Below are positions 1 through 64,000 of a stretch of 64,000 nucleotides of DNA, piece after piece. Source of the DNA: Eukaryota sp. TZLM1-RC (taxonomy: Eukaryota > Protista > Metamonada: BaSk clade); the NCBI GenBank assembly GCA_040285825.1, contig JAUPSS010000012.1, positions 124,001 to 188,000 of the forward strand, written 5' to 3'. A program made the translations under genes and the position numbers. Under the pieces are notes generated by a model. It was not told where the DNA came from and did not search any database. It saw nothing but the letters and a program-made list of their open reading frames with translations. How positions within the stretch are numbered: the first letter of the stretch is position 1; the number at the start of each line of letters is the position of its first letter.

Positions 1-730
1 CTGAATCAATAAGACTCTTCCTCACCGAAGAAATGACATCTCCAGGATCAGAGCGACGTATTTTAAGCACACGTTCAATGACAGAAAGCTCAGGAGCAGT
101 AGTGTCAAGACCAGTGAATGCTGACCAATCATTGGCGACAAGACCTGCACCAATGACATCAGAACCCATATTGACTGTACCTGCCATGAGGGGAACCTGT
201 ATGAGTGTTGAGAGTTCATTGAGCTCTTGAACAGAGACCATTGGATGAACAATACCTCCTTGGTTTGTGAAAACACAATATGAACCAACGAGAGCTTGTC
301 CTCCAACGGACTGTCTAAAGACTTCCACTCCGAGGACGTCTTGTATGATTTCTTCTGTCTCACGGTCAATATCGGCATGGACTAGGGCGACATGGTCGTT
401 ACAAGCTATAATGTTACCTAGAGCGGAGAGACGCTCTTCAACACGTTGTACAACAATAGGGTCTGGCAAAGAGTTTCTGAGGTCCCGTAGTTCTTGGTCA
501 GTGGTAGTGCTCGGCACAATAAGACCATTCTTATTACCAACAGTTAGTCTTCCAATAATTCTGGTGCCACCAATAGTAGTGTGAATGACAGGTATGTCGT
601 CAGATAGTTCAGACTCAAAAACAGAGTAGAAGTTTTCGCAATCAGTGACACCGACAAGACAATACTTGTTAGTAAGTCTGGAGAAGACGCCTACTTCATT
701 GCTATTTTCAAATTGAAGACGGGATGCCAT
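1..730 (-). CDS. eIF6: Eukaryotic translation initiation factor 6 (3' end runs off the window)
   Basis: ATG at 730; manual translation [26 protein letters not shown]...[21 protein letters not shown]...[20 protein letters not shown] matches eIF6/Tif6. Absent from the ORF track because no stop lies inside the window. Confidence 0.95.
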
Positions 731-961
731 TGTTGTATTGAGAGAAGTAAAAAAAATTGAGAAAATTTCTCTAGACATTACTCACAGATCAAATAACCCA
801 TCATTTATCCAATTAATTCAGTGGTGACATTTGCATTGTTGTAAGGTGATTTCTGATCTTGCACAGTGGTCAATTTTGTAAAAGTAGAGCATGATCTTTG
901 GTAGCAACAAATAAAATTTAATGGCTTCTACATAACTTTTTTTTGACCTGACACAATTTTA

Positions 962-1510
962 TTCATTTAATAAGAAAAATGAAAACAAGAAATACACAAC
1001 TAAAACTCCACATCCTCAAAACCAACATCCCCTACATCAAAACAATTAATTGCCAAAGATTCAGAAAATTTCCCAAAAGAAGAGAGTGAATCAGAAATTA
1101 GTTTTACCTTTCCCTTAAAAATGGAACATACAACCCTGTTTTGCCAGTAAACACGATTGAAAATTCTTCCAGTTCTTTCCTTTACAAGTACAACAAAATC
1201 CTCAAGGAAAGCCTCAAGGAAAGATCCCAGCAAAGAAAAAACAAAGGGACATAAATTATATTGGGCATGAGAATTTTCATTAACTGAGGAAATGGGTTTC
1301 GCATATTTTGCAATTTTATATTTTTCGCCAGCAAAAAGAGGATTATTTACATCTGAGTTAATGAAATGTTAGTTAGAAGAATTACAAGGGTCAATAGACA
1401 TGGCGTCCAAAATAGTAAAACTACCATTCAAACCGGGAACAACTAGATCACCTCTTGTCAGACCCATAGAAGCTCTGTTGTAACGCGTACTATCAATATT
1501 GGGATAAAGC
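962..1510 (-). mobile_element. 3' fragment of RLE-type (CRE-like) non-LTR retrotransposon, family B
   Basis: Near-identical to the C-terminal part of ORF 37250-38434 (RGDLVVPGLNG...ERTGRIFNRVYWQNR...FEDVEF); contains a stop and a deletion. Confidence 0.85.
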
Positions 1511-1564
1511 AGGATTTTGCTTAAAAGTTCTGGAACTAGGTGGCTATTGTTGTTTTTCCTTTTT

Positions 1565-1890
1565 CTTTTAATAAAAATTGATTAATATGAATATTCAAAA
1601 ATAATCTCATTTTTGTTATAAACGCTTCCTTATTAGCACACAGTCGAAATCTTCGTGGTACAATGGTTACAAACAGTGAAGAATCTGATGACTGATTTTC
1701 ACAAACACCCTTTTCCAATAATAATGAGTGGAGATCTTGATTTTAAACAGCCAGGCTATATATATATATATATTATAAAGATGATTTTCATACATTCCAG
1801 CCAATCGCTGCTGTAATGATCGAAGAGTGTATTTCAAATTTTAATAATTCTATTCAGGAATAATACCATTGAATGATTTGGGAAAGCATC
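1565..1890 (-). mobile_element. Internal fragment of CRE-like non-LTR retrotransposon, family A
   Basis: EKGVCENQSSDSSLFVTIVPRRF matches family A copies; (TA)n expansion near 1757-1772. Confidence 0.8.
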
Positions 1891-2239
1891 AGTGGTGAAA
1901 CAAAAAATTTCCTTCTGACCCTTTGGTCCACTGTAATTACACAAGACAAATCGCAAATGATTAATGAAGAAATATCATCATTCTGGATTCAACCAAGATC
2001 AATCAGATTGAAAATCAAAAAAAATATGAACCGATATAATGAACTTAAAATTGGACATCAAGACATTTACTTTTCTATAGTTTGGTAAAATCAATTTCAT
2101 GAAATGGAGATTGCTTCTGTTAAACAACAACAATTGTTTAAAATTTGTTCAAAGCTGGTCAAAAATGTTATATGTATGAAATTCAAGCAAAAAGATTATA
2201 AAATTTACATAATAAAAGGCTAAAGAGACAAAAAACAAA

Positions 2240-2830
2240 TTATAAATAAGAAATGCCTTCAGTGAAAAAATATCCACGAGGATGATTACAAGCAGGACAA
2301 ATTTCAGGAGCCTCCTCAGCATAATGAATGTGACCACAGTTGGAGCAAACCCAATATAAAGGAGTAGGGGAGGTATATAACTCGTTGGACTGCAACTTTT
2401 TGAGGAAGTAAGTGAATCTCTTTCCGTGGTATTCCTCAGCCTTCGCGATGGCTTCGAAAAGGGCAGCGATTTCAGGGAATCCTTCAGATCGAGCAGTAGC
2501 AGCTGCGTCAATATAAGCAACGCTATACTCATGTGTTTCCCCCTCAATAGCATCCTTCAGATTAGTGATAGTATCAGCTACGCGTGCTTTTCCAGGAACA
2601 GAGGCAGGGAAAGTGTTCGTGATGGTTACTTCACCTCCTTGTAAAGCACCATAGAATTGATTGGCATGTTGCCTTTCCATTCCGGCAGTTTCAGCGAAAA
2701 GCTTTCCAATGAACTGATGACCCTCCTTGGAGGCGGCTTTGCCAAACAGTTCGTATCTATGGGCAGCTACCGATTCATTAACGAAACTAGTAATGAGATT
2801 CTTTTCAGTTTGGGTTCCAGTGAGTGACAT
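2240..2830 (-). CDS. rbr: Rubrerythrin
   Basis: Likely ATG at 2830 (MSLTGTQTEKNL); di-iron ExxH motifs (ERQH, EEYH) and C-terminal rubredoxin-like CSNC...CPAC. Confidence 0.93.
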   Translation of the reverse strand: MSLTGTQTEKNLITSFVNESVAAHRYELFGKAASKEGHQFIGKLFAETAGMERQHANQFYGALQGGEVTITNTFPASVPGKARVADTITNLKDAIEGETHEYSVAYIDAAATARSEGFPEIAALFEAIAKAEEYHGKRFTYFLKKLQSNELYTSPTPLYWVCSNCGHIHYAEEAPEICPACNHPRGYFFTEGISYL

Positions 2831-4095
2831 GTTGTTTAAATGATGATTAAAGGTTTCCGTAATCGCAAATAACAAAACGACAGCTCATCGGTGATGAGTC
2901 ATCACATTTTTCAATTAAATAATAAACCATTTGTCCCATTAAAAATCAATGTGAAATACTGAACTTGCAACACCTTGAAATACACCGCCCAGGGTGTATC
3001 TCTATCATTCTATCCCATCAAACAACTATATACGGGATTCTCTAGCAGAAAGACGCAATACGAGCAATTGAGAGCCTGAAATGCCAATTCTTTACATGGT
3101 TTTCATTTAAGACATGGCAAAGAGTAACTTTTTCATCAACGAAATACAACTATTGACAACTATTCCTCTGACTGAAACTTCAAAAGGAAATAATTGGACG
3201 AAAAAAATCCAAATTTGAAAATAACAATTGAAGACTCTAATATTTCCAAGTGTCAATTGGAAATTACAATTACAATATATTTTTGAATTTGTTCAATTTT
3301 TCAAAGAAAAATCTGTGTATTTTCCAGTGTATTTTGTTTTTTTAAGTACGTCTACTATCTCAATGTTGTTCCGTCAATGAAGTCAACACACAAATCAGGA
3401 CTCTCTTCCTTCTTGCTTCATCCATATTTTTTGAGATAAGATTCCGATCAGTTCTTAACTCAGTCGTATCCAAAGGAAAATTTACATAATGATTTTTGTG
3501 ATAAGGTAAATCGCAGTAAAAACCATATAATCTAGGAAAGGCAGCAAGAATTCTTTCCATTTTTCTGTAATTTGTTTGTTTTAACCGCTATACGTTCAAC
3601 TCCTCCTACATAGGTTTGGCTCTGCAATCAACAAACGCACTAAATGGAAAGCATGTTGGTGTCCATTGTCCTCTTTCTAATGAGTTGAAATCTGGGAAGA
3701 AGTATTTTTTGGCGAATACTTTAGCCCCAAACTCTAGAATAGAAGTATTCAAAAATATGGGAAATTGATACAGCTAACTTCACTCAACTTAAAATCACAA
3801 AACCCATATCAATTCCTTGGTCTGAAAGGGGTCTTCTCAAAACAGTGTTCGGTGGTGCGATGGTGCGCTCAGTGCAAAACACATTTTATTAGTACGTGTC
3901 CAATAATCGACATTTATAATTCAAGATATAATGTTGAATCAGCAAATCTAAATCTGTGAAACAATTATTACAAACTGAATTGTGGACACAAAAACTTTTG
4001 TACTTGGTTATCAATTAAATTAATCTCATTCAAGAAGTCAGTGGACAATTCGTTCAAATCTTGGTCAAGTGCGTACTTGAACCGCTGGTGAACCG

Positions 4096-6025
4096 ATCCG
4101 TTAGGAATTCTTTTGTTTTGTTTGGCCATTCATCGTATTTTACTGCAAATTCAGGAGATGTTCCCTTCACTAAAAATGATTACATATATGGATGATGTTG
4201 TGCTTATTGGTGATTTAAATATTGTGAAACAAGCAACTGTATGTTTTAAAGAATTATTTACCAAAATTGGTCTTCGGCTTAATTTATTTAAATGTGTTTT
4301 GTTATCGAATTCTCCAGTTTCCACAATAGTTGATGGTATTGAAATTCAAGCCAAATTATATTCAATTGATGCTATTCGTCATTTGTGTTCGTTTCTAGGA
4401 AATAATGATGAAATTACCAAAAAATTGTTCGAAAAGTTGAAGTCAATTTCTGACAAAATTGACCGAATGATGAATTTAGATATAAAATAACACATCAAAT
4501 TTACCATTATAAGACTGTGTTTTAGTTCCAATTTTAATCATATATTTCGATCTACAAATCCTCTCGTCACTAGACCTTTGGCTCAAAAGTTTAATGAGTT
4601 ACGTGCAAAAGTTCTGTCTCAATTACTGGGATGTAAAATGTTTCAAATTCCAGATCATGCTTACCTTAGTCCACATTATGGTGGTTTAGGGTGGACGAAG
4701 GCTTCTATTCTTACCTCATGTGCTTTTGTTGGTGGATGCAGAAATGCAATCTTTGAGTTTTCCGAAAGATTTGCAGATTGGGAAGATTTATTGATGACAA
4801 CGCAAATTTCCACTGTTTTTGCATTAAATGAAGAAATTTCAAAAATTGATGTAGAAAAATGGGGTCGATGTTTTCCCCAATCATTCAATGGCAATATTCC
4901 AAATATATAAAAAAAATAAAAATATATAATATATATAATATAATATAAGAATAATAATATATATAATATAATATATATAAAAATATAAAAATATAATATA
5001 TAAAATAAAAAAACAATATATAAAATATATATATTATATATTTATATATTTATATATAAAATATAAAAATGTTTTAAATTTGAAGTACACTCTTCGAACA
5101 TTACAGAAACGATTGACTGGAATGTATGAAAAAGATCTTTATAATAATATATGCAGCTCGGCTGTTTTAAATCAAGATCTTCACTCATGGTTATTGGAAA
5201 AGGGTGCTTGTGAAAACAAGTCGTAAGATTCTTCACTTTTTGTAACTATTGTACCACGAAGATTTGGATTGTGCGCCACTAATGAAGCATTTGTAACAAA
5301 AATGAGATTATATTTGAACATCCCCATTAATCAATTATTATCAAAAGAAAAATGTATTTGTTCGAATTGACCTCAACTCACTTTGCGCCATGCTCTGAAT
5401 TGCTCTAATTTGATAACTTATCGTTCTTCATTACATGATGCTGTTAGAGACACTGTTTTCAATATGGCACAAATTGCAAGGATATCGTGTATCAAAGAGC
5501 CCCTGCTGAAGGAAACACTTTCTCTGAATTATTTTGGTTGATGATAGAGGTGATGTATACTGTGATTGGATTGATAATTCTGAAGCTATTGTTGACTTTG
5601 TCTCATGTAATGTTGCAAATGATACTTTGGTTCACAGAAGAAAACTTAATCCTGTGGCTGCTCTAGATTTTAAAGCAAAAGAGAAACATAGAAAATATGA
5701 TAAAGATATTGAAGAGGCTAATGTCGATAGAAATACACAGCTGGTTTTTATTGCTTTCCAATGTTCGATAAATGGAAGATTATCAGTTGAAGCAGAAACT
5801 CTTTTGAATGACTTCCAAAAAATGGTGCAAGAAAAGACAATGAAAAGATTTGATGTTTTTTTATGGCGTTCACGGCTTCAATTTGCCATTATTAATAGAT
5901 TACCACGGTTTTTCAATCGAATAAGAGAAGATTTTGTAGAGGAAATCTTGGTTCAATGATAGTCGTCCCATTAATTATGACTTTATTTTGTTGAGTGTGC
6001 AGGTTCAATAAATATATTATTTGTT
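4096..6025 (+). mobile_element. 5'-truncated, degenerate CRE-like retrotransposon, family A
   Basis: RT motif YMDD, GGLG, RGDVYCDW and KAKEKHRKY nuclease motifs across broken ORFs 4113-5959; ends in AATAAATAT. Confidence 0.9.
4902..5063. repeat. A/T-only low-complexity insertion inside the retroelement
   Basis: About 160 nt with a single G, where other family A copies read ATTCCAGAAAAAAATGTTTT without interruption. Confidence 0.85.
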
Positions 6026-6104
6026 AATAAATATAATGATTCAACTTCACATTCCAGAATTCTCAACGGGTTACTACTATTTGACTTTAGTGTGCTGCTA
6101 GCCG

Positions 6105-7436
6105 ATGTCACTCATCCCATATTCATCTGATGAGGAAGACACTGCCATCGTCAAGTCTTCTGACACATCCACCCCTTTCGATCACATTCCTGTTAAAGCT
6201 TTGCTCAACATTGCAGGCACTGTATCAAAGCATACACTTTCAGAAAAATCTTTCAAACGCCTCTACTATGAGGAACTAAAACAACAACGATTAGCCAAAT
6301 CCAATCCCCCGGACACCACTATATCTGCTCCCTACACCACCACACTCTCCTCATCTACTGCCCCTCCGCTCAAACAATCCAGGACAGGACCTTCTGAAGT
6401 TCGCTGTGTTTTTCATGGAGAATCACTTACCGATTTCTTGGGTCGTTCTTGGCTCTCCACCTCTATACCCCAACCTCCTACTTCACTAGTGACACCCTCT
6501 AATTTAAAACAAAGTCTTGTACTTGATGAAAAACCCTCTTTCGTCTCTTGGATTCCTAACACTATGTTGGTTCTCGTTTGTTTTTCCTATCATTTGGAGG
6601 TATATGACGTCAGGAATAGGTCAAAAATGGTCAAAATGATGACGTGCTACTTTCCTTTTATGATTGCTCATGTTTTGTGTTTTGGAAACTTTCTTGTTGC
6701 CGCATCGTTGGACTCAATCATTTTGATTGATTTGGCAGTTGCTGAAATAATTAATCAAAAACAATTTGATGGTTTGATCTCTTCTGTTGGACACTCAAAT
6801 ATTGATCCTGTAAGTTTGTATGTAGCTTTGGGAGAAGAGCTCAATGAATACCAAATACCAAATTTTCAACTTGTCACCACTTTGATTGAGGATCATGGCA
6901 AACCACTTCAAAATATTCGCCACTTGCCACCAAATTTAGCATCCTGTGAATCAAGGAGAGAATTCTTACTTACATTCTCAAATAATGGAATCCTGGTAAT
7001 TAGAACTAGAAATGATTTAAATAATTGGACTTTTTTCAAAACAATAAATACTTCGTCTCTGAGCAAAAGATCAATATCAGCAACGAGTCTTTTGATTTCT
7101 CCCGACTTTTCCCAGTTTTTCTTGACAATTCCTGAAATGGGGGTCGAGAAGAGCTCAAATTATGAAATTTTTGCGTATAATGTTTCAAAATTGACTGAAA
7201 AGAGAGACAAATATCGACAATCAAAAATTAAATCAACAGGATTGATTACACCTTCTCATTCAAGCGATGTTTTGTATTCTGCTCTGGATAATCAACTACT
7301 GGTGATAAGCACCATTAAGTTTAAGCCAATCAGACTGCTTAAGAGCATAGGGAAGGTCGTGGGGGTCGAATCACATCATCAGTTGCCTTTTTTGGCTGTG
7401 ATTAGTCAATCAGAATTAGGTATTTATGGACCTTGA
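6105..7436 (+). CDS. Divergent Prp17/CDC40-like second-step splicing factor (WD40-like)
   Basis: N-terminal MSLIPYSSDEED and CVFHGESLTDFLGRSWL resemble the Prp17/CDC40 FHG...DYQGR motif; followed by a beta-rich, degenerate WD40-like region. Confidence 0.6.
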   Translation: MSLIPYSSDEEDTAIVKSSDTSTPFDHIPVKALLNIAGTVSKHTLSEKSFKRLYYEELKQQRLAKSNPPDTTISAPYTTTLSSSTAPPLKQSRTGPSEVRCVFHGESLTDFLGRSWLSTSIPQPPTSLVTPSNLKQSLVLDEKPSFVSWIPNTMLVLVCFSYHLEVYDVRNRSKMVKMMTCYFPFMIAHVLCFGNFLVAASLDSIILIDLAVAEIINQKQFDGLISSVGHSNIDPVSLYVALGEELNEYQIPNFQLVTTLIEDHGKPLQNIRHLPPNLASCESRREFLLTFSNNGILVIRTRNDLNNWTFFKTINTSSLSKRSISATSLLISPDFSQFFLTIPEMGVEKSSNYEIFAYNVSKLTEKRDKYRQSKIKSTGLITPSHSSDVLYSALDNQLLVISTIKFKPIRLLKSIGKVVGVESHHQLPFLAVISQSELGIYGP

Positions 7437-7915
7437 TTATTTTGCAAATTTTGAACAACAGTAAATTCAAAATTAACGAAAATGAATATCTGCCCAAGTT
7501 TTTTGGTTGGAGGGTTTTTTAACGACTTTTAATTAAGATTTAATTTTGACCTTTAACATTGACTTTTTTCCTTCAGTTGTGATGACTAAATAAACCCATT
7601 TTCTGATTTCAATAAAAATATTTGATTCAAAAACCGAAAAAGTTTATCCTAATTCAAATTAACGCTTTGATAATTTGAATAATGGGTTTTAGAAAATATT
7701 GGTCTTGATGTCCTTGTCTCTTATTCCGTTACAATTTTGAAGATTTGACTTGTTACTTAAATTAGCCAGACTTAATCTGAATTAAGAATGTTAAGATGAT
7801 TACAAATGGACAAATAAATAAAAAAATTTGATTTAAATTAAAACTAAAGACTAATTACATGTGAAGTTCCCTACTCAACTCTCACTCTCTTATTGTCAGG
7901 TTCACCTTCACTCTG

Positions 7916-7979
7916 AGGGTTGGGGTTAGGGTTGGGGTTAGGGTTAGGGTTGGGGTTAGGGGTTAGGGTTAGGGTTGGG
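7916..7979 (+). repeat. Interstitial telomere-like (TTAGGG/TTGGGG)n array
   Basis: About 10 units of TTAGGG/TTGGGG visible directly. Confidence 0.9.
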
Positions 7980-9053
7980 AATTAATTCGTTTGGTACCTC
8001 TCTACTTTTATAACCGCACAAAAAGAAACCATCACCACCACCATTGCCGGGTTTGAAATTCATATCAGGCCGAGATATGCCGGGTAAAAAGACCATTGGA
8101 GTCACATTCAGTTCCTTGATAGAAAGCGATAGGGCCAGATTATACTTTTTAAATAACAACCGTAACTTGGTCAGACCGTCAATTGAGATAGACCAAAAAA
8201 CAAAGGGACTTCCAATTACCAAATGCTTCCATAATGCCAACACCAAGACCATTTCCGTAGGCGAAACAACGGCCGTGAACGAGGTTGCATTGATTGGATC
8301 CATGGAAGCAAGGGTTGCAACAGTAAAGGCCAAGGAAGGAGAGGGGTTACCAAGAAGAGAAGAGAGATGGTGACGGCAAGCAAAAGAGCTATGTGCAAAG
8401 TACACCGATCGATCGGAGCTTCGTGAGACAATTGAACCATATAAGAGTCCATCAGTTGAGTCAAAAACCAGAGCAGGGGATGTTGAATGACCAGAGTTGG
8501 AAAGGGAAAGTATATAAGAAATAGCATCAGGTGTCAAAAAACATATGCGGTCAGGTGACTTCTTGAGAAAAGAGAGACAAAGCACGTCATAGGTGACGTG
8601 ATCAATCCTGTATATTCTGCAATGTTTTCTCTTCTTTCTGGCAATGTATTTTTGCTGTGCAAAAACTGTTTTATTGGTGAAGGTTTTGCTATTCTCCACC
8701 AAGGACTGTATGATTCTGTCAGAAGGCGTGTCTGAGTCTTTGAGTTTAGCAATATCAGTTTCATTGAGGGCCTGTGCAGTTTGGTCATCATTGATGTTGA
8801 CATTTGTTTTGTCAGAGTCGAATTCAACCGATAAAGGCCATTCTGGAAGTGTAGGAGGTGGAACACGTTCAAACTTATCTTTGACTACAAGGACAAAAGA
8901 ACCAAAGGGTAGCTCTAACAGAGAAGATAACAGGGGTCTTTCTGATTTACTGATTTTGATGCGATTGTCTAAACTAATGGGATCTGTTATAAAGTAGTGG
9001 TCATCCAACCAAAGAGCTACTCGCTGGCCCTTAGATACAGTTTTTGGGAACAT
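7956..9053 (-). CDS. TRM6: tRNA m1A58 methyltransferase non-catalytic subunit Trm6/Gcd10
   Basis: DDQTAQALNETDIAKLK...IIQSLVENSKTFTNKTVFAQQKYIARKKRKH is the Gcd10 signature; start inferred at MFPKTV (9053), although the ORF is open further upstream. Confidence 0.85.
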   Translation of the reverse strand: MFPKTVSKGQRVALWLDDHYFITDPISLDNRIKISKSERPLLSSLLELPFGSFVLVVKDKFERVPPPTLPEWPLSVEFDSDKTNVNINDDQTAQALNETDIAKLKDSDTPSDRIIQSLVENSKTFTNKTVFAQQKYIARKKRKHCRIYRIDHVTYDVLCLSFLKKSPDRICFLTPDAISYILSLSNSGHSTSPALVFDSTDGLLYGSIVSRSSDRSVYFAHSSFACRHHLSSLLGNPSPSLAFTVATLASMDPINATSFTAVVSPTEMVLVLALWKHLVIGSPFVFWSISIDGLTKLRLLFKKYNLALSLSIKELNVTPMVFLPGISRPDMNFKPGNGGGDGFFLCGYKSREVPNELIPNPNPNP

Positions 9054-10606
9054 AAGATACTGTGATTTGCAACTCTGGTACTTAATTTCAAATTCGCAAC
9101 ACCCACCAGTTAACAACCACCTCATCTCACGCCTCCCCGTCAATGTCATATACCTTCGATTTTCTTCTATCCCATGACAATCTTCCTTCTGAAAATAAGC
9201 GCCTGTGTTGTAAATCACAGTAATAGTGCAATTAAGAATTTCCAACACTTCAACTACACTAAACACCTTGGAAATACGTTGATCAAAAGAGCTACTACTG
9301 TCTCCTTAGAGGTCATACACGCCTTGGCCGTTGGAATGGTTCTGGTCTAGCACCAGTGAAATGTCCACTGATTGCAATCTTCAGTTGATTTGTGGAGGCT
9401 GAGATGTCCCTAGACCAGTTGGTCTGACATCGAGAGCAATCGTACTTAGCGTTATTTACCCTTCCGTCATCATGATAGATCTTTCTATGAAAGACCTTAC
9501 ATCAATTCACTTTTGCTGAGGTCATAAACTCGTCCCCCACTATGAGGCTTACAAAGTGTTTTTGGATTTGTTTGAGCAATCTCTTTCTGGGGATTTCAAA
9601 GCTTGACGAGATGGACCACCGCCGCCATTACCGAATTAAACTATAGTGTTTTTCCTTCAGACAAGCCTTTTTGTTAATAAAACTAGTTATTTTCTTTTGC
9701 CTTCGTATGAAGAAATCAAACATGAAATTGATACGAAATTTTTTGATTGTATATTGATTTTCTATCGACTTTGACATAGAATAGAGTTCATCCCTAACTA
9801 CATCATAAACTTTTGGTCAAAAAATCAAACAGTTTTTTGAAAATGGATGGAATCAATTTCCCTTACATCAATAAAAGAACTTTGTTCCCAATTTAATCTA
9901 GGTTCCAGTGTTTTTTCTTTGCTCGGTTTTTTAGGTAAGTCTGCGGTGAAATTTTTAAAATTAAATTTTCTAAATTATTACTTTCAGGTGATGTAAAACT
10001 CAATTTATTGTTCGAAACAATCAAATATTATTTACTTCTTCACTAATGATTTGCTTGTTTCAATTCCTTGTAATGCTTCAATAATTTGTGCCTCACAATT
10101 TAAGTTTTCAATGGATTCATTCAATTTTATTCTGAAATTGTTGGATTATTTTTACTAACTGATACAGGTAAAGTAATGTTTTATCTTAAATAACTGAGAT
10201 TCAGTGAATTTCACTTAAGTTACTGATAGGACATAAAAATGGTTACAGTTCATCACTTGAATACGCATTATTGCTTGGAGTACATCTTGACTTAGAGTGT
10301 AGGAGAACAATTATTTTATGTGACAAAAATACAATACTGCCTATCAAACCTTCTTTTGATAATATTTATTTATTAAAAAACTTGGAAATTAACATCTAAA
10401 TAATCCATCTCTCCCAAAACACAACAATCAGATGAACTCTCTTATAGTGAGACCCAAGAGAATGCAGATTTTTTTCTTTTTTGCTGACAATACAAAAAGC
10501 GTTCCAAAAAAATCTTGTAATATTTTTTATTTTTTATTTTTATTTTTAATTTTTAATAATTTTTATGTACAATTTAATTCCTGAAAAGAACCCTTTTCCA
10601 AAAATT

Positions 10607-12254
10607 CTATCTCACTGCAGAACGTTTTTCTTCAATCTGTTCCTCACTAAGCTGAAAGTCAAACTTGACTGTCTGTTCGCAACCAGTAGACCTGACCTTT
10701 GTGTATACTGTGAGTAACCCTTCCTCATTAATGACAAATTGGACTTTAACCCGTTCAGAAGATGCAGGGGCAGGAGTTATGGGAACCTTAAAGCTATTCA
10801 CTAAGCGATTCTGACCACTGGAACAAACCCCTTTACACTTGGACTTAGTTTTCTGCAGCACATCTGAATCCTCGTCATTACAACTTCCCTGGTAAATGTG
10901 CACCATTACATGGTCTTGGTTATCTTCAAGATTGGTAAAAAAAAGGGTTCTATTTACGGGTAATTTGGTGGGGTTTCCTTTAATGTCAGTCTTGTTGAAG
11001 TAATGAATGACATCAGACTCATTATCAGTACCTAGAGCCAATCCTAGAATAGTGGTTGGTGTTGGTCCAGGGTTAGGATCATCAATTTTAGTACGTCCTA
11101 CCCAGGCAGCTCCTTCCACAACGATAGTCTCCTCGTTAAGGTTGCGAAGCGGTTCCCTTCCAAAGAAATCTGTAATTCGGCTTCTGATTAAGGGGACTCG
11201 AGAACCTCCTCCAACAAGGATGACATCATCAATGTTGTCTTTTGTGAGATTGGCAGTGTGAAGAACAGACGAGATCTTTTCCATACACTGGTCGACTAAA
11301 GGGGAAACGAGTGCATCAAACTGAAAGCGGCTGAGTTCTAGTTCTAGATCTTCATTACCAAAGAAGAAGTCTGCTTGAATCTGCGTCTGTGGAAGAGAGA
11401 CGTCACTGAGTTGGTGCTTGGCGTCTTGGATCAAACCGCGAAGTTTGAGTTTTTGTTTTGAAGATATCCACTTCTCTGGAATCTTGTAATCTTCTTCAAT
11501 TTCCTCGCAGGCCCACTCAGCTATGGCATTGTCAAAATCTTCCCCACCCAATTTTGAGTGACCATCTGTGGCAATCTCGTGTGGGACAGAGTTTTCAATT
11601 TTGATGACAGTAACATCTAATGTACCTATAGTTAAAAAGAGCAGATGGTGTAAACAAACCACCACCAAGATCAAAGACAAGCAGTGTACGGTTTTCAATA
11701 TCGGGGTTTTTGTGTAGGTAATAGTAAGCTGCCGCAGTGGGTTCATTGATTACTTGAATAGGGTTGAGACCCGCAACTCTGTACGCATCAGATAGAACTT
11801 GTCGCTGGCGAACATCAAAACGTGCAGGACAAGTAATTACACAATCTTTTGGAACATCTCCGTCAAATCTGGCCATGGAAGTGGTATATAATCGTTGAAT
11901 ATAAGAGGCAGTGAGATCCTCAGGTGTATATTGGTGACCACCCAAAATGATTTGAATATTGTCATGTTCATCTCCTTGAACTGGGAAGGAGAAATGAGGC
12001 AGAAGCTTTTGTACTACTGGATCACTAAAACGTCTGCCAAGTAGTCTTTTGACTGCCCAAACAGTTGAATCAACAAAGTCCATTCTACGATTGAAGGAGT
12101 TTTCCCCAAAAAGGGTTTCCTCTTTCTTGACAGTAAGGAAAGAAGGAGTTACAGATTTTCCCTGCACAGATGGTATAACATGAGAAGCATCATCAATAGA
12201 ACGTACATAAGCCACTGTGGAATTTGTGGTGCCAAAGTCAATTCCAAGTGTCAT
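10607..12254 (-). CDS. Atypical Hsp70-family protein A (about 537 aa; intron 11626-11659)
   Basis: GIDFGTTNS, VFDLGGGTLDV (restored by removing a 34-nt GT-AG intron), ILVGGGSRVP; no lid helix or EEVD. Confidence 0.9.
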
Positions 12255-12349
12255 TCTTAGAAATAGTTTCTATGGCAATGGAATAAGAGATGAAGACTAG
12301 GTGCGAAATGAAAATTTCTTGATACTCATTTTTGAACCTTCAACACCAT

Positions 12350-13240
12350 TGGCTCTTTTTAGGTACTGGTCTCTCTTCTAGAGCCTTGAATTTCTATACC
12401 TTCTGAATGCATCAATTATTTTCTTTGCTCCAAACAATTGAAACAAAAAAGACATGTCCGGGAGTTAAAAACTGTAAAGACCATAAAACCAACTCAACCT
12501 TATAACCAGCTCTTCAAAATCCAACATTTCCACCTGTTCCTTTGGTAGGTTTTTTGAATTTCATGTGTTTTCGTTGTTCCCAGTTTCCTATTCCAATATC
12601 TACTTGGCCTGGATCACCAATTACTGATTTGAATCTCTGGATCATCTTCGCCTCAGATCTTGTGCGGTTTGTCTCAACCCACCATCTCAGTTAGCTAAAT
12701 ATTGTTTGATGATAGACCTCACTATTGATGCTACTTATAAATTCATTTGTTGTATATACTTCGTAAATGTGTCAATTCTACAGCTTTAGAATTTGAATTG
12801 GGATCATGCTGTCCGTTCAGCTACAAATTTAGTTGATCTGTATTACCCAAATCTTAAGAGTCATTAATTTCTGAGGAAATTTTGCATTTCTTGAGGTACT
12901 TTCTCCCTTACTACACTGATTGCTCTTTGCGTCATTTGATTAATTGTACTATTGTTTCGATCATTCTTTGTTGTTACCCTTCAGACAAATCACAATTAGA
13001 CATATCCATTTCCCTACTATTAGAGTCACTTTGTAATGAAAAATTATCATTCCAAAAACCATTCCGAACTCTTGAAAAATTTGAACTTTCCGTAGTTTTA
13101 GAATTACATCTGCGTTGAGTTAACCTGAAATGAACATATTTGCCTCATTGAGGGGGGTTTTTGAATTGGCCAAAGAAGCAGAAAGATAGAGTAGACCAAA
13201 TTTACCTGGAGCAGAAAAAGGCATTCCTCGATAATGAGAA
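12350..13240 (-). pseudogene. Decayed Fanzor (eukaryotic TnpB) remnant
   Basis: Manual translation through stops and frameshifts: SAPGKFGLLYLS (RuvC-I-like), FRLTQRR, LRWWVETNRTRSEAKMIQRFKSVIGDPGQVDIGIGNWEQRKHMKFKKPTKG, RAGYKV, and a frameshifted C-terminal ERP-YLKR. Confidence 0.7.
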
Positions 13241-14561
13241 AATTAATGTCGGAATCAATGAATAAATTTCAATCACAATCAATATTGTTGATTTCTTATG
13301 TTTTTTATATTTGTTTCTTATATTGTTTCAAGTTCATTCTAGATTAAATGAACGATACTGCTTCTCGATCGATTGCGATGCAAGGCATGTTGTAAATGAA
13401 TTCTGAAGGAAATTGGGTGCTTTCAATATTATCCATATTTTAAATGATGTCCTTAAAGAACAAATCAACTGTGTATCATTGCAGTGATAAACCGACCTTT
13501 TCAAAATTCTTTTGGCACTATTTTCGACAATTTCAGCTGATTCATCTAGACAAAGAAGCTGTTCTACCTAAGGTGTCAGACAGAGAAAAGCCAAAAGAAC
13601 AAAGGAGGTTATGGGTAAGCGTCTGGGACTTCAAATTAATGAATTTTTGAGCATACTTTACAATATCTGAGTCCAGCTCTACATTTTGGTGAACTGTTCA
13701 AAAGCACAAGTTTTTCCTTAAGATTAACATCAAAAAAACTGTCATTGTAAAATAAATTCAAAGATTTGGTGGTTGAATCAGTATCCCTTTAACAATAAAC
13801 TACCACTACACAGTTTCTTTGATTATGGAAAACTCTGAAGAGGGGTTATCTTCCCAACCTTAATAGAAACTAACTAAACTTCAATAATTGTGGATGTACT
13901 GAAAATTAAGGTTTATTGTCCGCTGATTTAATCTTAGAAACTGTCTGTTAATGTAGTGATAACAACTTATTTAACCACTGTAAGTATCAATCACATTTGG
14001 TAGACTTCACTATTGAAGTCATTAGTCATTACGATTGAATGAGTCCAAGTTGATAAGAATATGCTTGATTCTTCAATGCAAATTAAGTTTTTTTAAAAGA
14101 CAACAGTCGTGACTAATGATATTACTTCAACCAAATACATTGTGGAAGTTGTTACCAGTGTGTTAAGTGTGAAGAAATATTCCGTTTTTATTCAAATGTT
14201 TTAAAAATTATCAAAATATGTTGACGTAAAAATAAAAACAAATTATCTTAATAAGGCTTCTCATCTGAAGTATTGATTGGAACTTTCTGTCTCACAATCA
14301 TCTTTAGAAATACTATAAAAAAATACAATTGTCTTGGGAATTGACAAATACTCTCTTATTGAAATAAAATTCTCGAAATTATGGCGATGTTGCTCGGAAA
14401 AATTAGTTAATTAGTTGTAATTAAGCGAAACACTTGCGTTTACTCTAATAGACAATAATTCCAAATAAAATGTATTCAATAATTCCCATTTTAGTATAAT
14501 CTCAAAGCATAAAAATAACCCCAATCATAAGTTTAATTCCAATTGACATTAATAATTAATT

Positions 14562-15611
14562 TCAATCTTTATTTACATATTTACAATAATCAGCTTGCAA
14601 TTTAGTCAAATCGGCGGATTTAATTTTAATTTTTACAATAGTGCTCATGAGCAAATCTGGCTCAACTTTATTAGGAAGATCATGTTGAATACCCTTAACT
14701 ATACCAGTAAAATCAAGCTCGAGTAGTTCATTTTCATATAACCGTAACAAACCCAGACCTACTTTGAATATGATCTTCCATCCTTGATAAATAAAAGAAT
14801 CGAAAATTCTTAAACATAATTTAAATGGAAAAGAATAGAAAAATAAAGTAAGAAACCAGCTAGTGGAAAAAACATCAACTGGAACTGACTCTGCCTGAAA
14901 ATGGTCGTATAGTCTTGGTAATTTAGATTTAATTAATTGACTTAAAATCCAATTGGATTCTTTTACTTTTGGAACTAAATCACAAAATAATTTATTCATT
15001 TCAAACTTTGGTGACGTCATGAGAGTCAGAAAGGTGTAGAAAGCGTCAGACTCAGATTGAAACATTAACAATACCGCCGCTATAAAGCCCGTGCCCTGTG
15101 TGTAACCAGTGGAGGGGTTGAAGTTGGAGTAGGCGGTTAAAATGTTAAACAAGGCCTCCTTTCCCAATCCTTCTCTCTCCTCAAACCAAGGGTTGTTGGG
15201 GAAGGTTCTGCCAATGTCTTTGAGGATGGCATAGTTGGCGGAAGGGTTGGACTGAGAGAGAAGAGAAGGATAGAAGGTCGAAGGGTATTGTAGGGAGAGA
15301 GAAGAAGCATCGGAAAGGTGAAACCATAGGTATCCACGTAGAGAAGAGGGTATGCCATCACGAATAAGAGATTTAAGGATATTGTGTTTGGGAAGAGATG
15401 GTGAAGTAATAATGGTTCGCCATTGATTGAGATTACGAGCTGGAGAAGAGGGTGGGGGTACTGTAGGAGGTATATGTGGATCTATAAAGGAACAAAGTCT
15501 TCGATGTCGTTTTTGATCAGAAATAGGTGTACTCGAGAAGGGTGAAGATGGAGGTGGTTGATGACAGTGAGACTTATCTGATAAAGGAGGGGGTGTTCGT
15601 GGTCGTGACAT
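14562..15611 (-). CDS. TBC-domain Rab GTPase-activating protein
   Basis: GIPSSLRGYLW, ILKDIGRTFP (arginine finger), GYTQG (glutamine finger), WFLTLF, RIFDSF. Confidence 0.93.
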   Translation of the reverse strand: MSRPRTPPPLSDKSHCHQPPPSSPFSSTPISDQKRHRRLCSFIDPHIPPTVPPPSSPARNLNQWRTIITSPSLPKHNILKSLIRDGIPSSLRGYLWFHLSDASSLSLQYPSTFYPSLLSQSNPSANYAILKDIGRTFPNNPWFEEREGLGKEALFNILTAYSNFNPSTGYTQGTGFIAAVLLMFQSESDAFYTFLTLMTSPKFEMNKLFCDLVPKVKESNWILSQLIKSKLPRLYDHFQAESVPVDVFSTSWFLTLFFYSFPFKLCLRIFDSFIYQGWKIIFKVGLGLLRLYENELLELDFTGIVKGIQHDLPNKVEPDLLMSTIVKIKIKSADLTKLQADYCKYVNKD

Positions 15612-15709
15612 CAACTAATACCACACTACAGTCAAATAGTAACCAGTTGAGAGTAACAGGAAATTCCCATAAGTACACGATCAATTTTCGTGTGGAATAA
15701 TTACAAAAA

Positions 15710-16720
15710 CTATCTACTACACAGATACTGAGGCCTTTCATTACCACTCATCCTCGCTTCAGCAATCGCAAACATATTCAGACAAGTCAGCTTATTTCTA
15801 TTGAAAAGCTTTGTTGAGCTTTTGTCACTGAGTTTGCAACTCTCACTGTTACAAGCTAATAAACCATGACATGTAGTAACAGGAGTCTTTTCTCCTCTAT
15901 AAAATCTGGGATCTGTTACTCTCAAAAACCTAGCAACCGTTTCAAAACAAACAGGACATTTTGCTGATGTGAAAGCTTCATTAATCATCAATACTTCGAA
16001 TCCATTTTTTTTCAGAAACTGAATCCATCCAATACTTCTAGTAAGTCTCTGATGTTTTAAATTCTTGGAACCTTTTTTACCATAATCACCCATTAGTATT
16101 AAAGTGTCTTTTGGATTGCCAAACTGCTGCACAAAGCTTTTTAACAACCAACTTTCAGTGTTTTACTTGTGAATAAGAGCTTGCATTTTATGAATGCTCC
16201 ACAAGTCAAGACTGTAAAAGTCAATTGTCAAAGAAACTTGCCGAAGTTTGCCAACCACAAAGTCTGAGAACTCTATAAAAGTTGCTGAATTGGTAGCAAA
16301 CGCAGATAATTGGGTGTTTGCATCTTCATTTGTCATTTCGTTAGACTCTATCAATTGGTTCCTGTCATAAACTACCCAAGTATACTTTATCGCCCATCGT
16401 TTTTGCTTTTCATTCATCCTACTTTTCAAAGACCAGGACATCTGAGTCATTCTCAACCATTTGCACTTCATGTCTTGATTCATCACCCGACTATTTCTTT
16501 GCTGTTCAGTTTCATGTTTAGGCACCATGGCTAGTTCTTGATCAGTCTTTTTACTCCCAAAATAGAATAAATCACGTTTTCCAGGATTTGATATAAAATT
16601 AGATCTTCTCTTTCTGGGACCAGAATTTGCTTCAACATCTTCATCCATTGTTAAATCAACAGTAAATGGATTGGTTGATAGAAGATGTTGGCAGCTTCTG
16701 GATTGAAAACATAAATTATA
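15710..16720 (-). pseudogene. Fanzor1-like RNA-guided nuclease, C-terminal RuvC/zinc-finger half, inactivated
   Basis: ORFs 16163-16738 and 15710-16147 are in the same frame, separated by one TAA. Motifs: SNPGKRDL (RuvC-I, D->N), FGNPKDTLILMGDY, INEAFTSAKCPVC (RuvC-II E plus CxxC), CHGLLAC...C, NRNKLTCLN (RuvC-III, D->N), RPQYL. Confidence 0.85.
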
Positions 16721-18181
16721 TGTTGCCTTTGGTTGCAAAAGTGGTTGAGATAAAGATAATGAGGAAAAGTTGATTTATTTTCTAATCATCACATATAAGC
16801 CTTAGGGCACCCACACTGCTTCTTTCTTTTTTCAAAATAAATCAGCTTATATGAATATGAAACAAAACTATAACAAATAACTAAATAACTATAAATACTA
16901 AGAACTAAATACTAAATTCTAATGTTTGCTATTGTTTACAATTATCTTTGTAGTGATTGGGGTTCACACAAACACTGGGTTTCACATTTTTAAGATCGAC
17001 AATTGATGTACTATGGCTCTCCCAGAACAATGTTAAAGATAAAGTAGTAAGCAATAACTGAAATGGGCCTCGTTCCAAGATCTGTGTGTTTGAATACTTT
17101 GTTGTGTATGTTTTAGTCGCTACATAAAGATGCTCTGCTTCTTCCCTTTTTCGTAAACGAGAAACGTGGTGGTGTCGTTTAGTAAAGGTATCATGGAATC
17201 GAAGAATGGATTCGTTGATGATTATGCAGGGTTTATGTTGGATCAAAAACAACAGTAAGCAAAGTAACAAACCTCAGAGACCTGAAGGTGGCGTCTTTTG
17301 TTGTTAAGGTACGGGCTTTACGACTAAAAATATCAGAGGTGCAAGGACCATATCTTTGCATTGTAGTACAATAACAGTGGAGGTGGAGTTTCTACTCGTA
17401 ACCTCGAATTTGGTCGACTTTTCTCCTGTTTGGCTCCATAAGGAAGGGAGCTGCTCGAATGGATAAAAGTCCATTCATTCGAGGTAAGGCTCCGTATCCT
17501 TGTGAGGAGTTTGTAGAATCCATCATTGGAGTCATCTTTCTGTCTTTGAAATTTGCTTCCATAAAGAAGGAAGCTGCTCAAACAAACAGTAATCTGTAGG
17601 TTCGAGGTGAGTCTCCGCATCCTTCACGATTTTTTGGCGAAGTTCCTTCTCTTCGTCATCCAGTTCGTCTAAAATGGACTGAAGTTTTTCATATCCTTGA
17701 AGGACTGTCGAAGTTTCAGGACTTGAACCAACATTTGCGTTTTTGGTGAGGAGGGGTGTGGTCCCGTTCCTGAAACTTTTTGTGGCATTAGGTTGGATTT
17801 GGAAGAGGCGGGAGGTGGTTCCGTGCCTGTTTCCATCGGTTTTCCTTGAGGGGGGGCGGAGGGTGGTCTCGAGCCCGAGTCCTCGACTTTACTAGTATCT
17901 ACTACTTCTCCTACTGCTATTGTTTGTATGCTCATTGCATCCCTGTTATGTTCCTGCATGTTAGTATTTACGGTGTCAGTGTTTTGGCTGAAAAGGACTG
18001 ACATGATATCTGCTAAAGATATCCTCTGTAGAAAAGCTGAATGTTATCAAAGTTGTATACCTATAACCTAAATGGCCAATTATTATTGTTGCCTTAGGTT
18101 GCAAAAGTGGTTGAGATAAAGATAATGAGGAAAAGTTGATTTATTTTCTAATCATAACATATAAGCCTTAGGGCGCCAACA
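16721..18181 (-). mobile_element. Small non-autonomous LTR retroelement with 95-bp LTRs
   Basis: Direct repeats 16721-16815 and 18087-18181, both TG...CA; 4-bp TSD TATA (16717-16720, 18182-18185); polypurine tract AAAAAAGAAAGAAGCAG before the minus-strand 3' LTR; decayed Pro/Ser-rich ORF 17669-18004. Confidence 0.88.
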
Positions 18182-18401
18182 TATAAACATGATAATCAAA
18201 CTCGACATTAATAAAGTAACAATTTAAGACACAACATACCGTATCTAAAGTGCGTATCATTGTTTAAAATTCAGGATAAAATGGATTAAGATTGTGTGAT
18301 ACAATCAGAACTGGTGTTCAGGAATAACAATTTTTAGATAATTCCTTCCTATTCAAATTTTGGTATTGTTTGTATTTCAACTCCTAAACTCTAACTACTT
18401 C

Positions 18402-20124
18402 ATGTCTAGACTAGTTTTAGGCATAGATTTTGGAACAACCAACAGCTGCGTTGGTTGTGTACTTTCTAGTGACAATGCAAACCACGTTGTTCTCAATGGA
18501 CAAGGCAATCCCACAACACCTTCCTTTATTTCTCATGCGGGGGAGGATTATATATGTGGTGAACTTTCTTACAATCGCAGGGTCCAGCAAGGAGAAAGTA
18601 CAGTTTACGCATTTAAACGTCTGCTTGGTAAACGTTGGGCAGATCGCGAATTGCACGAGGCTCTCGGGTACCTTCCGTTTGAAGTTACAGAAGATGTATC
18701 AGGTAATCCTCAGATCAATTTAGGAGGACGTTATTGGACTGCGGAAGACCTAACAGCACTTTACCTCAAACATCTGTATACAGTAGCACTCAAAAGATTA
18801 GAATCATCAGTTCAGGATTCTGATGTTCCAAAAGATTGTGTAATTACTTGCCCTGCACGTTTTGATGTTCGCCAGCGACAAGTTCTATCTGATGCGTACA
18901 GAGTTGCGGGTCTCAACCCTATTCAAGTAATCAATGAACCCACTGCGGCAGCTTACTATTACCTACACAAAAACCCCGATATTGAAAACCGTACACTGCT
19001 TGTCTTTGATCTTGGTGGTGGTTTGTTTACACCATCTGCTCTTTTTAACTATAGGTACATTAGATGTTACTGTCATCAAAATTGAAAACTCTGTCCCACA
19101 CGAGATTGCCACAGATGGTCACTCAAAATTGGGTGGGGAAGATTTTGACAATGTACTCCTTGATTGGGCTTTTGATGAAATTGAAGAAGAATTTGTTGAA
19201 CAAAACGCAAATCGTCATGTTTTCAAGCCCAAAGAACTACTTCGTCTCAAGGACGCCCTACAGCAAGCTAAGCACCAACTAAGTGATACTAGTCTCGATG
19301 AGACTAACATCGAGATCGCATCTTTCATTAAAGGTGAAGATCTGGAACTAGAACTCAGCCGAGATGAATTTGATGAACTTGTTTCCCCTTTGGTCGACCA
19401 GTGTATGGAAAAGATCTCGTCTGTTCTACACACTGCCAAGCTCACAAAAGACGACATTGATGATGTCATCCTTGTTGGAGGAGGTTCTCGAGTCCCTTTA
19501 ATCAGAAGCCGAATTACAGATTTCTTTGGAAGGGAACCCCTTCGCAACCTTAATGAGGACACTATCGTTGCGGAAGGAGCTGCCTGGGTAGGACGTACTA
19601 AAATTGATGATCCTAACCCTGGACCAACACCAACCACTATTCTAGGATTGGCTCTAGGTACTGATAATGAGTCTGGTGTCATTCATTATTTTGGAAAAAC
19701 AGATTTAGAAGGAAATCCCACCAAATTACCTATAGAACGAACCCTTACTTTTACCAATGTTATAGATAATGCCAGAAGTATCTCGGTTAGAATCTACCAA
19801 GGAATCTGCAATGATGATGATCAAAGAATACTCCAACCTAGTGGAACCAAATGCCGAGGCGTATGTCAGAGTGGAGGCAATCATAACCGCCTCATTGACC
19901 AATTCGAAGTTCCGATTCCCCAGTCAGCAGCAAGAACTGAGCGAGTGAAGGTCACGTTCTCAATTGATACCCAGGGCTTTTTAACCATTATGACAACAGT
20001 TAAGTCAACTGGTGCAGTACGCACGGTTTCTTTCAATTACAATCTAAGCCAAGAACAGATTGCTGAAAAAGCTGGGGAAGAGCGGTTCAATATGTGCATA
20101 GATCAAGTTCTTTGTGATGAATGA
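18402..20124 (+). CDS. Atypical Hsp70-family protein B (about 562 aa; intron 19021-19054)
   Basis: LGIDFGTTNS, DLGGGTLDV after splicing a 34-nt GT-AG intron, ILVGGGSRVP; paralog of 10607-12254 in inverted orientation. Confidence 0.9.
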
Positions 20125-21268
20125 TTTCAATAAAATCTTTTTGTGTACCAGCATGAGTTTTGCAATTTACTCAGGGTTATAAGGTCAGTTTAGCGAACCC
20201 TGCACAATACAATGGATCTGTTCCAATTGAACTCCCGAAAGTAGATGAAAAATCTGATGTTAAACTCAAGTGACAAACCCTTCATAAGAATACGATTGTT
20301 ATAGGTACAATTGGGCAAAAAATATTATTTTATTGTAAAAAAGAAAACTTCTACGCACTTAAATCAAAAAAACAATGAGTATTGAGAATTAGTGTTAAAT
20401 ACAATGATTTATCTACAGCGGCTCTGGGAAAACAACTCCGAAGATTTCCTGAAATAAAAAGTTCTCACTTGCGGAATCTCAAGTCTCGTGTTGTGAGATA
20501 ATACAAATAGAACAATTGTTAAAGGGTACCTTTTTTGAATTGATTGGCAGATTGTAAATAAACATTCAATCAATAGTGCCTTTCCCCTTGCTAAAGGTTT
20601 CTCTGTTAATTCCAGTGGCAATTTGTTGATTTCAGAATCTGTAGTTGTTGATTAGCCCTACTTAAATCCTGGTCTCTTGGCTGTGAAATTGCGTGAAATT
20701 ACCCTAATTATTTTGCTTCTCAAATTATTTCGAAACCAACAGGTTCATTATGATTTAGAAGAGTTTTTGTTGCAGTATTGATCGTTGGCAGGTATGAATT
20801 TAATGGCTTTGATGTAGTAATTATTAATTAATTTCTTTTACCATTTCGCTTGATTCAACTTCAACCACTTTTTTAAGAAGTTGAAAGAAAATACGTGATC
20901 AGGTTCTAATTGAACTTTGTAATTGTGTGGCTATATGCAGAGGTTGTTGTGTTAGTTTTCATACTTACAGTGCTGTTTTCGAACAAGATATTATTTCAAT
21001 TGCGGCATATAGTCAATGATGCCGTCACAATAACTTTTCATCTTCTCTTATCTTTTTATGGAAATATAATGAGTAGAAGATTCATTATTGTTGTTTAAGA
21101 ACAATCTGTATACCAATGTCCTGTATCATTTGACAGATTAGAACAGAAACAGCGTGACAACACAACACTGCTGTAAGTTTCAGAGTTCGTGATATCAAGT
21201 TGTTTTATAACACCTAACATTATTCTATTTCATCTTGGGAAGAGGTAATTCAAAAAATAACTTGCTAC

Positions 21269-21505
21269 CAGAGTTGGCAATACCAATTTTTATCTACAGA
21301 AACTCTAACAACACCGATAGCAAATAGCACAAATGTCAGTTGTCATAATTTCAGAACGACTACTGACCAGAGTGGAGTGAGTGATGTTTGGAAAAATTCC
21401 TAAAATACCAAAAGAAATACCAAAAACAGGATGTTTGGTATTTATGGTATAGCACAAAACAGCATACCATACCATACCAAGTGGTATTTGGTATTGTCAA
21501 CTATA
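21269..21505. mobile_element. hAT-type MITE
   Basis: TIRs CAGAGTTGGCAATACCA / TGGTATTGTCAACTATA; 8-bp TSD CTTGCTAC / CTTGCTAA (7 of 8 match); clustered subterminal ATACCA motifs in both orientations. Confidence 0.75.
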
Positions 21506-21531
21506 CTTGCTAAAAACAAAAATTAATTAGT

Positions 21532-22566
21532 TTATTCCTCATCACCAATTCTTTTTGATTTTTCTGGTTGATCACCATGCTTTTTCCTTCTCTTTATACA
21601 TGATGAGATATCAGATCCTTCCTTAGCTTTTTTCCTCTCCTCTGAACTGAATCCAACAACTGTTTTGTTTAAATCCACAGTTTCTCTATCAAACTCAACC
21701 CCTGTAAGTTCTTTTAATTCACCTAATTTTTGCTGAATCAAACCAATAGTTTCATTAACCCTAGACTCATCATCCCTTGAAACTGTTAAAAGCTTCTCAT
21801 AAGCCCCAACAGCATTACCATATGCCTGCAGTGATTTGTCTACATTAGATTCACTAAACAATTCAAATAATAGTCCCTCAGTGTACCATATGGAAGCTTC
21901 CCTCTTCAGACACCATGAAAACAAATCTACATCCTTCTCCTCCTCAGCATGACTTTGAAGGTTCTTTGCATGACTAAGGGCCACTCTGACGTGACACAGA
22001 GCGGGCTGAAATAACTCTCGTTGTAGCTCAAACTCGGCAGATCGCAGATGGGAAAGCAAAAGCAGACGACAATGGGGGACACACGTGGAGCCAGGACAGT
22101 TGGTGTAGATAGCATGATCTTTAGCTTGGGGATCAAGCACGGCTTTGTGGAGGATGTGGATGGCGGTTTGGAGGTACTCCCAGGTGGCTTGACCAATCGG
22201 GACTTCCTCCTCCTCTTCTTCTTCCTCTTCTTCTTCCTCGGATTCAGGTTGGTCATCAAAACAGGTAGACTCAATTAGCACCTGTCTTGGTTTGACACCA
22301 GGAACTGGAGGTTCCTCATCAGAGGATTCTGCCTTATCTGTACCAAAAATACCTTCATTGAAGACTTCAGGGTCGGACTCTATGATACGAAGATTTATGT
22401 CCCCTGCAAGAAAGTATAAATGAGCACACTCTACTGCAAGATCCCCATATTTTTTGGTTGCTTGATCGAGAGCGTCGGTGGCTATCGAAAAGGCTTCTTC
22501 ATATTTACCACCATCACGCAGCTCTTCTGCCTTACGTTTGAGAGATTCGAGTTCTGGAGGAAGCAT
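21532..22566 (-). CDS. NASP/Sim3-like SHNi-TPR histone chaperone
   Basis: TPR helices with YGDLAVECAHLYFLAG, a poly-Glu insertion, ATWEYLQTA and a basic C-terminal NLS (KRRKK). Confidence 0.8.
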   Translation of the reverse strand: MLPPELESLKRKAEELRDGGKYEEAFSIATDALDQATKKYGDLAVECAHLYFLAGDINLRIIESDPEVFNEGIFGTDKAESSDEEPPVPGVKPRQVLIESTCFDDQPESEEEEEEEEEEEEVPIGQATWEYLQTAIHILHKAVLDPQAKDHAIYTNCPGSTCVPHCRLLLLSHLRSAEFELQRELFQPALCHVRVALSHAKNLQSHAEEEKDVDLFSWCLKREASIWYTEGLLFELFSESNVDKSLQAYGNAVGAYEKLLTVSRDDESRVNETIGLIQQKLGELKELTGVEFDRETVDLNKTVVGFSSEERKKAKEGSDISSCIKRRKKHGDQPEKSKRIGDEE

Positions 22567-22734
22567 GTTGAGAGATGGGAATGGTTGAATGGAGTTGAAA
22601 ACAAATTGGTTGATAATATTCTATCCTTTTCAAAAAAATCCTTTTTTAATCATTGTCTATTCAATTATGCACCACTACTTTGATTTTTTTATTCATTTCT
22701 TATCACATCATTGATTGAACATTAGTAGTAGTAA

Positions 22735-25700
22735 AAGCAAAAACGATTTTATTGCCCTTTCAGTATGGAATTAATACCACTGATGGTGTTTCTTCAGTAA
22801 TATTTGCTACAGATGTATTATTTCGTCAAAATGCGTCCATTGTGTGTATGTCGTTGGATTTTAGCAATGCATTCAATTCAATCAGTCGCTGCAGTATTTA
22901 AGGTGCTTTGTTATAATATTTCCCGGAATTAATGCCTTATTTGCAATCAACATATTGCACAAATTCTGATTTGCACTTTGGTAATTCCATTTTGAGTTCA
23001 TCAAGTGGTGTAAAGCGAGGAGATCCTTTAGGACCTCTTTTGCTTTGTTTGGCCATTCATCCTAATTTAATTACACATTCGAGAGATGTTTTCTTTGCTT
23101 AACTTGATTGCATATATGGATGATGTTGTTTTTTCAGGTGATTTAAAGATTGTGAAAAAAGCAAATGTATGTTTCAAAGAATTATTTAACAAAATTGGCC
23201 TCCAACTTAATTTACTGAAATGTGTTTTACTTTCGAATTCTCCAGTTTCTACAATAGTTGATGGCATTGAAATTCAAGCCAAATTATATTCAAGTGATAC
23301 TATTCCTCATTTGGATTCGTTTTAAGGAAATAATGATGACATTACCACAGAATTGTTTGAAAAGTTGAACTCAATTCTTTAAAAAATTGACCGAATGATG
23401 ATTTTAGATATACAAAAACATATTAAATTCACCATTATAAAACTGTGTTATAATCATAAATTTCGATCCACAAATCCTCTTATCACTAGGCATGTGGCCC
23501 AGAAGTATAATGAATTACGTGCAAAGGTTCTGTCTCAATTACTGGGATGTAAAATGTTCCAAATTCCAAATCATGCTTATCTTAGTCCACATTATGGCGG
23601 TTTAGGTTGGATGAAGGCTTCTATTCTTACTTCGTGTGCTTTTATTGGTGGATGCAGAAATGCAATCTTTGAGTTTTCCGAAAGATTTGCTGATTGGGAA
23701 GATTTATTAATGACAACGCAGAGCTGTTTTTGCATTAAATAAAGAAATTTCAAAAATTGATGTAGAAAAATGGAGTCAATGCTTTTCCCAATCATTCAAT
23801 GGCAATATTCCAGTAAAGAATCGTTTTAAATTTAAAATACAATCTTCGAACATTACAGAAACCATTGACTGGAATGTATGAAAATGATCTTTATAATAAT
23901 ATATGCAGCTCGGCTGTTTTAAATCAAGTTCTTCACTCATTGTTATTGGAAAAGGGTGTTAGTCCTTAGTCCACATTATGGTGGTTTAGGGTGGACGAAG
24001 GCTTCTATTCTTACCTCGTGTGCTTTTGTTGGTGGATGCAGAAATGCAATCTTTGAGTTTTCCGAAAGATTTGCAGATTGGGAAGATTTATTGATGACAA
24101 CGCAAAGTTCCACTGTTTTTGCATTAAATGAAGAAATTTCAAGAATTGATGTAGAAAAATGGGGTCGATGTTTTCCCCAATCATTCAATGGCAATATTCC
24201 AGAAAAAAATGTTTTAAATTTGAAGTACACTCTTCGAACATTACAGAAAAGATTGACTGGAATGTATGAAAAAGATCTTTATAATAATATTTGCAGCTCG
24301 GCTGTTTTAAATCAAGATCTTCACTCATTGTTATTGGAAAAGGGTGTTTGTGAAAACAAGGCGTCAGATTCTTCACTTTTTGTAACCATTGTACCACGAA
24401 GATTTGGATTGTGTGCCACTAATGAAGCATTTGTAACAAAAATGAGATTATATTTGAACATCCCCATTAACCAATTATTATCAAAAGAAAAATGTATTTG
24501 TTCGAATTCACCTCAACTCACTTTGCGCCATGCTCTAAATTGCTCTAAATTGATAACTTATCGTTCTTCATTACATGATGCTGCTAGAGACACTGTTTTC
24601 AATATGGCACAAACTGCAAGGATATCGTGTATCAAAGAGCCCCTGCTGAAAGAAACACTTTCTCTGAATAATTTTGGTTCTGATGATAGAGGTGTTGTAT
24701 ACTGTGATTGGATTGATAATTCTGAAGCTATTGTTGACTTTGTCTCATGTAATGTTGCAAACGATACTTTGGTTCACAGAAGAAAACTTAATCCTGTGGC
24801 TGCTCTGGATTTTAAAGCAAAAGAAAAACATAGAAAATATGATAAAGAATTTGAAGATGCAAATGTCGATAGAAATACACAGCTGGTTTTTATTGCTTTC
24901 CCATTTTCGATAAATGGAAGATTATCAGTTGAAGCAGAAACTTTCTTGGATGACTTCCAAAAAATGGTGAAAGAAAAAACAATGAAAAGACTTGATATTT
25001 TTTTATGGCGTTCACGGATTCAATTTGCCATTATTAATAGATTACCGCGGTTTTTCAATCGAATTAGAGAAGCTTTAGCTAGACAGCAAGCAAATCAAGA
25101 TTTTGTAGAGGAAATCTTGGTTTAATGATAGTCGTCCCATTAGTTATGATTTAATTTAATCAAGTGTGCAAATTCAATAAATAAAACATTTTTTAAAAAG
25201 GGTGTTTGTGAAAACAAGTCATCAAATTCTTCACTTTTTGTAACCATTTTAACACGAAGATTTGGACTGTATGCTACTGATGAAACAGTTGTAACAAAAA
25301 TGAGATTATATTTGAATATCACTATTAATCACCTCGGTTCACTTTGCGACATACTCTGAATTGTTCGAATTTGATAACTTATCGTTCTTCATGACATGAT
25401 GCTGTTAGGAACACTGTTATCAATATGGCACAAACTGAATGAATATCGTGTATCAAAGAGTTTCTGCTGAAGGAAACACTGTCTCTGAATAATTTTGGAT
25501 CTGATGATAGAGGTGATGTATATTGTGAGTTGATTGATAACTCTGAAGCTATTGTTGACTTTGTCTCCTGTAATGTTGCAAATGGCACTTTGGTTCAAAG
25601 AAGAAAATTTAATTCTGTAAGTGCTCTTGAATTCAAGGGTAATGAAGAACACAGAAAATGTGACAAAGATATCGAAGAACCTAATCCTGGCAGAAATACA

Positions 25701-26000
25701 CCACTAGTTTTTATTGCTTTCCCCCTTTCGATAAGCGGAAGATTATCAGTAGAACCAAAACCTTTTTTGAATGACTTCCAAAAAATAGTTCAAGAAAAAA
25801 CAATGCAACGCTTTGATATCTTTTTATGACGCTCTCGGATTCAATTTGCCATTACTAATAGATTACCTCGGTTTTTCAATCGAATTAGAGAAGCTTTAGA
25901 GACAAAAAGCCGATCAAGATTTTGTAGAACAAATCTTGGCTCAATGATTTTCGTCCCATTAGTTATAAGTTTATTTTGTTAAGTGTGCATGTTCAATAAA
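22735..26000 (+). mobile_element. Older degenerate CRE-like family A copy, split by a younger copy
   Basis: RT fragments (YMDD near 23113-23124) and nuclease fragments with many stops; sequence is continuous once 23961-25195 and one TSD are removed. Confidence 0.88.
23961..25195 (+). mobile_element. Young 5'-truncated CRE-like family A insertion
   Basis: Open 389-aa frame (zinc motif, RLE domain); 11-bp TSD AAAAGGGTGTT (23950-23960, 25196-25206). Confidence 0.92.
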
Positions 26001-26531
26001 CATAACTTTAATAGTTTAATTGATTGATTTAAATTAATTAATTGGAATTAAATATGTGATCATGTTACCAATGGCTGCGTCAGGTGATAATGGGAGTTGA
26101 AATATTTTTTATATGAAACCAATTTCCATTCTCTACAGAATTGTTTACATGTTTGAGTTAACACGACTGCAAAAACAGCGTCTGTTACAACTTTCTGACA
26201 CGGAATGCTGTATTACGCAGATTGTCTTGTGTCAGACTGTGAAGGATTCACGTTCATCCAAGACGACGAAAATGTGTCAACTTTTATGGTGGCTATATCC
26301 ATAGATATTACAAACAACAAACTCATTAACAACTTAATACAAGACAACTTGTTAAGTTGTGAATTTCGTGGACAATAAATTTTGATTTGTCTCCAAAGTG
26401 TCCAGAAACGAAAAAGGTCTCTTGGTCGTTATTTCAATTACATTCTCATCACAACAAAGTTCTCTAAATATTAATTGTTAGATTTAATCAAACCTAATAA
26501 CTTATTGAACTTGAGTTAATCAATTATTATT

Positions 26532-27760
26532 ATATTTATTGAATTTGCACACTTGATTAAATTAAATCATAACTAATGGGACGACTATCATTAAACCAAG
26601 ATTTCCTCTACAAAATCTTGATTTGCTTGCTGTCTAGCTAAAGCTTCTCTAATTCGATTGAAAAACCGCGGTAATCTATTAATAATGGCAAATTGAATCC
26701 GTGAACGCCATAAAAAAATATCAAATCTTTTCATTGTTTTTTCTTTCACCATTTTTTGGAAGTCATCCAAAAAAGTTTCTGCTTCAACTGATAATCTTCC
26801 ATTTATCGAAAATGGGAAAGCAATAAAAACCAGCTGTGTATTTCTATCGACATTTGCATCTTCAATTTCTTTATCATATTTTCTATGTTTTTCTTTTGCT
26901 TTAAAAATCCAGAGCAGCCACAGGATTAAGTTTTCTTCTGTGAACCAAAGTATCGTTTGCAACATTACATGAGACAAAAGTCAACAATAGCTTCAGAATT
27001 ATCAATCCAATCACAGTATACATCACCTCTATCATCAGAACCAAAATTATTCAGAGAAAGTGTTTCCTTCAGCAGGGGCTCTTTGATACACGATATCCTT
27101 GCAGTTTGTGCCATATTGAAAACAGTGTCTCTAACAGCATCATGTAATGAAGAACGATAAGTTATCAATTTAGAGCAATTTAGAGCATGGCGCAAAGTGA
27201 GTTGAGGTGAATTCGAACAAATACATTTTTCTTTTGATAATAATTGGTTAATGGGGATGTTCAAATATAATCTCATTTTTGTTACAAATGCTTCACTAGT
27301 GGCACACAATCCAAATCTTCGTGGTACAATGGTTACAAAAAGTGAAGAATCTGACGCCTTGTTTTCACAAACACCCTTTTCCAATAACAATGAGTGAAGA
27401 TCTTGATTTAAAACAGCCGAGCTGCAAATATTATTATAAAGATCTTTTTCATACATTCCAGTCAATCTTTTCTGTAATGTTCGAAGAGTGTACTTCAAAT
27501 TTAAAACATTTTTTTCTGGAATATTGCCATTGAATGATTGGGGAAAACATCGACCCCATTTTTCTACATCAATTCTTGAAATTTCTTCATTTAATGCAAA
27601 AACAGTGGAACTTTGCGTTGTCATCAATAAATCTTCCCAATCTGCAAATCTTTCGGAAAACTCAAAGATTGCATTTCTGCATCCACCAACAAAAGCACAC
27701 GAGGTAAGAATAGAAGCCTTCGTCCACCCCAAACCACCATAATGTGGACTAAATGTGGTT
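26532..27760 (-). mobile_element. Young 5'-truncated CRE-like family A insertion upstream of catalase
   Basis: Near-identical to 23961-25195; 12-bp TSD TCAATTATTATT (26520-26531, 27761-27772). Confidence 0.92.
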
Positions 27761-27866
27761 TCAATTATTATTGAAACAAATTCAACAAATTCTGTAGACC
27801 CCACTGTAGACCCCCTCATTGAACCAGAGAAAGCATGATGATTAACAATATTCATCTCACAACTCA

Positions 27867-29504
27867 ATGTACGCTCCAACAGATGTCGCTGCAAGACTTA
27901 CTGGTTTCAGTGCTTCCAAGCCCAATGAATCTGAACGTGTAACAGATTCTTTTGGCCATGTTCTACCATCCACAACTCACCATCTTAATGTGGCAAACAT
28001 GCCACTCGCAGCTGATGTTCACCTCTTTGAGAAACAACAAGCTTTCAATCGTATGTGACAACTCACAACTGGCTCACCACATGTGCAAAAACAACTGAAC
28101 GAATGGTTCATCCTTGTGGAAGTGGCGCTTTTGGATACTTTGAGGTTGAACGTGATGTCACAAGCCTTTGTAAAGCTGACTTTTTATCTTCCATTGGCAA
28201 AAGAACTCCAGTTTGTTTAATATCATAATCTTATTACAGATCTTCACTCGATTCAGCACCACTACCTATGGTCGTGAATTTCCTGACTCTGCACGTAATG
28301 TAAGAGGATTTGCAATCAAGTTCTATACTGAAGAGGGCAATTATGACATCTTGGGTCTCAATTGTATGTGCTTCTTCCATCACTCACCACATGGCCAGTG
28401 TTTTTTGTTCGCAACCCAATGAAAGGACCTGATCTCATCAGAAGTCAACAAAGAAACCCTCAATCCGGATTACTTGACTATGAAGCTTTGTTTAGCTATC
28501 TTGCCGAAAACCCTGAAGCATTACATGCAGGCACAATGCACTTCTCGGATAGAGGTACACCTAAAGGATGGCGGTTCATGGATGGCTTTGGTTGCCATAC
28601 ATTCAAATGGGTGAACTCAAAGGGTGATCAGATCTACATCAAGTACCACTTCCTCTGTGAAGCAGGCAAGCAAGAGTTCACTGATGAAGAGGCTCAGCAA
28701 ATGTGTGGTCAAGATCCAGACTATTCTAAACGGGATTTATTCAATCATATCCAACAAGGTAGGTAAAAACTAAAAAAAAACGATCTAACTTCAGGTGGTG
28801 AGTGTACATGGAAGATTGCTGTCCAAATGATGACCCCTGATCAAGCAAACAGGGCTGACTTTGACCCATTTGATGTTACCAAAGTCTGGCCCCATGCTGA
28901 TTTCCCTCTTCAGCAGTTTGGAAAACTTGTGCTCAACCGTAATCCTGAAAACTTCCATCGTGACGTTGAACAAGCTGCCTTCAATCCTGGGAATCTTGTA
29001 CCGGGAATCGAACCCTCTCCTGACGCCTTGCTTCAATGGAGGATGATGTTCTACCGTGACGCTCAGTACCACAGACTAGGTGTTAACCACCACCAACTAC
29101 CAGTTAACTGTCCTTTCATGGCTCGTTATCAGAATCCACAAACCAGAGATGGACAACAACGATTGGACAGCAATGGAGTTGGTCACCCTTCTGTTATTTG
29201 TTCTTCCAAGAATGAAGGCAAAGTTGATTCATCCGTAGATTTTCACCCATTCATGATTAGAGAGGCTACTGTTGACAGAGAGTCTGCATATCGTCATGAA
29301 GGGTCAGATTCTGACTATGACCAGGTGAGAGAACTTGTGGAAAGAGTTCTCAACCAGCAGAAGAGGGAAAATCTCTACAAAAACACAGCAAAGTATTTGA
29401 GATTGTGCTCATTGGATACTCAAAGCAAGTATTTATCTCAGTTAAGCAAAATCTCTACTGGATATGCTGATGGCGTCAAAAGATGGTTAGAGAAGGCCAA
29501 GTGA
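27867..29504 (+). CDS. cat: Heme catalase (about 503 aa; introns 28051-28082, 28211-28239, 28364-28392, 28759-28794)
   Basis: Spliced frame gives [24 protein letters not shown] (distal His), [34 protein letters not shown], and [14 protein letters not shown] (proximal Tyr). Exon lengths sum to 1512 nt. Confidence 0.93.
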
Positions 29505-30155
29505 GTTTGTATAGGCTGAACTGTTGTAAAATCTTTTGTAATGATCAGATTGTGTTTCTAAACTTTACACTAAAAGAGAACAAAAAAGTTTCAAATTTCA
29601 GGAATCAACAGGTGACAGCATCATTTTTCTTCTAAGTTTGGTAATCCCATGTGGTCTAAACCATTGAATCAACCATTATCAAAGAAGGAGTGAGCTTTGG
29701 TTCAACAACATTTTAATGATTTAGTTCATGCAAGAAGACAACGTTTGCAACTCACCATTTTGAACTCTTGCGATCATTGATTAGAAGTCAAAGTCAACTT
29801 CTTAGGGTTTGAGTAAATTGTTTTTCACAATTTCTGTAATTTGTTTGGCTATTTCTCGATTTCACCACATTGAAATTATTCCATGCCAGTGCTTCTTCTA
29901 AAAAAGGGTCAATTGAAACAGGACTATCTTGAGAAGGACATCCCGTAGGTGGACGTGTTGAGAAATCGAATCAAACAAATCAAAGGGAAGTTGAAAACTA
30001 TAGAGATGTAGGTGGATTCTGTATCAAATGGGTTACAGACAGTTCAACATACCATATATATTTCGTCTTAATGGCTGCAAGTTCATTAAATAGGATACCT
30101 GAATTAAAGTCTGTCGATTCATGAGGTCAATCCTATTTAAATCATTTTTCCCAAA

Positions 30156-31010
30156 ATGACTACCATTCGTATCATTTATCAACAAAAACAACATACAATT
30201 ACCCTCTCTCCAAATGCATCAGTACATGATCTGCAGACAAAGGTAGAACAAGTAACAGCAGTCCCTCCACCCGACCAACACTTCCTCACAGGATTTCCAC
30301 CTTCACCCCTGGATTTATCAGCAATACATTCTATATCCTCTCTCAACCGATCAACTCTTCACCTGAGACACTCTTCCGGATCATCCCCTCCACCCTCATC
30401 TTCCCAGCCCCTCATGGCCCATCGCGTACTGATAGAAGCTGATAACAGCTGCCTCTTCAATGCTGTGTCTTTTCTCCATGAGGGCTTAACAACTGGGAAG
30501 TCCGATCAGTACAGATCTTTAGTTTTGGACTACATACTTGAGAATTCCGACGACTTTTCCGAAGCTGTTCTTGAGCGACCTGTTCAGGATTACATACAAG
30601 CTCTACTAGACCCTGCATCATGGGGTGGTTACATAGAATTGGTTGCTCTGTCCAACGTTTTGGGCATTGAGATCGTATCTGTGGACGTTGAACATTTGAA
30701 TTTTCTTCGCTATTCGCCAAAAACAAAAGCCTCAAGGAAAGGCTTTGTTATATTCAGTGGTATTCATTACGATGCAGTCGAAATTGAGAGAGGTGGAAGC
30801 AGAGAGCGTTTAGTGGAAGTGGAGGATGAAGAAGTGGAGGTAGCGGTGATGGAGCTGGCCAAAGAGCTGAATATGCGACACGATTTTATTAATGTCAATA
30901 AGTTTTCTTTGAAGTGTAGTGTTTGTTTCAAGGGTTTAGTAGGGCAGAGGGATGCAGTAGATCATGCTAGGGAAACTGGACATTCTGATTTTCAAGAGTT
31001 TAAAAAATAA
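30156..31010 (+). CDS. OTU1: Otu1/YOD1 deubiquitinase
   Basis: N-terminal ubiquitin-like domain (GFPP), OTU motifs ADNSCLF, WGGYIEL and SGIHYD, C-terminal C2H2 finger ending HARETGHSDFQE. Confidence 0.93.
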   Translation: MTTIRIIYQQKQHTITLSPNASVHDLQTKVEQVTAVPPPDQHFLTGFPPSPLDLSAIHSISSLNRSTLHLRHSSGSSPPPSSSQPLMAHRVLIEADNSCLFNAVSFLHEGLTTGKSDQYRSLVLDYILENSDDFSEAVLERPVQDYIQALLDPASWGGYIELVALSNVLGIEIVSVDVEHLNFLRYSPKTKASRKGFVIFSGIHYDAVEIERGGSRERLVEVEDEEVEVAVMELAKELNMRHDFINVNKFSLKCSVCFKGLVGQRDAVDHARETGHSDFQEFKK

Positions 31011-31407
31011 TAAAGAATAATGATTTTTGTGGTAATGGAAGCTCTACATTGCCCCCTAGGGTTAGAGTTAGTTAGGGTTAGCTAGGGTGTACTCAAGTGT
31101 GAAAATCATTCCATTATTTTTTTGATTATGATCAAACAAAAAATGTAACTTTTTAGGGAAATTGTTCTACGAACACTCACATTTACACCACTACAATCAA
31201 TTATTCATAATTAATTAATTATTGAGATGAGTTTGAGTTCGAGTTGAGAAAATCCAAACAAGCTTATTATCAAATACTTTGTATTTATTATCCACAAACA
31301 CCAAACATTATTAAAGTTTCAGTGAAATTAATAAACTTCACACTAATTGAAGACCAATCAATGTGGTCCAGCGACTTAATTCCAAAACAAAAAATTAAAT
31401 GAACACA

Positions 31408-31981
31408 CTATTGAAAACTGTAATAAGCCTTGTTGTGCACTATAAGCTCATCTTCCACAAAGTAAAAAGTATCACTAACAGTTTCGAAAGGGTGCTCAAT
31501 CATCTTTTGCTTTTCTTTTTTGGACAACTGAGGCATAACGTAGATCGATTCCCATGAATTAGTTGAATTGGGGATGACAAAGCCAAATTCAAAATCAAAA
31601 GACTTAATTAGCTTATCTTTATAGTAGAACCGTTCGATTAATCTGTGGTGAGGGCCGCTTTGATTGTTGATACCTTAGTTTAGGGATGGGACGATCTCCT
31701 ACAGAAAAGGTAAGGCTTGTACCTACTGTGGAAAGGTCCAAAAAGGCCGTTGGAAATTGATAACGCACAGTTCTTTGTTCTGGATCTGAAGGGTCCATAG
31801 ACATTGTTCCTACCATTTGAGTGGAATCCTGGTCCTGAGATATATGAAAAAGGACTGTTTTGGACTCGGGATCTCTGACACGAAATGAAGTAAATTGTAT
31901 GTTATAAGTGTTAGCTGTAGGAGGACAAAGAAAACCTTGTTGAGGACGTTTGCTATTCAGTATGTCATTTGGAGAGACCAT
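31408..31981 (-). CDS. UNC119: Unc119 lipidated-cargo carrier (about 180 aa; intron 31643-31673)
   Basis: FLCPPTANTYNIQFTSFRVRD, RTVRYQF, FSVGDRPI; after a 31-nt GT-AG intron, LIERFYYKDKLIKSFDFEFGFVIPNSTNSWESIY...HNKAYYSFQ*. Confidence 0.92.
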
Positions 31982-32059
31982 TCTGATAGATAATGGCTGC
32001 AGCAAATAATATAATGTACTTTGAGATTTGAAATTAGGGAATTGAATTGCTGCCTCAAC

Positions 32060-34200
32060 AATTAGTTGTTTGTCATTAACGAATTTACATTTTCTCAATC
32101 CAACGTTGACTCTTCCACTGCTTGCGCATTGCCCTCTGTATTCTGTCAAAGAATTGTTGGAGGTTTGATCCTATTATGATTATGTCATCAATGTAAATGA
32201 ATACACCTTCTATTCGAAAAATGTCCATCATTACATTTTGAAAAATTGCTGGGATATTCTTTAATCCGAAACATGCCTTTTTAAATATAATAGATCTGCC
32301 AAGAATAGAGATAGATGTCTTTTCAATATCTTCGTCAGCCACTTTCATTTGCCAGAAAGCTTTTGGAAGATCCAAAGTGGCAATAAAATCCTCCTGATGC
32401 TTTTAAGTTCTTTGGTTGTTGGTTAGGAAACGTGCCTCAAATTCAGAATGAATTGCAAGTTATTTTGGAAAAAATGAAAATTGAACTTGATTCAATTTCT
32501 TCTTTAGATCTAGAAAAACATATTAAATTTTTCATGCTTAAAATTTGCTACACTGGGAGAATAACCCACATTTTGAGATCTTGTGCTCCTTCCATAGCAT
32601 TAGATTTTTGTCGTTCATTTAATTCATTGAGAACAGAATTTTTTGCTGATTTATTGGATGTAGAACCAGGAATGTTGAAAAGTCACTTATTTTCTTCAGC
32701 AAATTTGGGTGGTATTGGATTTACTAAATCTTCAATTTTGTGTCAATCAGCATTCTTGGGTGGTGGCAAAAATTTTATTTATGAATTTTCTCGTAGATTT
32801 CCTGATGATTCTCATCTGTTAGTTCCCAATTGCAGTCCTTATTTGTATGAGTTATCTTGTGAACTTGAAAAATTGCCGCCACAAATTTGGACCAAATGTT
32901 TTCCTCAATCAATTCAAGAAACTCCAAACCGATCTCTTTTTAATTTACAGTTTTGCTGTAAAAAGCTTCAACAAAAATTGTCAAAGATTTTTGAAAGCTT
33001 GGATTTTGATGTTAGACTTGGCTTGGCCAAGAAAAAGAATCCCGCTTTTGCAAATCTTTTACAAGATATGTGTGACAGTACTTCTTCTGCCTTAGTAACA
33101 ACAATTCCACAAGTTTATGGTACTCTCTTATCCGATTCTGCTTGGACTCTGAATATGAGATTTCGTTCCTTTATCTGGCCTGATAATTTACCTCATAATT
33201 TAATTTGTAAATGTTCTCAAGAAAATACAACTACTCATTTGTTAAATTGTAAACATTTTATTACTTTTAGAAGCAAGGTTCATGATGCTGTAAGAGACCA
33301 GTTATATTGTATGTGTAAATCTCATAGAATTGAATCCTTCTTGGAACCTTTGTTGTCAAATCTGTTTGATGCTGAAAATGATTTTCATAAGAATGATAGA
33401 GGTGATGTCATATTACCTGGATTAGATGGAAGCTTCATTTTATTGGATGTAATGTCTGTTGATCCTTGTAATGCCTCAAATGAAAGGCTTGTTAATTCTG
33501 AAATTCATAATCCCCTTTCAAATGCTGAAAATTTTAAATTCAAAAATACAATGAACCTTTGTCCAAATTGGCCAGTCTACAGCATGCAAAATACAATTTG
33601 TATCCATTTGTATTTTCCCTTTTGGTTCACTTGCACCAACTGCTTTACGTTTTTGGATGATTTTGAAATGATTGTAAAGAGAAGAACTGGCAGAAATTTC
33701 AACAGATTGTTTTGGCAAAAATAGAATTGTGTTTTCTATTTTTAAGGGGATGTTGAAGATGGTTTTTGATGCTTTGCTTTCTCTTGGATCTCACTATGAG
33801 AGAGTTGCATCTAGTGTTTTTGTTTTGGGAGAGATGGATTTTTTAGATGTTGATTTATAGGTTTTGAATAAAATTAAAATTTTGGTAAAAAAAATCCTCC
33901 TCACTTAAAAATTCTAAAACATCTGAATTTAATGGTGAGTTAGACTAGACCGGAATTGTATGAGCGTTAACTCCATCTTTACCACTGAAGTCGCCCATCA
34001 ACCTAGGTTTTCGACCATCAGGGTATATAACTAATTCTATTGGGGAACTAAACTTGGAGTTTGCTTCACTTGCATAGCCCATTTCAATCAATTCATCAAA
34101 TATCTGATTGACCATTTGTAATTTCTTTGGGTTGAGACCCTGTGCTGGTTTGTGTACAATTGTATTAGTATTGTAGAAGGGGATTGTCATGGGTGGACAA
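32060..34200 (-). pseudogene. Ty3/Gypsy-like reverse transcriptase remnant, interrupted by a non-LTR insertion
   Basis: SKFSSPI...KPRLMGDF (33945-34190) joins DVLEFLSEEDFIATLDLPKAFWQ...FGLKNIPAIFQ...YIDDII once 32396-33890 and one TSD are removed. Confidence 0.82.
32396..33890 (+). mobile_element. 5'-truncated CRE-like retrotransposon, family C
   Basis: GGIG, CKC...HLLNC, HDAVRD, EPLL, RGDVILPG motifs; 11-bp TSD AAAATCCTCCT (32385-32395, 33891-33901). Confidence 0.9.
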
Positions 34201-34439
34201 TCGATTCCGATTAATCAGACAAACTTTTTTTTCTCACTATCATCCAAATTAATCGTTAAATTATCAGTCTTCCTGTTCCTCCCTCTAACATGGAAAACTT
34301 TGTCCCTCTTTCTCCTCCCCCTGGTTCTGAAGAGGAAGTTCCTGTAACGCTCGAAAAGAAGAAAGGGCAGTGTTAGCCTTGTTAACCTTTTAATCAATTG
34401 TTGATAGATTTTATTTCAACAGAAGTCAATCAATGAGGA

Positions 34440-34530
34440 TCAAGATCACAAGAGACGTGGTGACCTTATTGGGTATTGTACTGATTGCGAAGAACACTTA
34501 TTGGACTTCACTACCATTGAATCCCTGCAA
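34440..34530 (+). mobile_element. Tiny RLE nuclease fragment from another non-LTR family
   Basis: Translates QDHKRRGDLIGYCTDCEEHLLDFTTI, similar to RRGDLIAPF...VVDFTTVDP at 47087-47896. Confidence 0.5.
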
Positions 34531-35115
34531 CAAGTAGCTACTGCTGGTTACAGAAATCATATTTTAATTTCTTAGAATATATTCATAAAGTTCAATTTGA
34601 GAAGTTTAAGAGTTGAACTATTCGAACCTTGAATTTTAGTAGACAAAATTCTTGAATTTGTAATCGTTATGCTGTTCCTCTTTATAAATTTTTTTGATCC
34701 AAGTGCAAAATAAAAATTCAAAATTGTGTCGAGGTTCGGAACCTGGAGAAAATTTCAATAACTCTTAAAGCACAAATTAAGATACATTTTCACTGATTAA
34801 AAACATACCTACATATGTGGATAACATTGCAAAAACCACATACAAATTGAATTGCAGTGTTGATCGAAACAATAAAGTAGTGGATAAACAATTACCTTTA
34901 CAGGATGTTTTGTTCAATATTTTCTTTTGTTTGATTTTGTTTATTTTGTGTGACAATACAACACAGTTTTGTTGTTAACTTCTAGAACATTGTGTGAATG
35001 TACCAAGGAACAACTTAACTGACCACAAATAAAATCATTTGCAATTTCAAACAAATAGTTGTTCAAAGGTATTTATACATACCATACCATACTTTATCAT
35101 CGAATATGCATTGTG

Positions 35116-35197
35116 GCTGATATATCCAAGTGGTTACGGAGGTTGACTTGAAATCAACTGGGCTATGCCCGCGCAGGTTCGAATCCTGCTGTCAGCG
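35116..35197 (+). tRNA. tRNA-Ser (anticodon UGA)
   Basis: Acceptor stem GCTGATA/TGTCAGC, anticodon arm GTTGA-CTTGAAA-TCAAC, long variable arm GGGC-TAT-GCCC, T-loop GTTCGAATC, G discriminator. Confidence 0.95.
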
Positions 35198-35229
35198 AGT
35201 TTTGTATGATGGTTATTTATCAAATAGAA

Positions 35230-35890
35230 ACAATTCATTTGTTTTGCTCTGATATAGTGCTTTGGTGTACAAGGTTATCCCTTTAACACCCTCTTGTTTT
35301 GTTCAGTTATCCACAAGAGCTTAAACATTATCAAGCAAAATTACTTTTCTCTTAAAATAGTTGCTTCTATAGATGATATTTCCCTCATTGGTTCATTTGG
35401 TTTACTGCAATAGGTTGCTTAAGAAAATGCAACTCAAATGAAATTAGTAAACGTCAATTAAATGCGAATATATGCCTGCTGAGTGACTATTCTGCTCAGG
35501 ACCTTGATTAATGATTCTCTTGTCCTTTCCACTCACTATAGTAGTGATGCTTTCGTTTTTCTTGGTTGCTGGTTAGGAAGTGTGCTTCAAATTCTGAATG
35601 AATTACAAATTGTTTTTGGAAATAATGGAAAATGAACTTGTTTTAATTTCTTTGTAACAATCGGAAAACAATAGTGAATTTCTCATCCCTGAAATTTGTT
35701 AAACAAGGAGAATAGCCCACATTTTGAGAACTTTGCTCATTTCACAATTTTGTCGATCCATTGAGGACAGAATTTTTTGCTGATTTATTGGATGTACATC
35801 CGAAAATGTTGAAAAATCATTTATTTTCTACAGCAAATTCTGGAGGTGTTGGATTAACAATGTTTTCTGTTTTGTACCAATCAGCTTTCT
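35230..35890 (+). pseudogene. Highly decayed family C non-LTR RT remnant
   Basis: Nucleotide similarity to 32396-32760 (GGTTGCTGGTTAGGAA, ACAGAATTTTTTGCTGATTTATTGGATGTA) and a degenerate IDDISLIGS. Confidence 0.7.
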
Positions 35891-37210
35891 TTTAATTTTT
35901 TTCTTTTCAAGATGTAGAACTATTGCGGAAGATAGCAACAGTGAGGCTTTTTGCTTGGCCGTGGCATGATTTATGAAATACATAATGCCTTCAAAACAAA
36001 TATATCTCTCCCGGAAACATACACATTGTAAAACTAAACAACAAACCTTAACTAAAGTTTTTACCTACTCAAACCCCATCAATTGAATGACGGCAGATTT
36101 TCGCTATTCACTTGGAAAGCAACTTGTTATAAGAATAAACTGCCTTCAAAAATATGTTTTTGATGATGCTTCTTTACCCAGCACCTTCAATTAATTAACT
36201 CTCTTGGAGAAATCTTTTAAAGAAATGTGTAGATAATTTTTGATTTATTACTTTCAAAAAAGATATTTATTGAACATGCACACTCAATTATATTAACTCA
36301 TAACTAATGGGACGACTATCATTGAACCAAGATTTCCTCTACAAAATCTTGATCTGCTTGCTGTCTAGCTAAAGCTTCTCTTATTCGATTGAAAAACCGA
36401 GGTAATCTATTAATAATGGTAAATTGAATCCGTGAACACTATTAAGAAATATCAAATTTTTTCATTGTTTTTTCTTGAACCATTTTTTGGAAGTCATTCA
36501 AAAAAGTTTCTGCTTCATCTGATAATTTTCTATTTATCGAAAATGGGAAAGCAATAAAAACCAGCTGTGTATTCCATTAGCCTCTTCAATATCTTTATCA
36601 TATTTTTTATGTTTTTCTTTTGCTTTAAAATCAAGAGCACTCACAGGATTAAGTTTTCTTCTGTGAACCAAAGTATCATTTGCAATATTACATGAGACAA
36701 AGTCATCAATAGCTTCAGAATTATCAATACAATCTCAGTACACATCACCTCTATTATCAGAACCAAAAATATTCAGAGAAAGTGTTTCCTTCAGCAGAGG
36801 CTCTTTGATACACGATATTCTTCCAGTTTGTGCCATATTGAAAACAATGTCTCTAACAGCATCACGTAATGATGAACGATAAGTTATCAATTTAGAACAA
36901 ATCAGAGCATGGCGCAAAGTGAGTTGAGGTGAATTCGAACAAATTCATTTTTCTTTTGATAAGAATTGATTAATGGGGATATTCAAATATAATCTCATTT
37001 TTGTTACAAATGCTTCATTAGTGGCACACAATCCAAATCTTCGTGGTACAATGGTTACAAAAAGTGAAGAATCTAATGACTTGTTTTCACAAAAACCCTT
37101 TTCCAATAACAATGAGTGAAGATCTTGATATAAAACAGCTGAGCTGCATACATAATTATAAAGATCATTTTCATACATTCCAGTCAATCGTTTCTGTAAT
37201 ATTTGAAGAG

Positions 37211-38633
37211 ATTTTTATTTTTATTCAACAACAAATATGAAATACACAATTAAAACTCCACATCCTCAAAACCTGTCTCCCCTACATCAAAACAATTAAT
37301 CGCTAAAGATTCAGAAAATTTCCCAAAAGAAGATAGTGAATCAGAAATTAGTGTTACCATTCCCTTAAAAATAGAAAATACAATCCTGTTTTGCCAGTAA
37401 ACACGATTGAAAATTCTTCCAGTTCTTTCCTTTACAACTACAACAAAATCCTCAAGGAAAGCCATAGCAGCCTTACCTAGAGATCCAAGCAAAGAAAAAA
37501 CAAATGGACATAAATTATATTGGGCATGAGAATTTTCATTAACCGAGGAAATGGGTTTCGCATATTTAGGTATTTTATATTTTGCGCCTGCAAGAAGAGG
37601 ATTATTTACATCCGAGTTAATGAAATGTTCGTTAGAGGAATTACAAGGGTCAATAGACATGGCGTCCAAAATAGTAAAACTACCATTTAAACCAGGAACA
37701 ACTAGATCACCTCTAGTCAGACCCATAGAAGCTCTGTTGTAACGCGTACTATCAATATTGGAATCATCAAGAATTAATTTTGATAACAGCGGTTCTAAAA
37801 AGGAATCTACACGATATGATTTGCACATTACATAAATTTGGTCCCTGACGTTATTATGCACTTTGCTTCTAAACGTAATGAAATGTTTACAGTTCAAAAG
37901 ATGAGTAAACAAAAGAGGTTTACCACATTTACAAGTTAAATGATTGGGCAAATTGTTTGGCCACAGAAAACAACGAAAACGCATGTTTAGAAGCCGTTCA
38001 TTGTCTTTTAACAAAAGTCCATAAACAGAGGGAACTTGAGTTACTAAAGCAACAGCTGAACTATCACGAATATCCTTTAAAAAATTACCGAAAGCGGGAT
38101 TTTTAGTTTTGGCCAAGCCAAGTCTTACTTCATAATCCAAGCCTTCATATAATTTAACCAGATGGTGCTGAAGCTTTTTCAAGCAAAAACGTAAATTTGG
38201 AAGTGATCGGGTGGGAATTTCTTGAACATTTTGAGGAAAACACTGAATCCAGATATCACTAGGCAAATTTTCTAATTCAAATTGCAGTTGATTCAAGTAA
38301 AAATTTGATTCACCATTGATCAGATGAACATCAAAAGGGAACCTTTGGAAAAATTCTAAAACAAAATTTTTACCACCTCCCAAAAATGCTGCTTTACACA
38401 GAATCGAAGATTTGGTGAATCCAATTCCACCCAAATCTGCTGAACAAATTACATGACTTCGAATTAAAGATTCATTTACTTCTAAATAAAGAAGAAAAAA
38501 ATTTGACTCGAAGTTTGTTAAAAGATCTGCAAAAATTGAGAGATACCGATGGGGGAGTTGACCTTAAAATATGAGTGAATTTTCCAGAATAACAGATTTT
38601 TAAAATAAAAAATTTGATGTGTTTCTCAATGTC
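37211..38633 (-). mobile_element. 5'-truncated CRE-like family B insertion
   Basis: 394-aa zinc/RLE ORF; 13-bp TSD AATATTTGAAGAG (37198-37210, 38634-38646). Confidence 0.92.
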
Positions 38634-38746
38634 AATATTTGAAGAGTGTATTTTAAATTTAAAAAATTCTTTTCCGGAGTATTGCCATTGAATGATTGGG
38701 AAAAGCATCGACTCCATTTTCTACATCAATTTTTGAAAATAAAAAA

Positions 38747-40896
38747 GGGAAAAGTACACATCTACCCATTTTTGCAAAAAGTGGAACACGTCTACCCACC
38801 ACAATAAAGTGAACACATCTACCCACTTTTTTACTGATAGGACTTCTTTGCAGATTGGACATGACAACAACCTCTTCCGTTGTTGCTGAATCAACTATAA
38901 CTCTCAAACATAACGACACCGATTATCTCTTGAAAATCGGTTCCCTGGCTTCGATGGAAATCATAAAGGAACTGATTCGGCTAGATTGTGTCCAGAGCAG
39001 TGCCTATTGTGTCTACAAAAAGTCTGAACATACAAGAATTTATGCTCGTTGCAAAAATAAAAGATGTACGTTTGAATGCTATGCTACACGACCTAAATCC
39101 GCTTCTACAACAACTCCTTATGAGGTTAAGCGGTATAAAGCTCATTCCTGTGATGGTAATCTAACTTCTTCCTACAAGATTCTTCCTCCTTCCACAGATT
39201 ACCTTGCCTCTTTGACATCCATTCGTACAAAAATCCAAAAGGATCCTGCCATCAGCTCCAAGCATTTGAAAGTGGATTTAAACACAGCGGCTGGATTTAT
39301 ACTTCCCAATCACACTGTTAAGCGGGTACGGAACACGATTAAAACCAGTCTTTATGGAACTGAAGAATCAAGCTACAAAAAACTGGACCACTACTTGGAA
39401 CTTTTAAGTCAAAGAAACCCCGGAAGTGTTATTGATCTTGAAAAGGATACAACTGACACCTTTAGACGACTCTTCATAGCGCTGCAAGGTACAATCAAGG
39501 GATTTGCATTTTGTCGTTCAATGGTTCTTCTGGATGGGACGCACTTGAAAACCAAACATAAACAAATGTTGTTGACATCCACGTCCATTGATGCAGAGGG
39601 CCATTTGTTTCCACTGGCCTTTGCAGTAGTGTCGACCGAAAACAAAGACAACTGGACCTGGTTTTGTCAACGTTTTCGTGATGCATATGGTTCAGATATC
39701 AACACCATTGTTTCCGACAGAGAAAAAGGACTTTGCGATGCGGTTGCTACTGTTTTTGTTACTGCCAAACACGCTTTTTGTGTTCGCCATTTGACCAAAA
39801 ATATGGGGGCGAGGTTCACAGGATTTATTTGGAGTGCAGCTAGAGCTACAACAACTGACGAATTTGATCTCATAATGAATGAAATCCGTTGTCAATCAAA
39901 ACCAGTGTATGAGAAACTGATAAAGGGTGGAAAACATCATTGGGCAACCTGTTATTTCGAAGGACTCCGTTACGGACATTTGACGTCCAATGTAGTTGAA
40001 AGCTTGAATGCTTGGCTTCTTGGAGCAAGAGGTATGCCTCTTGTTAGTATGATCAACGAAATTTGCTTGAAACTGACAAAATGGTTTGAGGAAAGAAGAA
40101 CTGAAGCGATGAACACAACATCCATTGTTTGCAAATCATTGTGGGCAAAGTTGAAGAGCACTGTTGTTGAAGCTCGCAGTTTAGAAGTTTTGACAATTTC
40201 CAGGGGAGGGGGAGGTTCAGTGCTGAAGGTTACACAGCATGAAAAATCATGGTTGGTGGATTTGAGCAAACAATGTTGTTCATGTGAATTTTGGGACAAC
40301 TATGGATACCCTTGTGTTCATGCGGTGGCAGCACTTTTATATATGGACAAAAACATAGTGAGTGCAGTGGACCTTTATTATTCGAGAGAGAATTATGCCA
40401 GAACTTACGAGGAGGGAATTATGTCAGTAGACCAAAGTATTGAACTAAAAGAGACAGAAACTCAAGCACCACAAGTTGTAAGGCAAAGAGGAAGACCACG
40501 TCAACGACGGTTCCGAGCTGGAGAAGGGCAGAGAAAGAAGAAACAAAGAGATGGAGGAGAGATACCAGACAGTGAAGTTCCAGAACTCACACTCGTCCGC
40601 CAGCAGTTTGGTGTAGAAGGCAGCAGCGATGATTCAGATTGGAGTGAATTGGAAAAATCTTCTGCATTGGAAGACTTAGTTGAAGATCAATAGAGATTAG
40701 GGAGGTTTATTGTATGCTTAACATGTCCATAAACGGTTTATTTGATGTTTGAGATGAGTTTGGTGAACGTACCAAGTAATTAAGAAACACAAACATGATT
40801 ACATCATCAAACAAATCGGGATGGATAAGTTTCCTTAAAACAATTGGGTACAGAAGTACCAAAAAATTCAGCAGTGGGTAGGTGTGTCCCTGACCC
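38747..40896 (+). mobile_element. Mutator-like (MULE) DNA transposon, apparently intact
   Basis: Perfect 9-bp TSD AATAAAAAA (38738-38746, 40897-40905); termini GGG...CCC with the inverted motif ACACAYCTACCCA, present three times at the left end. Confidence 0.92.
38855..40693 (+). CDS. MULE transposase with SWIM zinc finger
   Basis: LLDGTHL, IVSDREKGL, HAFCVRHL (CxxH), TSNVVESLN (DDE triad), CSCEFWDNYGYPCVH (SWIM), RGRPRQRR; uninterrupted 612-aa frame. Confidence 0.93.
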   Translation: MDMTTTSSVVAESTITLKHNDTDYLLKIGSLASMEIIKELIRLDCVQSSAYCVYKKSEHTRIYARCKNKRCTFECYATRPKSASTTTPYEVKRYKAHSCDGNLTSSYKILPPSTDYLASLTSIRTKIQKDPAISSKHLKVDLNTAAGFILPNHTVKRVRNTIKTSLYGTEESSYKKLDHYLELLSQRNPGSVIDLEKDTTDTFRRLFIALQGTIKGFAFCRSMVLLDGTHLKTKHKQMLLTSTSIDAEGHLFPLAFAVVSTENKDNWTWFCQRFRDAYGSDINTIVSDREKGLCDAVATVFVTAKHAFCVRHLTKNMGARFTGFIWSAARATTTDEFDLIMNEIRCQSKPVYEKLIKGGKHHWATCYFEGLRYGHLTSNVVESLNAWLLGARGMPLVSMINEICLKLTKWFEERRTEAMNTTSIVCKSLWAKLKSTVVEARSLEVLTISRGGGGSVLKVTQHEKSWLVDLSKQCCSCEFWDNYGYPCVHAVAALLYMDKNIVSAVDLYYSRENYARTYEEGIMSVDQSIELKETETQAPQVVRQRGRPRQRRFRAGEGQRKKKQRDGGEIPDSEVPELTLVRQQFGVEGSSDDSDWSELEKSSALEDLVEDQ

Positions 40897-43121
40897 AATA
40901 AAAAATTAATAAAATTAATAAAATTAAAATAATTAAGTAAATTAATAAATAAAATATCATCAATTAATGCAAAAACAGTGGAACTTTGTGTTGTCATTAA
41001 TAAATCTTCCCAATCGGCAAATCTTTCGGAAAAATCAAATATTGCATTTCTGCATCCACCAATAAAAGCACACGAAGTAAGAATAGAAGCCTTTGTCCAA
41101 CCTAAACCGCCATAATGTGGACTAAGATAAGCATGATTTGGAATTTGGAACATTTTACATCCCTAATTGTGACAAAACTTTTGCACGTAATTCATTAAAC
41201 TTCTGGGCCACAGGCCTAGTGATAAGAGGATTTGTGGATCGAAATATATGATTATAACACAGTCTTATAATGGTAAATTTGATGTGTTTTTGTATAACTA
41301 AAGTCAGCATTCGGTCAATTTTTTCAAGAATTGAGTTCAACTTTTCCAACAATTCTTTGGTAATTTCATCATTATTTCCTAAAAACGAATCCAAATGACG
41401 AATAGTATCAATTGAATATAATTTGGCTTGAATTTCAATACCATCAACTATTGTAGAAACTGGAGAATTCGATAACAAAACACATTTAAGTAAATTATGT
41501 CGGAGACCAATTTTGGTAAATAAATCTTTAAAACATACAGTTGCCTTTTTCACAATCTTTAAATCACCTATAAAAACAACATCATCCATATATGCAATCA
41601 ATTTTAGCAAAGGAAACATCTCTCGAATGTGTAATTAAATTGGGATGAATGGCCAAACAAAACAAAAGAGGTCCTAAAGGATCTCCTCATTTTACACCAC
41701 TTGATGAACTCAAAACGGAATTACCAAAATGCAAATCAGAATTTGTGCAATATGTTGATCGGAAATAGGGCATTAATTCCGGGAAATATTATAACAAAGC
41801 ACCTTAAATACTGCAGCGACTGATTGAATTGAATGCATTGCTAAAATCCAACGACATACACACATTGGACACATTTTGGCGAAATAATACATCTGTAACA
41901 AATATCGCTGAAGAAACTGCATCGGTGGTATTAATTCCATATTGAAAGGGCAATAAAATCGATTTTGCTTTTTCATTGAACCTACTAAGCAGCAAGCAGA
42001 AAAAATATTATGTATGCTCTCAGAGACCGCAATAGGACGAACATCCATTTTTGAATTCTTGACAAGTGCCGTCAAACGAGAACTTCTTAATTCTTCTTTT
42101 GGATACTTAAGTTGACCAGTCAATATTCTATTGAAAAATTTGGTTAATAAAACAAGACAATCCTCTGATGAAATAATTGCCGCTTTTACATGATCAATAG
42201 AAATACCAGAAAGCGCCAGACTTACGGCGTGGGCCCTTTTTTTATCACCGAAAATACTTCTGATGCCATCAATGGATAATTTTCCCAGTAAGTTCCGAAA
42301 AATTTTGATCCATTAGTGGGTCTTCCAATGGATGAAGTATTTTGAGTTATATCTATAGTTTCTTGATTGTTAGGAGCTTTAAGTCCGGGACTTAAAGCAG
42401 ACAAAGCCCCAGACCACTTGTTATCAGAGCATTTGTCTTCAAAAATTTTACTCAATTTCGTCAGATGACTGTTGTCTCCGTGCTATAGTAGTTAAATCTT
42501 CAAAATTATTTACGAAATTTTGTTTAAAAGGAGCACAAATAGAACCAAAAAATTCCCAAAGAATATTGATAGGATACTTTCCCCTACATAATTGATCCAA
42601 AAATCTTTTTAAAACGAAAGCAAATTCATTGCATTTCGACGGATGTTTTTCTTAAATATATTTTTATAGGAGGGTGGTAATTATCGACTATTCGGCATTT
42701 CAAGCATCGATCAGCCGTTTTACCTTTTGCATTTTTCCTAAAAGAAACACCACAATTGTTGCAAACTTTGTGTTTGATTCGATTGTTGAATGGTTTTGCA
42801 ACAACTCGTGGAGGATCATTTATTGGTTTTTCCTTAGATTCTGTTCTTCTAATAAATTTTCTTTTGCATTTTGTTTCAGAATTTATCACATCATTTTTTC
42901 CAACATTGGGACATGTTCGAGCACTATGTCCTTGTTGTCGACACTTTGAGCATCTGTAAGAGCGTTTCAAAAAAGTAAACACAAAAATTAAAATTCAAAA
43001 TCTTCATATCTCAAATCAGCCAACAACAAAAATTGACAGGAAGTTTCTCCTTCATATAAGCGACCAGGAGATAATAAAGCAGAAAACAATAACGGCACAA
43101 CACCTTTAAAAATTGAAAATA

Positions 43122-43216
43122 TGTTGCCGAAGGTTGGAATGAAGGGTTAGTTGAAGGCAATGAAGAAAAGTTGATTTATTTTCTGATCATATTATATAAG
43201 CCTTAGGGCGCCAACA
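43122..43216. mobile_element. Solo LTR related to the 16721-18181 element
   Basis: 95 bp TGTTGCC...GGGCGCCAACA; 4-bp TSD AATA on both sides. Confidence 0.88.
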
Positions 43217-43220
43217 AATA

Positions 43221-43785
43221 CAATTCAGTTCTACCAAAACGTTTTGTCAAAAACTCTTCTAGTTCGTTGTTTCACAATTTCAACAAAATCATCTAGAAAA
43301 GATAAAGCAAGTGGTCCAAGCGTACCATATAAGAAAAAAACAAATGGACAAAGGACATAATGGGTGTGAGATTCAGCATTCAAGGAAACCAACTTTGCTT
43401 TTTATTTCATCAATTTTGGAATTTTCGGCAACAGACAGCGGATTCTTGGTTTTGACTGAGCTAATGGTATGAAAGAATTATTACACACATCAGTTGATCT
43501 CACATCAGTAATGATAGTGGTATCATCAAGTCCTTCAAGCATTAAATCACCTCTGTTACGACCAAAAGAATTCAAAGTGTCCTCATCAACCAAACAAGAA
43601 AGTAATGGTTCCAAATAGGAGACAATTCTGTGAGACTTAGACTTACAATAGAGCTGATCTCTAACTGCATCATCTACTTTTGACCGAAAAGTAATAAAAT
43701 GTTTACAGTTAAACAAATGATTTGGAGAAATTTTTGATCCACATTTGCAAACCAAATTGTGAGGAACGTTGTTGGGCCAAATGAA
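43221..43785 (-). mobile_element. RLE fragment of CRE-like family E
   Basis: CKCG...HLFNC, DAVRDQLY, EPLL, RGDLMLEG. Confidence 0.8.
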
Positions 43786-43880
43786 ACATATTAATAAAAC
43801 ATTAATAAATGAAACATATTATATTGCGATAATATGCAAAATGAATTTTCTCCAATAATCTCCAAATTGCTCTTCAACAA

Positions 43881-44660
43881 ATGTCCACTTCGGAGCCTTC
43901 TCCTTCTCCAGATGCTGGCTTCAAATTTGACGAATGTCTTTCAGTCCCTAAATGGAAGTTGTTACTTTTTGAACGCTTAGCAGATCATTCCTTTGGTCTC
44001 AATGAACTCACATCTTTTGCTGCTGCAGCTGTTGGTTCTAGAAGACGTTCTTCAGATCGTCGCTCTCCTAAAACCAAGAAAAAATGTACACATCTTTCCG
44101 AAAAAGATGAAGTTATCAATATTGAGGATGAAGTAGAGGCCTCTGAAAACGAATATGCTGAGGGTGACAATGGAAATGAATCTGACGAATACATGCCAGA
44201 CAGCATTGAAGAACCCACCAAAGAAGAAGAAGAAGTGGAGGAAGAGCCAGTTGTTGAGGTGACGTCAAGGAAAACCCAGAAAACACCTAAATCAACCAGA
44301 AAAGAATCTAGAAAAACACCCACATCTTCAAGGAAACTACGTAGGGAACAGGCTTCCAACTCCCCACTCCCTGCAATTGCTGCTCCCAAAGAACAGTTAG
44401 CAATTGCAAAGAAAATCCTTCTTGAGATTGTCTCTTCTGGTCCTCCTTCCACTTCCCAATCTGTCGTCATGGCAGCTAGGGGAAGGACGGGGTTATTCGA
44501 GAAATTTGGATCATTGAAGTGTTTCGGTTTGGCAAGAGAACACGGGCTAAAGGTGTCATTGTTGGAGGAAATGGTTCGTCATTTGGTTAAATCAAAAAAG
44601 ATTGATTTGGGTGATGATGGGAAACTGTACCCCATCAGACCAAAATCACCTGAGATTTAG
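43881..44660 (+). CDS. Hypothetical protein with acidic and basic low-complexity tracts
   Basis: 259-aa ATG-initiated ORF with coding-like composition; no family recognised. Confidence 0.6.
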   Translation: MSTSEPSPSPDAGFKFDECLSVPKWKLLLFERLADHSFGLNELTSFAAAAVGSRRRSSDRRSPKTKKKCTHLSEKDEVINIEDEVEASENEYAEGDNGNESDEYMPDSIEEPTKEEEEVEEEPVVEVTSRKTQKTPKSTRKESRKTPTSSRKLRREQASNSPLPAIAAPKEQLAIAKKILLEIVSSGPPSTSQSVVMAARGRTGLFEKFGSLKCFGLAREHGLKVSLLEEMVRHLVKSKKIDLGDDGKLYPIRPKSPEI

Positions 44661-45103
44661 ATTTTGATTTTGTATTGTTATAGAAAGATTATATATGAAA
44701 TAAATAAAGTTTGATTTAAGTGTGTTAGTTTTTTACTTGGAATTATAATTGATTCAGTGAATTTTAATTGATTCATCAAGGCCTTTGCTTGTGCAATGAA
44801 CAGAGAGGTTTTGGAATTCGAGAAAATGATATAGAAGTAAGTCAATCTTCTGTACGTTTCCTTTCCTTTAATTCGATTTTATCAAATCACGACAGAATTA
44901 AATTTTCGTTACTTAACTCTATTTTGAATAATATTGTTGACCTTAATACCAAGCAAGTTGTAAGTAGAATCAATCAAATCTTATATTTTTGAATTGGAGG
45001 GGTTGAAATAGCGCTAAGGTTTAGTTAATATTTATTTTTGGACTGATAGCACAAATGTTTTTGCAATACAATTTGAGAGGATAAAATAGTAAATTTTTCA
45101 TCA

Positions 45104-45925
45104 ATGTCACGGTCTGCATTGTCCCAACAACGCTTGAAGGGATGGAAACCCCGGCTATCCTTCAATGTTATACGTACATATCCACTTGTAGCATCAGTCA
45201 TATGCTTAGTCATATCATTTATCCTCTTATTTCCATCTTTCCTCATGACTAGGGTGACCTATAGATACGATGATCAATGTTCAGAGGGCTCATGTACAGT
45301 TTCCATTCCAATTCCTAAAACAATGTCATCACCAATCTACATGTATTACAAACTCAACAACTTTCATCAGAATCACAGACGCTACATTAGTTCCTTCTCC
45401 CGTAACCAACTATATGGCAACTCCCCATCTGAAAGAGCACTAGAGTCAGACTGCCAGCCTCTCTACTCACTGAACGATACTCCCCTCCTCCCATGCGGAT
45501 TAGTACCCAACACAATGTTCAATGATTCTTTTTCTCTTCACATCGAGGGAGTCCCGCTCGCCATAGACAACGACAACATCATATGGGAATCTGAGAAGAA
45601 GCGCTATGAGACCAACCCGGAATTCTCAATGGATGTGGAATCACCCCATTTCATTTCTTGGATGAAGATCTCTCCATTCTCTCCGGTTATCAAGCTCTGG
45701 GGCGTCATTGAAACCTCCATACCCATGGGGGACTTGGTTGTTGAGATTGCGAATAATTTCCCAAATGTAGAGGGGGGAAGGAAGTCAATTGTCTTGATGG
45801 AAAGAAATGCTATTGGGGGCAATGCTATACCTTTGGGCATCCTGTCCCTCATAAGTAGTATTTGCTGTGTCTTAATGACCTTTTACTTTGGTTTATTGGG
45901 TAGTCGAATAGAGACCACTGTGTAA
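45104..45925 (+). CDS. CDC50: Cdc50/Lem3 family flippase beta subunit
   Basis: QQRLKGWKP, YYKLNNFHQNHRRYISS, PCGLVPNTMFNDSF, FISWMK, two transmembrane segments. Confidence 0.93.
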   Translation: MSRSALSQQRLKGWKPRLSFNVIRTYPLVASVICLVISFILLFPSFLMTRVTYRYDDQCSEGSCTVSIPIPKTMSSPIYMYYKLNNFHQNHRRYISSFSRNQLYGNSPSERALESDCQPLYSLNDTPLLPCGLVPNTMFNDSFSLHIEGVPLAIDNDNIIWESEKKRYETNPEFSMDVESPHFISWMKISPFSPVIKLWGVIETSIPMGDLVVEIANNFPNVEGGRKSIVLMERNAIGGNAIPLGILSLISSICCVLMTFYFGLLGSRIETTV

Positions 45926-47049
45926 TTTGGTTTATCATTGTTGCATAAATGTTTATGTTATTTATTATGCGTCTTGTGAATTATTCTTCTAGTATTGGGG
46001 TTAGGATAGCCCAAATAAACCATTATCTGGGCTAAAGCTACAATTGGGTTGGATTCAAATGAGTCCGGTATTACACACTGTACAGGTCAAGTAACTGTTG
46101 TTAGCGAGAAGCCCATCTCTATTTTCTAGTATGTGTTATCTAGGCAGCTTTGTATGTTGGAAATTGAATAATGAGAATAAACTACCGAATAGAACCCCTT
46201 AATAAAGAGGTTTCTTTATTGCAATGTTTATTCAAAAAGAACAAAACACTTAAAAACAATTAAACTGCATTATGCAACTACTCGTTCTTCAAGTACTTCG
46301 AGGTGATCAGAATCAACTCCTGGCGCGTCAACGTTTTCAACTGTTCACCGAAGCGGAACCAAACATTTTCTCACGGTAGGTGGGTCCCTGCACTGAGTTG
46401 TTAGCGATGAAGAGGTTATTGGATGGGCCTGTAATAGTAGAGTGTTACCTCACCGAAAGCAAAGCTTGTATTCTTGAAGTTTTTTTCATTTGTGATTATG
46501 GTGTATTTTAAACAAGTATTTTATATAAATGCTACAATATTCCTTATTGAACTACAACACTTAGTAAAATTAGATAAGAACTAATGGGACTAAATTCACC
46601 AAACCAAGGTTTCCTCTACAAAATCCTCATCTACTTGTTTTCTCGCCATCGCTTCTCTTATTGGATAAAGAAATGGAGATACAAAATGAAGGGAAAATTG
46701 TGATCCTCTATTCAGTAGTTTACTTTACACCAATTGATCATAGAACATGACAAACTTGCACAAAATGATCAATGTAATTAGTCGTCAGTAATCATGACTG
46801 TTGATTATATTACTTTATCAAGAAATGGTCATGGAATATAATGTAAATGAATTTTTGTATATGAGAAGAAAACAAGGAAATTGAACAATAGAAGAATCAT
46901 TATACAATCTACAATCACTCGCATAACGAAGCTATGTTGGATTGTCACGTCATCACACGTGATTTGTCTATAACAACATCACTGCCAGCTATTCTGTCCC
47001 ATCTAACTGGAAAATTGTAAGTTTTTCTTCATTATTTTTAGTAGAATTT

Positions 47050-49065
47050 TATTATATTACGAAGAATCAAATAAAAACAAAACAAACTAAAACACATAAG
47101 AAACTAAATTCTCCACGCCAACTCTTGATGTATCCTTATAAAGTTTGGACATCATTAAACTCAGGTACTTGGGAACACTTCTGTACAAAGCGAAAATAAT
47201 ACGATTCTTCCATAAATTCCCTACAAAATTCTTACCACTTGAACGACATAAATTACCAAAATCATTGATGAAATTCAAGGCGGATTGTCCAATGTTGTCA
47301 AAAATCGAAAAGGCAAAAGGAACAAACGAAAACATCGAGTAAAGATTCTTATTTAAATCATTTAATATCTCAGTATATTTATCTCTCTTACGATCTTCAG
47401 CCTTGTTTAAATGACCATTAGTACTAAGTAAAACATCATCGCGATAAACAAAAGCAAAGGGATCAACTGTAGTGAAATCAACAACAACTTGAGAGGAATC
47501 CACAAAAGGAGCAATTAAATCACCTCGACGTGAATTAAATAGATTATTATCGCTATAATGCTTCAACAATGGTTCTACTTTGCAACTGAAATTGTAACAC
47601 TTGAACATCTCATATGTCACATCACGAACGGCATTATGAAGAACTGACCTATATTGGAGAAATTTCTTACAGCTCACAATATGACGGAAATTGGCAGTAG
47701 GTTTTTTGTTACAAATACAATAAGAATTGTCCAAAAGACCACTTGCATACATCCCTAATCTCAACCGCATGTTTTGTTTCACAGCTTCATTTGTTAAGTG
47801 AAGACCAAATGGCCTTGGTTGCTGAGATATTAAACTAGTGCAGTTCTGAATGTCTGATAAAAAGGCAGCAAAGACGGGATTATTAATCTTAGTCACACTA
47901 AGTCGTTTAGAAAAATCCAGGTCTTCAAAACCAATTAGAACAGACTGCTGTTACTTCACAACAGCAAGATGAAGATTGGTAAAAGATCTCGAAGGCACAG
48001 CAGGCAAACTTGAAGGAAAACTCCTATTCCAAACATCAACAGGTAGTTTCTGCACCATGTTTTCAAGAGAAATTAATAAAGGATCTTATTCATTCAAAGG
48101 AATATGATCAAAACGAAGTTTCCACTCAAAAAGAAAATTTTTCATACCACCAATAAAAGCACTTTTGCATAAATACTCTGCTTTTGAAAAACCAACTCCA
48201 CCAAATTTAGGACTAAAAAATGCATGATAAGGAATTTTAGATGGACAAACTTCTACTAAATTTCCTAAGAAATTTGTTCTCAAAGTATTAAATTGACGTG
48301 CAAAATCATGAGAAATTGTGGGAGATAAAGAACGAAGAAGATGATTAATTTTTGATCCAACACACACATTTAGGACCGAAGACGCTAAATGTTTGTCAAT
48401 TTCTAGATCTTGAATAGCCAAAAGTTGCTCTTCGATTTTTTCCAAAATACCTGACAAAATCGATTTAACTTTTTCACAATTTCCAAAATAAGAGCCAAGA
48501 AACCGAATAGCATCTTCCTCGTAATCAACGTATTTGATAAAAGTTTCATTAAATGCCACCTCCGCATTCTGATTACCAATAATGAAACACTTGGGCAATT
48601 TAATATCTAACCCTATTTGTTTGGACAGAAAAACAAAATGTTGTAACCCGTGTTGTAAAAGAGACAAAGGGCCGATAAGTGATAAATCATCTGCATAAGC
48701 ACATATATGAATGTCAGGAAAATCCGACTTAAATTTTACCAAAACTGATTGCAGTGCTAAGCAAAAGAAAAATGGACCCAATGGATCCCCTTGTTTGACG
48801 CCTCTTGACGAAACAATATTCGCAGATTAAAAAATTAAGTTTGAGGGTGATCCATACATCAATTTAAAATACGGCAAAAGTGGAGGATAATGTAGTACAA
48901 GTTCTTGCAAAATACTGGAGCGAAAAACCGAGTTGAAAGCATTTTTAAAATCAATGTTCAATAAATAATTTTCGCATTTTTGATTGAAAAGTAAATCTGT
49001 ACACAACGCAGCACAAGTTGTGCCATCAGGAATTCCGATAGCAAACTGATAAGGACGAAAAAAAA
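47050..49065 (-). mobile_element. Degenerate CRE-like retrotransposon, family D
   Basis: GVKQGDPLGP, YADD, GGVG, HNAVRD, RRGDLIAP, AEDRKRDKY across ORFs 48086-48781 and 47087-47896. Confidence 0.88.
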
Positions 49066-49563
49066 TTTAGTAGAAATGTTCATTTTTAATCTTACTTTCT
49101 CTTCTTTGTTCAATAAATAATCTATTGATTCTTTTTTAGTTCTTAACAATAATATTAAATTTGTCTCCATAAATCAGCCCCCATAAACAATCTTCATTGG
49201 AAAAAGGTCCTCTACTTAGGAACGGAACATGAACATACATAATAACATTGAACTCAAACCCTAGTTTTTCTGAAACCTGGTTGAATGTTAAGCTGTTGAT
49301 AATTCCTTGCCGATTTGTGTGAGTAAATTGGAAGTTTGTTGTTGATGAAGTTGGTAAAGAAAATAGTTTTTTGTATATAAATAATTTTAAAGAAATTCTG
49401 AGCAAGATGAAAAGGTAGTTAGCCAAGTATATATCTTCCGAGAAGATGGAAAGGTGAAAACAATAATAAATACTACATTTAATAGTGATACTGTTTTTCC
49501 TCAAACAGTGGTATGTTTAATTATTTAAAACAGATTAAAAATAATATTGTTTATCACAATTAT

Positions 49564-50091
49564 CTAAGCAAAATAGCACTCCCATATGACATGGTTTGAC
49601 TTACCACAACACAAACAAAACGCCCTTCTATTAAAGGCAGGTCTATTGGAACACTGTTTGCAATAATGCATTCCTTTACAATAAATGCAATAAAGTTCAG
49701 GAAAATCATCAGAACAGTCACACGGCATCTCTCCATGTTGTCCACCACATTTATAACAGTAATCTGTGGCTTCGAGGTCCAAAACCCCAAATGTATTTAT
49801 AGGACAGTCCTTCCACATATGACCCTCCCTGCCGCACACATAGCATCCGTGAGAGAGACGCCATGGGTCAACTTCTCTTTTGTGTGATGGAGAACGGAAA
49901 TAACGGAATGAAGTGGCAAAATAATGCCCATCGTCGTCATTTGAAGAAGGTACTGCGGTGAGATCACATACCATTTTGTCAGCCTTAGTTATGGCGATCT
50001 CTGCCTCGTATTCGCTATCTGGAGAGTCATCACGTAACCCTGTGGTTTGTTCATCATATACTTGGGTGTCATCTTCATCAGGACTAATCAT
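49564..50091 (-). CDS. Multi zinc-knuckle (CCHC) protein, Air1/Air2-like or retroelement-derived
   Basis: CYVCGREGHMWKDC, CYKCGGQH, CIYCKGMH, CLCCGKSNHVIWEC; start uncertain. Confidence 0.55.
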   Translation of the reverse strand: MISPDEDDTQVYDEQTTGLRDDSPDSEYEAEIAITKADKMVCDLTAVPSSNDDDGHYFATSFRYFRSPSHKREVDPWRLSHGCYVCGREGHMWKDCPINTFGVLDLEATDYCYKCGGQHGEMPCDCSDDFPELYCIYCKGMHYCKQCSNRPAFNRRAFCLCCGKSNHVIWECYFA

Positions 50092-50689
50092 ATATTCATA
50101 GGGGTCTTCGTGTTACAACAGTTGGGGTAATGAGTTGGTGACTGTGAATCTTCAATTGTGGTTTTCGTTTTGTGCACTGCATTTTGGTGCTGAATTCCCC
50201 CAAACTACACTTCTTCTGTTTCTGCCTTCATAAACTTGATGAATCCATACGAATCACCCATAAAACTTGCTTGTTTAGAGGATGTACAATCCCCAGGTAC
50301 ACCACAACTTGAATTTCCCTTTTCTACTTCTGAAATGACTGAAGATGTACAATCTCTACGTTCACCACAACTTGTCGAACCTCCTTCTGCGAAATTGTTT
50401 TCATTTGTTCAGAAAGACAATTCAATGCTGCTACCAATGTCGAAAACTCACATAGTTTTGAATTTTAATAAATTAGTTTTAATACGTAAACAATGAAAGA
50501 TTATTGTTATTTATTGTGACAAAAAACAACCTTATTCTTTTGTATCATGCTCGACATACTCACAAAGATCAGGATTACTTAAATACGGTGAAACATAAAA
50601 CTTTCTGTTGAGCCAACCCGCATGTTCAAACAACAAAGTACAATCATAATTTCTCAAGCTCTCTAAGCATGACAAAATCACCAGTGATG

Positions 50690-51430
50690 GAGGAGCAAAA
50701 GGGTAAAGAGAAGACTCTTTTCGAACACATCTTCGTAAGATATCAAAAAATGCTTCAATGGGATTAGATTCTGGTGCTTATAGCTGTAAAATCATATATC
50801 TGAGTCCTGTTTTCCGTACTGCATTGAAAAAATGAGGAGATTTGTGAATACCATAACCATCCATAATTAGCACTGATCTTGGAACAGGAAACCTGTGGGT
50901 TACACCGGAAAAAATAAGATCTTTCAAGAAACCAATGAATTGGATTCGATTAAAATGTCCTTCTTTCATTTGCCCAGCAAGGTAATCAAATCGGTTGATA
51001 GCCACTACTACAGAGATTTGTGCTACAATTGATTTTATTCCTTTGATAAACGGACTTTTGCCAGTAGGGGACCAAATATATTTAGTGTGAAAATGCTTTC
51101 TAATAAAGGATAGTTCATCAATAAGCAGTAACTGAGAATGAATTACAGGTCCCACTACTGAGGAGAACTTCAAAGAAAACTTATTTATTAGACTTGTCTT
51201 GCATTTAGATACCACTACACGAGCAACCTTGTTACTATATCCCGCATTCTGGAGAATTCTATTGATTGTACTTTCAGAAACTTTCTTCCCAAATGTCCCT
51301 TAAATGAGCTCCATTCACCACTTGGATTAATTCCATTATGTTTGCAACAGAATTTCGAATTGTGTTGAGTGGTGGTAATGGTAGTTTTCCATTTTCTATG
51401 AATTGAATGAGAGACAACACCGTCAGTCAA
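50690..51430 (-). pseudogene. Tc1/IS630-family transposase remnant
   Basis: LIDE, LIMDGYGIHK and, past a stop, APESNPIEAFF (NPIE motif). Confidence 0.75.
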
Positions 51431-51695
51431 TTTTAAATCACAACTTAGTTCTAATTAATGCACTGTTTCATAGAATCAATCAATCAAAGTCTGGTTTTGT
51501 TCTGTCAAATGATTAGTTTTACTTACTTGTAAAGCACAATAAGAATGTTCTTTCTCTTTTCAACTACTATCTTACAAATACCTAAAATACGTAAACTAAC
51601 TATTAGTAATTTTATACATCATCTTTCAATCATAACTTTTGTAATTAAAATGAGATCAAGTGTTTATAATTACAACATTAAAATGAAATTTATAA

Positions 51696-52433
51696 TCATT
51701 TCTTGCTACAAGATCCTATGAACATTGATACATCATCCAATTTGTGCTTCTTTACTGAAATTGAACCAAAAACAATAGGTGAAGCATGCTGGCTAAAGCT
51801 AAACTCCCCTTTGCTCTTCCCTGCAACCTTAGATGCTCCAGGTAGACTGGCTGCGGCATTAATATGAGTTGTGCTGTGATGAGAAAACAAAACCAAAACA
51901 ACATACATTTCTGTTTCCAAAATAGACCGTACATAATCCACATTATCTCCACCAATAACGTCATTCTTATTGACAGCAATGAGCACGGGTATGCGACGCT
52001 TAACAACATCATCGTTGGAAAGAACTTCATATAGAAGCCTTCCGGTCTGCGACTTGGTTTGTTCGATATTAGGTCCATCTATCATAAACACGATGGCAAT
52101 AGAGCGCCGCAGGACAGTAGAGAGAGCACCACGAAGCCTTTCATGACCAGGGAAATCTAATAGAGCTATTGATTTTCTATGTTTTCGGGTCAGTTTCGGA
52201 ATAAATGTGTTTGTATCAAAGGTGGCCTCATTTTGTACCATCGAAGTGTGAGTTTTGATGAGATCACCTGTTTTGTAGTGGTAAAACAATGCGGTTTTTC
52301 CCGAGTCAACAGGACCAATGAGGGAGATAACATCGGCAACACGTCTTGATCGAAGTAATCCTCTAAATATCAGAAGGATGATGAGAAAGACAAATGCTGG
52401 AACAGTGACATAGACTATATTTAAGTAGTTCAT
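51696..52433 (-). CDS. SRPRB: Signal recognition particle receptor beta subunit (probable in-frame intron 51874-51906)
   Basis: N-terminal TM, GPVDSGKTALF, THTSM, DFPGHERLR, NKND; a 33-nt GTATGT...CTCATCACAG segment fits the intron consensus. Confidence 0.9.
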   Translation of the reverse strand: MNYLNIVYVTVPAFVFLIILLIFRGLLRSRRVADVISLIGPVDSGKTALFYHYKTGDLIKTHTSMVQNEATFDTNTFIPKLTRKHRKSIALLDFPGHERLRGALSTVLRRSIAIVFMIDGPNIEQTKSQTGRLLYEVLSNDDVVKRRIPVLIAVNKNDVIGGDNVDYVRSILETEMYVVLVLFSHHSTTHINAAASLPGASKVAGKSKGEFSFSQHASPIVFGSISVKKHKLDDVSMFIGSCSKK

Positions 52434-52553
52434 TAGGAAGGTGTGTTAAGTCCAGTGACTGAATCGTCAGTTCTTTTGGAGATAAAGTTGACCTCAAAAT
52501 GTAAAGACAAAACCACTCTAATCTTACAATTTCATAATAATAACTATACCATA

Positions 52554-53598
52554 ATGCATCCCGATGAAGCAGACTTCAACAATCTAGATCCTACTGCATC
52601 TTATTCTGCCAGCTTCCTGGACTCTTTACGTCACAAAATGGACAAGAAATGGGCCCAAATATATTGTACCCACCGTGAAATTAAACATTATGGCAAAAAA
52701 CAAGAACTAATACAGCGAGTCATTGATCATGCCGCTGGAAAAAAGGTTCCTTCAGCAAGACGTTATGGCAAGAGGCATAAATTAGCAAGCTCTGCACCCA
52801 GTACACCAGCCCCAGGTGCAGAGCCCACTCAGACAACAACAGAACAAGTTACTCATCCTACACAAGGACCTAGAAGTATTGATTCTACTGTTGTTCCAGC
52901 TGTGTTCTCTCTAGACCTACATGAATCTCCTCTTGGAAGAATCCAGCTGTCACAGTATGGGTTTTATCTCTCAATCTTACCACAGAGCAATGAAACCACA
53001 TCCTGCTCCATCAGGTTTTGGACTCATTCCCGCCAATGAATCATTGTATAATGCCATCAGTGACGATCCTAGAAGGCTGATAGCTCCGTCTGTTTACCTC
53101 AACAATCGCATGGACGGTGTTCTCTCATCTTTGAGTTTTAAAATCCTATTCTGGCCCAATCTTGAGGATTTGGTTCCCACTTCACTCGCTAAAACTTGGT
53201 TTGTTCAGGATTCTGAAAACCAAATGGTCTGTAAAACCACAATATCTTCAACATACCACTGTGACTGCAACACCACACTTTTTCCCTGCAATCATGTTCT
53301 CTTCATCCTTCTCCGGGCCCTCTCCCTGGAAAGAACAAACAATGCTCTTAGTGTCACAGGACTCCATGGCCATGAACTGTTATGGTTATGGAAGCATTCT
53401 CTCAAACATTTTCTTCGAGTTAAAGCTTGGTGTAGAGTTTGCTGTTCTACATTGGAAAAGGATTCAGATGTTGTTTCTTGTCATAATTGTGCTTGCCAAA
53501 TACACAGAAAATGTGGTGAATTTTGGAGGGATTTTAAGCTGAGGATAGGTACCACCCCTGATTGTATGTTGTGTGGACAAACTTATAGGTTTGGTTGA
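52554..53598 (+). CDS. SAP-like / SWIM / RING-like zinc-finger protein (about 337 aa; intron 52955-52985)
   Basis: YGKKQELIQRV (SAP-like), CDC...PCNH (SWIM), CRVC...CHNC...HRKC...CMLC; a 31-nt GTATGG...CTTACCACAG intron joins the two ORFs in frame. Confidence 0.75.
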
Positions 53599-54004
53599 AG
53601 TTTTTTGGTATTAGTTTTTTGTAATTTATTTTGTTTTATATTCCATCTTTGTTTTTTGTGGGTTATGCACTTTTGTAAACGTTATTGTTATTTTTTTTAA
53701 TTTTTTGGTTATTTGTATTTAACATACCTGCAGATGATTTGTGCTTTAGCTTTACATATATGATAATCTTGAAAAAAGAAATTAAATAAATCTGATTAAT
53801 TATATCAATACCCTTTTATGAATTGCCAAATTTTCTCATAAGTTGAATAGTTTTTTGCGGGAGCCAATTTCGTGTTTGTCTACAACAAAAATACTGTTGG
53901 ACCTGGAAAGGGAACGGTAAAGGTCAATTACCTACAGATAATTTGATAAATCAACTGACACAGTATTTTGGTCTGAAATACTTAGTAGTTTCATTTATAA
54001 TAGA

Positions 54005-55292
54005 CTTTTTTATTGATCTTGCACACTTCGCAAAATAAACTTATAACCAATGGGACGAAATTCATTGAACCAAGATTTCCTCTACAAAACCTTGAGCTGC
54101 TTGCTGTCTAGCTAAAGTTTCTCTAATTCAATTTAAAAACCGAGGTAATCTATTAATAACGGCAAATTGAATCCGAAAGCGCCACAAAAATATCAAATCC
54201 TATCACTGTTTTTGTTGAACTATTTTGTGGTAATAAATCAAAAAAGTTCCTGCTTCTACTGATAGTTTTACGTTTATCGAGAATGGGAAAGCAATAAAAA
54301 CAAGTGGTCTATTTCTACCAACATTAGTGTCTTTGATATCTTTGTCATATTTTCTATGTTTTCTTTTGCTTTTGAAAACAGCACTCACAGGATTAAGTTT
54401 TCTTCTGTGAACCAAAGTATCATTTGCAACATTACATGAGACAAAGTCAACAATAGCTTCAGAATTATCAATCCAATCACAGTATACATCACCTCTATCA
54501 TCAGAACCAAAATTATTCAGAGATAGTGTTTCCTTCAGCAGAGACTCTTTGATACACAATATCCTTGCAGTTTGTGCCATATTGAAAACAGTGTCTCTAA
54601 CAGCATCATGTAATGAAGAACGATAAGTTATCAATTTAGAACAAATCAGAGCATGGCGCAAAGTGAGTTGAGGTGAATTCGAACAAATACATTTTTCTCT
54701 TGATAATAATTGATTAATGGGGATATTCAAATATAACCTCATTTTTGTTACAAATGCTTCATTAGTGGCACACAATCCAAATCTTCGTGGTACAATGGTT
54801 ACAAAAAGTGAAGAATATGATGACTTGTTTTCACAAAAACCCTTCTCCAATAACAATGAGTGAAGATCTTGATTTAAAACAGCCGAGCTGCATATTGAGG
54901 GTCTTTGCTCGTGAGATTGCGACATACAATGTAAAAGTAATGAGATTTATTACGAAGAGGAATTGTATTCTCTCTTCTTAAACTAATAGGCGGGATACTA
55001 ATAAACTATATAATTAAACTATAATTACTATTCAAGACTAACAATATATTATCATAAAGATCATTTTCATACATTCCAGTCAATCGTTTTTGTAGTGTTC
55101 GAAGAGTGTACTTCAAATTTTAAACATTCTTTTCTGGAATATTGCCATTGAATGATTGGGGAAAATATCGACCCCATTTTTTTACATCTATTTTTGAAAT
55201 TGCTTCATTTAATGCAACAGCAGTGGAACTTTGCGTTGACACTAATAAATCCTCCCAATCGGCAAATCTTTCGGAAAACTCAACAATTGCAT
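54005..55292 (-). mobile_element. 5'-truncated degenerate CRE-like family A copy
   Basis: Matches the family A zinc/RLE region and 3' end; interrupted at 54896-55043. Confidence 0.88.
54896..55043. mobile_element. Probable solo LTR of a second family
   Basis: 148-bp insertion with TG...CA ends and 4-bp TSD ATAT; absent from other family A copies. Confidence 0.7.
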
Positions 55293-55789
55293 TCATTTAT
55301 CCAATATAACTTTAAAATAACATGTTATTGATATTATCAAAATTTTGATTAATTCAGCATATTAAAAACAAAATCAGAATATTTAGTCACTATATTTTGT
55401 AATCTTTCATATGTTGATGATATTGATTTTTGCTCTAACTTTCTCAATGTTTCAATTATATTGCAACAAGCCACTTTGAAAAAAGCTCCCGATTTACTGA
55501 GATGTTGATTTGGTCACTCTGATGATTTGATTATTGGTGATAAACTGCGATGTCAGAAGGACAAGAGCTGGTTGAACATTTGATGTAGACAATTGAAAGT
55601 TATTCACTTCCACATCCAACCATATTTCAAAGGGACTTGACTATTCTATCTAAAATCATAGTTGAAAAAGAGGAATTGGTCACATGCATGAAGTCAATGA
55701 AGAATTCTCAAAAATGATAGAATTATGTCCTTCCTCAACATATAACCATTTAACTTAAAACCTGGCTGAACCGCGGTCATTGCTTCTAT

Positions 55790-58700
55790 TCTTTCTTGTT
55801 GATGCCTGAATCAGTTTCTGATTCTAATGGAGTCAAAAGAAAGAATGATAGACAACAAGAAGCTCAAGACATCCTTTCCACCTCTCCTCCTCAACCTCTT
55901 CTCTCTTCATTTTTGGACAAAAAAAATTCTGATCAAGAATTTTTAGACAATCACGATGAAAAAAAAGTTTGTTCAAAAACAAAGCCACGCTCCTACAGAT
56001 GCTCAAAGTGTCGACAACAGGGACATAATGCTCGAACATGCCCCAATGTTGGAAAAAATGATGCGGCAAATTCTGAAACAAAATGTAAAAGAAAATTTAT
56101 TAGAAGGAAAGAGTCTAAGGTAGAACCCATAAATAATGCTCCACAAGTTGTTGCAAAACCAGTTAGCAATCGATTGAAGCACAAAACTTGCAACACTTGT
56201 GGTATTTCTTTTAGAAAAAATGCAAAAGGAAAAACTTCTGATCGCTGCTTGAAATGCCGCATAGTTGATAACTACCATCCTCCTATAAGAATACCTCAAG
56301 AAATTCATCCGACCAAATGCAATGAATTTGCTTTCGTTTTTCAAAGATTTTTGGATCAATTATGTAAAGGAAAGTATGCTATCAATAATATTTGGGAATT
56401 TTTTTGGTTCTTTTTGTCCTCCTTTTGAACAAAATTTCGTTAATATTTCCGAAGATTTAACTAATATAGCACCGAGAAATCAGTCATCCGAGAAATTAAG
56501 TAAAATTTTTGAAGACAAATGCTTTGACAACAAATGGTCCAAGGCTTTGTCAGCTTTAAGTCCCGGAGTCAAAGCACCAAACAATGAAAATACAATAGAA
56601 AAACTGAAAATTCTTCATCCTTATGAAGACCCTATAATGGATCAAAATTTTTACGGCACATACTGGGAAAATTATCCATTGATGCCATCAGAAGTTTTTT
56701 CGGTTATCAAAAAGAGACCTCGTGGTAAGTCTGCCGGACTTTCTGGTATTACTATTGATCATGTAAAAGCCGCGATTATTTCTTCAGAAGATTGCCTTGG
56801 TTTATTGACTAAATTTTTCAACCAAATATTATCTGACTTTCTGGTATTAATATTGATCATTTAAAAGCCGCAATTATTTCTTCAGAGGATTGTCTTGGTT
56901 TATTAACCAAATTTTACAACAAAATATTGACTGGACAACTCAGATACCCAGAAGAATTAAGAAGTTCTCGTTTGACTGCACTTGTCAAAAATTCAAAAAT
57001 GGATGTTCGTCCTATTGCAGTCTCTGAGAGCTTACACAATATTTTTTCTGCGTGTTGCTTAAGCAGGTTCAATGAAAAAGCTAAAAAGATTTTATTACCC
57101 TTTCAATATGGTATAAATACTACAGATGGAGTCTCTTCAGCGATTTTTGCTACTGATGTCTTATTTCGTCAAAATGAATTCAATGTTTGCATGTCATTGG
57201 ATTTTAGTAATGCTTTCAATTCACTAAGTCGTCGCAGTATCCATGGTGCTCTATTGCAATATATGCCGGAATTAATACCATATTTTCAATCAACTTATTG
57301 CACATATTCTAATTTCCTTTTTGGTAACAACATTTTGAGTTCATCAAGTGGCGTAAAGCAAGGAGATCCGTTAGGACCTCTTTTGTTTTGTTTGGCCATC
57401 CATCCTATTCTACTGCAAATTCAAGAGATGTTTCCTTCACTAAAAATGATTGCATATATGGATGATGTTGTGCTTATTGGTGATTTAAATATTGTGAAAC
57501 AAGCAACTGTATGTTTTAAAGAATTATTTGCCAAAATTGGTCTCCGACTTAATTTACTTAAATGTGTTTTGTTATCGAATTCTCCAGTTTCCACAATAGT
57601 TGATGATATTGAAATTCAAGCCAAATTATATTCAATTGATGCTGTTCGTCATTCGGGTTCGTTTTTAGGAAATAATGATGAAATTACCAAACAATTGTTA
57701 GAAAAGTTGAACTCAATTTCTGACAAAATTGACCGAATGATGAATTTAGATATAAAAAAACACATCAAATTTACCATTATAAGACTGTGTTTCAGTTCCA
57801 ATTTTAATCATATATTTCGATCAACAAATCCTCTCGTCACTAGACCTTTGGCTCAAAAGTTTAATGAGTTACGTGCAAAAGTTCTGTCTCAATTACTGGG
57901 ATGTAAAATATTTCAAATTCCAGATCATGCTTACCTTAGTCCACATTATGGTGGTTTAGGGTGGACGAAGGCTTCTATTCTTACCTCATGTGCTTTTGTT
58001 GGTGGATGCAGAAATGCAATCTTTGAGTTTTCCGAAAGATTTGCAGATTGGGAAGATTTATTGATGACAACGCAAAGTTCCACTGTTTTTGCATTAAATG
58101 AAGAAATTTCAAGACTTGATGTAGAAAAATGGGGTCGATGTTTTCCCCAATCATTCAATGGCAATATTCCAGAAAAAAATGTTTTAAATTTGAAGTACAC
58201 TCTTCGAACATTACAGAAACGATTGACTGGAATGTATGAAAAAGATCTTTATAATAATATATGCAGCTCGGCTGTTTTAGATCAAGATCTTCACTCATTG
58301 TTATTGGAAAAGTGTGTTTGTGAAAACAAGTCGTCAGATTCTTCACTTTTTGTAACCATTGTACCACGAAGATTTGGATTGTGTGCCACTAATGAAGCAT
58401 TTGTAACAAAAATGAGATTATATTTGAACATCCCCATTAAATATTTTTTTTATTTATTGAATTTGCACACTTAATTAAATTAACTCAATACTAATCGGAC
58501 GACTATCATTGAACCTATTAACCATTAACCAGTTATTATTAAAAGAAAAATGTATTTGTTCGAATTCACCTCAACTCACTTTGCGCCATGCTCTGAATTG
58601 CTTGTTTATTGATAACTTATCGTTCTTCATTACATGATGCTGTTAGAGACACTGTTTTCAATATGGCACAAACTGCAAGGATATCGTGTATCAAAGAGCC

Positions 58701-59243
58701 CCTGCTGAAGGAAACACTTTCTCTGAATAATTTAGGTTCTGATGATAGAGGTGATGTATACTGTGATTGGATTGATAATTCTGAAGCTATTGTTGACTTT
58801 GTCTCATGTAATGTTGCAAATGATACTTTGGTTCACAGAAGAAAACTTAATCCTGTGGCTGCTCTGGATTTTAAAGCAAAAGAGAAACATAGAAAATATG
58901 ATAAAGATATTGAAGAGGCAAATCTCGATAGAAATACACAGCTGGTTTTTATTGCTTTCCCATTTTCGATAAATGGAAGATTATCAGATGAAGCAGAAAC
59001 TTTTTTGGATGACTTCCAAAAAATGGTGCAAGAAAAAACAATGAAAAGATTTGATACTTTTTTATGGCGTTCACGGATTCAATTTGCCATTATTAATAGA
59101 TTTCCGCGGTTTTTCAATCGAATAAGAGAAGCTTTAGCTAGACAGCAAGCAGATCAAGATTTTGTAGAGGAAATCTTGGTTCAATGATAGTCGTCCCATT
59201 AGTATTGAGTTAATTGAATTAAGTGTGCAAATTCAATAAATAT
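55790..59243 (+). mobile_element. Near full-length CRE-like retrotransposon, family A (zinc knuckle, RT, zinc motif, RLE)
   Basis: CSKCRQQGHNARTC, RPIAV, LDFSNAFNS, GVKQGDPLGP, YMDD, HDAVRD, RGD, KHRKY; broken by a T-run frameshift near 56400, a tandem duplication of about 95 bp (56737-56930) and an insertion at 58441. Confidence 0.93.
58441..58521 (-). mobile_element. Ultra-short antisense family A 3' end inserted into a family A copy
   Basis: Reverse complement of the element's last ~70 nt with a short A tail; 7-bp TSD CCATTAA (58434-58440, 58522-58528). Confidence 0.8.
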
Positions 59244-59504
59244 ATTATTTGTTCTGCAAATATTTGTACAAATTTCCTTTATTTTACCTTCTATTGACAG
59301 CAAACTCTGAAATCAACCCATAATTCGGTGATAAAAAAATAAATTAAGCTGCGTAACAATTGCTTCACAGATATTATAAGACCTAACATTTATCAACTGA
59401 TAACTGCTATTTGAACATGTATGCATTCTAAATACAAAAGTTTATGATACAGTGTTAGGAATTCACACAACACATCTAGTTCGTAAAGTGTTCACCAAGC
59501 AATC

Positions 59505-59678
59505 TTACTCCTTCTGTGTAAGTCTATCAAAAAAGTCACGAGCAAAAGCCAGTGGATCCTCAGGTTTCTCTGTGAGAACATTGGTCACAAGATCTTTCAG
59601 GCAACGTTGGAATTCAGGATGCGATGCAAAGTACTTCTCAGATTCAATGCGTTCCTGGACCTGTTCAGATTTATCCAT
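59505..59678 (-). CDS. Small RIIa/Dpy-30-like docking-domain protein (RIIAD1-like)
   Basis: ESEKYFASHPEF...VLTEKPEDPLAFARDFF. Confidence 0.75.
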   Translation of the reverse strand: MDKSEQVQERIESEKYFASHPEFQRCLKDLVTNVLTEKPEDPLAFARDFFDRLTQKE

Positions 59679-59790
59679 GTGGAAGTAGAGGTTAAAGAGG
59701 CGATTGGCTTTTAATTTCTGAATTCTGAATTCTGAATTCAAAATCCACCACATCCCAGATCACTCCTTCACAACTGTGTACATTTAGCCG

Positions 59791-60321
59791 ATGTCCAGCG
59801 ATTCTTCATCAGATTCAGATCATGACTTCACAGAAGCACCAATCTTAGCTATTAAACCTAAGACTCAAAAGCCTAAGCGTGGAATAATATACCTTGGCCA
59901 CATTCCACATGGTTTTTATGAACCTCAGATGAAGAAGTTCTTTTCACAGTACGGAGAAGTCCTCAGAGTTCGTGTTTGCCGCAGTAAATACACAGGGGCA
60001 TCTAAAGGTTATGCATTCATTGAATTCAAGGATCCTGATGTCGCTCCTATAGTGGCTGAGGCTATGGATGGATACATTCTATCTCATCGCATACTTCGGT
60101 GCTCAGTTGTTCCTCCTGAAAAACACCACCCCAAATTATTCAAGGGTGCTCCAGCAAAGCGACATGGACCTTCTCGTCAAGAATTACATGCCCAGAAAGT
60201 GAATCGCACATACACCCCTGAAGAAAAGGAAAAAAGACGGCAAAAACTGAGACAAAAGGACGCTGCTAGGGAGGAGAAACTGGCCGCTGCTGGGATTAAC
60301 TTTGAATTTGCCAAGTATTGA
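59791..60321 (+). CDS. NOP15: Nop15/NIFK RRM ribosome biogenesis protein
   Basis: GIIYLGHIPHGFYEPQMKKFFSQYG, RSKYTGASKGYAFIEF, VAEAMDGY. Confidence 0.9.
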   Translation: MSSDSSSDSDHDFTEAPILAIKPKTQKPKRGIIYLGHIPHGFYEPQMKKFFSQYGEVLRVRVCRSKYTGASKGYAFIEFKDPDVAPIVAEAMDGYILSHRILRCSVVPPEKHHPKLFKGAPAKRHGPSRQELHAQKVNRTYTPEEKEKRRQKLRQKDAAREEKLAAAGINFEFAKY

Positions 60322-61049
60322 TTAGTTTTTGTTTTTGTTATAGTTTTTGAATTAGTTTTTGTTTTAAACTGTATTTACTTAAAAAGATAATTTCAGGATC
60401 TTGTTTCCATGATATTTAATCAAAAAAACATCGAATCATTTGAATGTGGTCATTGTACACTTATCAATAACACAACACAATTGAGGAACAGGGTTACTTT
60501 ACTGCAACAGGGTCACATTCATACATGTAGTCCCATAAATAGCAATGTTGAGAGTTATAGCATGGACATGATGTTGAATGGACTTGCACCACTAACCTAT
60601 CTATATATACACTACAGACTATGGACGAATGCCTACCAGAATGTTGTAAAAGGAGTAACAGAGCATACAACTAACGGCTTGTTAAATGAAAAGTGTATCT
60701 ACAACTCGAGCCATCAAGAAACATGCTTGACAGCAGACACGTTGTAGAGGATCCAGACCTTCTCTGATGCCACTTCGAGAACCTATCAATAACTCGAGTG
60801 AAAAAGGGGAAGGGCGACTAACTAATGATGATATTTTTTTGACTTTTCTTTTAATTCCAATGTGAGACTTCATTCAAGTTCTGAATATATAACACAGGCA
60901 TCAAAGTTCTGTTCATTTATGTTTTCCGAAACCCCTTTTGCAACTACTGTAGCTTGTTTGTTTAAAAATCTTTATTCACACTTAAACATAACATAACGCC
61001 CAAGCAAAGATTCTACCCATCAGATCAAGCTCATCCCCTTCACTTCTCC

Positions 61050-64000
61050 ACTCTCCCCACCCTTCATGCTATGCTCGAACTTCTTCTCAAAAAAATTTGA
61101 AAATTTTTAAAGAAGATTTTTTGCCTTTGTGTGATGCCCCTGATATTATGTCTGAAAAAGTGCAAAAAACAAGACAAACCTGTTCCAAATGTGGCAAGGT
61201 TGGTCATAACATTAGAAAATGTCCTGATATTATTACCGAAAAAATGAGACTGAAAACCGATATTTCTATTGTTAATAGTTTGCAAACGCCATCCAAACTG
61301 AATCTTCCTCCTGTTCCCAATGTTTCTGCTGATGATGTTTATTATGATTTAAATATTGATCAAACTCATTTACCAAAAACTGTTGCTCCTGATCCTACTG
61401 ATAATGTCTTGAAACATAATTGTCCTTTTTGCAAAAAGTTCCTCTCTAATTCTTCTAATGGTCGCCCTCTCTTGTTTTGTTTTGACTGTCAAACAGGTGA
61501 TTCTCTTCGTGCACCTGTTAAAATTCCTGTAGAGGTGAGTCCTGCCAGTACTGTTCCTATGTCAATGGAAATGCGTTCTTTTTCTTCGCAATTGAAATTA
61601 AACAAATGGAACATAACAAGATTTTGGAAATTCTTTGCCAAAAAGAATAAGAAGAAAATTAATTACAAACCAAAACAGAGAAAAGCTAATTCATCTTTTC
61701 AAGCAAAAAAATTGTTTTTGAGAGGTAGATATGGAAGCAGATTAAAAAATATTTTTTCGGGAAAACTGGCTGATAACAATCTCGCAACTGTTGAAAAATT
61801 GAAATCCCTCCATCCAACTGAAAATTTTTGCCCCAGTAAGCCTTCTATTTGTCAATATTGGCTCGAAAATCCATTTCAGCCTCAAGAAGTATTGAATGCC
61901 GTTGCCAAATTACCAAAAGGAAAAGCTGCTGGTCCTTCAGGCATTTCCTTTGATTTGTTGAAAATTGCCTGTAAAAATGCTCCTGAAATTGTTGAGGATC
62001 TTGCTTCCTATTTTCAAAATTTAATGTGTTTGAATTATGTTCCTCCGCCTGAATTGACTGCTGCCCGTTTAGTTGCTTTAGTTAAACCTGGTAAAGGTGA
62101 CAAACCTGATGGAGTTAGACCAATTGCTATTGGAGAGTCATTAACCAGATTGCTTTGTTCGCTTATTTTTAACAGAATTTCTACTAAAGCAAAGGATCAT
62201 TTGAAGCCTTTCCAATTTGGTATAAAAACTGTTGAGTGTGCTTCTGTTGCTTCAATGACTTCAGATGTTTTTTTCAATAGTCAACAACATCAATATATTT
62301 TCAATTTGGATTTCAAAAATGCTTTCAATTCTGTGAAACGTAATTGTATTTTTGATTCGCTTCTTCAAGATTTTCCAGAACTTTCTGCATATTTTTATTT
62401 ATTTTATGGAAAAAAATCAGACTTAATTTTTGACTCCTTTACCCTTGAATCTTCTTCTGGTGTGAAACAAGGTGATCCTCTTGGCCCTTTGCTGTTTTGT
62501 TTGGCTATTCATATTATTATTAAAATGACACAACAAGATTTTCCTGATTTGCGCATTGTTGCCTTTATGGATGACATTTCTATTATTGGTTCTTTTGAAA
62601 GCATTTCTATGGTCTCTGAAGACATTGCGGCGAAATACAAAGAAATTGGATTATCTTTGAACCCATCTAAATGTCTCTTGATTGGTAGAGGAAAACAATC
62701 TTTGATGTTTGGTAAAGCTCAGATTCCTTTTATCAATTATGACCAACAAGCTTTTAAGTTTCTTGGATGTTGGCTTGGCAATTTGGATGAAATTTATTCC
62801 CAGTTAAACAATTTATTGGAGAAGTTTGACAAGGATCTTAGTTTTATTGCTGAATGTGACAATGAGAAACACATCAAATTTTTTATTTTAAAAATCTGTT
62901 ATTCTGGAAAATTCACTCATATTTTAAGGTCAACTCCCCCATCGGTATCTCTCAATTTTTGCAGATCTTTTAACAAACTTCGAGTCAAATTTTTTTCTTC
63001 TTTATTTAGAAGTAAATGAATCTTTAATTCGAAGTCATGTATTTTGTTCAGCAGATTTGGGTGGAATGGGATTCACCAAATCTTCGATTCTGTGTAAAGC
63101 AGCATTTTTGGGAGGTGGTAAAAATTTTGTTTTTGAATTTTTCCAAAGGTTCCCTTTTGATGTTCATCTGATCAATGGTGAATCAAATTTTTACTTGAAT
63201 CAACTGGAATTTGAATTAGAAAATTTGCCTAGTGATATCTGGATTCAGTGTTTTCCTCAAAATGTGCAAGAAATTCCCACCCGATCACTTCCAAATTTAC
63301 GTTTTTTGCTTGAAAAAGCTTCAGCACCATCTGGTTAAATTATATGAAGTCTTGGATTATGAAGTAAGACTTGGCTTGGCCAAAACTAAAAATCCCGCTT
63401 TCGGTAATTTTTTAAAGGATAGTCGTGATAGTTCAGCTGCTGCTTTAGTAACTCAAGTTCCCTCTGTTTATGGACTTTTGTTAAAAAACAATGAATGGCT
63501 TCTAAACATGCGTTTTCGTTGTTTTCTGTGGCCAAACAATTTGCCCAATCATTTAACTTGTAAATGTGGTAAACCTCTTTTGTTTACTCATCTTTTGAAC
63601 TGTAAACATTTCATTACGTTTAGAAGCAAAGTGTATAATAACGTCAGGGACCAAATTTATGTAATGTGCAAATCATATCGAGTAGATTCCTTTTTAGTAC
63701 CGCTGTTATCAAAATTAATTCTTGATGATCCCAATATTGATAGTACGCGTTACAACAGAGCTTCTATGGGTTTGACTAGAGGTGATCTAGTTGTTCCTGG
63801 TTTAAATGGTAGTTTTACTATTTTGGACGCCATGTCTATTGACCCTTGTAATTCCTCTAACGAACATCTCATTAACTCGGATGTAAATAATCCTCTTCTT
63901 GCAGGCGAAAAATATAAAATTGCTAAATATGCGAAACCCATTTCCTCGGTTAATGAAAATTCTCATGCCCAATATAATTTATGTCCATTTGTTTTTTCTT
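61050..64000 (+). mobile_element. Near full-length CRE-like retrotransposon, family B (runs off the window)
   Basis: CSKCGKVGHNIRKC, RPIAIGE, LDFKNAFNS, GVKQGDPLGP, FMDD, then GGMG and the RLE region after frameshifts near 63005 and 63305. Confidence 0.93.

Follow-up and report, generated by a model that had tools for sequence, protein, structure and literature searches.

The catalase gene of Skoliomonas litria contains two apparent micro-introns (introns 1 and 3, Table 1) that end in AT in place of AG. In the most probable reading (about 0.7) both are young U2-type introns that the major spliceosome would remove at a CAU acceptor, with a fixed distance from the branch point setting the 3′ end and U being tolerated in place of the terminal G. 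What is new here is the occurrence of two apparently obligatory, lineage-specific GT-AT micro-introns in a single gene of a genome with fixed branch-point spacing.

The catalase gene and its public model

S. litria (TZLM1-RC) is a free-living anaerobic metamonad (PMC11603281), a flagellate of soda lakes. Its polished assembly of 31.9 Mb (55% repeats) is built from 41x Nanopore and 206x Illumina coverage, and the gene models come from two RNA-seq-trained predictors, GeneMark-ET and AUGUSTUS (PMC11316075). The DNA analysed here, referred to as the window, is a 64,000-nucleotide stretch of contig JAUPSS010000012.1 (GCA_040285825.1) for which the position in the record equals the window position plus 124000. 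The last catalase exon is identical (100%) to part of a TZLM1-RC protein listed at NCBI. The spliced catalase has the features of a monofunctional heme catalase, including both Pfam domains (PF00199 and PF06628) and intact motifs for the distal His and Asn and the proximal Tyr. The main text of the genome paper makes no mention of catalase. A second peroxide-defence gene, encoding a rubrerythrin with a rubredoxin-like domain, lies 25 kb from catalase (window 2240-2875, minus strand).

The NCBI model KAL0205224.1 (window 28103-29504) takes an internal Met of exon 2 as its start and so lacks exon 1, while at intron 3 it uses the AG at 28398, replacing W-P-V by L. Neither AT end is used in this RNA-trained model. 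Gene predictors of this type normally cannot call AT ends, and a start in exon 2 combined with a downstream AG is what a predictor restricted to AG would be expected to produce. KAL0205224.1 is wrong at both junctions and needs correction.

Table 1. Positions of the catalase features and of the loci compared with them (window coordinates unless a locus is named).
Feature	Position	Strand	Description
Catalase gene	27867-29504	+	five exons, four introns; 503 codons when spliced, no internal stop
Exon 1	27867..28050	+	aligns with residues 1-61 of the sister-species catalases; missing from the NCBI model
Intron 1	28051..28082	+	32 nt, GT-AT, phase 1 in Arg of FNR; branch motif CTCAC, A at 28076
Exon 2	28083..28210	+	distal catalytic His (VHP); Pfam Catalase positions 42-81
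Intron 2	28211..28239	+	29 nt, GT-AG, phase 0
Exon 3	28240..28363	+	ends at catalytic Asn (GLN); Pfam Catalase positions 82-122
Intron 3	28364..28392	+	29 nt, GT-AT, phase 1 in Trp of NWP; branch motif CTCAC, A at 28386
In-frame AG	28397..28398	+	6 nt past intron 3; site of the NCBI model; use would remove two conserved residues beside the catalytic Asn
Exon 4	28393..28758	+	Pfam Catalase positions 124-244
Intron 4	28759..28794	+	36 nt, GT-AG, phase 1
Exon 5	28795..29504	+	proximal Tyr ligand motif, Catalase-rel domain, up to stop codon
Unc119 intron (control)	31643..31673	-	31 nt, GT-AG; same 9 nt ahead of the terminal base as introns 1 and 3
Catalase loci, three Skoliomonas species	window 27867-29504; L002:10001-11567; L003:10001-11691		4, 2 and 4 introns
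Vps4 loci, three Skoliomonas species	L005:6889-8822; L012:10001-11475; L013:10001-11362		

Homologues fix both junctions

The earlier note on this DNA had described two segments that start with GTATGTG, end with CTCACCACAT and contain no AG, in a gene otherwise free of lesions and interrupted by two GT-AG introns, and this description is borne out (Table 1). The resemblance it had pointed out to the end of the Unc119 intron also holds: the 9-mer CTCACCACA is common to both segments and to the Unc119 intron end, and is present in 3 copies in the window versus 0.48 expected, a count reached in 0 of 100 shuffles. Retention of intron 1 leads to a stop at codon 64, and retention of intron 3 to a stop at codon 165.

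When the exons are aligned one by one with the catalase orthologue of the sister species GEMRC, exon 1 reaches residue 61 and exon 2 resumes at residue 63, and similarly exon 3 extends to residue 145 and exon 4 begins at residue 147. At each junction the one codon left over is supplied by the split codon (1+2 nt), and this is true for all five homologues compared. The spacing restored at junction 1, with four residues between FNR and ER, is found in 112 of 118 full-length homologues, and at junction 3 [FW]P[VI] follows G[LI]N in 115 of the 118. Both cuts can be shifted by +1 (TA...TG) to give an identical mRNA, thus RNA-seq alone cannot fix the termini.

Introns 1 and 3 follow the Skoliomonas layout

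The canonical set used for comparison comprises 24 introns from three Skoliomonas species, each delimited through its annotated length or by aligning the protein, with 3 of the 24 picked between two solutions by motif. These introns are 27-36 nt long, mostly start with GT[AT]TGT, and contain a YTNAY branch motif whose A is at -7 in 23 of the 24, a count that is slightly inflated because a branch-point filter had served to detect some of them. The single exception (A at -8) is the Vps4 intron of GEMRC. AG is the terminal dinucleotide of all 24 canonical introns, which points to a strong preference for it. Introns 1 and 3 match the genus layout in all but the last base (GTATGT donor, CTCAC with A at -7) and have the highest leave-one-out motif score (14.8). 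The donor, the species-typical branch position and the restored frame are those of U2-type introns, and the departure from that type in the assembly is at the terminal AG.

Introns are sparse in S. litria, with about ten canonical ones in 157.5 kb and most genes having none. A motif scan of these 157.5 kb (0.5% of the genome) in which the last base was ignored recovers, at a score of at least 14.5, five AG-ending introns together with introns 1 and 3 as the sole AT-ending matches, compared with a chance expectation of 0.23 T-ending matches per scan in Markov-resampled sequence. Both AT-ending matches fall exactly where the catalase frame requires removal.

Other classes of intron fit poorly. 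A U12-type assignment is rejected on the basis of the donor, which is GTATGTG and not RTATCCTT, and of the CTCAC at -10 to -6, which is not a CCTTAAC-type motif 10-20 nt from the 3′ end. A search for snRNAs in the 149 kb scanned found none. Removal of the euglenid nonconventional type, or guided by a hairpin, is likewise rejected: the segments fold no better than shuffled sequences (z +0.5 and +0.9) and a branch motif is present.

Several additional candidates were considered and not accepted. A weaker 28-nt GT-AT candidate located 340 nt past the catalase stop (window 29843-29870, plus strand) has no ORF or gene around it, a second (window 34815-34843, minus strand) has no flanking gene, and a third (L005:12604) lies in a start codon context. 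A 36-nt candidate in Skoliomonas sp. RCL (L012:19097-19132, plus strand, score 15.7) was set aside for want of a flanking ORF; it ends in the same TCACCACAT and then G, lies in unannotated AT-rich DNA, and may be a chance match or a non-coding intron. Metagenome scans for a related locus found none, and the only exact match to the 21-nt pattern falls in a GC-rich contig with no similarity to catalase and is a chance match. Elsewhere in the window, the gaps between unannotated ORF pieces at 34291-34590 (plus strand) look like introns but depart from the -7 branch rule, an identical 34-nt intron is present in two divergent Hsp70-like genes in inverted arrangement (10607-12254, minus strand, and 18360-20124, plus strand), and a tRNA-Ser(TGA) gene is found at 35116-35197 (plus strand).

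A 3′ splice site probably set by distance

With the branch A at -7, that is 6 nt before the last base, in introns of about 30 nt, there would be one docking place for the 3′ end. A single docking place after branching would mean that the 3′ site is picked by distance and not by scanning for AG, and introns 1 and 3 suggest that the S. litria splicing machinery may locate intron ends mainly by their distance from the branch point. The yeast factor Prp18 is responsible both for YAG fidelity and for keeping the spacing to at least about 10 nt, but is dispensable for substrates with a short branch distance; in its absence the non-G acceptors used most are CAU and UAU, and a U(-1):G(+1) pair has been proposed that C or A cannot form (PMC10711555). 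Introns 1 and 3 retain A(-2), which by analogy with this yeast work would contact the branch A, and their U at -1 would still be able to pair with G(+1) of the donor. The weak end may be offset by the near-optimal donor (GTATGT) and branch motif, and leniency about the last base is what one would expect of a spliceosome that has adapted to a spacing of 6 nt. In Trichomonas, moving the branch motif abolishes splicing (PMC6679479). Both introns originated within the S. litria line, and the catalase gene has been acquiring introns in each of the three species.

The tolerance of a non-G terminal base that the earlier note had attributed to this spliceosome is indirectly supported by the intact gene under purifying selection, by the junctions fixed by homologues, and by the genus donor and branch signals at standard spacing. 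To call a non-G end unprecedented in kind would overstate the case, since U2-type GT-AT introns have been published. A bolder version of events, unlikely in our estimation, would have the Skoliomonas spliceosome shed its second-step checks on the 3′ site (Prp18/Slu7 or U2AF) because a 6-nt ruler measures its introns. Obligatory non-AG introns, GT-AT here and perhaps GT-TG in other places, would then form a genome-wide class, and new ones would be copies of existing micro-introns, the two in catalase being sisters within one gene and possibly kept weak to regulate it.

Possible regulation by oxygen

Deliberately weak introns could throttle catalase by being retained, with premature stops, in anoxia and spliced under O2 or H2O2. 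Both introns are located in an oxidative-defence gene, their retention yields early stops, and T is kept at both ends though the interiors share little and one change would restore AG. Against this, neither intron is conserved in the catalases of the two sister species, which have the same lifestyle, and the 157.5 kb contain no other example; the weak, regulated class gating catalase that the earlier note had offered as a possibility is not upheld. We regard such throttling as distinctly unlikely, but it is compatible with the preferred reading of U2-type introns with a distance-set end and not exclusive of it.

Intron gain in the catalase gene

The catalase orthologues of GEMRC and RCL are uninterrupted at the sites of both intron 1 and intron 3. 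Given the species tree (RCL,(GEMRC, litria)) (PMC11603281), absence in both sisters indicates that the two introns were gained in the S. litria line. The three catalase genes contain four (S. litria), two (GEMRC) and four (RCL) introns, all GT-AG in GEMRC and RCL, and none of the ten positions is common. In the Vps4 control one intron position is common to all three species, with one extra in S. litria, showing that old introns do persist. A second Vps4 paralogue, with no annotated MIT domain, is present in S. litria and RCL. The unshared catalase introns amid mostly intronless genes suggest that intron gain may be active.

The Skoliomonas catalases form one clade (100/99) positioned beside oomycete and metagenome sequences in a mainly fungal group. 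Of the outside homologues, the nearest lies on a eukaryotic metagenome contig and is intronless, and a chytrid catalase has three introns at other positions. Fornicates are without catalase (PMC6934886). It is plausible that catalase would have arrived laterally and free of introns, with separate intron gains thereafter.

At their ends introns 1 and 3 have 7+9 bases in common. Among 210 pairs of canonical introns the highest value is 14, and the probability of the observed sharing is about 2e-4 under a model of independent positions. Their interiors are unalike, and no further copies of either were found in 157.5 kb of S. litria (0.5% of the genome). The shared ends may mean that both descend from one parent intron by copying inside the gene, or that selection favoured the best motif; both predict the pattern. 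The same sharing, together with the absence of both segments from the orthologues of close relatives, is also what non-spliceosomal or introner-like inserts would show if their removal relied on paired ends or used the +1 register (TA...TG); in addition, ATGTG and CACAT at the two ends make up a 5-bp inverted repeat, and there is a 2-nt direct repeat at each junction. However, the inverted repeat is almost wholly explained by the donor and acceptor consensus, the segments have no stable fold (the z values given above), the differing interiors and the lack of more copies in the 157.5 kb speak against such inserts, and the genus-standard branch spacing fits the GT-AT register only, leaving this origin very unlikely.

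Many non-LTR retrotransposon copies and a MULE transposase are found in the window at 26965-27894 (minus strand), 32432-33724, 56927-58474, 61097-63019 and 38855-40693, and one non-LTR copy ends right at the catalase start. We propose that the retrotransposons could readily supply reverse transcriptase for the gain of introns.

The terminal T and alternative intron ends

If the assembly were in error, both terminal bases would actually be G. The assembly is Nanopore-based and both T residues are in the same sequence context, as with a systematic miscall. In one sequencing run compared with this DNA, two 151-nt S. litria records fall over Unc119 and none over catalase. Such a G-to-T miscall would deplete words containing G, and these are not depleted in the 157.5 kb (ACAGG 172 seen, 177 expected; CCACAGG 10 versus 6.6), which counts against it. 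Given also the polishing and the depth of both read types (PMC11316075), and 1.5 kb of coding sequence without other lesion, we consider an error highly improbable.

The claim that the frame is restored only by these two cuts holds in so far as both junctions are fixed by homologues, but it overlooked the in-frame AG located 6 nt past intron 3. Intron 1 could be a GT-AT intron while intron 3 is wholly or mostly spliced at this AG, the annotated site, as a 35-nt GT-AG intron encoding a protein minus two residues after the catalytic Asn. The branch A would then sit at -13 and not at -7, the resulting one-residue spacing is found in 0 of 118 homologues, and the W-P-V codons read unbroken over the AT junction, in agreement with both sister species, making this option no less improbable than an assembly error. 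For intron 1 the nearest AG lies 40 nt on, out of frame and beyond the catalytic His. As judged from the alignments, no AG alternative at either intron would keep the conserved catalase protein. A stwintron is rejected by the lack of an internal AG, skipping of exon 2 by the frameshift and loss of the catalytic His, and skipping of exon 4 by the loss of 122 core residues.

Compared with GEMRC, the catalase differs by 0.50-0.61 at third positions versus 0.11-0.21 at second positions, with dN of 0.15-0.30 and dS of 2.3 or saturated, and the S. litria gene has the shortest branch among the three Skoliomonas species. By these sequence measures S. litria catalase is under purifying selection. Least probable of all is a recent pseudogene or near-null allele in which the introns stay in and no catalase is made, as might suit an anaerobic host whose sister group Fornicata lacks catalase (PMC6934886), for it requires that the same G-to-T change occurred twice, or that two insertions shaped like introns did, while the rest of the gene stayed free of stops and frameshifts, and is at odds with the strong third-position bias, the short branch and the intact orthologues in both sister species.

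Implications

GT-AT introns are already known rarities and no rule is overturned. Introns 1 and 3 offer a natural test of the structural prediction that a 3′ site set by distance lets U, and only U, replace the terminal G. Because the public catalase model is wrong at both junctions, AG-only annotation may hide other genes in these metamonad genomes. The ten intron positions of catalase, none of them shared among the three related species, also make this gene a compact case for the study of intron origin.

Comparison with known systems

A literature search for Skoliomonas introns found no paper. U2-type introns with a fused branch point and 3′ site, whose splicing depends on spacing, are known in Giardia, Spironucleus and Trichomonas, and these resemble the S. 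litria introns in their short length, GTATGT-type donor, fixed branch-to-3′-end spacing and metamonad host. They end in AG, however, and Skoliomonas has the branch A at -7 in a looser motif, YTNAY NN YAG (PMC6679479).

The U12-type GT-AT introns of human, mouse and Physarum have the same terminal dinucleotides and a similarly narrow branch-to-3′-end distance (PMC1557818, 10.1101/2020.10.12.336362), and in Physarum GT-AT accounts for 17% of non-canonical U12 introns (10.1101/2020.10.12.336362). In contrast, the S. litria introns are without the RTATCCTT donor or a U12 branch motif. Yeast lacking Prp18 also uses a CAU acceptor near the branch point, but those events are errors of a mutant in a system with a natural minimum spacing of 10, whereas the S. 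litria sites are apparently obligatory, wild-type and at 6 nt (PMC10711555). Fritillaria borealis and introners provide examples of recently gained introns outside the GT-AG rule; in F. borealis these constitute 95% of introns and U2AF is duplicated, whereas in S. litria they are about 2 of 12 sampled introns and no repeat family was found in the 157.5 kb (10.1101/2025.08.15.670264).

Mammalian DGCR2 pairs a U2-type donor with an AT acceptor, as in S. litria, but there it concerns one intron, which human and mouse have both kept, in a genome that uses exon definition, while catalase has two lineage-specific micro-introns (PMC1557818). In the close relative Giardia duodenalis, the DinF intron is GT-AT, 30 nt long and of the branch-motif (type A) class. 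DinF is spliced in 1.3% of reads, whereas in S. litria catalase splicing would be needed for any product, and twice in one gene (PMC10711314).
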